Of a stretch of DNA of 64,000 bases, positions 1 to 64,000 are shown piece after piece. Within the stretch, counting starts at the first letter, position 1, and every line of letters starts with the position of its first letter. A program made the translations under genes and the position numbers. Source of the DNA: a plasmid; sequence record NZ_LR134454.1; one strand, written 5' to 3'. The notes below the pieces were generated by a model. It saw nothing but the letters and a program-made list of their open reading frames with translations. It did no database searches and was not told the DNA's origin.

Positions 1-8180: not shown

Positions 8181-10325
8181 ATGCCCGTGTGGATCGACGG
8201 CGGTCCTCGTCGCCGCCGCGGACGGCGTACCGTCGCGCTCGCGCTGCTCCCGGCCCTGGCCGTGGGCGGCGCCGCTGCGCTGCTCAGCACCACGAACATC
8301 GTCGGCGACCCCGAACTGGCCGCCGGCAGCGACGTGACCTTCACCGGCCAGGGCAACGGCCACGGCCGCGGCCTGGGGCAGTGGGGCGCCTTCGGCTACG
8401 CGAAGGCCGGCTGGAAGGCCGAGCAGATCGTCGCCCACTACTACGGCGGCTCCCAGCTGGCCCGCGCCGATGTGAAGCTGCCCGTCCGCGTCCAGCTCAC
8501 CACCCAGAAGGCGGCGAACGTGCTGGCCCCGGCCGGTGCCAAGATCGGCGACCAGCCCGTCGCGCCCGGTCAGGCCGTGCGCCTCGAGGGCGGGAACGCC
8601 GTCATCACCACCGGCTGCAACGGCCCGGTCGTCAAGACCGTCCCCGCCGGCGAGGACGCGACGATCTCGCCGCTCAACGCGGAGGCGGGCCGCCCCGTCG
8701 GCGAGCTCCTGACGTTCTGCGGCTCCAACGCCGCCTACCGCGGTGCGATCGCGGCCAAGGACGGCAAGGTCTTCAACGTGGTCACGATCGAGGACTACGT
8801 CCGCGGCGTGGTCCCCGTCGAGAGCAAGGTCGAATGGGCCGACCAGGGCGGCTACGAGGCCCTGCGCGCGCAGGCCATCGCGGCCCGCTCGTACGCGCTG
8901 GCCGAGGGCGCCAAGCGCGGCGACCGCTACAACGACACCCAGGACTCGCAGGTCTACGGCGGCGCCGGCAAGGAGGATCCGCGCACCGACAAGGCCGTCG
9001 CGAGCACCGCCGGCCTGGTCATGGCCAAGAACGGCTACGCCGTCTCCACCGAGTTCTCCAGCTCCACCGGCGGCTACACCGCGGGCGGCGACTTCACGGC
9101 GGTCAAGGACGACGGCGACGTCGTCTCGCCGTTCAAGAACTGGACCCAGAAGGTCCCCACGTCGAAGATCGCGCAGGAGTTCGGCGTCGGCGCGTTCAAG
9201 TCGATCCGCGTGGTCAAGACGCAGTCGGCGCAGGCCGGCCGCGTCGAGGCCGTCGAGATCGTCGGCGCGAACCGCACCGTCACCGCGAAGGGCGACGAGG
9301 TCCGCAAGAAGCTCGGCCTGCGCTCGGACTGGTTCACCATCGACGGCCAGGCCCCGGCGTCGGCCCCCGCACCGGGCGCCCCGAGCGCCCCCGGCGCGGC
9401 CACGGCACCGTCGAGCGCGACGCAGGCGCCGGTCCCCGGGCGCGTCGTGGACCAGCCGATCGTCGCGGCCCCCGTCGACCCGTTCAACCCTGTCCCGACC
9501 GCCCCGAACGCCGCGCAGACGGCCCCGACGGGCGCGACGACCCCCACCGCCGCGGCCCCGACGGCCGGCACCGTCGCCGCGGCCCCGGCCGCCCCCGCGG
9601 CGCCCGCCGTCCCGACGGTGCCCGGCGCCGCCCCGGCGGTCGCGGCCGCCGGATCCCCCGCGGTCCCCTCGGCGCCCGCCGCGGCCCCGGCAGCACCCAC
9701 CGCGCCGGCAGCGCCCGCGATCCCCGGCATCCCGGCGCCGCCCGCCGCGTCGGTCGCGGCCGCCGGCGTGCAGGCCGTGACCGGCAAGGCCGCGGTCGAG
9801 GCCGCGTACGCCGCCGCCGGCGGCGAGAAGGGCACGCTCGGCCGCGCCGTCGCGAACCCGATCGCGTTCCCCGACGGCTCGATCCTGCAGTCGTACCAGA
9901 ACGGCACCATCTACTACTCGAAGGCGAACGGCGCCCAGGTCGTCCCGTCGGGCGTCTCCGCGCCCGCCACGCTGCTCAACTGGGCCACGGCCTTCGCCGC
10001 GGGCGGCGCACCGAGCCTGCCGCCGCTCCCGCTGCTCAACCTGATCCCGGGCTGGGGCGACGTGGTCGGCATCAACCCGACCGCCGCCGACACCCCGGCC
10101 GGCGTCCCCGCGGTGCCCGTCACCCCGGGCGACACGTCCGCGGCCGCCACCCCCGGCTCGAGTACGCCTGCGGCGCCCGCCGCGCCGTCGGCCCCGTCCA
10201 CCCCGGGTGCGCCGGCCGCTCCCGCGGCCCCGGCGACCACCGCACCCGCCGCCCCGGCGGCACCCTCGGCCCCGGCGGGATCCACCCCGCTCGCGGTCCC
10301 GACGGTGCCGAACGCCCCGGCTTAG
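8181..10325 (+). CDS. SpoIID/LytB-domain cell-surface protein with Pro/Ala-rich linkers and LGFP-like repeats
   Basis: GHGRGLGQWGA SpoIID signature. N-terminal RRRRGRR plus hydrophobic signal. Long PA-rich low-complexity tracts. LGFP-like segment (GTLGRAVANPIAFPDGSILQSYQNGTIYY). Occupies the position of the mycobacterial csp (Rv3811) gene. Confidence 0.8.
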   Translation: MPVWIDGGPRRRRGRRTVALALLPALAVGGAAALLSTTNIVGDPELAAGSDVTFTGQGNGHGRGLGQWGAFGYAKAGWKAEQIVAHYYGGSQLARADVKLPVRVQLTTQKAANVLAPAGAKIGDQPVAPGQAVRLEGGNAVITTGCNGPVVKTVPAGEDATISPLNAEAGRPVGELLTFCGSNAAYRGAIAAKDGKVFNVVTIEDYVRGVVPVESKVEWADQGGYEALRAQAIAARSYALAEGAKRGDRYNDTQDSQVYGGAGKEDPRTDKAVASTAGLVMAKNGYAVSTEFSSSTGGYTAGGDFTAVKDDGDVVSPFKNWTQKVPTSKIAQEFGVGAFKSIRVVKTQSAQAGRVEAVEIVGANRTVTAKGDEVRKKLGLRSDWFTIDGQAPASAPAPGAPSAPGAATAPSSATQAPVPGRVVDQPIVAAPVDPFNPVPTAPNAAQTAPTGATTPTAAAPTAGTVAAAPAAPAAPAVPTVPGAAPAVAAAGSPAVPSAPAAAPAAPTAPAAPAIPGIPAPPAASVAAAGVQAVTGKAAVEAAYAAAGGEKGTLGRAVANPIAFPDGSILQSYQNGTIYYSKANGAQVVPSGVSAPATLLNWATAFAAGGAPSLPPLPLLNLIPGWGDVVGINPTAADTPAGVPAVPVTPGDTSAAATPGSSTPAAPAAPSAPSTPGAPAAPAAPATTAPAAPAAPSAPAGSTPLAVPTVPNAPA

Positions 10326-10377
10326 TCACAGGCCCAGGCCGGGTGGCGTCATCCACGCCGCCCGGCCGGTACCCTGA

Positions 10378-13483
<3,106 letters not shown>

Positions 13484-13487
<4 letters not shown>

Positions 13488-14077
13488 GCAACGCCCCGGA
13501 GCAGGCGCTCAGCCCCGAGGAGATGATCCTCGTCGGCGTGCAGGCGCAGCTGGCCGGCCGCCCCGGCGTGCTGCCGGCGGCCCGCGGCCTCAGCCACTTC
13601 GGCGAGCACTCCCTCGGCTGGCTCGGCCTCGCCGCGCTCGGCGCGGTCCTGCAGCCGAAGCGCCGCAGGGAGTACGTCACGGCCGGCGTCGGCGCGTTCG
13701 TCGCGCACGCCGCGTCCGTCGTGATCAAGCGGATCGTGCGCCGCAAGCGCCCCGACCATCCGTACATCACGGTCGGCGTCGGCACCCCGAGCAAGCTCAG
13801 CTTCCCGTCCTCGCACGCCACCAGCTCGACCGCCGGCGCGATCCTGCTGGGCCGCGCCTCCGGCGTCCCCGGTGGCGCCGTGCTGGCGCCCGCCGCGATC
13901 GTGCCGCCGATGCTCGCCTCGCGCATGGTCCTGGGCGTGCACTACCCGACCGACGTCGCCGCCGGGGCCGCCATCGGAGCGGCGACCGCGTTGGCCGCGA
14001 TCGAGGGTGAGAGACTGTGGGCTGACCGGGCGGCGCGCTGCGCCTCGAAGAACAAGAGCAAGGGATCGAACAGCTGA
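13484..14077 (+). CDS. PAP2-family phosphatase (decaprenylphosphoryl-5-phosphoribose phosphatase, Rv3807c-like)
   Basis: PAP2 motifs KRIVRRKRPD, SFPSSHA and GVHYPTDV. GTGA overlap with glfT2. Confidence 0.85.
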
Positions 14078-14997
14078 TGAGCGAGGAGCCGATCGAGCAC
14101 GGCGAGCCGAAGGCACCGTCGAACCTCGCCACCGGACTGATCAAGGCGATCCGGCCCCGGCAGTGGGTCAAGAACGTCCTCGTCGTGGTGGCCCCGCTGG
14201 CCGCCGGGCGCGACCAGCTCGAGTACGTCAACTTCGCGAACGTCGGGCTCGCGTTCATCGCGTTCTGCCTGGCCGCGTCGTCGATCTACCTGATCAACGA
14301 CGCCCTCGACGTCGAGGCCGACCGCCAGCACCCCACCAAGCGTTACCGCCCGATCGCCGCCGGCGTGGTGCCGGTGAACCTGGCCTACGTGCTGTCCGCG
14401 GTCTTCGCGATCGCGGCGATCGGCGTCTCGCTGCTCGCCAACAAGGACCTGGCGATCGTGATCGCGGTCTACATCGTGATCCAGCTGGGCTACTGCTTCG
14501 GCCTCAAGCACCAGGCCGTGATCGACATCTGCATCGTGAGCTCCGGCTTCCTGCTCCGGGCGATGGCCGGTGGCTTCGCCGCCGAGCTGCCCAAGGGCCT
14601 GTCGCAGTGGTTCCTGCTGGTGATGGCCTTCGGCTCGCTGTTCATGGCCGCGGGTAAGCGCTACGCGGAGCTGCAGCTCGCCGAGCGCACCGGCGCCAAG
14701 ATCCGCAAGTCGCTCGAGTACTACACCACCACCTACCTGCGGTTCGTCTGGACGCTCGCGGCCACCGCCGTGGTCCTCTGCTACGGCCTGTGGGCCTTCG
14801 ACAAGACGGTGCACCCGGACAACATCTGGTACGCCCTGTCGATGGTGCCGTTCACCGTCGCGATCCTGCGCTACGCGGTCGACGTCGACGGCGGCGAGGC
14901 GGGCGAGCCCGAGGAGATCGCCCTGGGTGATCGCGTGCTGCAGGTGCTCGCGATCGCGTGGATTGGAACCGTCGTTGCCGCGGTCTACTTCGCCTGA
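14077..14997 (+). CDS. ubiA: decaprenyl-phosphate phosphoribosyltransferase (UbiA family, Rv3806c-like)
   Basis: UbiA prenyltransferase fold with NDALD motif and multiple TM segments. TGATG overlap with the PAP2 gene. Confidence 0.9.
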   Translation: MSEEPIEHGEPKAPSNLATGLIKAIRPRQWVKNVLVVVAPLAAGRDQLEYVNFANVGLAFIAFCLAASSIYLINDALDVEADRQHPTKRYRPIAAGVVPVNLAYVLSAVFAIAAIGVSLLANKDLAIVIAVYIVIQLGYCFGLKHQAVIDICIVSSGFLLRAMAGGFAAELPKGLSQWFLLVMAFGSLFMAAGKRYAELQLAERTGAKIRKSLEYYTTTYLRFVWTLAATAVVLCYGLWAFDKTVHPDNIWYALSMVPFTVAILRYAVDVDGGEAGEPEEIALGDRVLQVLAIAWIGTVVAAVYFA

Positions 14998-15025
14998 CGC
15001 CCCGGCCGGCGAGTCCGCCGGCACC

Positions 15026-16981
15026 GTGCCGTCGACCTTCTCCGCACCCCGAGTCAGCTTCTGGCTCGGGGTGGCGGCGTGCGCGGTCCTGTTCGGCTAC
15101 GGCGCCTGGCAGCGCCGGTGGATCGCCGACGACGGGCTCATCGTGCTGCGCACCGTCCGGAACCTGCTGGCCGGGAACGGCCCCGTCTTCAACGCGGGCG
15201 AGCGCGTCGAGGTCAACACCTCCGCCGCCTGGACGTACATCATCTGGTTCTTCTCCTGGATCAGCGGCGTGCAGACCGAGTACGTGGTGCTCACCGTCGC
15301 GCTGGTGCTGTCCGTCGCCGCGATCCCCCTCGCCATGCTCGGCACGGCCCGGCTGTACCGCGGCGGCCCGGGCTGGACGCGGCTGCGCGGTTCCGGCCTG
15401 CTGCTCCTGCCCGCCGGCGGCCTCGTCTACATGGCGCTGCCCCCGGCCCGCGACTTCGCGACGTCCGGTCTCGAGGTCTCGCTGACCATCTTCTGGGTGG
15501 CGCTGCTGTGGTACCTCGCGATCTGCTGGTCGCAGGCCGACCGCGCGCCGGTCGAGCGGCGCGAGCAGGTCCGCTACTGGATCCTCACCTGCGCGACGGC
15601 CTTCGTCGCCGGCCTCTCCTGGCTGGTGCGGCCCGAGATGGCGGTCGTCGGCGGCCTCGTGCTCATCGTCATGTTCCTCGCGCCCGTCGGGCTGAAGTTG
15701 CGGCTCGCGCTGACCGCCGCCGCGGGCCTGCTGCCCGTCGGGTACCAGATCTTCCGGATGGGCTACTACGGCCTGCCCGTGCCGAACACGGCCGTCGCCA
15801 AGGATGCCAGCGGCTCCAAGTGGGGCCAGGGCTTCACGTACCTGATGAATCTGGTCGAGCCGTACTCGTTGTGGCTGCCCGTGCTGGCGCTGGCCGTCGC
15901 GATGCCGATCATCCTGCTGCCCGCGCGCGGCGCCCGCACCCCGCTCACCGGCCGCTTCCGGCTGCCGCGCGGCGGCGTCCGCGGCCTGCGCGATCACCTG
16001 CAGCGGCCCGCGGTGATCGTCGCCGTGATGTTCCTCGGCGGCCTCATCGAGACGCTGTACTGGCTGCGCCAGGGCGGCGACTTCATGTCGGGCCGCGTGC
16101 TGCTCGCGCCGCTGTTCCTGCTGCTCCTGCCCGTCATGGTGATCCCGCTGCGGATCCCGTCGCGCCGCCCCGAGGATTCGACGGTCCGCGGCATCGCCCG
16201 GCTCGCCACCGGCACCGCCGGGGCCGCGGTCGCGGCCGTGCTGTGGGTGCTGGTGCTCGGCTGGGCGCTGCACGCCACGACGTTCCGCGGCCAGCCCGAC
16301 GGCACCGCGATCGGCACCACCGGCATCGTCGACGAGCGGGCCTTCTACTCGCTCCAGACGGGCCACGCGCACCCGCTCACCGCGGACGACTACCTCGACT
16401 ACCCGCGCATGACGTCGCTGCAGGAGATCCTGCGCGCGACCCCGCGCGGCGGCGTCTACCTGCCGTCGTTCGACTACGACTGGTGGTTCATCGATCCGCT
16501 GCCCTACCCGCGGCCGGACGACGTGCCGCTGCGGCAGACCGTCTTCTTCACCAACCTGGGCATGACCGGCATGAACCTGCCGCTCGACGTGCGCGTGTGG
16601 GACCAGATCGGCCTCGCCTGGCCGATGGCCTCGCACACCGCGCGGCTCGAGGACGGCCGCATCGGGCACGACAAGGAGATGTTCCCGGACTGGGCCGTCG
16701 CCGAGGCGAAGGCCTACCCGAAGAAGCCGGCGCTGCCGCCGTTCATCGACCCGGACTGGGTGAACCAGTCGCGCGTCGCGCTGACCTGCCCGCAGATCCA
16801 GCAGCTGCAGGACTCGTACTCCGCGCCGCTCACGTTCGACCTGTTCAAGCGGAACTTCAAGCTCTCGCTGGCGAACATGAAGCTGCGCATCGACCGGGTG
16901 CCCGAGTACACGCTGCGCATGTGCCGCCTCGACGTCCCGCCGCCGCTCACCGACGACCAGAAGTCGATGCCGAAGCCCTGA
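15026..16981 (+). CDS. aftB: arabinofuranosyltransferase AftB (GT-C)
   Basis: N-terminal WQRRWIADDGLIVLRTVRNLLAGNGPVFN is characteristic of AftB. Polytopic membrane protein. The start is taken at the in-frame GTG after the ubiA stop. The track ORF begins at 14927 and would overlap ubiA by 70 nt. Confidence 0.8.
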   Translation: MPSTFSAPRVSFWLGVAACAVLFGYGAWQRRWIADDGLIVLRTVRNLLAGNGPVFNAGERVEVNTSAAWTYIIWFFSWISGVQTEYVVLTVALVLSVAAIPLAMLGTARLYRGGPGWTRLRGSGLLLLPAGGLVYMALPPARDFATSGLEVSLTIFWVALLWYLAICWSQADRAPVERREQVRYWILTCATAFVAGLSWLVRPEMAVVGGLVLIVMFLAPVGLKLRLALTAAAGLLPVGYQIFRMGYYGLPVPNTAVAKDASGSKWGQGFTYLMNLVEPYSLWLPVLALAVAMPIILLPARGARTPLTGRFRLPRGGVRGLRDHLQRPAVIVAVMFLGGLIETLYWLRQGGDFMSGRVLLAPLFLLLLPVMVIPLRIPSRRPEDSTVRGIARLATGTAGAAVAAVLWVLVLGWALHATTFRGQPDGTAIGTTGIVDERAFYSLQTGHAHPLTADDYLDYPRMTSLQEILRATPRGGVYLPSFDYDWWFIDPLPYPRPDDVPLRQTVFFTNLGMTGMNLPLDVRVWDQIGLAWPMASHTARLEDGRIGHDKEMFPDWAVAEAKAYPKKPALPPFIDPDWVNQSRVALTCPQIQQLQDSYSAPLTFDLFKRNFKLSLANMKLRIDRVPEYTLRMCRLDVPPPLTDDQKSMPKP

Positions 16982-18375
16982 TGGACCTCGGCGGAGCGTT
17001 GCGGGCGATCGCGGACTGCTCCGTGCTCGACGACGCGGACGCGGTCGCCGGGTACGTCGTCGACTGGACCGGCCGGTGGCGCGGCGGGCCCGCGATCGTG
17101 GCGCGCCCGCGGACCGTCGAGGCGGTGGCGCGGGTCGTGCGGGCGTGTGCCGCCGCGGGCGTCCCGGTGGTGCCGCAGGGCGGCAACACGGGCCTCGTCG
17201 CCGGCGCGGTGCCGCCCGCCGGCGCGGTGGTGCTCTCTCTGACCGGTCTCGACGCGATCGGGGAGGTCGCCGACGGTGCCGTCGTCGCGGGCGCCGGCGT
17301 CACCCTCGCCGCGCTGGAGTCCTTCGCCGCCGCGCGCGGCCTGACCTGCGGGCTCTCGCTCGCGTCGGGGGAGTCCGCGACCGTCGGCGGCGCGGCCGCC
17401 ACGAACGCCGGGGGAGCGGAGGTGCTCCGCTACGGCACGGCGCGCGCCCGCATCGCCGGGCTCCGCGCCGTCCTGCCCGACGGTGCCGTCCTCGACCGCC
17501 GCCGCCCGCCGCCGAAGGACAACACGGGCTACGACCTCGTCGGCCAGCTCGTCGGGTCGGAGGGCACCCTCGCCGTCCTCACCGACGTCACCTGGCGCCT
17601 CGATCCCGCGCCGTGCGCGCGGACCGTCGTCGCGCTGGCCTTCCCGTCCGTGCCCGACGCCGTCGGCGCGGTGCCGGCGTTGCGGGGCTTGCCCGGGCTC
17701 CTCGCGCTGGAGTGGTCCGACGGTGCCGCCGTCGCCCGGGTCGCCGCGCACCTCGACGCCCCCGCGCCCCTGCCGACGGACGGCTGCTGGGTGTTCGCCG
17801 AGCTCGACGCGCCGCTGTCGGACGCCGCCGCGCTCGCGGAGCTGCTGCCCGACGACCGGATCGCCGTCGCCGAGGCCGAGGACCGCGCGCGGCTGTGGCG
17901 CTTCCGGGCCCGCACCACCGAGGCCGTCAACGCCGCGGGCGTCCCGGTGAAGCTCGACGTGGGCGTGCCGCTCGCGGGGTTCGCGGCGGCGCTGGAGGCG
18001 ATCTCCGGCGCCGTCCGGGACGCCGGCGACGCCGCCGCGGTCGCGGTGGAGCCGGTGCTCTTCGGGCACCTCGCCGAGGGGAACGTGCACGTCAACCTGC
18101 TGCCCGGCCCGTCGGTGCCGGACCGGCGGTTCCCGGAGGAGCTCGCCGCGCGGTTGGAGGCGGCGGTGCTGGAGCGGGTGCTGGCCGCCGGCGGCACCAT
18201 CAGCGCCGAGCACGGCATCGGCCGGGCCAAGCGGGCCTGGCTCCCACGGCAGCGCGGCGCCGAGCAGGTCGCGCTCATGCGCCGGATCAAGGCCGCGTGG
18301 GATCCGGCGGGCCTGCTCAATCCCGGCGCCCTGGTCGACGGGGCCGCATCCGGAGAAAACGGACGTTTGCAATAG
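16981..18375 (+). CDS. FAD-linked oxidase (GlcD/D-lactate dehydrogenase family)
   Basis: FAD-binding PCMH domain (VVPQGGNTGLVAGAVP) plus a C-terminal FAD-oxidase domain (ISAEHGIGRAK). The ATG overlaps the aftB stop (TGATG). Confidence 0.8.
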   Translation: MDLGGALRAIADCSVLDDADAVAGYVVDWTGRWRGGPAIVARPRTVEAVARVVRACAAAGVPVVPQGGNTGLVAGAVPPAGAVVLSLTGLDAIGEVADGAVVAGAGVTLAALESFAAARGLTCGLSLASGESATVGGAAATNAGGAEVLRYGTARARIAGLRAVLPDGAVLDRRRPPPKDNTGYDLVGQLVGSEGTLAVLTDVTWRLDPAPCARTVVALAFPSVPDAVGAVPALRGLPGLLALEWSDGAAVARVAAHLDAPAPLPTDGCWVFAELDAPLSDAAALAELLPDDRIAVAEAEDRARLWRFRARTTEAVNAAGVPVKLDVGVPLAGFAAALEAISGAVRDAGDAAAVAVEPVLFGHLAEGNVHVNLLPGPSVPDRRFPEELAARLEAAVLERVLAAGGTISAEHGIGRAKRAWLPRQRGAEQVALMRRIKAAWDPAGLLNPGALVDGAASGENGRLQ

Positions 18376-18411
18376 TCTGCGTCGCGGCTCCGCGCGGCGT
18401 ACATTGGCGCC

Positions 18412-19416
18412 TTGCCATCGCAACAGGTCGATGTCGACGATCGGAGAGAAGAGATGCCCGCGCCTCTGCACCCCCGTGAGCACGACCGCGTCGCGGCGGT
18501 GAAGTCGCTGCGGATCATGGACTCGAAGCCGGTGCCGGACCTGGAGCGGATCGCCGAGCTCTCCGCCGTCCTGTGCGGTGTCCCGTTCGGTTCCGTGAAC
18601 ATCATCGACTTCGACCGGCACTACACGGCGGCCTCCTTCGGCGCTCCGCGGATCCACGCCTCGCGGGCGGATTCGCTGTGCGCCCTCGCGGTGGCGGACG
18701 ACAAGGTCGTGTACGCGCCCGACGCGAAGGTGGACGCGCGCTTCCAGGGGCTGAAGTTCCTCGACCTCGCCGACCCGCCCATCCACCTGTTCGCCGCGGC
18801 GCCGATCTGCACCAGCGACCGGCTCCCCGTCGGCACCGTGCGGATCTACGGCTCCGAGCCGCGGGAGCTGAGCGAGCGCCAGCTCCACGGGCTGGAGGAC
18901 CTGGCGGACCTGGCGATGAGCGTTCTGGAGCTGCGCGCGGCGGCGCGCACCCTGCACAGCACCGCCACGACCGACGCGATCACCCGGCTGCCGAACCGGC
19001 ACGCCCTGGAGCTCGTGCTCGCCGACGAGGCGGCCGCGCCGATCACCGTGGCGGCCTACGCCGACCTGGACCGGTTCAAGCGGTTCAACGACGGGCTGGG
19101 GCACGGCGCCGGCGACGAGGTGCTGCGCGGCGTCGCCCGCCGCATCGACTCCGCGATGGGGCCGGACGACGAGGTCTACCGCGTCGGCGGCGACGAGTTC
19201 GTCGTCCTCGCGCGGGGCGCGGACGCCACCCCGGACGAGCTGGTGGAGCGGCTGGGTGCCGCGATCGGGCGCGCGCCGATCGCGGTCGACGGTGCTGACG
19301 TCGCCGTCAGCGCGACGGTGGGCGCGGTCTTCGTGTCCGAGCACGCCTCGGCCGGTGACGCGATCGCCGCGGCGGACGCCGCGATGTACCGGGCGAAGGA
19401 GAGCTCGCGGGCCTGA
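18412..19416 (+). CDS. GAF-GGDEF diguanylate cyclase
   Basis: N-terminal GAF-like sensor and a C-terminal GGDEF domain with intact RVGGDEFVV motif. An alternative start lies at 18454 (MPAPLHP). Confidence 0.8.
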   Translation: MPSQQVDVDDRREEMPAPLHPREHDRVAAVKSLRIMDSKPVPDLERIAELSAVLCGVPFGSVNIIDFDRHYTAASFGAPRIHASRADSLCALAVADDKVVYAPDAKVDARFQGLKFLDLADPPIHLFAAAPICTSDRLPVGTVRIYGSEPRELSERQLHGLEDLADLAMSVLELRAAARTLHSTATTDAITRLPNRHALELVLADEAAAPITVAAYADLDRFKRFNDGLGHGAGDEVLRGVARRIDSAMGPDDEVYRVGGDEFVVLARGADATPDELVERLGAAIGRAPIAVDGADVAVSATVGAVFVSEHASAGDAIAAADAAMYRAKESSRA

Positions 19417-19418
19417 TC

Positions 19419-20309
19419 TCAGAGCCGGTGGCGGTCCAGGAAGTCCTCGATGGCGGCGGCGAAGACCTGGTTGTCGTCGCCGGCCACCATGTGCCCCGCG
19501 CCGCTGACGTCGGCGACCTCGGCGTGCGGCACTCGCTGCAGCATCTTCTCCACGCCCTCGTCGCTGACCACGTCGGACTTGCCGCCGCGCACGATGAGGG
19601 TGGGGACGGTGACGTGCGTGGCCGCGGCGCCCAGCCGGTCCTTGTCCTGGATGCGGGCCTCGTTCCGGTCGTCGCCGCGGATGAACGACGGGTCCCAGTG
19701 CCAGTACCAGCGGCCGTCGGCGCGCAGCCGCACGTTCTTCTTCAGGCCCTCGAGGTTGCGGGCGCGGCGGCGGGTGGGGTTGTAGGCGGCCACGGCGTCG
19801 GCGACCTCGTCGAGCGTGGCGAAGCCGTCGGTGTGCGCCGCGAGGAAATCGGTGACCCGCTCGATGCCCTTCTTCTCGGCGTCGACGACGACGTCCACGA
19901 GCACCAGTGCGGACGCGATGCCGGGGTTCTCGCCGACGGCGCACAGGCTCGTGATGCCGCCGAGGGAGGCGCCGATCAGCACGGGCGGCGGACCGTCGAG
20001 CGTGCGCAGCACGCCCAGGAGGTCCCCGACGAAGTCGCCCAGCGCGTAGGCGCCGTCGGCGGCCCACGCGGTGTCGCCGTGGCCGCGGGCGTCGAGCGTG
20101 ATCACCGTGTACCCGCGCTGCGCGAGCGCCGCGGCGGTGCGGTCCCAGGAGTGCCGCGTCTGGCCGCCGCCGTGCAGCAGCACGAGCGTGGTCCCGGAGC
20201 CGGAGCCGGAGCCGGAGCCGGAGTCCGCGCCGCGCCAGCGGTCGCCCGCGATCGTCAGGCCGGCCGCGTCGACGGTGAACGGCTCCTCGGACGGGTACAT
20301 TTCGGTCAT
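19419..20309 (-). CDS. alpha/beta-fold hydrolase
   Basis: HGGGQT, GASLGG nucleophile elbow and a C-terminal His. Contains an (SG)5 tract encoded by (GAGCCG)n at ~20196-20223. Confidence 0.8.
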   Translation of the reverse strand: MTEMYPSEEPFTVDAAGLTIAGDRWRGADSGSGSGSGSGTTLVLLHGGGQTRHSWDRTAAALAQRGYTVITLDARGHGDTAWAADGAYALGDFVGDLLGVLRTLDGPPPVLIGASLGGITSLCAVGENPGIASALVLVDVVVDAEKKGIERVTDFLAAHTDGFATLDEVADAVAAYNPTRRRARNLEGLKKNVRLRADGRWYWHWDPSFIRGDDRNEARIQDKDRLGAAATHVTVPTLIVRGGKSDVVSDEGVEKMLQRVPHAEVADVSGAGHMVAGDDNQVFAAAIEDFLDRHRL

Positions 20310-20378
20310 CGAACAGTCCTATCACGCGCCGACGCCACGGTGACCCCGGCCACCCTCCGCGCGGCACCCGGACCCGAA

Positions 20379-20396
20379 ATCACACCCGTGTAACAC
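20379..20396 (+). promoter_or_regulatory. two phased 9-mers ATCACACCC GTGTAACAC
   Basis: TCACA and GTAACA cores in 9-bp register ending 8 nt before the ATG of the LGFP-mycolyltransferase. Same motif family as 8061, 27155 and 42258. Confidence 0.35.
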
Positions 20397-20403
20397 TGGT
20401 CCC

Positions 20404-22035
20404 ATGTCATCGCTGGGCCGAATCGGAACGTTGCTCGTGGCCGGGGCCGTGGCGGCGGGGACCGTCGTGGCGGCACCGTCGGCCCTGAACCCCGCACCCG
20501 CGCACGCCGACCCGGCCCCCGCGAAGTCCCGGATCACCGAGGCGCAGTGGCAGGGCGATCACCAGGTGGACCTCACCGTCTACTCCGCGGCGATGAACGA
20601 CACGATCAAGATCCAGCTGCTCCTCGCGCGCGACTGGCACGCCGACCCCAAGGCGAAGTTCCCCACGCTGTACCTGCTCGACGGGATGCGGGCGCGCGAG
20701 GACCGCAACGGCTGGCTGCTGGAGACGAACGTCGCCGACTTCTACCGCGACAAGAACGTCACCGTCGTGCTGCCCGTCGGCGGCCAGTCCAGCTGGTACA
20801 CCGACTGGAAGCGCCCCGACAACGGCAAGAACTACCAGTGGGAGACCTTCCTCGCGAAGGAACTCCCGCCCCTGCTGCAGCAGGGCTGGCGCGCCACCGA
20901 CGCGCGCGCCGCGGCCGGCGTCTCCATGGGCGGTACCGCGGCCTTCACGCTGGCCGCCCGCAACAAGGGCCTGTACCGGTTCGCCGGCTCCTACTCGGGC
21001 ATCCTCTCCACCAGCACCCCCGGCACACCCGAGTCGATCGGCATCGCCATGCGCGACGCGGGCGGCTTCAACGCCGACGCCATGTACGGCCCGCCCACGG
21101 ATCCCGCCTGGGCGCAGCACGATCCGCTCAAGCTGGCGGAGAAGCTGCGCGGCATCAGCCTGTACTTCAGCTCCGGCAACGGCTCCGGTGGCACCGGCGC
21201 GCCGACGGATCTGCAGGCCATGGCCCTCGAGGTGCTCGCCCGCTCGTCCAACCAGGCCTTCGCCATCGAGCTGAACCGGCTCGGGATCCCCGCGAACGCG
21301 CTCTACCGGCCGTCGGGCAACCACAGCTGGCCGTACTGGCAGTTCGAGAACGGGCAGGCCTGGCCGCAGGTGCAGTCGGCGCTCGGCGTCGGCAACCCGA
21401 AGCCGTGCGGGGTCGCCGGCGCGATCGGTGAGGCCGCGCCCAAGGTCCCGAGCCTGGGCTCGTGCGTCACCGTCGAGTACGCCGTGCCCGGCGGCCGCGC
21501 CCAGGACTTCCGCGGTGGCCAGGTCTTCTGGTCGGCGGACACTGGCGCGCAGGTCGTCGGCGGCGCCATCGGCGGCGCCTACCTCGGGACGGGCGGCCCC
21601 GGCGGCCCGCTCGGCCACCCGACGGGGCCCGAGCAGGCCCTCCCCGACAAGAAGGGCCGCTACCAGCAGTTCCAGCACGGCACCGTGTACTGGAGTCCGC
21701 AGACCGGTGCCCGCGCCGTGCGTGGCGCGATCCGCGACAAGTACGCCGCCCTGAACTACGAGCGGTCCGCGCTCGGCCTGCCCCTGGGCGACGAGACCAA
21801 GCTCGCCGGCGGCGCGTTCCAGCGTTTCCAGGGCGGGCAGGTCTACTGGTCGCCGAAGACCCCCGCGACCGTGGTGAACAACGGGCCGATCTTCGCCGAG
21901 TGGGGGCGCCAGGGCTACGAGGGCGGCCGCCTCGGCTACCCGGTCGCCGACTCCACGCCCATCCCCGGCGGCTTCGAGCAGCGCTTCGAGCGCGGAGTGA
22001 TCGCCCTGGTCAACGGTGTTGCCACCGCACGCTGA
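20404..22035 (+). CDS. mycolyltransferase (esterase/Ag85 fold) with C-terminal LGFP repeat domain
   Basis: Signal peptide and esterase core (GVSMGG). Four or more LGFP-type repeats (GGRAQDFRGGQVFWS, GRYQQFQHGTVYWS...), as in corynebacterial PS1. Confidence 0.85.
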   Translation: MSSLGRIGTLLVAGAVAAGTVVAAPSALNPAPAHADPAPAKSRITEAQWQGDHQVDLTVYSAAMNDTIKIQLLLARDWHADPKAKFPTLYLLDGMRAREDRNGWLLETNVADFYRDKNVTVVLPVGGQSSWYTDWKRPDNGKNYQWETFLAKELPPLLQQGWRATDARAAAGVSMGGTAAFTLAARNKGLYRFAGSYSGILSTSTPGTPESIGIAMRDAGGFNADAMYGPPTDPAWAQHDPLKLAEKLRGISLYFSSGNGSGGTGAPTDLQAMALEVLARSSNQAFAIELNRLGIPANALYRPSGNHSWPYWQFENGQAWPQVQSALGVGNPKPCGVAGAIGEAAPKVPSLGSCVTVEYAVPGGRAQDFRGGQVFWSADTGAQVVGGAIGGAYLGTGGPGGPLGHPTGPEQALPDKKGRYQQFQHGTVYWSPQTGARAVRGAIRDKYAALNYERSALGLPLGDETKLAGGAFQRFQGGQVYWSPKTPATVVNNGPIFAEWGRQGYEGGRLGYPVADSTPIPGGFEQRFERGVIALVNGVATAR

Positions 22036-22115
22036 CGCCCGGCCGAGGGTTGCGCTTCGGCGCTGCCGGTAGCCTGGCACCGTTGCGTTCCGGACGTACT
22101 TCAAGGAGAGAAGAC

Positions 22116-22568
22116 ATGGCTGGACTTCGGGGAGCCCTCGCGGCCGCAGTGATGACGGGCGGCGTGCTGCTCGGTGCCGTCGCGTGCGGCGGCAGTTCGA
22201 CGGTCGAGGCGCCCACCACGCCGGTGGAGGGCGAGCCCACGTCGCTGCCCGCGTCGCTGCCCGCGACCGCCCCCGGCTCGGCCACGGCACCGTCGGGCTA
22301 CCCGGGCGCGAGCTCCGCCGCGAACCCGGCCCTGACCCAGAAGGACAAGGCGTTCATCGCGAAGGTCCGCGAGGACGGCGTGAAGGCCCCCGACGACGTG
22401 GTGATCAACGCCGCGCAGTTCGCGTGCGAGTACGACAAGTCGGGCCGCGACGCCAAGAACCTCGAGCCCTTCGTGGTCGGCATCCTCGGCCCGTACGACG
22501 GCGACGCCGCCTCCGGGAACGCGAAGAAGTTCATCGCCGAGGCGCGGGCCTCCTACTGCAAGAAGTGA
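22116..22568 (+). CDS. DUF732 lipoprotein
   Basis: RBS AAGGAGAG. Lipobox LLGAVAC. DUF732 segment (AFIAKVREDGV...VINAAQFACEYDKSG). Confidence 0.7.
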   Translation: MAGLRGALAAAVMTGGVLLGAVACGGSSTVEAPTTPVEGEPTSLPASLPATAPGSATAPSGYPGASSAANPALTQKDKAFIAKVREDGVKAPDDVVINAAQFACEYDKSGRDAKNLEPFVVGILGPYDGDAASGNAKKFIAEARASYCKK

Positions 22569-22572
22569 TCCC

Positions 22573-23583
22573 GTGACGCATCAGGAGCCCGGAAAGCCGG
22601 GCGGCGGACGCAGGTTCTCGCCGGTGACGATCATCGTCGGCGTCGTCGTGATCGTCGCGCTGGTCCTGCTGGCGATCCTGGTGGGCACGTGGCTGCGGCC
22701 CGGCCCGGAGCTGCCGCCCGTCTCGCCGGACGGCTCGTCGTCGAGCCCGTCGGCCACCGCGGCGCGGCCGACCTCCCAGCCCGCGGACTGCCCGGACGTG
22801 CAGGTGATCTCGGTGCCCGGCACGCTGGAGTCGTCGTCGAAGGACGACCCGTACCGGCCGACGTTCAACCCGAACTCGCTGATGCTCAAGATCACCGCGC
22901 CGCTGGCCGCGGCGCTGCCCGATGCCCGCGCCGACATCTGGACCACCCCGTACGTCGCGCAACTGTCGAACCCCGTCGCCATCCCGCCGGACGGGCAGGC
23001 CTCCTACGAGACGTCGCGCACCGAGGGCTACGACAAGTCGGTCGCGCAGATGAAGAAGGTCTACGACAAGTGCAAGCTCACCGGCTTCGTGCTGATGGGC
23101 TTCTCGCAGGGCGCCGTGATCGCGGGCGACATCGCCGGCGAGATCGGCGCAGGCAAGGGCGTCGTTCCCGCGGAGAACATCCTCGGCGTGGGCCTCATCT
23201 CCGACGGCCGGCGCGAGCCCGGCGACGCGCGGACCGCGGGCCCGAACCCGCCCGGCGTCGGCGTCGAGGTCGCGTACGGCGGCTTCAGCTTCGGCAGCCT
23301 GTCGCTGCGCGGCAAGCGCGAGGGCGGCTTCGGCGCGGTCAAGGACCGCACCGTCTCCCTGTGCGGCAACAAGGACCCGATCTGCAACCAGCCCAAGGAC
23401 ATCTTCCAGGCCGGGAACATCGCCACGACGCTGCCCGAGCTGCAGAAGGTGCTCACCGGCAACTCGCACGCGCTGTACGCCACGACCACGGACTGGTCGT
23501 CGAACGGGCAGACGGCCACGCAGTGGCTGCAGGCCTGGGCGCGCGGCGTGATCGACAAGGCGCCTAAGCCTCCCCACAGCTAG
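22573..23583 (+). CDS. cutinase-family serine esterase (Rv3802c/Culp6-like), copy 1
   Basis: N-terminal TM anchor, GFSQGA nucleophile motif and a conserved Cys pair. Confidence 0.85.
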   Translation: MTHQEPGKPGGGRRFSPVTIIVGVVVIVALVLLAILVGTWLRPGPELPPVSPDGSSSSPSATAARPTSQPADCPDVQVISVPGTLESSSKDDPYRPTFNPNSLMLKITAPLAAALPDARADIWTTPYVAQLSNPVAIPPDGQASYETSRTEGYDKSVAQMKKVYDKCKLTGFVLMGFSQGAVIAGDIAGEIGAGKGVVPAENILGVGLISDGRREPGDARTAGPNPPGVGVEVAYGGFSFGSLSLRGKREGGFGAVKDRTVSLCGNKDPICNQPKDIFQAGNIATTLPELQKVLTGNSHALYATTTDWSSNGQTATQWLQAWARGVIDKAPKPPHS

Positions 23584-23602
23584 CCCTGGTATCCACGTAG
23601 GA

Positions 23603-24556
23603 ATGGCAGGCACGAAGAGTCAGGGAGCGCGGAAGGCCGGGCGCGTGTTCGGCATCGCCGTCATCATCGCGGCGATCATCGCGATCATCGTCGTGATCAC
23701 GCTCATCATCACGATGATCCGCAAGCCGGAGATCACCCCGCCCGGGCCGCCGACGGGGCCGCAGGCCGCGGACTGCCCCGACGTCCAGCTGATCTCCTTC
23801 CCGGGCACCTGGGAGTCCTCGGCGACCGACTCGACCGATGCGCCGAAGTTCAACCCGCGCTCGCTGATGCTGCAGGTGACGAACCCGCTGGACAAGCGGT
23901 ACACCGACGCCCGCGCCGACATCTGGACGGTGAACTACGCGGCCCAGTTCCACAACCCGGTCGCGGTGCCGCCGGACGGCCAGATGACCTACCAGGCGTC
24001 GCGGCAGCAGGGCACCGACCGCGCGATCGCCAAGATCACCGCGGTCAAGGACAAGTGCCCCCGCACCGGCTTCGTGCTCGTCGGCTTCTCGCAGGGCGCG
24101 ACGATCGCCGGCAACATCGCCGCCCAGATCGGCGCGGGCAAGGGCCCGATCGCCGCCGAGCGCCTGCTCGGCGTGGGCCTGATCTCCGACAGCCGCCGCG
24201 TCCAGGGCCAGGGCAAGGCCATCGGCCCGGACCCGGCGGGCGAGGGCGTCGAGGTCACGTTCGCCGGCTTCAGCTTCTCGGGCGTCGACCTGCAGGGCAA
24301 GCGCGACGGCGGCTTCGGCTCCGTGAACGACAGGGTCGTCACGATCTGCGGCTCCAACGACCCCATCTGCAACCAGCCCAAGGGCGGGCTCCTGGGCCTG
24401 GCCACCGGCCTGCCGCAGGTGATCTCCACCATCACGCAGAACTCGCACGCCGCCTACGGCACCACCGCGAACTGGTCGCTCGAGGGCAAGACCGCCACGC
24501 AGTGGCTCACCGGCTGGGCTACCGGCGTCATCGACCGGGCGCCGAAGACGAAGTAG
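23603..24556 (+). CDS. cutinase-family serine esterase, copy 2 (tandem paralogue)
   Basis: Same architecture and motifs (GFSQGA). Collinear with copy 1 throughout. Confidence 0.85.
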   Translation: MAGTKSQGARKAGRVFGIAVIIAAIIAIIVVITLIITMIRKPEITPPGPPTGPQAADCPDVQLISFPGTWESSATDSTDAPKFNPRSLMLQVTNPLDKRYTDARADIWTVNYAAQFHNPVAVPPDGQMTYQASRQQGTDRAIAKITAVKDKCPRTGFVLVGFSQGATIAGNIAAQIGAGKGPIAAERLLGVGLISDSRRVQGQGKAIGPDPAGEGVEVTFAGFSFSGVDLQGKRDGGFGSVNDRVVTICGSNDPICNQPKGGLLGLATGLPQVISTITQNSHAAYGTTANWSLEGKTATQWLTGWATGVIDRAPKTK

Positions 24557-24577
24557 GGGCCGCGCGGGGCCGTCGCG

Positions 24578-25693
24578 TCAGCGGGCGGGCTGCTGCTGCG
24601 TGGCGCAGTGGATCCCGCCGCCGCCCGCCGCCACGGGGTCGATGTCGAGCTGCACCACGTCGCGACCGGGGAAGAGCCGCTGCAGCGTCGCGCGCGCCTC
24701 GCCGTCGGTCTCGGCGTCGCCGAACTGCGGGCAGATCACCGCGCCGTTGCAGAGGTAGAAGTTGATGTACCCCGCGGCGAAGTCGTCGTCGGTGGCGTAC
24801 CGCTCGCGGACCGTCGACGGTGCGCGCAGCGCCTCCACCTGCAGCTTCCGCCCCTTCGCGTCGGTCGCGCCGCGGAGGATCTCGAGGTGGCGCTTCGTCA
24901 CCTCGTGGTCGAAGGAGTCGGGGTCGTCGTCCTGCGCCGCCACCACCGTGCCGGGCGCGGCGAACCGGGCGTAGAAGTCGGTGTGGCCGTCGGTGATGTC
25001 CTTGCCCTTGATGCCGGGCAGCCAGATCACCTTCTCGATCCCCAGCAGCTCGCCCAGCTCCGCCTCGACCTGCTGCTTCGTCCAGCCGGGGTTCCGGTTG
25101 TCGTTGAGTACGCAGCTCTCGGTGATGATCGCGGTCCCCTCGCCGTCGACCTCCAGCGCGCCGCCCTCGATCACCAGGTCCGTGCGCACCGCCTCCGCTT
25201 TCGCCTGCGCGGTGACGAAGCCGGCGACCTTCGCGTCGGCGTCGTGCGTCTGCTTGTTGCCCCACCCGTTGAAGTTGAAGTCGACGCCCGCGAGGCCCCG
25301 GTCGCCGGTGACGAACGTCGGGCCGGTGTCGCGGATCCACAGGTCGTCGAGCTCGGCGGGCACCAGCGTGACGCCCGGCGCGGCGCCGAGCAGCCCGCGG
25401 GCGGCGTCCAGCTGGTCGGGTCGCACCAGCATCGACACGGGTTCGAAGCGGCCGATCGTCGTCGCGATGAGCATGAGGGTCCGCTGCACATCGGGCAGCA
25501 GTTTCGCGCCCCACACGTCCTCGCGCGCGGCCAGCGCCATCCACGTCCGCTCGTGCCGGTCGCCCTCGTCGGGCATGCGCCACCGTCGCCCGCCCCGGTC
25601 CACGGGCGACCTCTCGGCCGGGGTGTTCGACGGTGCGCCGCACGCCGCCAAGGCCGCCGCCACCGCCGCCAGCAGGAAATTCCGTCGTCGCAT
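24578..25693 (-). CDS. agmatine deiminase / Porphyromonas-type peptidyl-arginine deiminase family lipoprotein
   Basis: C-terminal GGGGIHCATQQ catalytic Cys motif. The start is taken at MRRRNFLLAAVAAALAACG (Tat-like RR plus lipobox). The track ORF extends to 25987 through an intergenic repeat. Confidence 0.8.
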   Translation of the reverse strand: MRRRNFLLAAVAAALAACGAPSNTPAERSPVDRGGRRWRMPDEGDRHERTWMALAAREDVWGAKLLPDVQRTLMLIATTIGRFEPVSMLVRPDQLDAARGLLGAAPGVTLVPAELDDLWIRDTGPTFVTGDRGLAGVDFNFNGWGNKQTHDADAKVAGFVTAQAKAEAVRTDLVIEGGALEVDGEGTAIITESCVLNDNRNPGWTKQQVEAELGELLGIEKVIWLPGIKGKDITDGHTDFYARFAAPGTVVAAQDDDPDSFDHEVTKRHLEILRGATDAKGRKLQVEALRAPSTVRERYATDDDFAAGYINFYLCNGAVICPQFGDAETDGEARATLQRLFPGRDVVQLDIDPVAAGGGGIHCATQQQPAR

Positions 25694-25764
25694 CGCGCCA
25701 CCTCGTCTCGATGGTGCCGGCCCACCCGGCCCCGCCCGCTCATTCTCACCCGCATCGGCGCTCG

Positions 25765-25960
25765 GCGGGGGATTCGGCGCCGCGTGGGGGACGGCCGGTC
25801 CCCCACAGGAGGAACGGCGTCTGGTGGGGGATCGAACGCCGGGCAGGGGAATCGGCGCGGCGCGGGGGACGACGGTGCCGAGGCCGGCACGCGGGGAGCG
25901 ACGGAACGGCGTCTGATGGGGGATTGAACGCCGGGCAGGGGAATCGGCGCGGCGCGAGCG
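25765..25960. repeat. ~92-bp tandem direct repeat (~2.6 copies), minisatellite/MIRU-like
   Basis: Copy 25811-25864 and copy 25903-25956 are 52/54 identical (GGAACGGCGTCTG[G/A]TGGGGGAT[C/T]GAACGCCGGGCAGGGGAATCGGCGCGGCGCG), plus a partial copy upstream. Confidence 0.8.
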
Positions 25961-26099
25961 GCGAAGTCCCCAGCCAGGCCCGGTCATGTGCTGGTCACGA
26001 GCGCCGGGAATCGCAGGGCGGCCGAGGCACCGTCGGGCAACCGTTAGGCTGTGCGCAACGTTTCACGACCGCACCACCGTCGACCAGGAGTACCCACAC

Positions 26100-27080
26100 G
26101 TGACCACTGAGCCCCGCAAGTTCCGGTTCGCGGCCGGCGGCGCCGGCAACGCCGACGAGGGCGGCGCGCGCAAGTTCGTCAAGCTCGCGCAGGAGGCCGA
26201 GGAGCTGGGGTTCGACACCTTCGCGATCCCGGACCGCCTGGACGCGCAGGTGGGACCGCTGGCCGCGCTGGGGGCGCTGGCGGTGAGCACGTCCACGATC
26301 CGCCTGGCCACCTCGATGCTCGCGATGCCCTTCCGGCACCCGGCGGTGCTGGCGAAGGAGCTCACCACCATCGACGTGCTGTCCAAGGGCCGCCTCGAGG
26401 TCGGCCTCGGCCTCGGCGCCTTCAAGGACGATTTCGACCAGGCGGGCATCGAGTTCGAGTCCCCCGACCGCCGCTTCCAGCGCCTGGACGAGGGCCTGAC
26501 GGTGCTCGACGCGCTGCTCCGCGGCCAGGAGGCCGAGTTCGAGGGCGAGGTCTTCCAGGTCAAGGAGCTCAAGGGCTACCCGCGTCCGCGGCAGGGTCCG
26601 CGCCCGCCGATCGCGATCGGCGCCGGCGCCCGCCGCACGCTGGAGCTGGCCGCGCGCCGCGCCGACGTCGTCTCGATCAACCCGCGCAGCTCGGCCGAGG
26701 GCAAGCTCAAGATCTCGGACATGTCCATGGACGCCGTGAAGAACAAGGTCGAGATCGTGAAGGCCGCCGCGGGCGAGCGCTTCGCCGACATCGAGCTCTC
26801 CTGGTCGATCGCCACCATCGTGATCACCGACGACCGCGAGCAGGTCGCGGACTTCGCGCTCAAGGCCATCGAGCGCGGCCTCTCGGCCAGCATCGAGGTC
26901 GACAAGGAGGTGACGATCGACGACGTGCTGAGCTCGCCCTACCTCGCGATCGGCACCTTCGACGAGATCGCTGACCAGGTGCGCGCCACCCGCGCCGCGA
27001 CGGGCATGTCCTACGTCGGCGTGATCCCCACCCAGATGGAGGCCTTCGCGCCCGTCCTGGAGCAGCTCAAGGGCGAGTGA
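26100..27080 (+). CDS. LLM-class (luciferase-like) F420-dependent oxidoreductase
   Basis: TIM-barrel LLM signatures (FDTFAIPDRL, LSKGRLEVGLGLG). The start is taken at GTG 26100 (VTTEPRKF). Confidence 0.8.
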   Translation: MTTEPRKFRFAAGGAGNADEGGARKFVKLAQEAEELGFDTFAIPDRLDAQVGPLAALGALAVSTSTIRLATSMLAMPFRHPAVLAKELTTIDVLSKGRLEVGLGLGAFKDDFDQAGIEFESPDRRFQRLDEGLTVLDALLRGQEAEFEGEVFQVKELKGYPRPRQGPRPPIAIGAGARRTLELAARRADVVSINPRSSAEGKLKISDMSMDAVKNKVEIVKAAAGERFADIELSWSIATIVITDDREQVADFALKAIERGLSASIEVDKEVTIDDVLSSPYLAIGTFDEIADQVRATRAATGMSYVGVIPTQMEAFAPVLEQLKGE

Positions 27081-27154
27081 GTCCCGTCCGTGCCCGACCT
27101 CACGGTTTTCGTCCTGCCCGACGGTGCGCGGTACGATAGTCGGGTTTGCGGATT

Positions 27155-27199
27155 TTCACAGCGTGGTAACACCCCGAACGGGTGAAACATGTTGCGGAT
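27155..27199 (+). promoter_or_regulatory. five 9-bp-phased repeats TTCACAGCG GTGGTAACA CCCCGAACG GGTGAAACA(T) GTTGCGGAT
   Basis: Lies in the 226-bp intergenic leader of fadD32-pks13-accD4. The first unit matches the reported mycobacterial MtrA 9-mer GTCACAGCG in 8/9 positions. GTGAAACATGTTGC is ~12/14 to the units at 8070 and 8088. Confidence 0.5.
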
Positions 27200-27306
27200 A
27201 TCAAGCACTATGAGGTGGCGCACAGGCCCGCAACGGGCCGTCGCCGCCACGCGATGTATCACTGTATGACCGTCAGCCGCCCGGCGTCGGTGACGAGGAG
27301 CAATGC

Positions 27307-29217
27307 ATGAACAACGAGTTTGACCAGTTTCTGGACGAAGACGGCAACATCTTCTTCCGCCCCGGAACCACGCTGGTCGACTTCGTCGAGCGCAACGCAC
27401 GGGAGCGTGCCGACACCCTCGCCTACCGCTTCATCGACTACAGCCGCGAGCGCGACGGCGTCGTCCACGAGCTGACCTGGTCGCAGTTCGGCGCCCGCCT
27501 GCGCGCCATCGGCGCCCGCCTGCAGCACATCACCAAGCGCGAGGACCGCGTCGCGATCCTGGCCCCGCAGGGCCTGGACTACGTGACCGCCTTCTTCGGC
27601 GCCCTGTACGCCGGCAACATCGCGGTGCCGCTGTTCAGCCCGGACGAGCCCGGCCACACGGACCGCCTGCGCATCGTCCTCGAGGACTGCAAGCCCACCG
27701 CCATCCTCACGAGCTCCGGCTCCGCCGAGGCCTGCCGCAACTTCTTCCGCCACCTCCCGGCCAAGGAGCGCCCGCGCATCATCGCCGTGGACGCCATCCC
27801 GGACTCGGTGGGCTCGACGCTCAAGCCCTTCCCGATCTACCGCGACACCATCGCGTACCTGCAGTACACCTCGGGCTCCACGCGGAACCCGGCCGGCGTG
27901 CAGATCACCTACGAGGCCGTCGGCACGAACGTGATCCAGATGATCCACGCGCTGGACCTCAACGAGAACTCCCGCGGCGTCACCTGGCTGCCGATGTTCC
28001 ACGACATGGGCCTGCTCACGGTGATCCTCCCCGCTCTCGGCGGCAAGTTCATCACCATCATGAGCCCGTCGGCGTTCGTCCGCCGCCCCGGCCGCTGGAT
28101 CAACGAGCTGGCCGCCGTCGAGGACGGCGCGGAGACCTTCGCCGCCGCCCCGAACTTCGCCTACGAGCACGCCGCCGCCCGCGGCCTGCCCAAGGAGGGC
28201 GAGACCCTCGACCTGTCGAACGTCAAGGGCCTGATCAACGGCTCCGAGCCGGTCACCGTCTCGTCGATGAAGAAGTTCAACGAGGCCTTCGCCCCCTACG
28301 GCCTCTCGCCGAAGGCGATCAAGCCCTGCTTCGGCATGGCCGAGGCGACGCTGTTCGTCAGCTCGACCCCCGTCGAGAACGAGGCCCGCGTGGTCTACGT
28401 CGACCGCGATCAGCTGGCCGCCGGCACCTTCGTCGTCTCCGAGGAGGGTGCCGAGGGCGCCGTCCCGCAGGTCTCCTGCGGTGACATCGCGCTGAGCCAG
28501 TGGGCCTGCATCGTCGACCCGGAGACCGGCAAGGAGGTGCCCGACGATTCCGTGGGCGAGATCTGGCTCCACGGCATGAACATCGGCTCGGGCTACTGGG
28601 AGCGCGACGAGGAGTCCCGCGAGACCTTCCAGAACTACCTGACGCCCCTCTCCGAGGGCAGCCATTCCGAGGGCGTGAAGAACCTCGAGAAGGCCAAGTG
28701 GATGCGCACGGGCGACTTCGGCGTCTACCACGGCGGCGAGCTGTACATCACCGGCCGCGTCAAGGACCTGGTCATCGTCGACGGCCGCAACCACTACCCG
28801 CAGGACCTGGAGTTCACGGCGCAGGAGTCGAACACCAAGTACATCCGCACGGGCTACGTGGCGGCCTTCTCGGTGCCGGCCAACGAGCTGCCGGCCGCGG
28901 TCTTCGAGAACGCCCACTCGGGCCTGACCTTCGACCCGAACGATCAGAGCGAGCAGCTGGTCATCGTCGCCGAGCTCGGCGCCGGCGGCGCCAAGCAGGA
29001 CCAGCAGGCCCTGGCCGACGGGATCCGCTCGGCCGTCGGCGCCGCGCACGGCGTGCTGGCCCGCGACATCCTGCTGGTCCCCGGCGGCTCGCTGCCCCGC
29101 ACCAGCTCGGGCAAGATCGCGCGGCGCGCGGGCCGCGCCGCCTACATCGACGGCACCCTGCGCGGAGGCTACACGCAGACGGCGTTCCCCGACGCCGACG
29201 CCAACGACGTCCAGTAG
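27307..29217 (+). CDS. fadD32: long-chain fatty-acyl-AMP ligase FadD32
   Basis: FAAL-type adenylation enzyme (YTSGSTRNPAGVQ, insertion motif). Conserved position upstream of pks13. Confidence 0.95.
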   Translation: MNNEFDQFLDEDGNIFFRPGTTLVDFVERNARERADTLAYRFIDYSRERDGVVHELTWSQFGARLRAIGARLQHITKREDRVAILAPQGLDYVTAFFGALYAGNIAVPLFSPDEPGHTDRLRIVLEDCKPTAILTSSGSAEACRNFFRHLPAKERPRIIAVDAIPDSVGSTLKPFPIYRDTIAYLQYTSGSTRNPAGVQITYEAVGTNVIQMIHALDLNENSRGVTWLPMFHDMGLLTVILPALGGKFITIMSPSAFVRRPGRWINELAAVEDGAETFAAAPNFAYEHAAARGLPKEGETLDLSNVKGLINGSEPVTVSSMKKFNEAFAPYGLSPKAIKPCFGMAEATLFVSSTPVENEARVVYVDRDQLAAGTFVVSEEGAEGAVPQVSCGDIALSQWACIVDPETGKEVPDDSVGEIWLHGMNIGSGYWERDEESRETFQNYLTPLSEGSHSEGVKNLEKAKWMRTGDFGVYHGGELYITGRVKDLVIVDGRNHYPQDLEFTAQESNTKYIRTGYVAAFSVPANELPAAVFENAHSGLTFDPNDQSEQLVIVAELGAGGAKQDQQALADGIRSAVGAAHGVLARDILLVPGGSLPRTSSGKIARRAGRAAYIDGTLRGGYTQTAFPDADANDVQ

Positions 29218-29298
29218 CGCCCACCGGCGCTCGCACTCCACAACTTCATCACCCGCGACTGGGTAACCCACGGTCTCGACGCGAAGGGTAGACACAAC

Positions 29299-32200
29299 AT
29301 GGCTGAGAACGAGTACACCCCCCATGAAGGCCCGACCGGCAAGGCCCGCGAGGATCTGAGCCTCGAGGAACTGCGCGCATGGATGCGGCAGTGGATCGCG
29401 GATGCGACCAAGCAGCCCGTCGAGAACATCACGGACGACAAGTCGCTCGACGAGTTCGGCCTGGGTTCGCGCGACGCGGTCTCGATGGCGTCGGACATCG
29501 AGGACTTCACCGGCGTGCAACTGACGGCCACCGTCGCCTTCCAGCACCCGACGATCGCCCTGCTCAGCCAGCGCATCATCGACGGTGACCCGGTGGTCTC
29601 CGACGACGACCTCGCGGCCGAGGCGGCGCAGTACGACCGCGGCGAGGAGTTCGAGAACAACCGCGGCGTGCACGACGTGGCCGTCGTCGGCCTCGCGACC
29701 CGCTTCCCCAAGGCGGGCGAGACCCCCGAGTCGACGTGGGAGTTCCTCATCGGGGGTGGCGACGGCACCACGGATCTACCCGAGGACCGCTGGCTCGAGT
29801 TCAAGCAGGACCCGCGCCTGAAGGCCGTCCTCGACGAGGCCAACACCTTCGGCGGCTACCTCGACGACGTGGCCTCCTTCGACGCCGAGTTCTTCCAGAT
29901 GACCCCGCGTGAGGTCGAGATGGTCGACCCGCAGCAGCGGCTCGCGCTCGAGCTCACCTGGGAGGCGCTGGAGCAGGCCAACATCCCCGCCAGCTCGGTC
30001 AAGGGCACTCGTACGGGCGTGTGGATGGGCAGCTCCGCCAACGACTACCAGATGCTGGCCGTCGCCGACCCGACGAAGGCCAACCCGTACGCGCTGACCG
30101 GCACGTCGACCTCCATCGTCGCCAACCGCGTCTCGTACTTCTACGACTTCCACGGCCCGTCGGTCGCGATCGACACGGCGTGCTCGTCGTCGCTCGTCGC
30201 GATCCACCAGGCGATCCGCAGCCTCCGGGACGGCGAGACCGACATGGCCGTCGCCGGCGGCGTCAACATGCTCATCGTGCCCGCCGCGACGCTGGGCTTC
30301 GACAGCCTCGGCGCGCAGGCTCCCGACGGCAAGATCAAGGCCTTCAGCTCCGATGCGAACGGCATGATCCGCGCCGAGGGCGGCGGCGTGGTGCTGCTCA
30401 AGCGCCTGGCCGACGCCGAGCGCGACGGCGACGACATCCTCGGCGTGATCGCGGGTTCCGCGGTCACCTCCGACGGCAAGTCCAACGGCATCTTCGCGCC
30501 GAACCCCGAGGCGCAGGTGATCAACCTGCGCGACGCCTACATCGATGCCGGTATCGACCCGCGCACCGTCGACTACCTGGAGGCGCACGGCACCGGCACC
30601 ATCCTGGGCGACCCGCTGGAGGCCGATGCGATCGGCCGCGTCCTCGGCCGCGGCCGCGACGCCGAGAAGCCGTTGCTCCTCGGCTCGGCGAAGACGAACT
30701 TCGGTCACCTCGAGGCCGCCGCGGGCATCGCGGGCGTCGCCAAGGTGCTGCTCGCCATGCGGCACGGGCAGATCCCCGCCTCGCTGAACTTCACCAGCCC
30801 CAACCCCTACATCCAGTTCGAGGCCAATCGCCTGCTCATGGCGACGCGGAACACGGAGTGGCCCAAGTACTCCGGCCACCGTCTCGCGGGCGTCACCGGC
30901 AACGGCTTCGGCGGCACCAACGCGCACGTCGTGGTCAAGGAGTACGTGGCGCCCGAGGTCGTCGAGGGCGAGACCGAGTCCGACGAGGCCGCGTCGAACG
31001 CGGTGCCGGACTTCCACCCCGCCACCGTCGAGGGCACCGCGGTGCCGCTCGTGCTCACCGCCTACGTCCCGTCGCGCCGACGGGCCGCCGCCGCCGAGCT
31101 GCTCGCGTGGCTCGAGAGCGACGAGGCGAAGGAGTACACGCTCGCCGAGATCGGCCGCACCCTCGCGAGCCGCAACCACGGCCGCGTCCGCTCGGTGGTC
31201 ATGGCGAAGGACCTCGACGAGGCGATCAAGGGCTTCCGCGCGATCGCCGAGGGCAAGAACGCCCCGAACGTCATCTCCGCCAACCAGCCCGACGCGGCCG
31301 GCCCGGCGTTCATCTTCTCCGGCTTCGGCAGCCATCACCGCAAGATGGCCAAGCAGCTCTATCTCGAGGACCCCGTCTTCAAGCACTACTTCGACGAGGT
31401 CAACGCGCTCATCATCGACGAGTCGGGCAACGACTACGCCGACATGATCACCGACGACGAGCAGACCTTCCACATCGAGACCGGCCAGGTGGGCATCTTC
31501 GCCATCCAGGTCGCGCTCGTCGGGCTGTTCCGCCACTACGGCATCGAACCCGGTGTGGTGCTGCCGCATTCGATGGGCGAGGCCACGTCGGCCTGGGTCA
31601 CCGGCGGCCTCTCGCTCGAGGACGCGGTGCGCGTGATCTGCCAGCGCTCGCGCCTCATGGGCGAGGGCGAGGAGATGCTGCCCGAGGAGATGGAGCGCTT
31701 CATGGCGCTCGTCGAGTACAGCGCCGCCGACATCGAGACCGTGCTCGGCGACTACGAGGGCCTGGAGATCTGCGTCTACGCGGCGCCCACGCACACCGTG
31801 CTCGGCGGCCCCGGCAAGGTCATCGACAAGATCGTCGCCGAGACCGAGGCCAAGGGCCTGATGGCGCGGAAGCTGGTGACGCGCGGCGCTTCCCACACCT
31901 CGCAGATGGACCCGCTGCTCGGCGAGCTGCAGGCCGAGCTCATGGGCATCGAGCCGCACGCCCTGGAGTACCCGATGTACTCCACCGTGAACAAGGACGA
32001 GTTCTACAAGGCCGGCCACGCGCCGGTGCACGACGTGGACTACTGGATCAAGGGCCTGCGCCACAGCGTGTGGTTCACCCAGGCCGTGGAGAAGGCCGTC
32101 GAGGCCGGCTACCGCACCTTCATCGAGTTCTCCCCGAACCCGATCACGCTGATCTCCGTCGCCGCGGTCACGTTCGGCTCCGGCATCCAGGACGCCGCGC

Positions 32201-34413
32201 TGGTGCAGACGCTCAAGCGCAAGGAGGACGAGCCGGGCACGATCATGACCGCGCTCGCCACCGTCTTCGCACGTGGCCACCACGTCGACGTCGCCGCGCT
32301 GTTCGGCCCCGGCCGCTACGCGCCCGTGCCGCGGACGAAGTTCCAGCGCAAGCACATCTGGATCCAGACCAAGCTGCCCGACGGCGGCTCGGGGATGGTC
32401 CCCGGCGGCCACGTCGCGCTGCCCGACGGCCGGCACGTCTGGCAGTTGGACGCCGGCGCGCTCACCCTCGGCGACCAGACGAGGATCCCGCTCGTCGACC
32501 TGGCGAAGCACGCCGCCGTCCAGGTGCTCGACGGTGCCGCGGTCACCGCGGCCGTCGAGCACGGCGAGGTGCGCGACGGGCTCACCCTCACCACCACCCT
32601 GACCCCGCACCCCGGCGGCGCATCGATCCAGGTGCACGAGAACACCGGGACCGGCTTCCGCCTGCTCCTCGACGCCGTCGTCGTGGGCGGCGAGGCCTCC
32701 GGCACCGCCGCGGCCCCGCTCATCACCAAGGCCGCCGCGCCCGCCGTGGAGGAGATGGACGAGCTCGACGAGTCCGAGCCCGAGATCACCGTCTCCGAGG
32801 AGACCGAGGCCCCCGCGCCCGAGGGCAGCGGCGACCGCTGGTCCCCGGAGTCGGGCGAGACGGTGGAGCACCGGCTGGGCCTGATCATCGCCGAGATCAT
32901 GGGCTTCGAGATCGAGGACCTCCCCAAGGAGATCCCGCTCATCGACCTGGGCATGGACTCGCTCATCGCGATGCGCATCAAGAACCGCGCCGAGTACGAG
33001 TTCGACATCCCGCCGATCCAGATCCAGGCGGTGCGCGACGCCTCCTTCAACGACGTGGTGCAGTTCGTCGAGTACGCGGTCGAGCATCGCGACCAGGTGG
33101 ACGCCCTCGCCGAGCACCAGTCCGGCAGTGGCGAACTCGCCGACGCCGGGCAGCTGGCCGAGATGATGAAGGCAGCCAAGGCGGAGGCCGCCGCGAAGGC
33201 CGAGGCCCCCGCCGCCGCGCCCGCCGAGGCCGCACCGGTCGCGGAGCCCGCAGCGGCACCGTCGGACCAGAACACCGAGGCCGACACCCCCGACCTGCTC
33301 GACGGCGCCGCCGTCGCGGCGGCCGTGGGTGACGGCGTGCCCCCGCGCGACGCCGCGGAGCGCCTCACCTTCGCGACGTACGCGATCGTCGTGGGCAAGT
33401 CCCCGGGCGGCGTTTTCAACGAGCTCGACGTGCTGTCCGAGGACGTGGCGGAGAAGCTGACCGCGCGCCTGTCGGAGCGCGCCGGCGGCGAGATCGACAT
33501 CGAGGACGTCATCGACTCGAAGAACATCGAGGAGATGGCCACCTACGTGGGCGCCGTCATGAACGAGGCGACCCCGGTGGACGGCTTCGTCCGTACGCTC
33601 CGCAAGCCGGAGAACACGGACCGTGCGCCGCTCTTCCTCTTCCACCCCGCGGGCGGCAACACCACCGCCTACGAGGCGCTGCTGCGTAAGCTGCCGGAGG
33701 ACCTTCCGATCTACGGCTTCGAGCGCGTCGAGGGCGAGATCGAGGAGCGCGTCGCCGAGTACCTGCCCAAGCTCAAGGAGATCCAGCCGGAGGGGCCGTA
33801 CCGGCTCGCGGGCTGGAGCCTGGGCGGCGCCTTCGCCTACGGGCTGGCGCGCGCCCTCGAGGACGAGGGCAAGGAGGTGGCGTACGTCGGCCTGCTCGAC
33901 GTCGTGGCGCCGAAGGTCCCGCTCACCGACGAGCCCGCCGAGAAGAAGGCCCGCCTGGAGCGCTGGGAGAAGTTCGCGCGCAAGAACTACGACATCGGCG
34001 ATGAGATCGAGCTGCCCATGGACCGCCTCAACGCGGCCGACGACGAGGGCCAGTTCCGGATCATCATGGAGCTGGTGCAGCTGTCCGACAAGAAGATCCC
34101 GACGTCGATGATCGAGCATCAGCGCACGTCCTTCGTGGACAACCGCATGCTGATCAAGGTGAACCCGGCCGACTACGGGAAGTTCGGCGGCACGGTCACG
34201 CTGTACCGCGCGGACCGCATGCACGACGGCGCCGTCGAGCTGGAGCCGAACTTCGCGGACATCGCGCCGGACGGCGGCTGGGGTCCGGTCGTCGAGGACC
34301 TGCGGATCGTCAAGATCGGCGGCGACCACCTGCAGCTCATCGGCGAGCCGTACATCGGCAAGATCGCGACGCACATGGCGGACGAGCTCAACCGGGCCGA
34401 CGGCGGCCGGTGA
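29299..34413 (+). CDS. pks13: polyketide synthase Pks13 (ACP-KS-AT-ACP-TE), mycolic acid condensase
   Basis: 1704 aa. N-terminal ACP (LGSRDAVSM), KS (DTACSSSLVA), AT (GHSMGE), second ACP (LGMDSLIAM) and TE (GWSLGG). Confidence 0.95.
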   Translation: MAENEYTPHEGPTGKAREDLSLEELRAWMRQWIADATKQPVENITDDKSLDEFGLGSRDAVSMASDIEDFTGVQLTATVAFQHPTIALLSQRIIDGDPVVSDDDLAAEAAQYDRGEEFENNRGVHDVAVVGLATRFPKAGETPESTWEFLIGGGDGTTDLPEDRWLEFKQDPRLKAVLDEANTFGGYLDDVASFDAEFFQMTPREVEMVDPQQRLALELTWEALEQANIPASSVKGTRTGVWMGSSANDYQMLAVADPTKANPYALTGTSTSIVANRVSYFYDFHGPSVAIDTACSSSLVAIHQAIRSLRDGETDMAVAGGVNMLIVPAATLGFDSLGAQAPDGKIKAFSSDANGMIRAEGGGVVLLKRLADAERDGDDILGVIAGSAVTSDGKSNGIFAPNPEAQVINLRDAYIDAGIDPRTVDYLEAHGTGTILGDPLEADAIGRVLGRGRDAEKPLLLGSAKTNFGHLEAAAGIAGVAKVLLAMRHGQIPASLNFTSPNPYIQFEANRLLMATRNTEWPKYSGHRLAGVTGNGFGGTNAHVVVKEYVAPEVVEGETESDEAASNAVPDFHPATVEGTAVPLVLTAYVPSRRRAAAAELLAWLESDEAKEYTLAEIGRTLASRNHGRVRSVVMAKDLDEAIKGFRAIAEGKNAPNVISANQPDAAGPAFIFSGFGSHHRKMAKQLYLEDPVFKHYFDEVNALIIDESGNDYADMITDDEQTFHIETGQVGIFAIQVALVGLFRHYGIEPGVVLPHSMGEATSAWVTGGLSLEDAVRVICQRSRLMGEGEEMLPEEMERFMALVEYSAADIETVLGDYEGLEICVYAAPTHTVLGGPGKVIDKIVAETEAKGLMARKLVTRGASHTSQMDPLLGELQAELMGIEPHALEYPMYSTVNKDEFYKAGHAPVHDVDYWIKGLRHSVWFTQAVEKAVEAGYRTFIEFSPNPITLISVAAVTFGSGIQDAALVQTLKRKEDEPGTIMTALATVFARGHHVDVAALFGPGRYAPVPRTKFQRKHIWIQTKLPDGGSGMVPGGHVALPDGRHVWQLDAGALTLGDQTRIPLVDLAKHAAVQVLDGAAVTAAVEHGEVRDGLTLTTTLTPHPGGASIQVHENTGTGFRLLLDAVVVGGEASGTAAAPLITKAAAPAVEEMDELDESEPEITVSEETEAPAPEGSGDRWSPESGETVEHRLGLIIAEIMGFEIEDLPKEIPLIDLGMDSLIAMRIKNRAEYEFDIPPIQIQAVRDASFNDVVQFVEYAVEHRDQVDALAEHQSGSGELADAGQLAEMMKAAKAEAAAKAEAPAAAPAEAAPVAEPAAAPSDQNTEADTPDLLDGAAVAAAVGDGVPPRDAAERLTFATYAIVVGKSPGGVFNELDVLSEDVAEKLTARLSERAGGEIDIEDVIDSKNIEEMATYVGAVMNEATPVDGFVRTLRKPENTDRAPLFLFHPAGGNTTAYEALLRKLPEDLPIYGFERVEGEIEERVAEYLPKLKEIQPEGPYRLAGWSLGGAFAYGLARALEDEGKEVAYVGLLDVVAPKVPLTDEPAEKKARLERWEKFARKNYDIGDEIELPMDRLNAADDEGQFRIIMELVQLSDKKIPTSMIEHQRTSFVDNRMLIKVNPADYGKFGGTVTLYRADRMHDGAVELEPNFADIAPDGGWGPVVEDLRIVKIGGDHLQLIGEPYIGKIATHMADELNRADGGR

Positions 34414-34432
34414 GCTCCGGGCAGGGGATAGG

Positions 34433-36007
34433 GTGACAGACGTGACGGACGTATCGGACCAGGTCGACCTCAGCACCACCGCGGGCAAGCTCGAGGATCT
34501 GTACCGCCGCCTCGAGGCGGCCAAGGATCCCGGCAGCGAGCGGGCGCGTGCCCGCCGCGACGCGAAGGGCCTGCCCAGCGCGCGTGCGCGGATGAACATG
34601 CTGTTCGACGCGGGCACCTTCGTCGAGCTGGATCAGCTCGCGAAGTCGCCCGGCGACGACAAGATCAAGGACGGCGTGGTCATCGGCTACGGCCTGGTCA
34701 ACGGCCGGAAGGTCGCGGCCTTCAGCCACGACCAGACCGTCGGCGCCGGCACCGTCGGCGAGATGTTCGGCCGCAAGATGGTCAAGCTGTACGACTTCGC
34801 GGCGGCCGCGGGCCTGCCGGTGGTCGGCATCAACGACTCGGGCGGCGCCCGCATCCAGGACGCGGCCACGTCGATCGCGTGGTACGCCGAGCTCGGCCGC
34901 CACCAGGACGGCCTGTGCGGCCAGGTCCCGCAGATCTCCATGATCCTCGGCACCTGCGTGGGCGGCGCGGTCTACGCGCCCGCCAACACCGACGTCCTCG
35001 TCGGCGTGCAGGACAACACCTACATGTTCGTCACCGGCCCCGAGGTGATCCGCCCGACCACGGGCGAGACCACCTCCGCGGAGGACCTCGGCGGCGCGGT
35101 CAAGCAGGCCCAGTGGGGCAACCTGCACCACGTCGCGGTCGACGAGGCGGCGGCCTTCGACTGGGTCAAGCGCTACCTCGGCTTCATGCCGGACTCGATC
35201 CACCAGCGCGCGCCGCTGGTCAACCCGGGGCTGGAGCCGGAGCTCACCGACTCGGACCTCTCGCTCGAGTCGATCATCCCGGACGCCGACACCGCCGGCT
35301 ACGACATCCACGACGTGATCCTGCGGGTCTTCGACGACGGCGACTTCCTCGAGTACGCCGAGCTGTGGGCGCCGAACATCGTGACCGGCTTCGCCCGCGT
35401 CGACGGCCAGCCCGTCGGCGTCGTCGCGAACCAGCCGATGCACATGGCCGGCACGCTCGACACGCAGGCCTCGGAGAAGGCCGCGCGGTTCGTGCGCCTG
35501 TGCAACTCGTTCAACATCCCGCTCGTCTTCCTCGTGGACGTCCCCGGCATCCTGCCCGGCGTCGAGGAGGAGAAGATCGGCACCATCCGCCGGTCGGGCA
35601 AGTTCATCTTCAGCTACGTCGAGGCGGCCGTCCCGAAGGTCACCATCATCCTGCGCAAGTCCTACGGCGGCGCGTGGGCCGTGATGGGCTCCAAGCAGCT
35701 GGGTGCCGACTTCGTCTTCGCGTGGCCGACGGCGCGCCTGGCCGTGATGGGTGCCGAGGGCGCGGCCGCGATCATCAAGCGGCGCGAGATCGAGGAGGCC
35801 GGCGAGAACGGCCCCGCGATCCGGCAGGCCTTCATCGACTTCTACAACCAGTTCATGGCGACGCCGTGGCTGGCGGCCGAGCGCGGGTACATCGACGGCG
35901 TGATCGAGCCGAAGGAGACCCGCCTGCTGATCCGCAAGTCGATCGCGCAGCTGCGCGACAAGGAGCTGCAGCGCGTGCCGCGCCGCACCTACCTCATGCC
36001 GATGTAA
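34433..36007 (+). CDS. accD4: acyl-CoA carboxylase carboxyltransferase beta subunit AccD4
   Basis: Carboxyltransferase N- and C-domains. GTG start. Adjacent to pks13. Confidence 0.95.
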   Translation: MTDVTDVSDQVDLSTTAGKLEDLYRRLEAAKDPGSERARARRDAKGLPSARARMNMLFDAGTFVELDQLAKSPGDDKIKDGVVIGYGLVNGRKVAAFSHDQTVGAGTVGEMFGRKMVKLYDFAAAAGLPVVGINDSGGARIQDAATSIAWYAELGRHQDGLCGQVPQISMILGTCVGGAVYAPANTDVLVGVQDNTYMFVTGPEVIRPTTGETTSAEDLGGAVKQAQWGNLHHVAVDEAAAFDWVKRYLGFMPDSIHQRAPLVNPGLEPELTDSDLSLESIIPDADTAGYDIHDVILRVFDDGDFLEYAELWAPNIVTGFARVDGQPVGVVANQPMHMAGTLDTQASEKAARFVRLCNSFNIPLVFLVDVPGILPGVEEEKIGTIRRSGKFIFSYVEAAVPKVTIILRKSYGGAWAVMGSKQLGADFVFAWPTARLAVMGAEGAAAIIKRREIEEAGENGPAIRQAFIDFYNQFMATPWLAAERGYIDGVIEPKETRLLIRKSIAQLRDKELQRVPRRTYLMPM

Positions 36008-37357
36008 ATGGCGTCGCTGGAAGGCTTTCCGCAGCTCACGGGTTCAGTCCTCACGGACCCGGACGTGACCGCGGCGTACGCCGTCGACCACTGCTCGCCG
36101 GTGCACGGCGCCGTCCCGCTCGCGGTCGTGCTCGCCGAGACCACCGAGGACGTCGCCGCCGCGGCGGCCTGGTGCTACGCCAACGACGTGGTCATCGTGC
36201 CGCGCGGCGCGGGCAGCGGCCTCGCCGGCGGCGCCAGCGCCATCGAGGGCTGCGTGATCATCTCGCTCGCGAAGATGAACGCGATGCTCGAGATTAACGT
36301 GGCGGATCAGTACGCCCGCGCGGAGGCCGGCGTCCTCAACGCCGACCTCGACCGCGCGGTCCGTGAGCACGGGCTGATGTACCCGCCGGACCCGTCGTCG
36401 TTCGAGATCTGCTCCATCGGCGGCAACGTCGCGACCAATGCCGGCGGCCTGCGCTGCGTCATGTACGGCGTCACCCGCGAGTACGTGCTCGGGCTGACGG
36501 TCGTGCTGCCCGACGGCCGGATCATCCGGACCGGTCGGCGCACGGTCAAGGGCGTCACCGGCTACGACCTGACCCAGCTGCTCGTCGGCAGCGAGGGCAC
36601 CCTCGGCATCGTCACCGAGGTCACCGTCAAACTCCGTCCGGCGCCGGTGATCCCGCCGACGACCGTCGCCGCCTCGTTCCCGGACGTCGTGAGCGCCGCG
36701 GCCGCCGTCGCGGCCGTGGTCGGCACGGGCGTCGTACCCGCGCTCATGGAACTCATGGACCGCCGCACGCTCGAGTGCGTGGAGGCGCTGCGCCCCTTCG
36801 GCCTCGAGGACGAGACCCGGGCGATGCTCATCGGCCAGGGCTCGACGCCCGCGGACGCCGAGGTGCTGGCCCGCGAGTTCGAGGCCGCCGGAGCGCATTA
36901 CACCGTGGTCTCCGACGATCCCGTCGAAGCGGCCGAGCTGCTGGCCGTGCGCCGCGCCGCCTTCCACGCCTACGAGCACGCGGGCAACATCTTCTCCGAG
37001 GACGTGGGCGTGCCCCGCTCGCAGCTGCCGGAGATGTTCGCCCGCATCGAGGCGATCTCCGCGAAGTACGACGTCGACATTCCCACGTGCGCGCACGCGG
37101 GCGACGGCAACCTGCACCCCACGCTGATCTATCCGAAGGACGAGCGCGAGGTGCCCCAGGCCATCTGGGACGCCGCCGACGAGGTGTTCCAGGCCGCCCT
37201 CGCCCTCGGCGGCACCCTCACGGGCGAGCACGGCGTCGGCGTCCTCAAGGCCCGCTGGGTGGGCGAGGAACTGTCCGAGGACGTCCTCGAGCTGCACCGC
37301 GGCATCAAGGCCGTCTGGGACCCGAAGAACCTCCTCAACCCGGGCCGCGGCTTCTAG
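36008..37357 (+). CDS. FAD-binding oxidoreductase (GlcD-like)
   Basis: PCMH FAD-binding domain (VVIVPRGAGSGLAGGA). ATG immediately after the accD4 TAA. Confidence 0.8.
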   Translation: MASLEGFPQLTGSVLTDPDVTAAYAVDHCSPVHGAVPLAVVLAETTEDVAAAAAWCYANDVVIVPRGAGSGLAGGASAIEGCVIISLAKMNAMLEINVADQYARAEAGVLNADLDRAVREHGLMYPPDPSSFEICSIGGNVATNAGGLRCVMYGVTREYVLGLTVVLPDGRIIRTGRRTVKGVTGYDLTQLLVGSEGTLGIVTEVTVKLRPAPVIPPTTVAASFPDVVSAAAAVAAVVGTGVVPALMELMDRRTLECVEALRPFGLEDETRAMLIGQGSTPADAEVLAREFEAAGAHYTVVSDDPVEAAELLAVRRAAFHAYEHAGNIFSEDVGVPRSQLPEMFARIEAISAKYDVDIPTCAHAGDGNLHPTLIYPKDEREVPQAIWDAADEVFQAALALGGTLTGEHGVGVLKARWVGEELSEDVLELHRGIKAVWDPKNLLNPGRGF

Positions 37358-37377
37358 GCCTCGCTGCGCTCGATGCC

Positions 37378-37462
37378 GTCCCTAGCGGGGCGGCGCTCCC
37401 CCCATGTCCATGGACAGGGGGAGTGCACGGCGCGCGGAGGCGGTGCGCGTCCCGCTAGGGAG
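37378..37462. terminator. nested palindromic structure between convergent genes
   Basis: Outer inverted repeat GTCCCTAGCGGG / CCCGCTAGGGAG (11/12) encloses an inner C5-ATGTCCATGGACA-G5 palindrome. No U-tract. Confidence 0.4.
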
Positions 37463-37488
37463 GGGCCGACGGTGCGCCGTCGCGACGG

Positions 37489-38373
37489 TCAGGCCGAGTG
37501 CCACGGGGCAGCGGACACGTCGGCGACCTCCTGCGCAGCGGCCGCGGCCACCTCGATCGCGTCGGGCGTCCACGGCCGCGAGACGCCGAGCACGAGGTGA
37601 TCGACGCCCCACCCCGCGGCGGTCCGGGCGCGCGCGGCGAGCTCGGCCGCGGTCTCCGCGGGGCCGAGCCGCGTGCTCAGCGTCGTCTCGATGTCCGACG
37701 GTGCCCGGCCGAGGTCCCGGCAGTGCCCGGCGAGCACCGCGAGCTTGCGCCGGACGGTCGCGCCCTCGTCGGGGATGTCGAAGACGTTGCAGGCGTCGGC
37801 GTACTGGGCCACCAGCCGCAGGGTGCGGCGCTCGCCGGCCCCGCCGACCAGGATCGGCGGCCGGGCGGCGGGCAGCGGCGACAGCCGGGGCCGCTCGCAG
37901 CGCACCGTCGTACCGGGGAACGGGGATTCGTCGCCGCACCAGATCCGGTGGGCGAGGCGCAGCGTGTCCTCCGTGGCGTCGAGCCGCGTGCGGGCGTCGG
38001 GGAACGGCAGGCCCATGTCGGCCGCCTCGGCGCCGTGGTGGCCCGCCCCGAGTCCGAGCCACGCGCGGCCGCCGGAGAGGAGGGCGAGCGTGGTGACGGC
38101 CGCGATCAGCACCGACGGCGGGCGGAAGGTCGCGGGGGAGACCATGGCGCCCAGCCGGATCCGCTCGGTCCGCGCGGCGAGGTGACCGAGGGTCGTGTAC
38201 GCCTCGAGATGATCGTGGTCCTCGGGCGGCGCGGTCGGGTCGACCTGCAGCAGGTGGTCCGCCACCCACAGCGTGTCGAAGGCCGCGTCGTCGGCCATCG
38301 CGGCGACGCGGAGCAGGCCGGGCAGCGGGCCTTCGGGGAACGACGGATTCGTCACGGACAGGCTGATTCTCAC
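37489..38373 (-). CDS. LLM-class F420-dependent oxidoreductase
   Basis: LLM fold motifs (FDTLWVADHL, GLGAGHHGAE). Confidence 0.8.
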   Translation of the reverse strand: MRISLSVTNPSFPEGPLPGLLRVAAMADDAAFDTLWVADHLLQVDPTAPPEDHDHLEAYTTLGHLAARTERIRLGAMVSPATFRPPSVLIAAVTTLALLSGGRAWLGLGAGHHGAEAADMGLPFPDARTRLDATEDTLRLAHRIWCGDESPFPGTTVRCERPRLSPLPAARPPILVGGAGERRTLRLVAQYADACNVFDIPDEGATVRRKLAVLAGHCRDLGRAPSDIETTLSTRLGPAETAAELAARARTAAGWGVDHLVLGVSRPWTPDAIEVAAAAAQEVADVSAAPWHSA

Positions 38374-38385
38374 GGGGCTCTCCTT

Positions 38386-39039
38386 CTACGTCGGTCCGTC
38401 TCCGTCGGGTTCGGCGGGAATGGGTGCGAGGCCGCGGATGAGGACGTCGACCGCCGCGGCCCCCTCGGGCAGCACGATCGTGGCGATCGCGGCACCGGTC
38501 AGCCCGGTCGCCGCGAGGCGGTGGACCTCGAGGGTCATCGCCTGCGTGATGCCGACCGCCGCGGTCGCGAGGGCCCGGGCGCGGATCGCGCCCGGGGAGT
38601 CCTCCGCGAGGAGCTCAGCGAGATCCGTCGCCGTGGCCTCGGCGATGAGGAGCTCGCGGGCCCGCAGCGCGGGGCTGGCGGCGATGATCTCGCGCACGCG
38701 CACCAGCCCCGCCGTCGCGCGGGGATCGTCGTCCGCGAGCAGGCCGCGCGGTTCGAGGAGGTGCGCACGGAAGGCACCGAGCACAGAGGTGCCCGGTGCG
38801 CGGTCGCGCAGCGTCGCGATCAGGCGTTCGCCGTACTCCGCCATGCCGTGCAGGACCAGGTCCTCCTTGGTGGGGAAGTAGTTGAAGACGGTGGCGGGGG
38901 AGACGCCGGCCTCCCGGGCCACCTCGGTGACGGTGACGCCGTCGAAGCCGCGGTCGGCGAACAGCGTGAGGGCCACGTCCTGGATCCGCCGCCGCGTGTC
39001 GATCTTCTTCTGCTCGCGCAGACCGACCTGCTGCGTCAC
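38386..39039 (-). CDS. TetR family transcriptional regulator
   Basis: N-terminal TetR HTH (RRRIQDVALTLFADRGFDGVTVTEVAREAGVSPATVFNYF). Confidence 0.85.
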   Translation of the reverse strand: MTQQVGLREQKKIDTRRRIQDVALTLFADRGFDGVTVTEVAREAGVSPATVFNYFPTKEDLVLHGMAEYGERLIATLRDRAPGTSVLGAFRAHLLEPRGLLADDDPRATAGLVRVREIIAASPALRARELLIAEATATDLAELLAEDSPGAIRARALATAAVGITQAMTLEVHRLAATGLTGAAIATIVLPEGAAAVDVLIRGLAPIPAEPDGDGPT

Positions 39040-39054
39040 GCGCGCCTCCTCGAA

Positions 39055-39095
39055 TAGTTACTGTTGCTCTAAAGTTAGAGTTACTCTAACATGGC
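39055..39095. promoter_or_regulatory. candidate TetR operator: TAGTTACTGTTGCTCTAAAGTTAGAGTTACTCTAACA
   Basis: AT-rich element in the tetR/MDMPI divergent intergenic region. Inverted repeat CTCTAA-AG-TTAGAG and direct repeat AGTTACT. Confidence 0.4.
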
Positions 39096-39137
39096 GGATG
39101 ACGCACCACCACCGGCCCGAACGCAGGAGGAGCGACG

Positions 39138-39914
39138 ATGCACACCGAGACCTACCTGGACGCGGTCGTCGAACAGACCGGCATCCTCGCGGACTGGGTG
39201 CACGCGCGGGAGCCGGCGACGCCGGTGCCGACCGCACCGAAATGGACGCTCGCGGACCTGGTCGAGCACGTCGGCGCCACGCAGCGCATGGTCCGGTTGC
39301 TCGTCGCGGGGAGGCTCACGGACCCCGGGGCGGCCTTCGCCGACCAGGAGCCGGCGCCCGCCGACCCGGCCGCCTGGCGGGACTGGCTGAACGCCAACGC
39401 GGTCGCCGCGCGGGACGCGTTCGCCCCGGTCACCGACACCACGCCCGTGTGGGACCCCTCCGGCGCCGCCGCGGGCGTGCCCTTCTGGTCGCGCCGGCTG
39501 TTCGGCGAGGCCTGCGTGCACCGCGCGGATGCCGCGGCCGCGCTGGACCTGGCCTACGCGCTGCGGCCCGAGTACGCCGCGGCCGCGGTCGACGACTGGC
39601 TCGACACCCTCACCTCCGCCGGCTACTGGACGAACCGGCCGGATTTCGCGGCCGCCGTGCGCGGCGCGGGCCAGACCCTGTGCTTCGCCCCCACCGATGC
39701 GGCGGGCGGCTGGCTCGCACGGCGCGGACCGGACGGGGTCGGCCTGGAGCGCGCTGCCGCGCCGGCCGACGTCACCCTGCGCGGCCCGGCCGTCGAGCTG
39801 CTGCTCGTGCTGAGCAGGCGCCGGCCGCTCGCCGCCGCCGAGGGACTCGTCGTGCAGGGCGATCGGGCGCTGCTCGACCACTGGATCGACCACATGGACT
39901 GGGTCGCCGACTGA
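39138..39914 (+). CDS. mycothiol-dependent maleylpyruvate isomerase N-terminal domain family protein
   Basis: MDMPI_N-like start (WTLADLVEHVGATQRM). Confidence 0.7.
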   Translation: MHTETYLDAVVEQTGILADWVHAREPATPVPTAPKWTLADLVEHVGATQRMVRLLVAGRLTDPGAAFADQEPAPADPAAWRDWLNANAVAARDAFAPVTDTTPVWDPSGAAAGVPFWSRRLFGEACVHRADAAAALDLAYALRPEYAAAAVDDWLDTLTSAGYWTNRPDFAAAVRGAGQTLCFAPTDAAGGWLARRGPDGVGLERAAAPADVTLRGPAVELLLVLSRRRPLAAAEGLVVQGDRALLDHWIDHMDWVAD

Positions 39915-39943
39915 GGCGCGCCCACCGACCCGAGGAGGAACCC

Positions 39944-49199: not shown

Positions 49200-51266
49200 A
49201 TGACCGAATCGATCATCGCGCCCGAGCTGGTCGCGCTCGACGTCTCGGCCGGCACCGACAAGTCCGAGGTGATCGCCTACCTCGCCGGCCGCATCACCGA
49301 CGCCGGCCGTTCCTCCTCCGTCGACGGGCTCGTCGAGGCGGCGCTCGCCCGCGAGGCCCAGTCGGCCACCGGCCTCCCGGGCGGCATCGCGATCCCGCAC
49401 TGCCGCGCCGCGGCCGTCACCGCCGCGAGCCTCGGCTTCGCGCGACTCGACCCGAAGGTCGACTTCGGCGCCCCCGACGGCGGTGCGGACCTCGTCTTCC
49501 TCATCGCCGCACCGGAATCCGGCGGCTCGCAGCACATGAAGCTGCTCAGCGCGCTGGCCCGTGCGCTGGTGCGACCCGAGTTCACCGCCGCGCTCCGCGC
49601 CGCCGCCACGCCGGAGGAGGTGGTCGCCCTCGTCGAGGAGGTCATCGCCCCGAAGCCGGCGGAACCCAAGCCCGCCGCTCCCGCCGCCGCTCCCGCCGCC
49701 GCTGCGGCTGCCGCCCCGGCCCCGGCCGCGGAGCCGGCACCGTCGGGCAAGCCCTCGCTGGTGGCGATCACGGCGTGCCCCACGGGGATCGCGCACACCT
49801 ACATGGCCGCCGATGCCCTGAAGCTGGCCGCCGAGCGCGCGGGCGTCGAGCTGACCGTCGAGACGCAGGGCTCCTCCGGCTCCACGCCGCTGTCGGCGCA
49901 GACCATCGCCGACGCGGGCGCCGTCCTCTTCGCCACCGACGTGGGCGTCAAGGGCCGCGAGCGCTTCGCCGGCAAGCCCGTGATCACGTCGGGCGTCAAG
50001 CGCGGCATCAACGAGCCGGACGCGATGATCGCCGAGGCCGTCGCGGCGGCGAGCGACCCGCACGCCGCCACCGTCGACGGGGACGCCGCCGCGAGCGCCG
50101 AATCCGCACCCGCACAGCAGGGGCTGGGCGGTCAGCTCAAGCGCGCGCTGCTCACCGGCGTCAGCTACATGATCCCGTTCGTCGCGGCGGGCGGCCTGCT
50201 CATCGCGCTCGGTTTCCTTTTGGGCGGGTACGAGATCGGGAACAGCACGGTGTCCGAGGGCACGTCCGACGGTGCCTACTTCGCGCTGCACAACTCGCTC
50301 TGGAACCTGCCTCCGGGCGGGCTACTGCAGTACCTCGGCTCGGTCAGCTTCGCGACGGGCCAGGCGGCGATGAGCCTCATGGTCGCGGTGCTCGCGGGCT
50401 ACATCGCCTACGCCATCGCCGACCGGCCCGGGCTTGCACCGGGATTCGTCGCCGGCGTGCTCGCGGTGACGGTCAACGCCGGCTTCATCGGCGGCGTCGT
50501 CGGCGGCCTGCTCGCGGGCGTCGTCGCGCTGTGGATCGGCAAGCTGCAGCTGCCGCAGTGGGCCCGCGGCCTCATGCCGGTGGTGATCATCCCGCTGTTC
50601 GCCACGCTCATCACGGGTGGCCTGATGTACATGGTCCTCGCCGGGCCGCTGCGCTGGGTGAACGAGTCGATGACCGACGCCCTCAACGGGATGAGCGGCA
50701 GCAGCAAGATCGCGCTCGGCGTGGTCCTCGGCCTCATGATGTGCTTCGACCTGGGCGGGCCGGTGAACAAGGCCGCGTACGCCTTCGGCGTCGCCGGGAT
50801 CGGGCTCAGCACCGCCGGCGTGCCGCAGTGGGAGATGATGGCCGCCGTCATGGCCGCGGGCATGGTGCCGCCCCTGGCGCTCGCCCTCGCCTCCACCGTC
50901 CTGCGCCCGGGCCTGTTCACCGAACCCGAGCGGGAGAACGGCAAGGCGGCCTGGTTCCTCGGTGCGTCGTTCATCTCCGAGGGCGCCATCCCGTTCGCCG
51001 CGGCCGACCCGCTGCGGGTGATCCCGTCGATGATGCTCGGCGGCGCCGTCACGGGCGGCCTGTCCATGGCGCTCGGTGCTCAGTTGCGCGCCCCGCACGG
51101 CGGCGTCTTCGTGCTGTTCGCCATGAACGGCACCTGGTGGAAGTTCCTCATCGCCCTCGCCGCCGGCGTCGTGGTGAGCGCGGTGGCGGTCGTCGCGGCC
51201 AAGTCCGTCGGCCGCCAGGACGCTTCCGCCGCCGAATCCGCCCAGCCCGCGGCCGTCGCCGCGTAA
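49200..51266 (+). CDS. fruA: PTS fructose transporter subunit IIABC
   Basis: IIA (GIAIPHCR), IIB (ITACPTGIAHTYMAA) and multi-TM IIC. The start ATG is at 49200. The longer track ORF upstream is a frame artefact. Confidence 0.85.
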   Translation: MTESIIAPELVALDVSAGTDKSEVIAYLAGRITDAGRSSSVDGLVEAALAREAQSATGLPGGIAIPHCRAAAVTAASLGFARLDPKVDFGAPDGGADLVFLIAAPESGGSQHMKLLSALARALVRPEFTAALRAAATPEEVVALVEEVIAPKPAEPKPAAPAAAPAAAAAAAPAPAAEPAPSGKPSLVAITACPTGIAHTYMAADALKLAAERAGVELTVETQGSSGSTPLSAQTIADAGAVLFATDVGVKGRERFAGKPVITSGVKRGINEPDAMIAEAVAAASDPHAATVDGDAAASAESAPAQQGLGGQLKRALLTGVSYMIPFVAAGGLLIALGFLLGGYEIGNSTVSEGTSDGAYFALHNSLWNLPPGGLLQYLGSVSFATGQAAMSLMVAVLAGYIAYAIADRPGLAPGFVAGVLAVTVNAGFIGGVVGGLLAGVVALWIGKLQLPQWARGLMPVVIIPLFATLITGGLMYMVLAGPLRWVNESMTDALNGMSGSSKIALGVVLGLMMCFDLGGPVNKAAYAFGVAGIGLSTAGVPQWEMMAAVMAAGMVPPLALALASTVLRPGLFTEPERENGKAAWFLGASFISEGAIPFAAADPLRVIPSMMLGGAVTGGLSMALGAQLRAPHGGVFVLFAMNGTWWKFLIALAAGVVVSAVAVVAAKSVGRQDASAAESAQPAAVAA

Positions 51267-51333
51267 TACTGGTCCTGACCACTCGCGCGGCCGACCGGCG
51301 GCGCGCAGACGAACACACCCCACGAGGAGAGAC

Positions 51334-51591
51334 ATGCCCAGCACCACCGTCGCCGTCGGATCGGCCGTCGGCCTGCACGCCCGCCCCGCCGCCGTGATCG
51401 CGAACGCCGTCAACGAGTCGGGTCACGAGGTCACTCTGTCCGTCGCCGGCGGCGAGCCCGTGGACGCCGGCTCGGCGCTGATGATCATGACCCTCGGCGC
51501 CGAGCAGGGCGTGGAGGTCACCGTCGAATCCGCCGATCAGGGCACCGTCGACGCGATCGCGGCCCTCGTCGCGCAAGACCTTGATGCCTGA
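51334..51591 (+). CDS. ptsH: phosphocarrier protein HPr
   Basis: 85 aa. Active-site His15 context (VGSAVGLHARPAAV). Confidence 0.85.
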   Translation: MPSTTVAVGSAVGLHARPAAVIANAVNESGHEVTLSVAGGEPVDAGSALMIMTLGAEQGVEVTVESADQGTVDAIAALVAQDLDA

Positions 51592-51626
51592 GCAGCTCGA
51601 CGCCTGAGAGGTACCAGGCGCACGAA

Positions 51627-51666
51627 GGAGGGCGGCCGGAATCCCCGGCCGCCCTCCTTTTGTGTT
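51627..51666. terminator. intrinsic terminator GGAGGGCGGCCGG-AATCC-CCGGCCGCCCTCC-TTTTGTGTT
   Basis: Perfect 13-bp stem, 5-nt loop and U-tract. Lies between ptsH and the convergent minus-strand gene. Confidence 0.7.
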
Positions 51667-51671
51667 CCGGT

Positions 51672-52289
51672 CTAGGTGACCGGCGCGATGCAGTAGCTCA
51701 CGCGCTGCGGCGCGGCGTAGTTCAGCGCCGACGAGCCGCGGCAGGTCAGCGGGGCGCCCGCCGCGCGCTGGATCACCCGGATCACGTTCGACGGTGCGCT
51801 GCCCGTCGCGGACGGGCAATCGACCGGGCGGATGTCCGTGGTCGCCGCCGTATCGGGCTTGACCTGGTAGCAGTTGCCCAGCGTGAGCTTGGGAACGACG
51901 CACAGGACCGAGCCCGCGGACTCGACGCGGGCGTAGCTCGGCTGGCTGCACGCGGTCTTGGCGGCGGCCTTCTCGGCGACGGCGAAGCTGAAGCCGTCGC
52001 CGTCGCACCCGGTGCGGGTGGCGTTGCCGCCCGAGACGGTGACGCAGTCGCCGACCTCGACGGAGCTCACCGGCGCGACCTCGGGACTCGACGGCTTGAC
52101 GCCGAGGAGCAGCACCGCGGCGCCCATCACGAGCGCGGCGATGAGGCCGGAGTAGATCACGGAGCTGACCACCTTCCACGTGGTGGTCGGCCGCACCTCG
52201 TCGAGCCGCCGGCCCACCGGGGTCGCCTCGAGGCGACGCCGGAGCGCGGCGAGACGCGGCTGCGCGGGGTGGAGGAAGGACGTCGACAT
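51672..52289 (-). CDS. hypothetical single-pass membrane protein with Cys-rich ectodomain (possibly septum-formation family)
   Basis: One TM (VVSSVIYSGLIAALVMGAAVLLLGV) then ~130 aa with 8 Cys. No confident domain assignment from sequence alone. Confidence 0.45.
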   Translation of the reverse strand: MSTSFLHPAQPRLAALRRRLEATPVGRRLDEVRPTTTWKVVSSVIYSGLIAALVMGAAVLLLGVKPSSPEVAPVSSVEVGDCVTVSGGNATRTGCDGDGFSFAVAEKAAAKTACSQPSYARVESAGSVLCVVPKLTLGNCYQVKPDTAATTDIRPVDCPSATGSAPSNVIRVIQRAAGAPLTCRGSSALNYAAPQRVSYCIAPVT

Positions 52290-52399
52290 AGTCTCAATCT
52301 TAACTTGAGACTCACTAGGTAACACAAGTCTCAGTTTTCACAGATCGAATCGGCGCGGCTGGGCCACGGCGCCGACGCGGGCTCATTAGGCTTTGCGAC

Positions 52400-53320
52400 A
52401 TGTCATTCGACGACGCGCCCGTCATCGCCGTGGGGCCGAAGCCCGATCCCGATTTCGACGCCGCGATCACCGCGGGCGGCGGCGAACCCGGCCCGCTGGC
52501 CCGGGCCGACGGCCTGGTCTGGACCGATTCCCGCGCGACCCTGCCCGCGCTGCCCCCGAGCGTGCGCTGGGTGCAGCTGCCCTTCGCCGGCGTCGAGGGC
52601 TTCCTCGACAGCGGCGTCATCGCGGACAACCCGAAGGTCGTCTTCACCTCCGCCGCCGGCGCCTACTCCGGCACCGTCGCCGAACAGGCCATCGCGCTGC
52701 TCCTCGCCGGCGTGCGCGGCCTCTGGCGGCGCGAGACCTCCTGGGACGCCGCGGGCGCCGCCGCCCGCACGGGCCGCCTCGGCGGCACGACGGTGGCGAT
52801 CGTCGGCGCGGGCGGCATCGGCCGCGACCTCATCCCCGCGCTGCGCGGCCTCGGCGTCAAGGTGGTCGCCGTGAACCGCTCGGGCACCGACGTCTCCGAC
52901 GCCGTCGTGGTGACCGCCGACCGCCTCGACGAGGTGTGGCCCGCCGTCGACCACGTGATCCTGGCGGCCCCGTCGACCGCGGAGACCCGCGCCCTGGTGA
53001 ACGCGAAGGTCCTCGCGCAGCTCAAGCCGCACTCCTGGATCATCAACGTCGCGCGCGGCTCGCTCATCGACACGGACGCGCTGGTCGCGGCGCTGAAGAA
53101 GGGGACGATCGGCGGTGTCGGCCTCGACGTGACCGACCCCGAGCCGCTGCCCGACGGCCACCCGCTGTGGTCGATTCCCAACGCGATCATCACCCCGCAC
53201 GTCGCGAACCCACCGCAGCACCTGCGCCCCGCGCTGCTCGCCCGCGTCGAGGTCAACGTCCGCCGCTTCGCCAACGACATGGAGCCGCTCGCCGTCATCG
53301 ACGCCGACCGGGGCTACTGA
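52400..53320 (+). CDS. D-isomer-specific 2-hydroxyacid dehydrogenase family protein
   Basis: NAD Rossmann GxGxxG (VAIVGAGGIGRD). Catalytic His context (ITPHVA). Confidence 0.8.
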   Translation: MSFDDAPVIAVGPKPDPDFDAAITAGGGEPGPLARADGLVWTDSRATLPALPPSVRWVQLPFAGVEGFLDSGVIADNPKVVFTSAAGAYSGTVAEQAIALLLAGVRGLWRRETSWDAAGAAARTGRLGGTTVAIVGAGGIGRDLIPALRGLGVKVVAVNRSGTDVSDAVVVTADRLDEVWPAVDHVILAAPSTAETRALVNAKVLAQLKPHSWIINVARGSLIDTDALVAALKKGTIGGVGLDVTDPEPLPDGHPLWSIPNAIITPHVANPPQHLRPALLARVEVNVRRFANDMEPLAVIDADRGY

Positions 53321-53784
53321 TGTCCGACGGCCCGGCGGCGCCCCACGACGAGGTCGACCTCATCGTCCGGGGCATCGTCGGGCTGGCCAAGCGGATCCGC
53401 AGCGACGCGCGGTTCGTGGGCGCGGAGGTCTCCTACGTCGACTTCACGCTGCTGTTCGTCCTGCACGAGTCCCCGGGCATCCGCGCCGTCGACCTCGCGG
53501 AGGCCGTCTCCATCGACAAGTCCACCGCCAGCCGGCAGCTCGCGGGTCTGGAACGACGGGGCCTCATCACCCGCGACGTGGACCCGGGCAACCCCCGCTC
53601 CCGGCAGCTGCGGCTGACCGAGAAGGCCGAGCGCGTGCTGGCCGAGACGGACCGCGAATGGCGCCGCCGGATCGAGGCCCGGACGGCCGATTGGTCGCCC
53701 GAGGAACTGCGCACGTTCGCCACGCTGATCGACCGCTACATGAGCGTCGATCTGCCCGGCGAGGAGCGCCCGGCAGGCCTCTGA
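53320..53784 (+). CDS. MarR family transcriptional regulator
   Basis: Winged-HTH (VDLAEAVSIDKSTASRQLAGLERRGLITR). TGATG overlap with the dehydrogenase gene. Confidence 0.8.
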   Translation: MSDGPAAPHDEVDLIVRGIVGLAKRIRSDARFVGAEVSYVDFTLLFVLHESPGIRAVDLAEAVSIDKSTASRQLAGLERRGLITRDVDPGNPRSRQLRLTEKAERVLAETDREWRRRIEARTADWSPEELRTFATLIDRYMSVDLPGEERPAGL

Positions 53785-54039
53785 TCTCGGGCGGAATCCC
53801 GTGGAGTGATGCGGCTCACGAGGCTACCGAGCGGTAAGTTATGCCGTGCTATGGTCAGCCCACTGTTCTGTGCATCAGGCGACCAGCGTGCCCTCGCGAT
53901 GCCCGGCGACCCCGGGCCTTCCGCGTAAATTCGCCTCCGTTCACACCGCGGCGGGGTCGTACACGCATGGAGTCTCCTCGGTGCCGGAACTTCCGGGCGT
54001 GCACCCGCGCGGCCCGGTAGGGACGACAGGAACGAATCA

Positions 54040-54102
54040 ATGAACGTCGGTGGACCGACCATGACCCCGTCCGCGGGTCGGCAGTGGGAGTGCTGCGCAT
54101 GA
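54040..54102 (+). CDS. candidate 20-codon upstream ORF ([20 protein letters not shown]) overlapping the pntA ATG
   Basis: ATG at 54040 with weak SD. Ends Cys-Cys-Ala-TGA, with the TGA overlapping the pntA ATG (ATGA). Sits in the ~300-nt leader. Confidence 0.3.
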
Positions 54103-55625
54103 TCATCGGAGCTTTGAAAGAGGCGCAGCCGGGCGAGACCCGCGTCGCCGCAACCCCCGCCACGGTGGCCCAGCTGATCAAGCTGGGCTACGAGGTGGTC
54201 GTGGACTCGGGCGCCGGTGCGGCGTCCTCGTTCGCGGACGAGGCCTACGTGGAGGCAGGCGCGTCGATCGGTGACGCTCGCGCCGCCGACATCGTGCTGG
54301 GCGTCAACGCCCCGTCGAGCGCGCAGCTCGACGGCATGCGGCCGGGCACGACCATCGCCGGTCTCCTGGCGCCCGCGCAGAACCCCGAGCTGCTCGAGGA
54401 CCTCCGCGGCCGCGAGCTGACCGCGTTCGCCATGGAGTCGGTGCCGCGCATCTCGCGCGCCCAGTCGATGGACGTGCTGTCCTCGATGGCGAACATCGCC
54501 GGCTACCGCGCCGTCGTCGAGGCCGCGCACGTCTTCGGCCGGTTCTTCACCGGCCAGGTCACGGCCGCCGGCAAGGTCCCGCCGGCCAAGGTGCTCGTGG
54601 TGGGCGCCGGCGTCGCCGGACTCGCCGCGATCGGTGCCGCCGGCTCGCTCGGCGCCATCGTGCGCGCCACCGACCCCCGCCCCGAGGTGGCCGACCAGGT
54701 CGCGTCGCTCGGCGGCGAGTACCTCTCCGTGCAGAACGAGGAGGCCGAGGTCTCGGCCACCGGCTACGCCAAGGAGATGGGCGACGACTACAAGGCCCGC
54801 GAGGCGCAGCTGTACGCCGAGCAGTGCAAGGACGTCGACATCATCATCACCACGGCTCTGATCCCCGGGCGCCCCGCGCCGCGGATCATCACCGAGGAGA
54901 TGGTCGCGTCGATGAAGCCCGGCAGCGTCATCGTCGACATGGCGGCGTCCAACGGCGGCAACGTCGGCGGCACCGTCAAGGACCAGGCGATCGTCACGCC
55001 CAACGGCGTCACCATCATCGGCTACACCGACCTCGCCGGGCGTCTGCCCGCGCAGGCCTCGCAGCTGTACGGCACGAACCTCGTCAACCTGCTCAAGCTG
55101 GTGACCCCCGAGAAGGACGGGCAGCTCGTGCTCGACTTCGAGGACCCGGTCCAGCGGTCGATCACCGTGACCCGCGCGGGCGAGCTGCTGTTCCCGCCGC
55201 CGCCGGTGCAGGTCTCGGCCGCGCCGAAGGCCGCGCCCGCCGCCGAGGTCGAGGCCGCGCCCGTCAAGGAGCCGATGTCGGCGTCCAAGAAGGTCTCGCT
55301 CACCCTGGTGGGCGTCGTCCTCTTCGGCCTGCTGATCAGCTTCTCGCCGAACCCGCTGCCGCAGCACTTCACCGTGCTCATGCTGGCGATCGTCATCGGC
55401 TACTACGTCATCGGCAACGTGGCGCACGCGCTGCACACGCCGCTGATGTCGGTCACCAACGCCATTTCCGGCGTCGTCGTGGTGGGCGCTCTCCTGCAGA
55501 TCGCCACCAACACCACGACCGTCCTGGTGCTGTCGACGATCGCGATCCTGGTCGCGTCGATCAACATCTTCGGTGGCTTCGCGGTCACCCGCCGCATGCT
55601 CGCCATGTTCAGCAAGGGGGCATGA
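54099..55625 (+). CDS. pntA: NAD(P) transhydrogenase subunit alpha
   Basis: Alanine-dehydrogenase-like dI domain plus C-terminal TM helices. Start is ATG 54099 (MIIGALKE). An in-frame GTG at 54084 is an alternative. Confidence 0.9.
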
Positions 55626-55632
55626 GTAACCC

Positions 55633-57081
55633 ATGAGTATCACTGCAATCTCCGTTGCGGCGTACATCGTCGCCTCGCTGCTGTTCATCCTCTCGCTGGC
55701 CGGGCTGTCCAAGCACGAGACCTCCAAGAGCGGCCTGACCTACGGCATCGTCGGCATGGGCATCGCCCTGGTGGCGACCATCGCGCTGGTCATCGACAAG
55801 GTCCTCAAGCCCGAGCTGGACCTGACCTGGCTGCCCGTCCTGCTCATGGCCGGCGCCATCGTCATCGGCGCGCTCATCGGCTTCTGGCGCGCGCGCATCG
55901 TCGAGATGACCGGCATGCCCGAGCTGATCGCCCTGCTCCACTCCTTCGTGGGCCTGGCGGCCGTGCTCATCGGCTGGAACGGCGCGCTCGAGGGCTTCCA
56001 CGCCGACGGCGTGAACCCGGCCGACGTCCGCGCGCTCACCAACATTCACGAGGCCGAGATCGCGATCGGCATCTTCATCGGTGCGGTCACCCTGACCGGC
56101 TCGATCGTCGCCAACCGCAAGCTCTCCGGCAAGATGAAGTCGGCGCCGCTCATGCTGCCCGGCAAGAACTACATCAACGTCGGCTCGATCGTCGTCTTCA
56201 TCGTGCTCACCGCGGTCTACGTCTCGCGGGACACGCACGGCGACAACACCTCGATGATCCTGCTGGGCGTCATCACCGCGCTCGCCCTGTTCCTGGGCTG
56301 GCACCTGGTCGCGTCCATCGGCGGCGGCGACATGCCCGTCGTCATCTCGATGCTCAACAGCTACTCCGGTTGGGCCGCGGCCGCGTCGGGCTTCCTGCTG
56401 AGCAACGACCTGCTCATCGTCACCGGTGCGCTCGTCGGCTCCTCGGGTGCGTACCTGAGCTACATCATGTGCAAGGCGATGAACCGCTCGTTCATCTCCG
56501 TCATCGCGGGTGGTTTCGGCATCGAGGCCGGCCCGGCCGACGACAAGGACTACGGCGAGCACCGCGAGGTCAACGCCGAGCAGGTCGCCGAGCTCCTCAC
56601 CGGCGCCAAGTCCGTGGTCATCACCCCGGGCTACGGCATGGCCGTGGCGCAGGCCCAGTACGGCGTCGCCGAGCTGACCAGCGAGCTGCGCAAGAAGGGC
56701 GTCGAGGTCCGCTTCGGCATCCACCCCGTTGCCGGCCGCCTGCCCGGGCACATGAACGTGCTCCTCGCCGAGGCGAAGGTGCCGTACGACATCGTGCTCG
56801 AGATGGACGAGATCAACGACGACTTCCCCGAGACCGACGTGGTCCTGGTGATCGGTGCCAACGACACCGTCAACCCGGCCGCGTCCGAGGACCCGAGCAG
56901 CCCCATTGCGGGCATGCCGGTGCTCACGGTGTGGGAGGCCGAGAACGTGATCGTGTTCAAGCGGTCGATGGCCGCCGGCTACGCCGGCGTGCAGAACCCG
57001 CTGTTCTTCCGTGACAACTCGGCGATGCTCTTCGGCGACGCCAAGGACCGCGTGCAGGACATCCTCTCCGCGATGCGCTGA
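55633..57081 (+). CDS. pntB: NAD(P) transhydrogenase subunit beta
   Basis: Polytopic N-terminus plus dIII NADP(H) domain ([15 protein letters not shown]). Confidence 0.9.
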
Positions 57082-57092
57082 CGCGAACAGCA

Positions 57093-57132
57093 CTCGGGCC
57101 CGGCACCGTCGAACGACGGTGCCGGGCCCGAG
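57093..57132. terminator. bidirectional stem-loop CTCGGGCCCGGCACCGTCG-AA-CGACGGTGCCGGGCCCGAG
   Basis: Perfect 19-bp stem between the convergent pntB and NAD(P)H-binding genes. Confidence 0.6.
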
Positions 57133-57138
57133 TCGTCT

Positions 57139-57789
57139 CTACGTCCAGGCCTCCTCGATGCGGACGTCGCCGTCGGTGAACGGCAGGTCCTTCCCCACGG
57201 TGTCCGGCCGGTCGAGCACCGAAGCGGCCACCAGCGCGACGTTCGCGCGCGACGTGCCGGGGTTGTCCGCGGCCCGCACGGCCACGGGATCCACCCGCCC
57301 CGTGGGCTCGTCGAGAGTGAGGCGGCCCGGCATGAGCACGGTCCAGTCCAGATCGGAGGCGCGCACCGCGACGTCGGCGGCGGCCTTCGCCTCCGCGTAG
57401 GGGAAGAAGGCGTCCGTCTCCGGGACGCCGTGGTCGGGGGCGGCGCCGAGGTACGAGACCATGACGTAGCGCTTCACCCCGGCCGCCTCCGCGGCCTGCA
57501 CGGAACGGATCGCCGCGTCGCGGTCCACGGCGTAGGTGCGGTCGGGGTTCCCGCCGCCCGCGCCCGCGGAGAAGACCACCGCGTCGGCGCCCGCGAGCGC
57601 GGCCGCGATCTCCTCGCGCGACGCGTGCTCGACGTCCAGGACCAGGGGTTTCGCCCCGGTCGCGGCGACGTCCGCCGCGTGCTCCGGGTTCCGTATCCAC
57701 GAGGTGACCGCGTCGCCCCGGGAGCTGAGGACGCGCGCCAGGATGAGCGCGATCTTGCCGTGTCCACCGATGATCGTGACAGCTGCCAT
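57139..57789 (-). CDS. NAD(P)H-binding (NmrA/SDR-like) protein
   Basis: N-terminal Rossmann (VTIIGGHGKIALILARVL). Start at ATG (MAAVTII). The track ORF begins at an upstream TTG. Confidence 0.75.
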   Translation of the reverse strand: MAAVTIIGGHGKIALILARVLSSRGDAVTSWIRNPEHAADVAATGAKPLVLDVEHASREEIAAALAGADAVVFSAGAGGGNPDRTYAVDRDAAIRSVQAAEAAGVKRYVMVSYLGAAPDHGVPETDAFFPYAEAKAAADVAVRASDLDWTVLMPGRLTLDEPTGRVDPVAVRAADNPGTSRANVALVAASVLDRPDTVGKDLPFTDGDVRIEEAWT

Positions 57790-57814
57790 GCATTCCAACG
57801 TACGCGCTTGCTCC

Positions 57815-57855
57815 TGCGGTGGATTCTTGCCGCTCAGCGGGCACTATCCACCGCA
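57815..57855. repeat. 41-bp palindrome B2: TGCGGTGGAT-TCTTGCCGCTCAGCGGGCACT-ATCCACCGCA
   Basis: Lies 22 nt downstream of the DUF559-2 stop. The loop is itself palindromic (CCGCT-C-AGCGG). Confidence 0.8.
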
Positions 57856-57877
57856 CTGCTGCCGCCCGCGAGCGCGC

Positions 57878-58768
57878 TCACGCGGCGGCGGCGTTCACCG
57901 CGGTCAGGACATCCGTGATCACGGCCTCGCCGTCGCCGTCGAGGCGGTGCCACCCGAAGCGCAACACCCGCCACCCGGCGAGAGTCAACCGGTTCTGCTT
58001 CCCGGCGTCGTTCGCGGCGCGGTCGGCCGTGCGGTGAAAGGCCCATCCGTCGATCTCCACGGCGACCCGCTGCTCGGGGAAGGCGAAGTCGATCGCGTAG
58101 ACGCCGAACGGGAACTGCGCGCACCACCCGGTGACGTGATGCGACTCGAGGAGCGACTGGAATCGACGCTCGGCTTCCGACTCCGTATCGCCGGCGACGA
58201 CGTCGAGCAGGCGCCGCGCCTCAGCCATCCCATGCCGGCCGGCGTTGCGGGTCAGCGCGGCGGTGAGCCCGTCGATCGTGACGATCCCCTCCTGCAGCGC
58301 GCGGTCGAGGTGGGCGCTGTTCGTCGACGCCGCCTCCAGGGCGGTCAGCGGCGCCGTCGTCACGGTGAGACCGCGGACCACTTCCAGGTCTGCAGGGAGG
58401 AGATCGCGCCGGTGCAGTTCCAAGGAGTACGGCACGGTGGGCGACCGCTTGTTCTGGCGCGGGACTGTGACGGACACCGAGTCCGGCGGTGACTCCACGA
58501 TCCCGTGCCACCACGCCGCCGCCGGCCCGTCGACCGCGCCGTCCGTGGCTCCCACGGCGGCCCGCATTCTCGCCTCCGCGGTGAAGGTGTGCGTCGCCGA
58601 GAGATACACGCCGCTGCTGAGCTGGATCCACAGTTTGTCGCGGACGCGCCTCGCTACGGCGGATGAGCTCATCCCGAGCTTCAGCGCCGCGCCACGCGTG
58701 ATGACACCGTCGTGGTCCGCGAAATGCTCCGCGACCAGCCTCGCCACCGTCGATGTCCCCATATCCAT
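57878..58768 (-). CDS. DUF559 (Vsr-like nuclease fold) protein with AbiEi-type N-terminal domain, paralogue 2
   Basis: C-terminal DUF559 (YAIDFAFPEQRVAVEIDGWAFHRTADRAANDAGKQNRLTLAGWRVLRF). Start at MDMGTSTVARL. Confidence 0.7.
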   Translation of the reverse strand: MDMGTSTVARLVAEHFADHDGVITRGAALKLGMSSSAVARRVRDKLWIQLSSGVYLSATHTFTAEARMRAAVGATDGAVDGPAAAWWHGIVESPPDSVSVTVPRQNKRSPTVPYSLELHRRDLLPADLEVVRGLTVTTAPLTALEAASTNSAHLDRALQEGIVTIDGLTAALTRNAGRHGMAEARRLLDVVAGDTESEAERRFQSLLESHHVTGWCAQFPFGVYAIDFAFPEQRVAVEIDGWAFHRTADRAANDAGKQNRLTLAGWRVLRFGWHRLDGDGEAVITDVLTAVNAAAA

Positions 58769-58809
58769 TGGACGCACCGGCTCCGGCGGCGGTTCCCCGT
58801 GCCCGCGGG

Positions 58810-58850
58810 TGCGGTGGATATTGCCCGCTGAGCGGTGAGAATCCACCGCA
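58810..58850. repeat. 41-bp palindrome B1: TGCGGTGGAT-ATTGCCCGCTGAGCGGTGAGA-ATCCACCGCA
   Basis: Arms identical to B2. Loop is the inverted version of the B2 loop (17/21). Lies 42 nt upstream of the DUF559-2 start and 3 nt after the lysE stop. Confidence 0.8.
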
Positions 58851-58853
58851 TAC

Positions 58854-59465
58854 TCACCCGCCGAGGGGCATCGTCGCCAGCCGCGCGGCGAGGACGAGGA
58901 GCAGGAGCCCGATCGCGAGGTTGATCGCCCGCCACACGCCCGGCCGGCCGAGCACGCCGGACAGGCGGCGGGCGCCGAAACCGAGCAGGCAGAACCAGGC
59001 GACACTGGCGACGACGGCGCCGAGGGCGAACCACCAGCGGTCGGCGCCGTAGCGCGTGGACGCGGAGCCGAGCAACAGCACGGTGTCCAGGTAGACGTGC
59101 GGGTTCAGCCAGGTCAGCACCAACACCCCGGTCACGACAGCCGCGACCGAGGCGGCGCCGTCACCGCCCGCGACGAGCCCCTCGGAACGACGCGCCGACC
59201 ACAGCGACCGCAGGCCGTAGCCCACCAGCACCACGGCGCCGGCCCACTTCACCACCTCCATGAGCAGCGGCCGGCCCGAGACCGCGGCGCCGAGCCCCGC
59301 GACGCCGGCGAGGATGAGCGCGACGTCCGAGGCGATGCACACCGCCACCACCGCGCCGAGCCCGCGGCCGCGCACGCCCACCTGCAGCACGTAGGCGTTC
59401 TGGGCGCCGATCGCCACGATCAGCGAGAGCCCGAGGCCGAGGCCGGCGAGGAGTGCGGAGGTCAT
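58854..59465 (-). CDS. lysE: LysE/ArgO family amino-acid exporter
   Basis: 203 aa, 5-6 TM LysE fold (GAQNAYVLQVG). Divergent from the LysR gene. Confidence 0.85.
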   Translation of the reverse strand: MTSALLAGLGLGLSLIVAIGAQNAYVLQVGVRGRGLGAVVAVCIASDVALILAGVAGLGAAVSGRPLLMEVVKWAGAVVLVGYGLRSLWSARRSEGLVAGGDGAASVAAVVTGVLVLTWLNPHVYLDTVLLLGSASTRYGADRWWFALGAVVASVAWFCLLGFGARRLSGVLGRPGVWRAINLAIGLLLLVLAARLATMPLGG

Positions 59466-59536
59466 GGCGTCGACGCTAGGGCCGCGCGGTCCATTAGCGC
59501 CAATACGAAAAGGCGATCACCCATTAGAATCACTTC

Positions 59537-60409
59537 ATGCTGAGCGGGCACCACCTGGAGACCCTCGTCGCGGTGGTCGAGGAGGAGAGCTTCGGCGCGG
59601 CGGCGGCGCGCCTGCGCGTCACCCAGTCGGCGGTCAGCCAGCGGATCCGGGCGCTGGAACAGCAGGTGGGCCACGTGGTCGTCACCCGCGAGGGCCCGTG
59701 CCGCCCCACCGCGCAGGGCGAGGAGCTGCTGGGTCTCGCCCGCGGCGTCGCCTCGCTCGAGGCCGATGCGCTGGGCCGGCTCGCGGGCGGGGCGCCGTCG
59801 GCCGTGCTCGACGTGGGCGTGAACGCGGACTCCCTCGCCACCTGGTTCCGCGACGTGATCGCCGCCGTCGCCGCCCTGCCCGACGGTCCGCTGCTGCGCC
59901 TCGTCGTCGACGACGAGCACCACACCGCGGACCTGCTGCGCGCGGGCTCGGTCCTCGGGGCCATCACCACCGACCCGGAACCGGTGCAGGGCTGCGCCGT
60001 CGAGTACCTCGGCACCATGCGCTACGTGCCGGTGTGTACGCCCGGCTACGCGGAGCGATGGCGCGCCGGCGGGCGCTGGCGCTGGCGGGAGATGCCCGTC
60101 GTGCAGTTCGACCTGCGCAAGGACGAGCTGCAGACCAAGGTGCTCCACCGCCGCGGCATCCGGGAGTCGCCGCCGATGCACCGCATCCCGTCGTCCGAGG
60201 CCTTCACCTACGCCGTCCGCGCCGGCCTGGGCTGGGGCAGCCTGCCCGAGGCCGACCTCGGCGACGCCCTCGACCGCGGCGCGCTCATCCGGCTCACGGA
60301 CGACACCGTCGACGTGAAGCTGTACTGGCAGTCCTGGCGGCTGCACACCCGGGCCACGGAGCGTCTCGCCGATGCGATCCACGCCGCGGCCGCCGTCCAC
60401 CTGCGCTGA
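59537..60409 (+). CDS. lysG: LysR-family regulator (ArgP/LysG type)
   Basis: HTH (LETLVAVVEEESFGAAAARLRVTQSAVSQRIRALE). Divergent from lysE. Confidence 0.8.
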   Translation: MLSGHHLETLVAVVEEESFGAAAARLRVTQSAVSQRIRALEQQVGHVVVTREGPCRPTAQGEELLGLARGVASLEADALGRLAGGAPSAVLDVGVNADSLATWFRDVIAAVAALPDGPLLRLVVDDEHHTADLLRAGSVLGAITTDPEPVQGCAVEYLGTMRYVPVCTPGYAERWRAGGRWRWREMPVVQFDLRKDELQTKVLHRRGIRESPPMHRIPSSEAFTYAVRAGLGWGSLPEADLGDALDRGALIRLTDDTVDVKLYWQSWRLHTRATERLADAIHAAAAVHLR

Positions 60410-60449
60410 TTCCTCGCGGACTCCCCGGAGCGCGAGTACGTTGGCGCTC

Positions 60450-61937
60450 ATGCCGGATCACCCAGCGCCGCACCCCCTCCGCACGCTCCACGAGGGCCTC
60501 AGCGACCTCGATCGCCGGCTGTTCGACGCCGTGGCCGAATCGCCCAGCCCGCTGCTCGACCTCACCATGCGGCCGCTGTCGGCGGCCGCCGACCACTCGA
60601 AGCTGTGGATGGTGATCGCCGCGGGCCTCGGCGGCCTCGGCGGGCTGTCGTCGCGCCGGGGCGCCGTCCGCGGCGTGGCCTCGCTCGCGGTGACGAGCCT
60701 GATCGTCAACCAGGGGCTCAAGCGGATCTATCCGCGCCGCCGCCCCGTCCACGACGGGGTGCCGGTCAAGCGGGCCCGCCGCCAGCCCACGTCGACGTCC
60801 TTCCCGTCCGGACACTCCGCGGCCGCGGCGGCCTTCGCGATCGGGGTGGGGCTGGAGAACCGCACCGCCGGGTACGCCCTCGCGGGACTGGCCGGGGCGG
60901 TGGGCTTCTCCCGGGTCGCCACGGGCGCGCACTACCCCGGCGACGTGCTGGCCGGGTTCGCCGTCGGCGCGGGCGTCGCGGTCGCGGGCGCCCGGCTCGT
61001 GCCGCCCGTCGACGACAGCCGCACCATGACGCCGGAGCCCACCGTCGAACGGATCACGACGGATCCGGACGGCGCCGGCCTCGTCGTCGTGCTCAATCCC
61101 GCGTCCGGCGACGGCACCGGCACCCGCGTCGCGGAGGAGATCCGCAGCGCCCTGCCGAAGGCCGAGATCATCGAGCTGGACGAGGATTCCGACATCGAGG
61201 CCGTGGCCACCGAGGCAGCCGGCCGGGCGGAACATCTCGGCGTCGCGGGTGGCGACGGCACCGTCGCGACCCTCGCCGCGCACGCCGTCGCGGCGGGCAA
61301 GCCCCTCGCGGTCTTCCCTGCGGGCACCTTCAACCACTTCGCGAAGGACATCGGCGCCGAGACCGTCGCCGCCGTCGTGGAGTCGATCCGGGCCGGGCGA
61401 CTGGCGCACGTCGACGTGGTGTGGCTCAACGACGAGAAGCTGCTGCTCAACACGGCGAGCATCGGTGCGTACCCGGAATTCGTGCGCGCCCGCACCCGCT
61501 ACCAGCGGCGGCGCATCGGCCGCGTCACGGCGACGGTGCGCGCGCTGCGCCGGGTGCTCCGCCACACGGCCCCGGTGGCGGTGCGGATCGAGGGCCGGCC
61601 GGTCACCGTCTCCTTCTTCTTCCTCGGCAACTCCATGTACGGCGCACCGGGTTTCGTGCCGGGGCGGCGCACGCGGATCGACGACGGCGTGCTCGACGTG
61701 CGGTACCTCGAGGACGGGCACGGCAACGCCACGGCCCGCCTGTTCGGGTCGTGGCTCAGCGGCCGGATCCGCAACTCCAAGGTCTACCGGGAGTTGCAGG
61801 CCCCCGTCGTCACCCTCGAGGCCGACGAGCCCTTCCGCGTGGCCCACGACGGCGAGGCGGGGGAACTGCACACGCGCGCCCGGTTCCGGGTCGACTACCG
61901 CGCCCTGCGCGTCTTCGGGACCAGCCTCACGCGCTGA
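60450..61937 (+). CDS. bifunctional PAP2 phosphatase / diacylglycerol-kinase catalytic-domain (DAGK_cat) protein
   Basis: PAP2 motifs (KRIYPRRRP, SFPSGHS, GAHYPGDV) followed by a lipid-kinase domain (VVLNPASGDGTG, GVAGGDGTV). Start at ATG 60450. Confidence 0.75.
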   Translation: MPDHPAPHPLRTLHEGLSDLDRRLFDAVAESPSPLLDLTMRPLSAAADHSKLWMVIAAGLGGLGGLSSRRGAVRGVASLAVTSLIVNQGLKRIYPRRRPVHDGVPVKRARRQPTSTSFPSGHSAAAAAFAIGVGLENRTAGYALAGLAGAVGFSRVATGAHYPGDVLAGFAVGAGVAVAGARLVPPVDDSRTMTPEPTVERITTDPDGAGLVVVLNPASGDGTGTRVAEEIRSALPKAEIIELDEDSDIEAVATEAAGRAEHLGVAGGDGTVATLAAHAVAAGKPLAVFPAGTFNHFAKDIGAETVAAVVESIRAGRLAHVDVVWLNDEKLLLNTASIGAYPEFVRARTRYQRRRIGRVTATVRALRRVLRHTAPVAVRIEGRPVTVSFFFLGNSMYGAPGFVPGRRTRIDDGVLDVRYLEDGHGNATARLFGSWLSGRIRNSKVYRELQAPVVTLEADEPFRVAHDGEAGELHTRARFRVDYRALRVFGTSLTR

Positions 61938-61947
61938 CTCGCACGGC

Positions 61948-62775
61948 TCAGGAGACACCCAGCAGCGTCATCTCGTTCGCCTCGATGTCCGCGGCGATGA
62001 GCGTGCCCGTGCCGCCGCCGGTCCCGGTGCCGTCGGTGCGGGTGTGGACCGTGTTGATCACGCCGACGGCGGTGAACGACCCGTCCGGCCAGCGGGCGTA
62101 GACGGGCCCGCCCGAGTCCCCCTCGACGGCGGGGATTCCGGCCCAGGTGACGCGGGTGCCCGAGACGTCGTCGAGCACGCCGCAATGCCGGCCGGTGCGG
62201 GCGCCGACGACGCAGATCTCGGGCCGCCCCGCGCGCAGCTCCTCGGTGCTGCTGACGCCGCGGACGGGGCCGATCGACCGCGCGATCGGCGCGACGTCGG
62301 CGCCCACCACCTGGATGATCGCGATGTCCTGCCCGCGGGTGCTGCGGGTGGCCTTGATGTACTCACCGAACGGCGTGCTGCCGCCGCCGGACGTGAGGTA
62401 CCGGGCGACGGGACTGCGCCCCGGCCGCGCCTTCCCCGCCAGCTCGGCGCAGTGCCCGGCGGTGAAGGCCACGACCTCACCGCCGGGGTAGCGGGCCAGG
62501 AAGCCCAACGTGCAGACGCTCGCGTAGACGCCGAACGAGTCGGCGTAGGTGGTGATCCCGGCGCCGGTCGTGGGCTTCGGCGCCGTCGCGGGCTTCAGGT
62601 CCGGCGCCACCACGTCGTAGGGCTGCACGACGGGCGTCGTCACCGCCACGGTCGACGTGCTCGGCGGCGCTTCGGGCGCGGCGACCTCGTCCCGCTGGAT
62701 CACCGCGCACCCGCCGAGCAGCGCGACGGCGAGCGCGCACGCCGCGGCCCGCAGCGGGCGTCGGGCGGCGGTCAT
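61948..62775 (-). CDS. S1 (chymotrypsin-fold) serine peptidase lipoprotein
   Basis: Lipobox LLGGCAV. His (TAGHC), Asp (DIAII) and Ser (GDSGGPV) catalytic triad. Confidence 0.75.
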   Translation of the reverse strand: MTAARRPLRAAACALAVALLGGCAVIQRDEVAAPEAPPSTSTVAVTTPVVQPYDVVAPDLKPATAPKPTTGAGITTYADSFGVYASVCTLGFLARYPGGEVVAFTAGHCAELAGKARPGRSPVARYLTSGGGSTPFGEYIKATRSTRGQDIAIIQVVGADVAPIARSIGPVRGVSSTEELRAGRPEICVVGARTGRHCGVLDDVSGTRVTWAGIPAVEGDSGGPVYARWPDGSFTAVGVINTVHTRTDGTGTGGGTGTLIAADIEANEMTLLGVS

Positions 62776-62792
62776 CGACTCAGCGTAGGGCG

Positions 62793-63650
62793 TCAGGCGC
62801 GCGAGCGGATGGCCTCGGTGACGGCGGAGATCGCCAGCGCGCGCACCACGTCGACCTTCGCGTCGACGGCACCGGTCGCGGCGGAGATGAAGGCGTCGCC
62901 GTCGAAACGCGTGTGCGGCGGGTCGATAGCGCGGGCGAGGCCGTCGTGCGCGCCCTGCGCGAGGATCAGGCACTCGACCTTGGTGAGCTTCGCGTTGGTG
63001 ATCACCACGCCGATGGTGGTGTTCTGCCGATTGCCGCCGAAGGGCTCGTAGCCGCCGAAGTCGGGGGTCCCGGCCTCGCCGGTGAGGATCTCGCCGAAGG
63101 CGTTCACGGCGCACAGCGCGCCCACGACGATGTCGCCCGCGCGGACCTCGGCGTAGGCGAGGCCGGCGTCGTGCAGGTTCTCCAGTCCGCGGGCCTTGCC
63201 CGTGGTGGCGCCGGTGCCGGCGCCGATGAGGCCGTGCAGCTCGGCGTCGGCGCTCGCGGAAGCCGCTGCCGCGTAGCCGTTCTCGGCGGTCGGGCGGACC
63301 GTCGGATCGCCGACCATGAGGTCGAACAGGCCCAGGGTGGGGACGATGGGCACGCGGCCGGCGACGGTCTCGACGCCCCGGCCCTCCTCCTCGAGGCGGC
63401 GCATCACCCCGTCGGCGCTGGCGAGGCCGAAGGCGGAGCCCCCGGTGAGCACGGCGGCGTGGATCTCCTCGACGGAGCGCTCGGGGGAGAGCAGGTCGAA
63501 CTCGCGGGAAGCGGGGGCGCCGCCGCGCACCTCCCCGGACCCGACGGTCCCGTCGGGGAAGGTCACGACGGTGCAGCCGGTGCGCGCGGCCGCGTCGGTG
63601 AAGTGGCCGACGCGGACGCCGGGGACGGTCACGCTCTGAACGACGGGCAT
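62793..63650 (-). CDS. P1/S58 family peptidase (DmpA/L-aminopeptidase D-Ala-esterase-like)
   Basis: DmpA/OAT fold signatures (TGCTVVTFPDG, TNAKLT autoprocessing-type motif). Confidence 0.75.
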   Translation of the reverse strand: MPVVQSVTVPGVRVGHFTDAAARTGCTVVTFPDGTVGSGEVRGGAPASREFDLLSPERSVEEIHAAVLTGGSAFGLASADGVMRRLEEEGRGVETVAGRVPIVPTLGLFDLMVGDPTVRPTAENGYAAAASASADAELHGLIGAGTGATTGKARGLENLHDAGLAYAEVRAGDIVVGALCAVNAFGEILTGEAGTPDFGGYEPFGGNRQNTTIGVVITNAKLTKVECLILAQGAHDGLARAIDPPHTRFDGDAFISAATGAVDAKVDVVRALAISAVTEAIRSRA

Positions 63651-63694
63651 GTCCCCAGGCTACGACGGTGCCGCCCGGCGCGGGTGCCGGCGGG

Positions 63695-63997
63695 TCAGGC
63701 GCGGGTGGGGGCGTACGCGGCCTCGTAGGCGGCGCGCGTCGCGTCGCGGCGCTCGGCCACGGCGGGGTTCTCCAGCTCGGGGTCGAGGCCGTTCTTCTCC
63801 AGCCGGCGGGCGCGATTGGGGCGCATGTAGGCGGCGTTGTAGAAGACGGCGAGCAGCGCGCCGAGCAGCACCGTGGCGCCGCGCAGCGCCAGCGGGCCGG
63901 GGAGCAGCATGAGCAGCGCGTACACCGGGAGCACCGCGAGCTGGCCGCGGATCAGGTGCCGGGCCGCCCAGGTGCGGCGGGTCAGGGTGCGGCGCAC
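63695..63997 (-). CDS. hypothetical two-TM membrane protein (start 3 nt from window edge, may be truncated)
   Basis: ORF with two hydrophobic helices. No recognisable domain. Confidence 0.35.
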   Translation of the reverse strand: MRRTLTRRTWAARHLIRGQLAVLPVYALLMLLPGPLALRGATVLLGALLAVFYNAAYMRPNRARRLEKNGLDPELENPAVAERRDATRAAYEAAYAPTRA

Positions 63998-64000
63998 CCA

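What the first reader, a model, noticed from the sequence alone, without database searches (positions are those of the whole stretch)
57815..58855. Second DUF559 cassette with its own cognate palindrome pair, inserted 3 nt after the lysE stop
A divergent DUF559/AbiEi paralogue (57878-58768, minus strand) is flanked by 41-bp palindromes B1 (58810-58850) and B2 (57815-57855). Their 10-bp arms are identical (TGCGGTGGAT / ATCCACCGCA), and the loops are inverted copies of each other (17/21) and internally palindromic. The palindromes are unrelated in sequence to pair A at 7004/7955, so each cassette carries a private hairpin. The element lies between lysE and an NAD(P)H-binding gene. Recurrence of the architecture with non-homologous hairpins argues against coincidence and for an element-specific nuclease-hairpin relationship.
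Basis: seen in the sequence. Interest (0 to 1): 0.75.

Follow-up and report, generated by a model that had tools for sequence, protein, structure and literature searches.

The report
Nuclease gene bracketed by twin palindromes
A small gene for a DNA-binding nuclease sits between two copies of its own 41-bp palindrome, an arrangement found in most of this gene family across actinobacteria; the same palindromes also occur alone at gene ends, which suggests where unexplained mycobacterial gene-end palindromes (probably the 'TRIT' motif) come from.

Summary
Two 41-nt palindromes (57815-57855, 58810-58850) have identical 10-bp arms and match 38/41 as inverted copies. They bracket a 296-aa gene encoding a complete AbiEi-like DNA-binding module fused to a Vsr/DUF559 nuclease.

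The arrangement is family-wide. In 57 of 76 homologous loci (Tsukamurella, Mycobacterium, Rhodococcus, Pseudonocardia and others) the gene lies between two matching palindromes. These are direct in 33 loci, inverted in 17 and ambiguous in 7.

T. pulmonis has one solo palindrome between lysE and the NAD(P)H-binding gene. T. hominis has that palindrome twice, around an inverted cassette. T. paurometabola has neither.

The hairpins are not wholly private. In Mycobacterium the same kind of palindrome is dispersed as solo copies at gene ends and fits the published description of TRIT.

Best reading (inferred, about 0.45): the protein is a dimeric nuclease whose long pseudo-palindromic site is the flanking palindrome. 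Cutting and copy-repair would then insert, homogenise, flip, invert or delete the cassette. I found no paper describing this. It resembles REP/RAYT and Vsr-like homing endonucleases but fails defining features of both.

The parts
58810..58850 (.). Upstream palindrome (B1; 'U' in gene orientation). It starts 3 nt after the lysE stop codon and ends 13 nt before the -35-like hexamer.
58791..58796 (-). GGAACC, the -35-like hexamer of an ECF-sigma-type promoter motif inside the cassette.
   Evidence: Sequence. The motif GGAACN-N14-19-CGT[CT] occurs in 63/80 homologous loci, against 0.8% of background windows.
58771..58774 (-). CGTC, the -10-like element, 16 nt after GGAACC. It lies inside the 22-nt block GGTGCGTCCAATGGRTATGGGG that cassettes A and B share.
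57878..58768 (-). Gene for a 296-aa AbiEi-like (wHTH plus C-terminal domain) / Vsr-DUF559 nuclease fusion. A leaderless start at the second ATG (58762) is likely.
   Evidence: Pfam; PADLOC AbiEi; PDB sequence hits 3hrl, 3r3p, 6y8q; AlphaFold pLDDT 93.9 with fold hits 6y8q, 3r3p, 3hrl, 1cw0
57815..57855 (.). Downstream palindrome (B2; 'D'). It starts 22 nt after the gene's stop codon and is the reverse complement of B1 at 38/41 positions.
7004..7067 (.). Cassette A upstream palindrome (64 nt).
7103..7954 (+). Cassette A gene, a divergent DUF559 paralogue (26% identical to B). It has the same promoter geometry: GGATCC 7075-7080, CGTC 7097-7100, ATG at 7103 and 7109.
7955..8018 (.). Cassette A downstream palindrome, abutting the stop codon.

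Best explanation
**What it is.** Cassette B belongs to a large actinobacterial family of roughly 1-kb single-gene units. Each unit is: palindrome, own ECF-type promoter with a near-leaderless start, a gene for an AbiEi-like DNA binder fused to a Vsr/DUF559 nuclease, then a second copy of the same palindrome. The palindromes are gene-end dyad-symmetric elements that also exist alone.

**Proposed mechanism (inferred).**
- The protein acts as a dimer, and its long (40-65 bp) pseudo-palindromic recognition site is the flanking palindrome.
- The fast-evolving wHTH modules read the variable arms. The conserved nuclease domains act at the conserved centre (GCTSAGC in the B-type family). This mirrors its structural relative I-Bth0305I, a homodimer with a ~60-bp footprint and a central 14-bp pseudopalindrome.
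- A break in a solo palindrome, repaired from a palindrome-gene-palindrome allele, would copy the gene between two copies of the site.
- Breaks in the gene's own flanks, repaired from the other copy in either register, would keep the two copies identical, flip them, invert the cassette, or delete it to leave a solo palindrome.

**Shown:** the architecture, its recurrence, solo copies, the allelic series, concerted evolution of the two copies, and the protein fold.

**Inferred:** binding, cleavage and homing.
For: **Recurrence.** 57/76 homologous loci have matching flanking palindromes, against control maxima of 13-13.5. 40 of 48 strong palindromes in these loci lie within 150 nt of the gene.

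**The two copies evolve together.**
- Several loci carry perfect direct repeats even though the palindrome itself is imperfect: 43 nt (L037), 54 nt (L079), 47 nt (L101) and 44 nt (L013).
- Inner-stem identity between the two copies averages 0.89, against 0.50 +/- 0.16 between unrelated copies.
- Among orthologous loci the arms change by compensatory substitution.
- Relative orientation is direct in 33 loci, inverted in 17 and ambiguous in 7.

**Allelic series at the lysE site.** No palindrome (T. paurometabola); a solo palindrome (T. pulmonis); palindrome-gene-palindrome in forward orientation (window, T. ocularis) or reverse orientation (T. hominis, T. pseudospumae, T. spumae).

**The same series occurs at the Mycobacterium X-purB site**.

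**The palindrome follows the gene, not the flanks.** The T. hominis flanking proteins are 96.5-100% identical to the window's, but its cassette is 77% identical and its palindrome about 63%.

**Protein.** A full AbiEi fold over 199 aligned columns, plus a nuclease domain closest to the I-Bth0305I catalytic domain (TM 0.80) and to 3hrl. D227, E238 and H245 are invariant across 31 homologues.

**Precedent.** The I-Bth0305I properties are taken from PMC3239194.

**Decay and inversion.** Most copies in one freshwater Mycobacterium population are truncated, as expected for a selfish gene. 'DUF559 domain-containing protein' is 14-fold enriched among predicted programmed-inversion targets in PMC9881135.
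Against: - There is no biochemical evidence that the protein binds or cuts the palindromes.
- Intact copies of the presumed target flank the gene. Classical homing endonuclease genes destroy their site on insertion.
- No near-identical copies were found at different sites, and there were no tblastn hits on plasmids (E <= 1e-10) or phages (E <= 1e-5). Recent mobility is therefore not shown, and many loci look vertically inherited.
- Clean empty alleles at X-purB carry no palindrome, so insertion does not always need a pre-existing solo copy.
- Cassette A and some other loci lack the GCTSAGC centre.
- 19/76 loci have no detectable pair.
- The N-terminal domains are only modestly more divergent than the nuclease domain (38-40% versus 47% mean identity).
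Confidence: 0.45

Rival explanations
1. REP/RAYT-like system. The nuclease is the enzyme that makes, spreads or maintains the dispersed gene-end palindromes. The solo copies are its products, and the gene is simply flanked by two of them, as RAYT genes are flanked by REPs.
For: - In Mycobacterium-like metagenome contigs, 122 palindromes with the same outer arms were found. Ten are next to a DUF559 gene and at least 42 are certainly solo.
- 109 of the 122 lie at the ends of long ORFs.
- The family shows conserved arms, covarying inner stems and a conserved centre.
- Every DUF559-adjacent copy with enough flanking sequence has a partner.
Against: - The enzyme is a PD-(D/E)XK nuclease, not an HUH transposase, and no strand-transfer chemistry is known for this fold.
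- Each solo copy has its own inner stem, whereas the two flanking copies of a cassette share theirs. The flanks are therefore duplicates of each other rather than two independent family members.
- In about 150 kb of Tsukamurella sequence the only solo copy found is at the lysE site.
- Many divergent paralogues per genome, each with its own palindrome, fit one-enzyme-one-repeat-family poorly.
Confidence: 0.2
2. Regulatory architecture. The AbiEi-like module is an autorepressor. The upstream palindrome, next to the -35, is its operator. The downstream copy is a second operator for looping and/or the gene's terminator. The palindromes co-vary with the protein because binding specificity co-evolves.
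For: - AbiEi antitoxins are known autoregulators that bind inverted repeats (established knowledge of AbiE).
- The fold matches 6y8q.
- The upstream palindrome ends 7-13 nt before the -35-like hexamer.
- The downstream palindrome abuts or overlaps the stop codon.
Against: - Selection for binding does not explain perfect 43-54-nt identity at positions that break the symmetry.
- It does not explain solo copies at unrelated gene ends, or the none / solo / pair allelic series.
- It does not explain whole-cassette inversion relative to conserved flanks.
- It gives no role to a conserved nuclease active site.
- It is compatible with the main explanation as an additional function.
Confidence: 0.15
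3. Target-site duplication. A gene-only element inserts by staggered cuts at the two edges of a resident terminator hairpin, and fill-in duplicates the whole hairpin. This is the reading implied by the first reader.
For: - Solo palindrome in T. pulmonis versus a perfect 44-nt direct duplication in T. hominis.
- 33 loci have direct pairs.
- In Mycobacterium both the upstream gene and the DUF559 ORF end inside the palindrome in the same register (...S-A-R-stop).
Against: - 17 pairs, including the window's own, are inverted.
- Palindromes at the same orthologous site differ as much as the genes do, while the flanks are 86-99% identical.
- Empty X-purB alleles have no hairpin to duplicate.
- No integrase-type activity is known for this protein.
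Confidence: 0.15
4. Coincidence. The two hairpins are independent terminators of neighbouring genes.
For: Hairpins are common at actinobacterial gene ends. An ordinary one sits at 57092-57133.
Against: - 38/41 identity between the two copies, with zero matches in 100 shuffles.
- The same arrangement, with different sequences, in 57/76 loci.
Confidence: 0.01

Closest known systems
REP elements with their RAYT genes ('REPtrons')
   Same: A nuclease-type gene is flanked by two copies of a short palindromic repeat. That repeat also occurs as many solo copies at gene ends, and the repeat co-varies with the gene.
   Different: RAYTs are HUH/Y1 single-strand transposases of Proteobacteria. This protein is a wHTH plus PD-(D/E)XK (Vsr-like) nuclease of Actinobacteria. 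The flanking copies here share private inner stems and can be direct or inverted. Dispersal of solo copies was seen only for the Mycobacterium type.
I-Bth0305I / 'EDxHD' Vsr-like homing endonucleases (PMC3239194)
   Same: It is the closest solved nuclease fold (TM 0.80). It is a multidomain homodimer with a ~60-bp footprint and a central pseudopalindrome, which matches palindromes of 41-65 bp with a conserved centre. Presence/absence alleles and decaying copies are also seen here.
   Different: I-Bth0305I lives in a phage group I intron, and its site is destroyed by the insertion. Here the gene is free-standing and chromosomal, and intact copies of the presumed site flank it. The N-terminal domains are unrelated (AbiEi-like here).
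AbiEi antitoxin of the type IV AbiE toxin-antitoxin / abortive-infection system
   Same: The N-terminal ~200 residues match AbiEi in sequence and fold. AbiEi binds inverted repeats at its own promoter.
   Different: There is no AbiEii nucleotidyltransferase partner gene. A nuclease domain is fused instead. The palindromes lie on both sides of the gene.
TRIT, 'Tuberculosis Rho-independent terminator' motif (Gardner et al. 2011, PMC3152330)
   Same: The Mycobacterium-type flanking palindromes are a conserved palindromic family at gene termini. They often start inside the coding sequence, have a narrow positional distribution and occur in many copies.
   Different: TRIT was described as a terminator restricted to Mycobacterium, with no associated protein. 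Its terminator role was later not supported. The window's Tsukamurella palindromes have different arms. Identity with TRIT could not be checked base by base because no sequence is in the accessible text and it is not in Rfam.
pdif modules of Acinetobacter plasmids, and solo LTRs
   Same: pdif modules are gene modules bounded by paired short dyad-symmetric sites and found in either orientation. Solo copies here could be left by recombination between the two flanking copies, as solo LTRs are.
   Different: pdif sites are uniform 28-bp XerC/D sites used by a host recombinase. Here the sites differ between cassettes and the cassette encodes its own DNA-binding nuclease. This comparison rests on recalled knowledge and was not tested.

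Membership tests
DUF559 / Vsr-like PD-(D/E)XK nuclease | Pfam PF04480 match above the gathering score | tested here: met
   43.2 bits versus 20.6 for B; 23.9 bits for A. A profile of 31 homologues hits 3hrl at E = 1.7e-12.
DUF559 / Vsr-like PD-(D/E)XK nuclease | Vsr-like fold with conserved acidic and His residues in the core | tested here: met
   Model pLDDT 93.9. Fold hits: 3r3p TM 0.80, 3hrl 0.77, plus 1cw0. D227, E238 and H245 are invariant in 31 homologues. Catalysis itself was not testable.
AbiEi antitoxin (type IV AbiE system) | N-terminal wHTH (AbiEi_4) plus the AbiEi C-terminal domain | tested here: met
   PF13338 at 32.8 bits versus 25. PADLOC AbiEi models down to 3.4e-18. Foldseek hit to 6y8q over 199 columns, E = 2e-6.
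AbiEi antitoxin (type IV AbiE system) | Adjacent AbiEii nucleotidyltransferase toxin gene | tested here: not met
   The neighbours are lysE and an NAD(P)H-binding gene. Gene tables for 10 relatives show no such partner.
Homing endonuclease gene (Vsr-like EDxHD family) | Presence/absence polymorphism at a fixed site, with precise boundaries | tested here: met
   lysE site and X-purB site.
Homing endonuclease gene (Vsr-like EDxHD family) | Enzyme cleaves the empty allele, and insertion disrupts the site | not testable with these tools
   Cleavage is untested. Structurally, intact palindromes remain on both sides, which is unlike classical homing.
Homing endonuclease gene (Vsr-like EDxHD family) | Residence in a self-splicing intron or intein, or in a phage genome | tested here: not met
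   The gene is free-standing and intergenic in the chromosome. No tblastn hit in 50,697 phage records.
REP/RAYT (REPtron) | Gene flanked by two copies of a palindromic repeat that is dispersed in the genome | tested here: inconclusive
   Met for the Mycobacterium type in metagenome contigs. For Tsukamurella only one solo copy was found and none elsewhere in the window. No whole genome could be scanned.
REP/RAYT (REPtron) | HUH / Y1 transposase | tested here: not met
   Pfam shows only AbiEi_4, DUF559 and MTES_1575.
TRIT motif | Conserved palindromic motif at gene termini, often starting inside the CDS, in many copies, in Mycobacterium | tested here: inconclusive
   The described features match the Mycobacterium-type palindromes. 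No Rfam model matched and the published text gives no sequence. The window's own palindromes come from Tsukamurella and have different arms.
Insertion sequence / transposon | Terminal inverted repeats, a short target-site duplication outside them, and multiple near-identical copies | tested here: not met
   Inverted ends are present in the window. However, there is no short duplication outside them, 33 loci have direct ends, no near-identical copies occur at different sites, and there is no transposase domain.

The most novel reading that the evidence does not exclude
AbiEi-DUF559 nucleases are the missing protein partner of TRIT-like gene-end palindromes across Mycobacteriales. They would be a PD-(D/E)XK-driven counterpart of the REP/RAYT system that creates, copies and homogenises these palindromes. 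On this reading the hundreds of solo palindromes in mycobacterial genomes, including M. tuberculosis, are footprints or targets of these cassettes rather than terminators.
Probability: 0.22. Interest if true: 0.88.

Novelty: new variant of a known kind. Interest (0 to 1): 0.77.

Why it matters
AbiEi-DUF559 proteins are among the commonest uncharacterised proteins of actinobacteria. The search found 13,161 representatives at 50% identity, and no function is known for them. TRIT is a strongly conserved M. tuberculosis motif whose proposed terminator role has not held up.

Both puzzles become directly testable if each nuclease gene is tied to a cognate palindrome that also exists alone. The obvious first experiment is one purified protein, two oligonucleotides and a cleavage assay.

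If the link holds, it would add a new enzyme class to the short list of systems that spread palindromic repeats. It could also supply programmable long-site nucleases, and it would explain local gene-order inversions and indel hot spots at actinobacterial gene ends.

Tried and rejected
**Searches that found nothing**
- Rfam at a permissive threshold on the region, and at gathering threshold on 8 related loci.
- tblastn of the protein against plasmids and phages.
- Nine literature searches (DUF559, Vsr-like, AbiEi, RAYT, TRIT and others). No paper describes palindrome-bracketed DUF559 genes. The only trace is one table row in PMC9881135.
- Other copies of the B or A palindromes, or of any GCTSAGC-centred palindrome, in the window and about 90 kb of Tsukamurella loci. 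Only the cassette copies were found.
- A short target-site duplication outside the palindromes at the lysE and X-purB junctions.
- Integron-like arrays of other palindrome-bracketed genes next to cassettes, in L019 and L022.

**Leads that did not resolve**
- L005 has an identical LysE and first looked like an empty site. It carries an unrelated 205-nt filler with two other small hairpins, so it is not a clean empty site.
- I considered a simple in-situ inversion between the outer arms to explain the opposite orientations. In L048 versus L077 the adjoining DNA differs, and in the window versus L013 the short linkers differ, so inversion alone is not enough.
- The mismatched-locus control was inflated by orthologous loci. 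I replaced it with displaced-window and shuffle controls.
- The TRIT sequence could not be obtained because no supplement is held.
- The exact sigma factor for the GGAAC...CGTC motif was not identified.
Full report
**1. The observation**

The pattern TGCGGTGGAT-N21-ATCCACCGCA occurs only there in the window, and no shuffle of the window produced a match. Read as inverted copies they agree at 38/41 positions (loops 18/21, not 17/21). Read as direct copies they agree at only 32/41. Both fold as hairpins.

B1 ends 3 nt after the lysE stop codon, and B2 starts 22 nt after the stop of the enclosed gene. Cassette A (palindromes 7004-7067 and 7955-8018, gene 7103-7954) is equally real, and its palindromes are unrelated to B's. 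These are the only two DUF559 genes in the window.

**2. The protein**

- The 296-aa product carries AbiEi_4 and DUF559 above Pfam's thresholds.
- A profile of 31 homologues hits the DUF559 structure 3hrl (1.7e-12) and the catalytic domain of the homing endonuclease I-Bth0305I, 3r3p (3.9e-7). Its N-terminus hits AbiEi, 6y8q.
- A confident model (pLDDT 93.9) superposes on the whole AbiEi antitoxin over 199 columns. Its last ~100 residues superpose on 3r3p (TM 0.80), 3hrl and Vsr.
- It is therefore a complete AbiEi-type DNA binder fused to a Vsr-like nuclease. No AbiEii partner gene is nearby.
- D227, E238 and H245 are invariant in the family.
- The family is large and diverse: 13,161 representatives at 50% identity with E <= 1e-3.

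**3. Family-wide architecture**

I fetched 80 homologous loci, one genome per species, and compared 160 nt upstream of the gene with 160 nt around and after its stop codon.

- 57 of 76 usable loci have a matching element on each side, with score above 14.
- The maximum was 13.5 for windows displaced by 1.2 kb and 13.0 for shuffles.
- The genera include Tsukamurella, Mycobacterium, Mycolicibacterium, Rhodococcus, Antrihabitans, Gordonia-related and Pseudonocardia.
- 40 of the 48 strongest palindromes in these loci lie within 150 nt of the gene, which is about 5% of the DNA.

The elements share a design:
- genus-typical outer arms, for example GCGATTTCGGCG...CGCCGAAATCGC in Mycobacterium, TGATCGCC...GGCGATCA in Pseudonocardia, and TGYGGTSGAT...ATCSACCRCA at the Tsukamurella lysE site;
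- variable inner stems that change by compensatory substitution;
- often the centre GCTSAGC.

The upstream copy usually starts right at the stop codon of the preceding gene. The downstream copy abuts or overlaps the stop codon of the DUF559 gene.

**4. Promoter**

Between the upstream palindrome and the start codon, 63 of 80 loci carry GGAACN-N14-19-CGT[CT]. Only 0.8% of background windows do. The start codon follows 8-9 nt after CGTC.

This accounts for the 22-nt block GGTGCGTCCAATGGRTATGGGG shared by cassettes A and B, although their proteins are only 26% identical. GGAAC is the -35 consensus of mycobacterial ECF sigma factors such as sigma-H. I did not identify the factor involved. The cassette therefore carries its own, probably stress-responsive, promoter and a nearly leaderless mRNA.

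**5. The lysE site in other Tsukamurella**

The window comes from FNSA01000003.1. The cassette and both hairpins are conserved in close relatives with an identical LysE.

| Species (locus) | State at the lysE site | Key numbers |
|---|---|---|
| T. ocularis (L011) | Same cassette, same orientation | 97% aa |
| T. hominis (L013) | Cassette in the opposite orientation, with a different palindrome present as a perfect 44-nt direct repeat | Flanking proteins 96.5-100% identical to the window's; cassette 77% |
| T. pseudospumae, T. spumae (L012, L014) | Opposite orientation, a third palindrome variant | Cassette 75% and 70% |
| T. pulmonis (L240-L244) | No gene; a single palindrome 6 nt after the lysE stop | 39/41 identical to both T. 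hominis copies; its 40 nt align to both |
| T. paurometabola DSM 20162 (L245) | Neither gene nor palindrome | 44-nt spacer |

The variable segment runs from the lysE stop codon to 7 nt beyond the distal palindrome.

The window's palindrome is only about 63% like the T. pulmonis/T. hominis one, while the flanks are 86-99% identical. The palindrome follows the gene, not the site.

**6. A second site**

About twenty Mycobacterium loci are syntenic. The cassette sits between an Rv0779c-like membrane-protein gene ('X') and purB. Alleles of X from metagenomes show several states:

- X and purB overlapping, with no palindrome (L093-L095).
- A degenerate solo palindrome (L236, L238).
- Palindrome-gene-palindrome. 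In L101 this is a 984-nt insert with identical 47-nt direct copies.
- Other genes at the same junction: two methyltransferases, a glycosyltransferase, or a P450.

Empty and occupied alleles co-occur in one metagenome (L095 and L102). No short target duplication is present. In one population most copies of the gene are truncated, 258 aa instead of 286.

**7. Solo palindromes**

- Of the 122 palindromes, 10 lie next to a DUF559 gene, and each has a partner copy when the flank allows.
- 42 are certainly solo, with at least 1.1 kb of DUF559-free sequence on both sides.
- 70 are near contig ends.
- 109 lie at the end of a long ORF, and 56 lie between convergent ORFs. Offsets to the stop codon are narrow and often fall inside the coding sequence.
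- About half have GCTSAGC at the centre, with C and G equally frequent.

These properties match the published description of TRIT: 147 palindromic copies in M. tuberculosis, positioned around -8 from stop codons, and restricted to Mycobacterium. TRIT's terminator role was not borne out in vitro or by Term-seq. I could not compare sequences directly, so this identification is an inference.

**8. Concerted evolution, flipping and inversion**

- The two copies around a gene share their inner stems: identity 0.69-1.00, mean 0.89. Unrelated copies share 0.50 +/- 0.16.
- Several pairs are perfect over 43-54 nt although the palindrome itself is imperfect. The copies are therefore copied from each other, not merely selected for symmetry.
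- Their relative orientation is direct in 33 loci, inverted in 17 and ambiguous in 7. It differs among orthologous loci.
- Whole cassettes are inverted relative to conserved flanks in several pairs: window versus L013; L047 or L087 versus L064; L048 versus L077; and L028 or L065 versus L054 or L073.
- This agrees with the 14-fold enrichment of 'DUF559 domain-containing protein' among predicted programmed-inversion targets.

**9. Mechanism**

The simplest reading that covers all of this is as follows. The encoded protein recognises the palindrome as a dimer, with arms read by the wHTH modules and the centre by the nuclease, as I-Bth0305I does on its ~60-bp site. Breaks at palindromes are then repaired by copying.

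- A broken solo copy repaired from an occupied allele acquires the gene between two copies.
- A broken flank repaired from the other flank, in either register, keeps the pair identical or flips it.
- Recombination between the flanks inverts or deletes the gene and can leave a solo copy.

Binding and cleavage are inferred, not shown. The rivals are a REP/RAYT-like dispersal enzyme, an autoregulatory operator pair, and duplication of a resident hairpin on insertion. Each explains part of the data and is weighed in its own section. Coincidence is excluded.

**10. Novelty and limits**

I found no description of this architecture in the searchable literature. It works like a REPtron or a homing endonuclease gene, but it fails defining features of both: it has no HUH transposase, no intron or phage residence, and its presumed site is not destroyed.

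The main limits are these. No whole genome could be scanned for solo copies of the window's own palindromes. Recent mobility is not demonstrated: there are no identical copies elsewhere and no copies on plasmids or phages. Nineteen of 76 loci lack a detectable pair.

Noticed in passing
window 58771-58796 (-) and 7075-7100 (+); homologous loci L011-L090: A conserved ECF-sigma-type promoter motif, GGAAC(C)-N16-18-CGTC, lies 8-9 nt before the start codon, giving a near-leaderless mRNA. It is present in 63/80 family loci against 0.8% of background windows. The sigma factor and the inducing signal are unknown.
   Followed up: partly
L005 4613-4820 (metagenome scaffold with LysE identical to the window's): Instead of the cassette, the lysE / NAD(P)H-gene spacer holds an unrelated 205-nt filler. 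It contains two related small hairpins (CATGCGTGGCACGCATG and CATGCGTCGCACGCATG) about 55 nt apart. This could be a gene-less remnant of another cassette type.
   Followed up: partly
L096, L228-L231, L232-L235 (Mycobacterium X-purB junction): The junction that holds the DUF559 cassette holds other genes in other lineages: two methyltransferases, a GT2 glycosyltransferase, or a P450. The convergent gene ends are a general insertion hot spot.
   Followed up: partly
L098-L107: In one freshwater Mycobacterium population most copies of the cassette gene are truncated (258 aa versus 286), and one was not called at all. The flanking 47-nt palindromes nevertheless stay identical.
   Followed up: no
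L093 3095-3130 (empty X-purB allele): The overlapping 3' ends of the two convergent genes themselves form a 10-bp-stem palindrome (CCCGGGTGCG ... CGCGCCCGGG) containing a T:G mismatch. In occupied alleles the cassette sits between its two arms. Folding z = -1.6, so this may be chance.
   Followed up: partly
L003 4690-4790 (CP119372.1): The upstream palindrome and leader are followed by a run of N and then by unrelated PTS genes instead of the cassette gene and the NAD(P)H gene. This is either an assembly gap or a rearrangement breakpoint at the cassette.
   Followed up: no
L016, L023, L071 ('Acidobacteriaceae bacterium BOG_194' MAG): These contigs carry Tsukamurella-like synteny (lysR-lysE-DUF559, LysE 60% identical) and high G+C. 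The bin is probably contaminated or misassigned.
   Followed up: no
L019 vs L020, L022 vs L068, L029 vs L037/L079/L080: DNA immediately outside the downstream palindrome differs by 0.8-2.4-kb indels between related species. The cassette borders seem prone to further insertions or deletions.
   Followed up: partly
window 57092-57133: An ordinary 42-nt perfect-stem hairpin lies just after the pntB stop. It is unrelated to the cassette palindromes and is conserved in relatives, so it is a normal terminator-like element.
   Followed up: no
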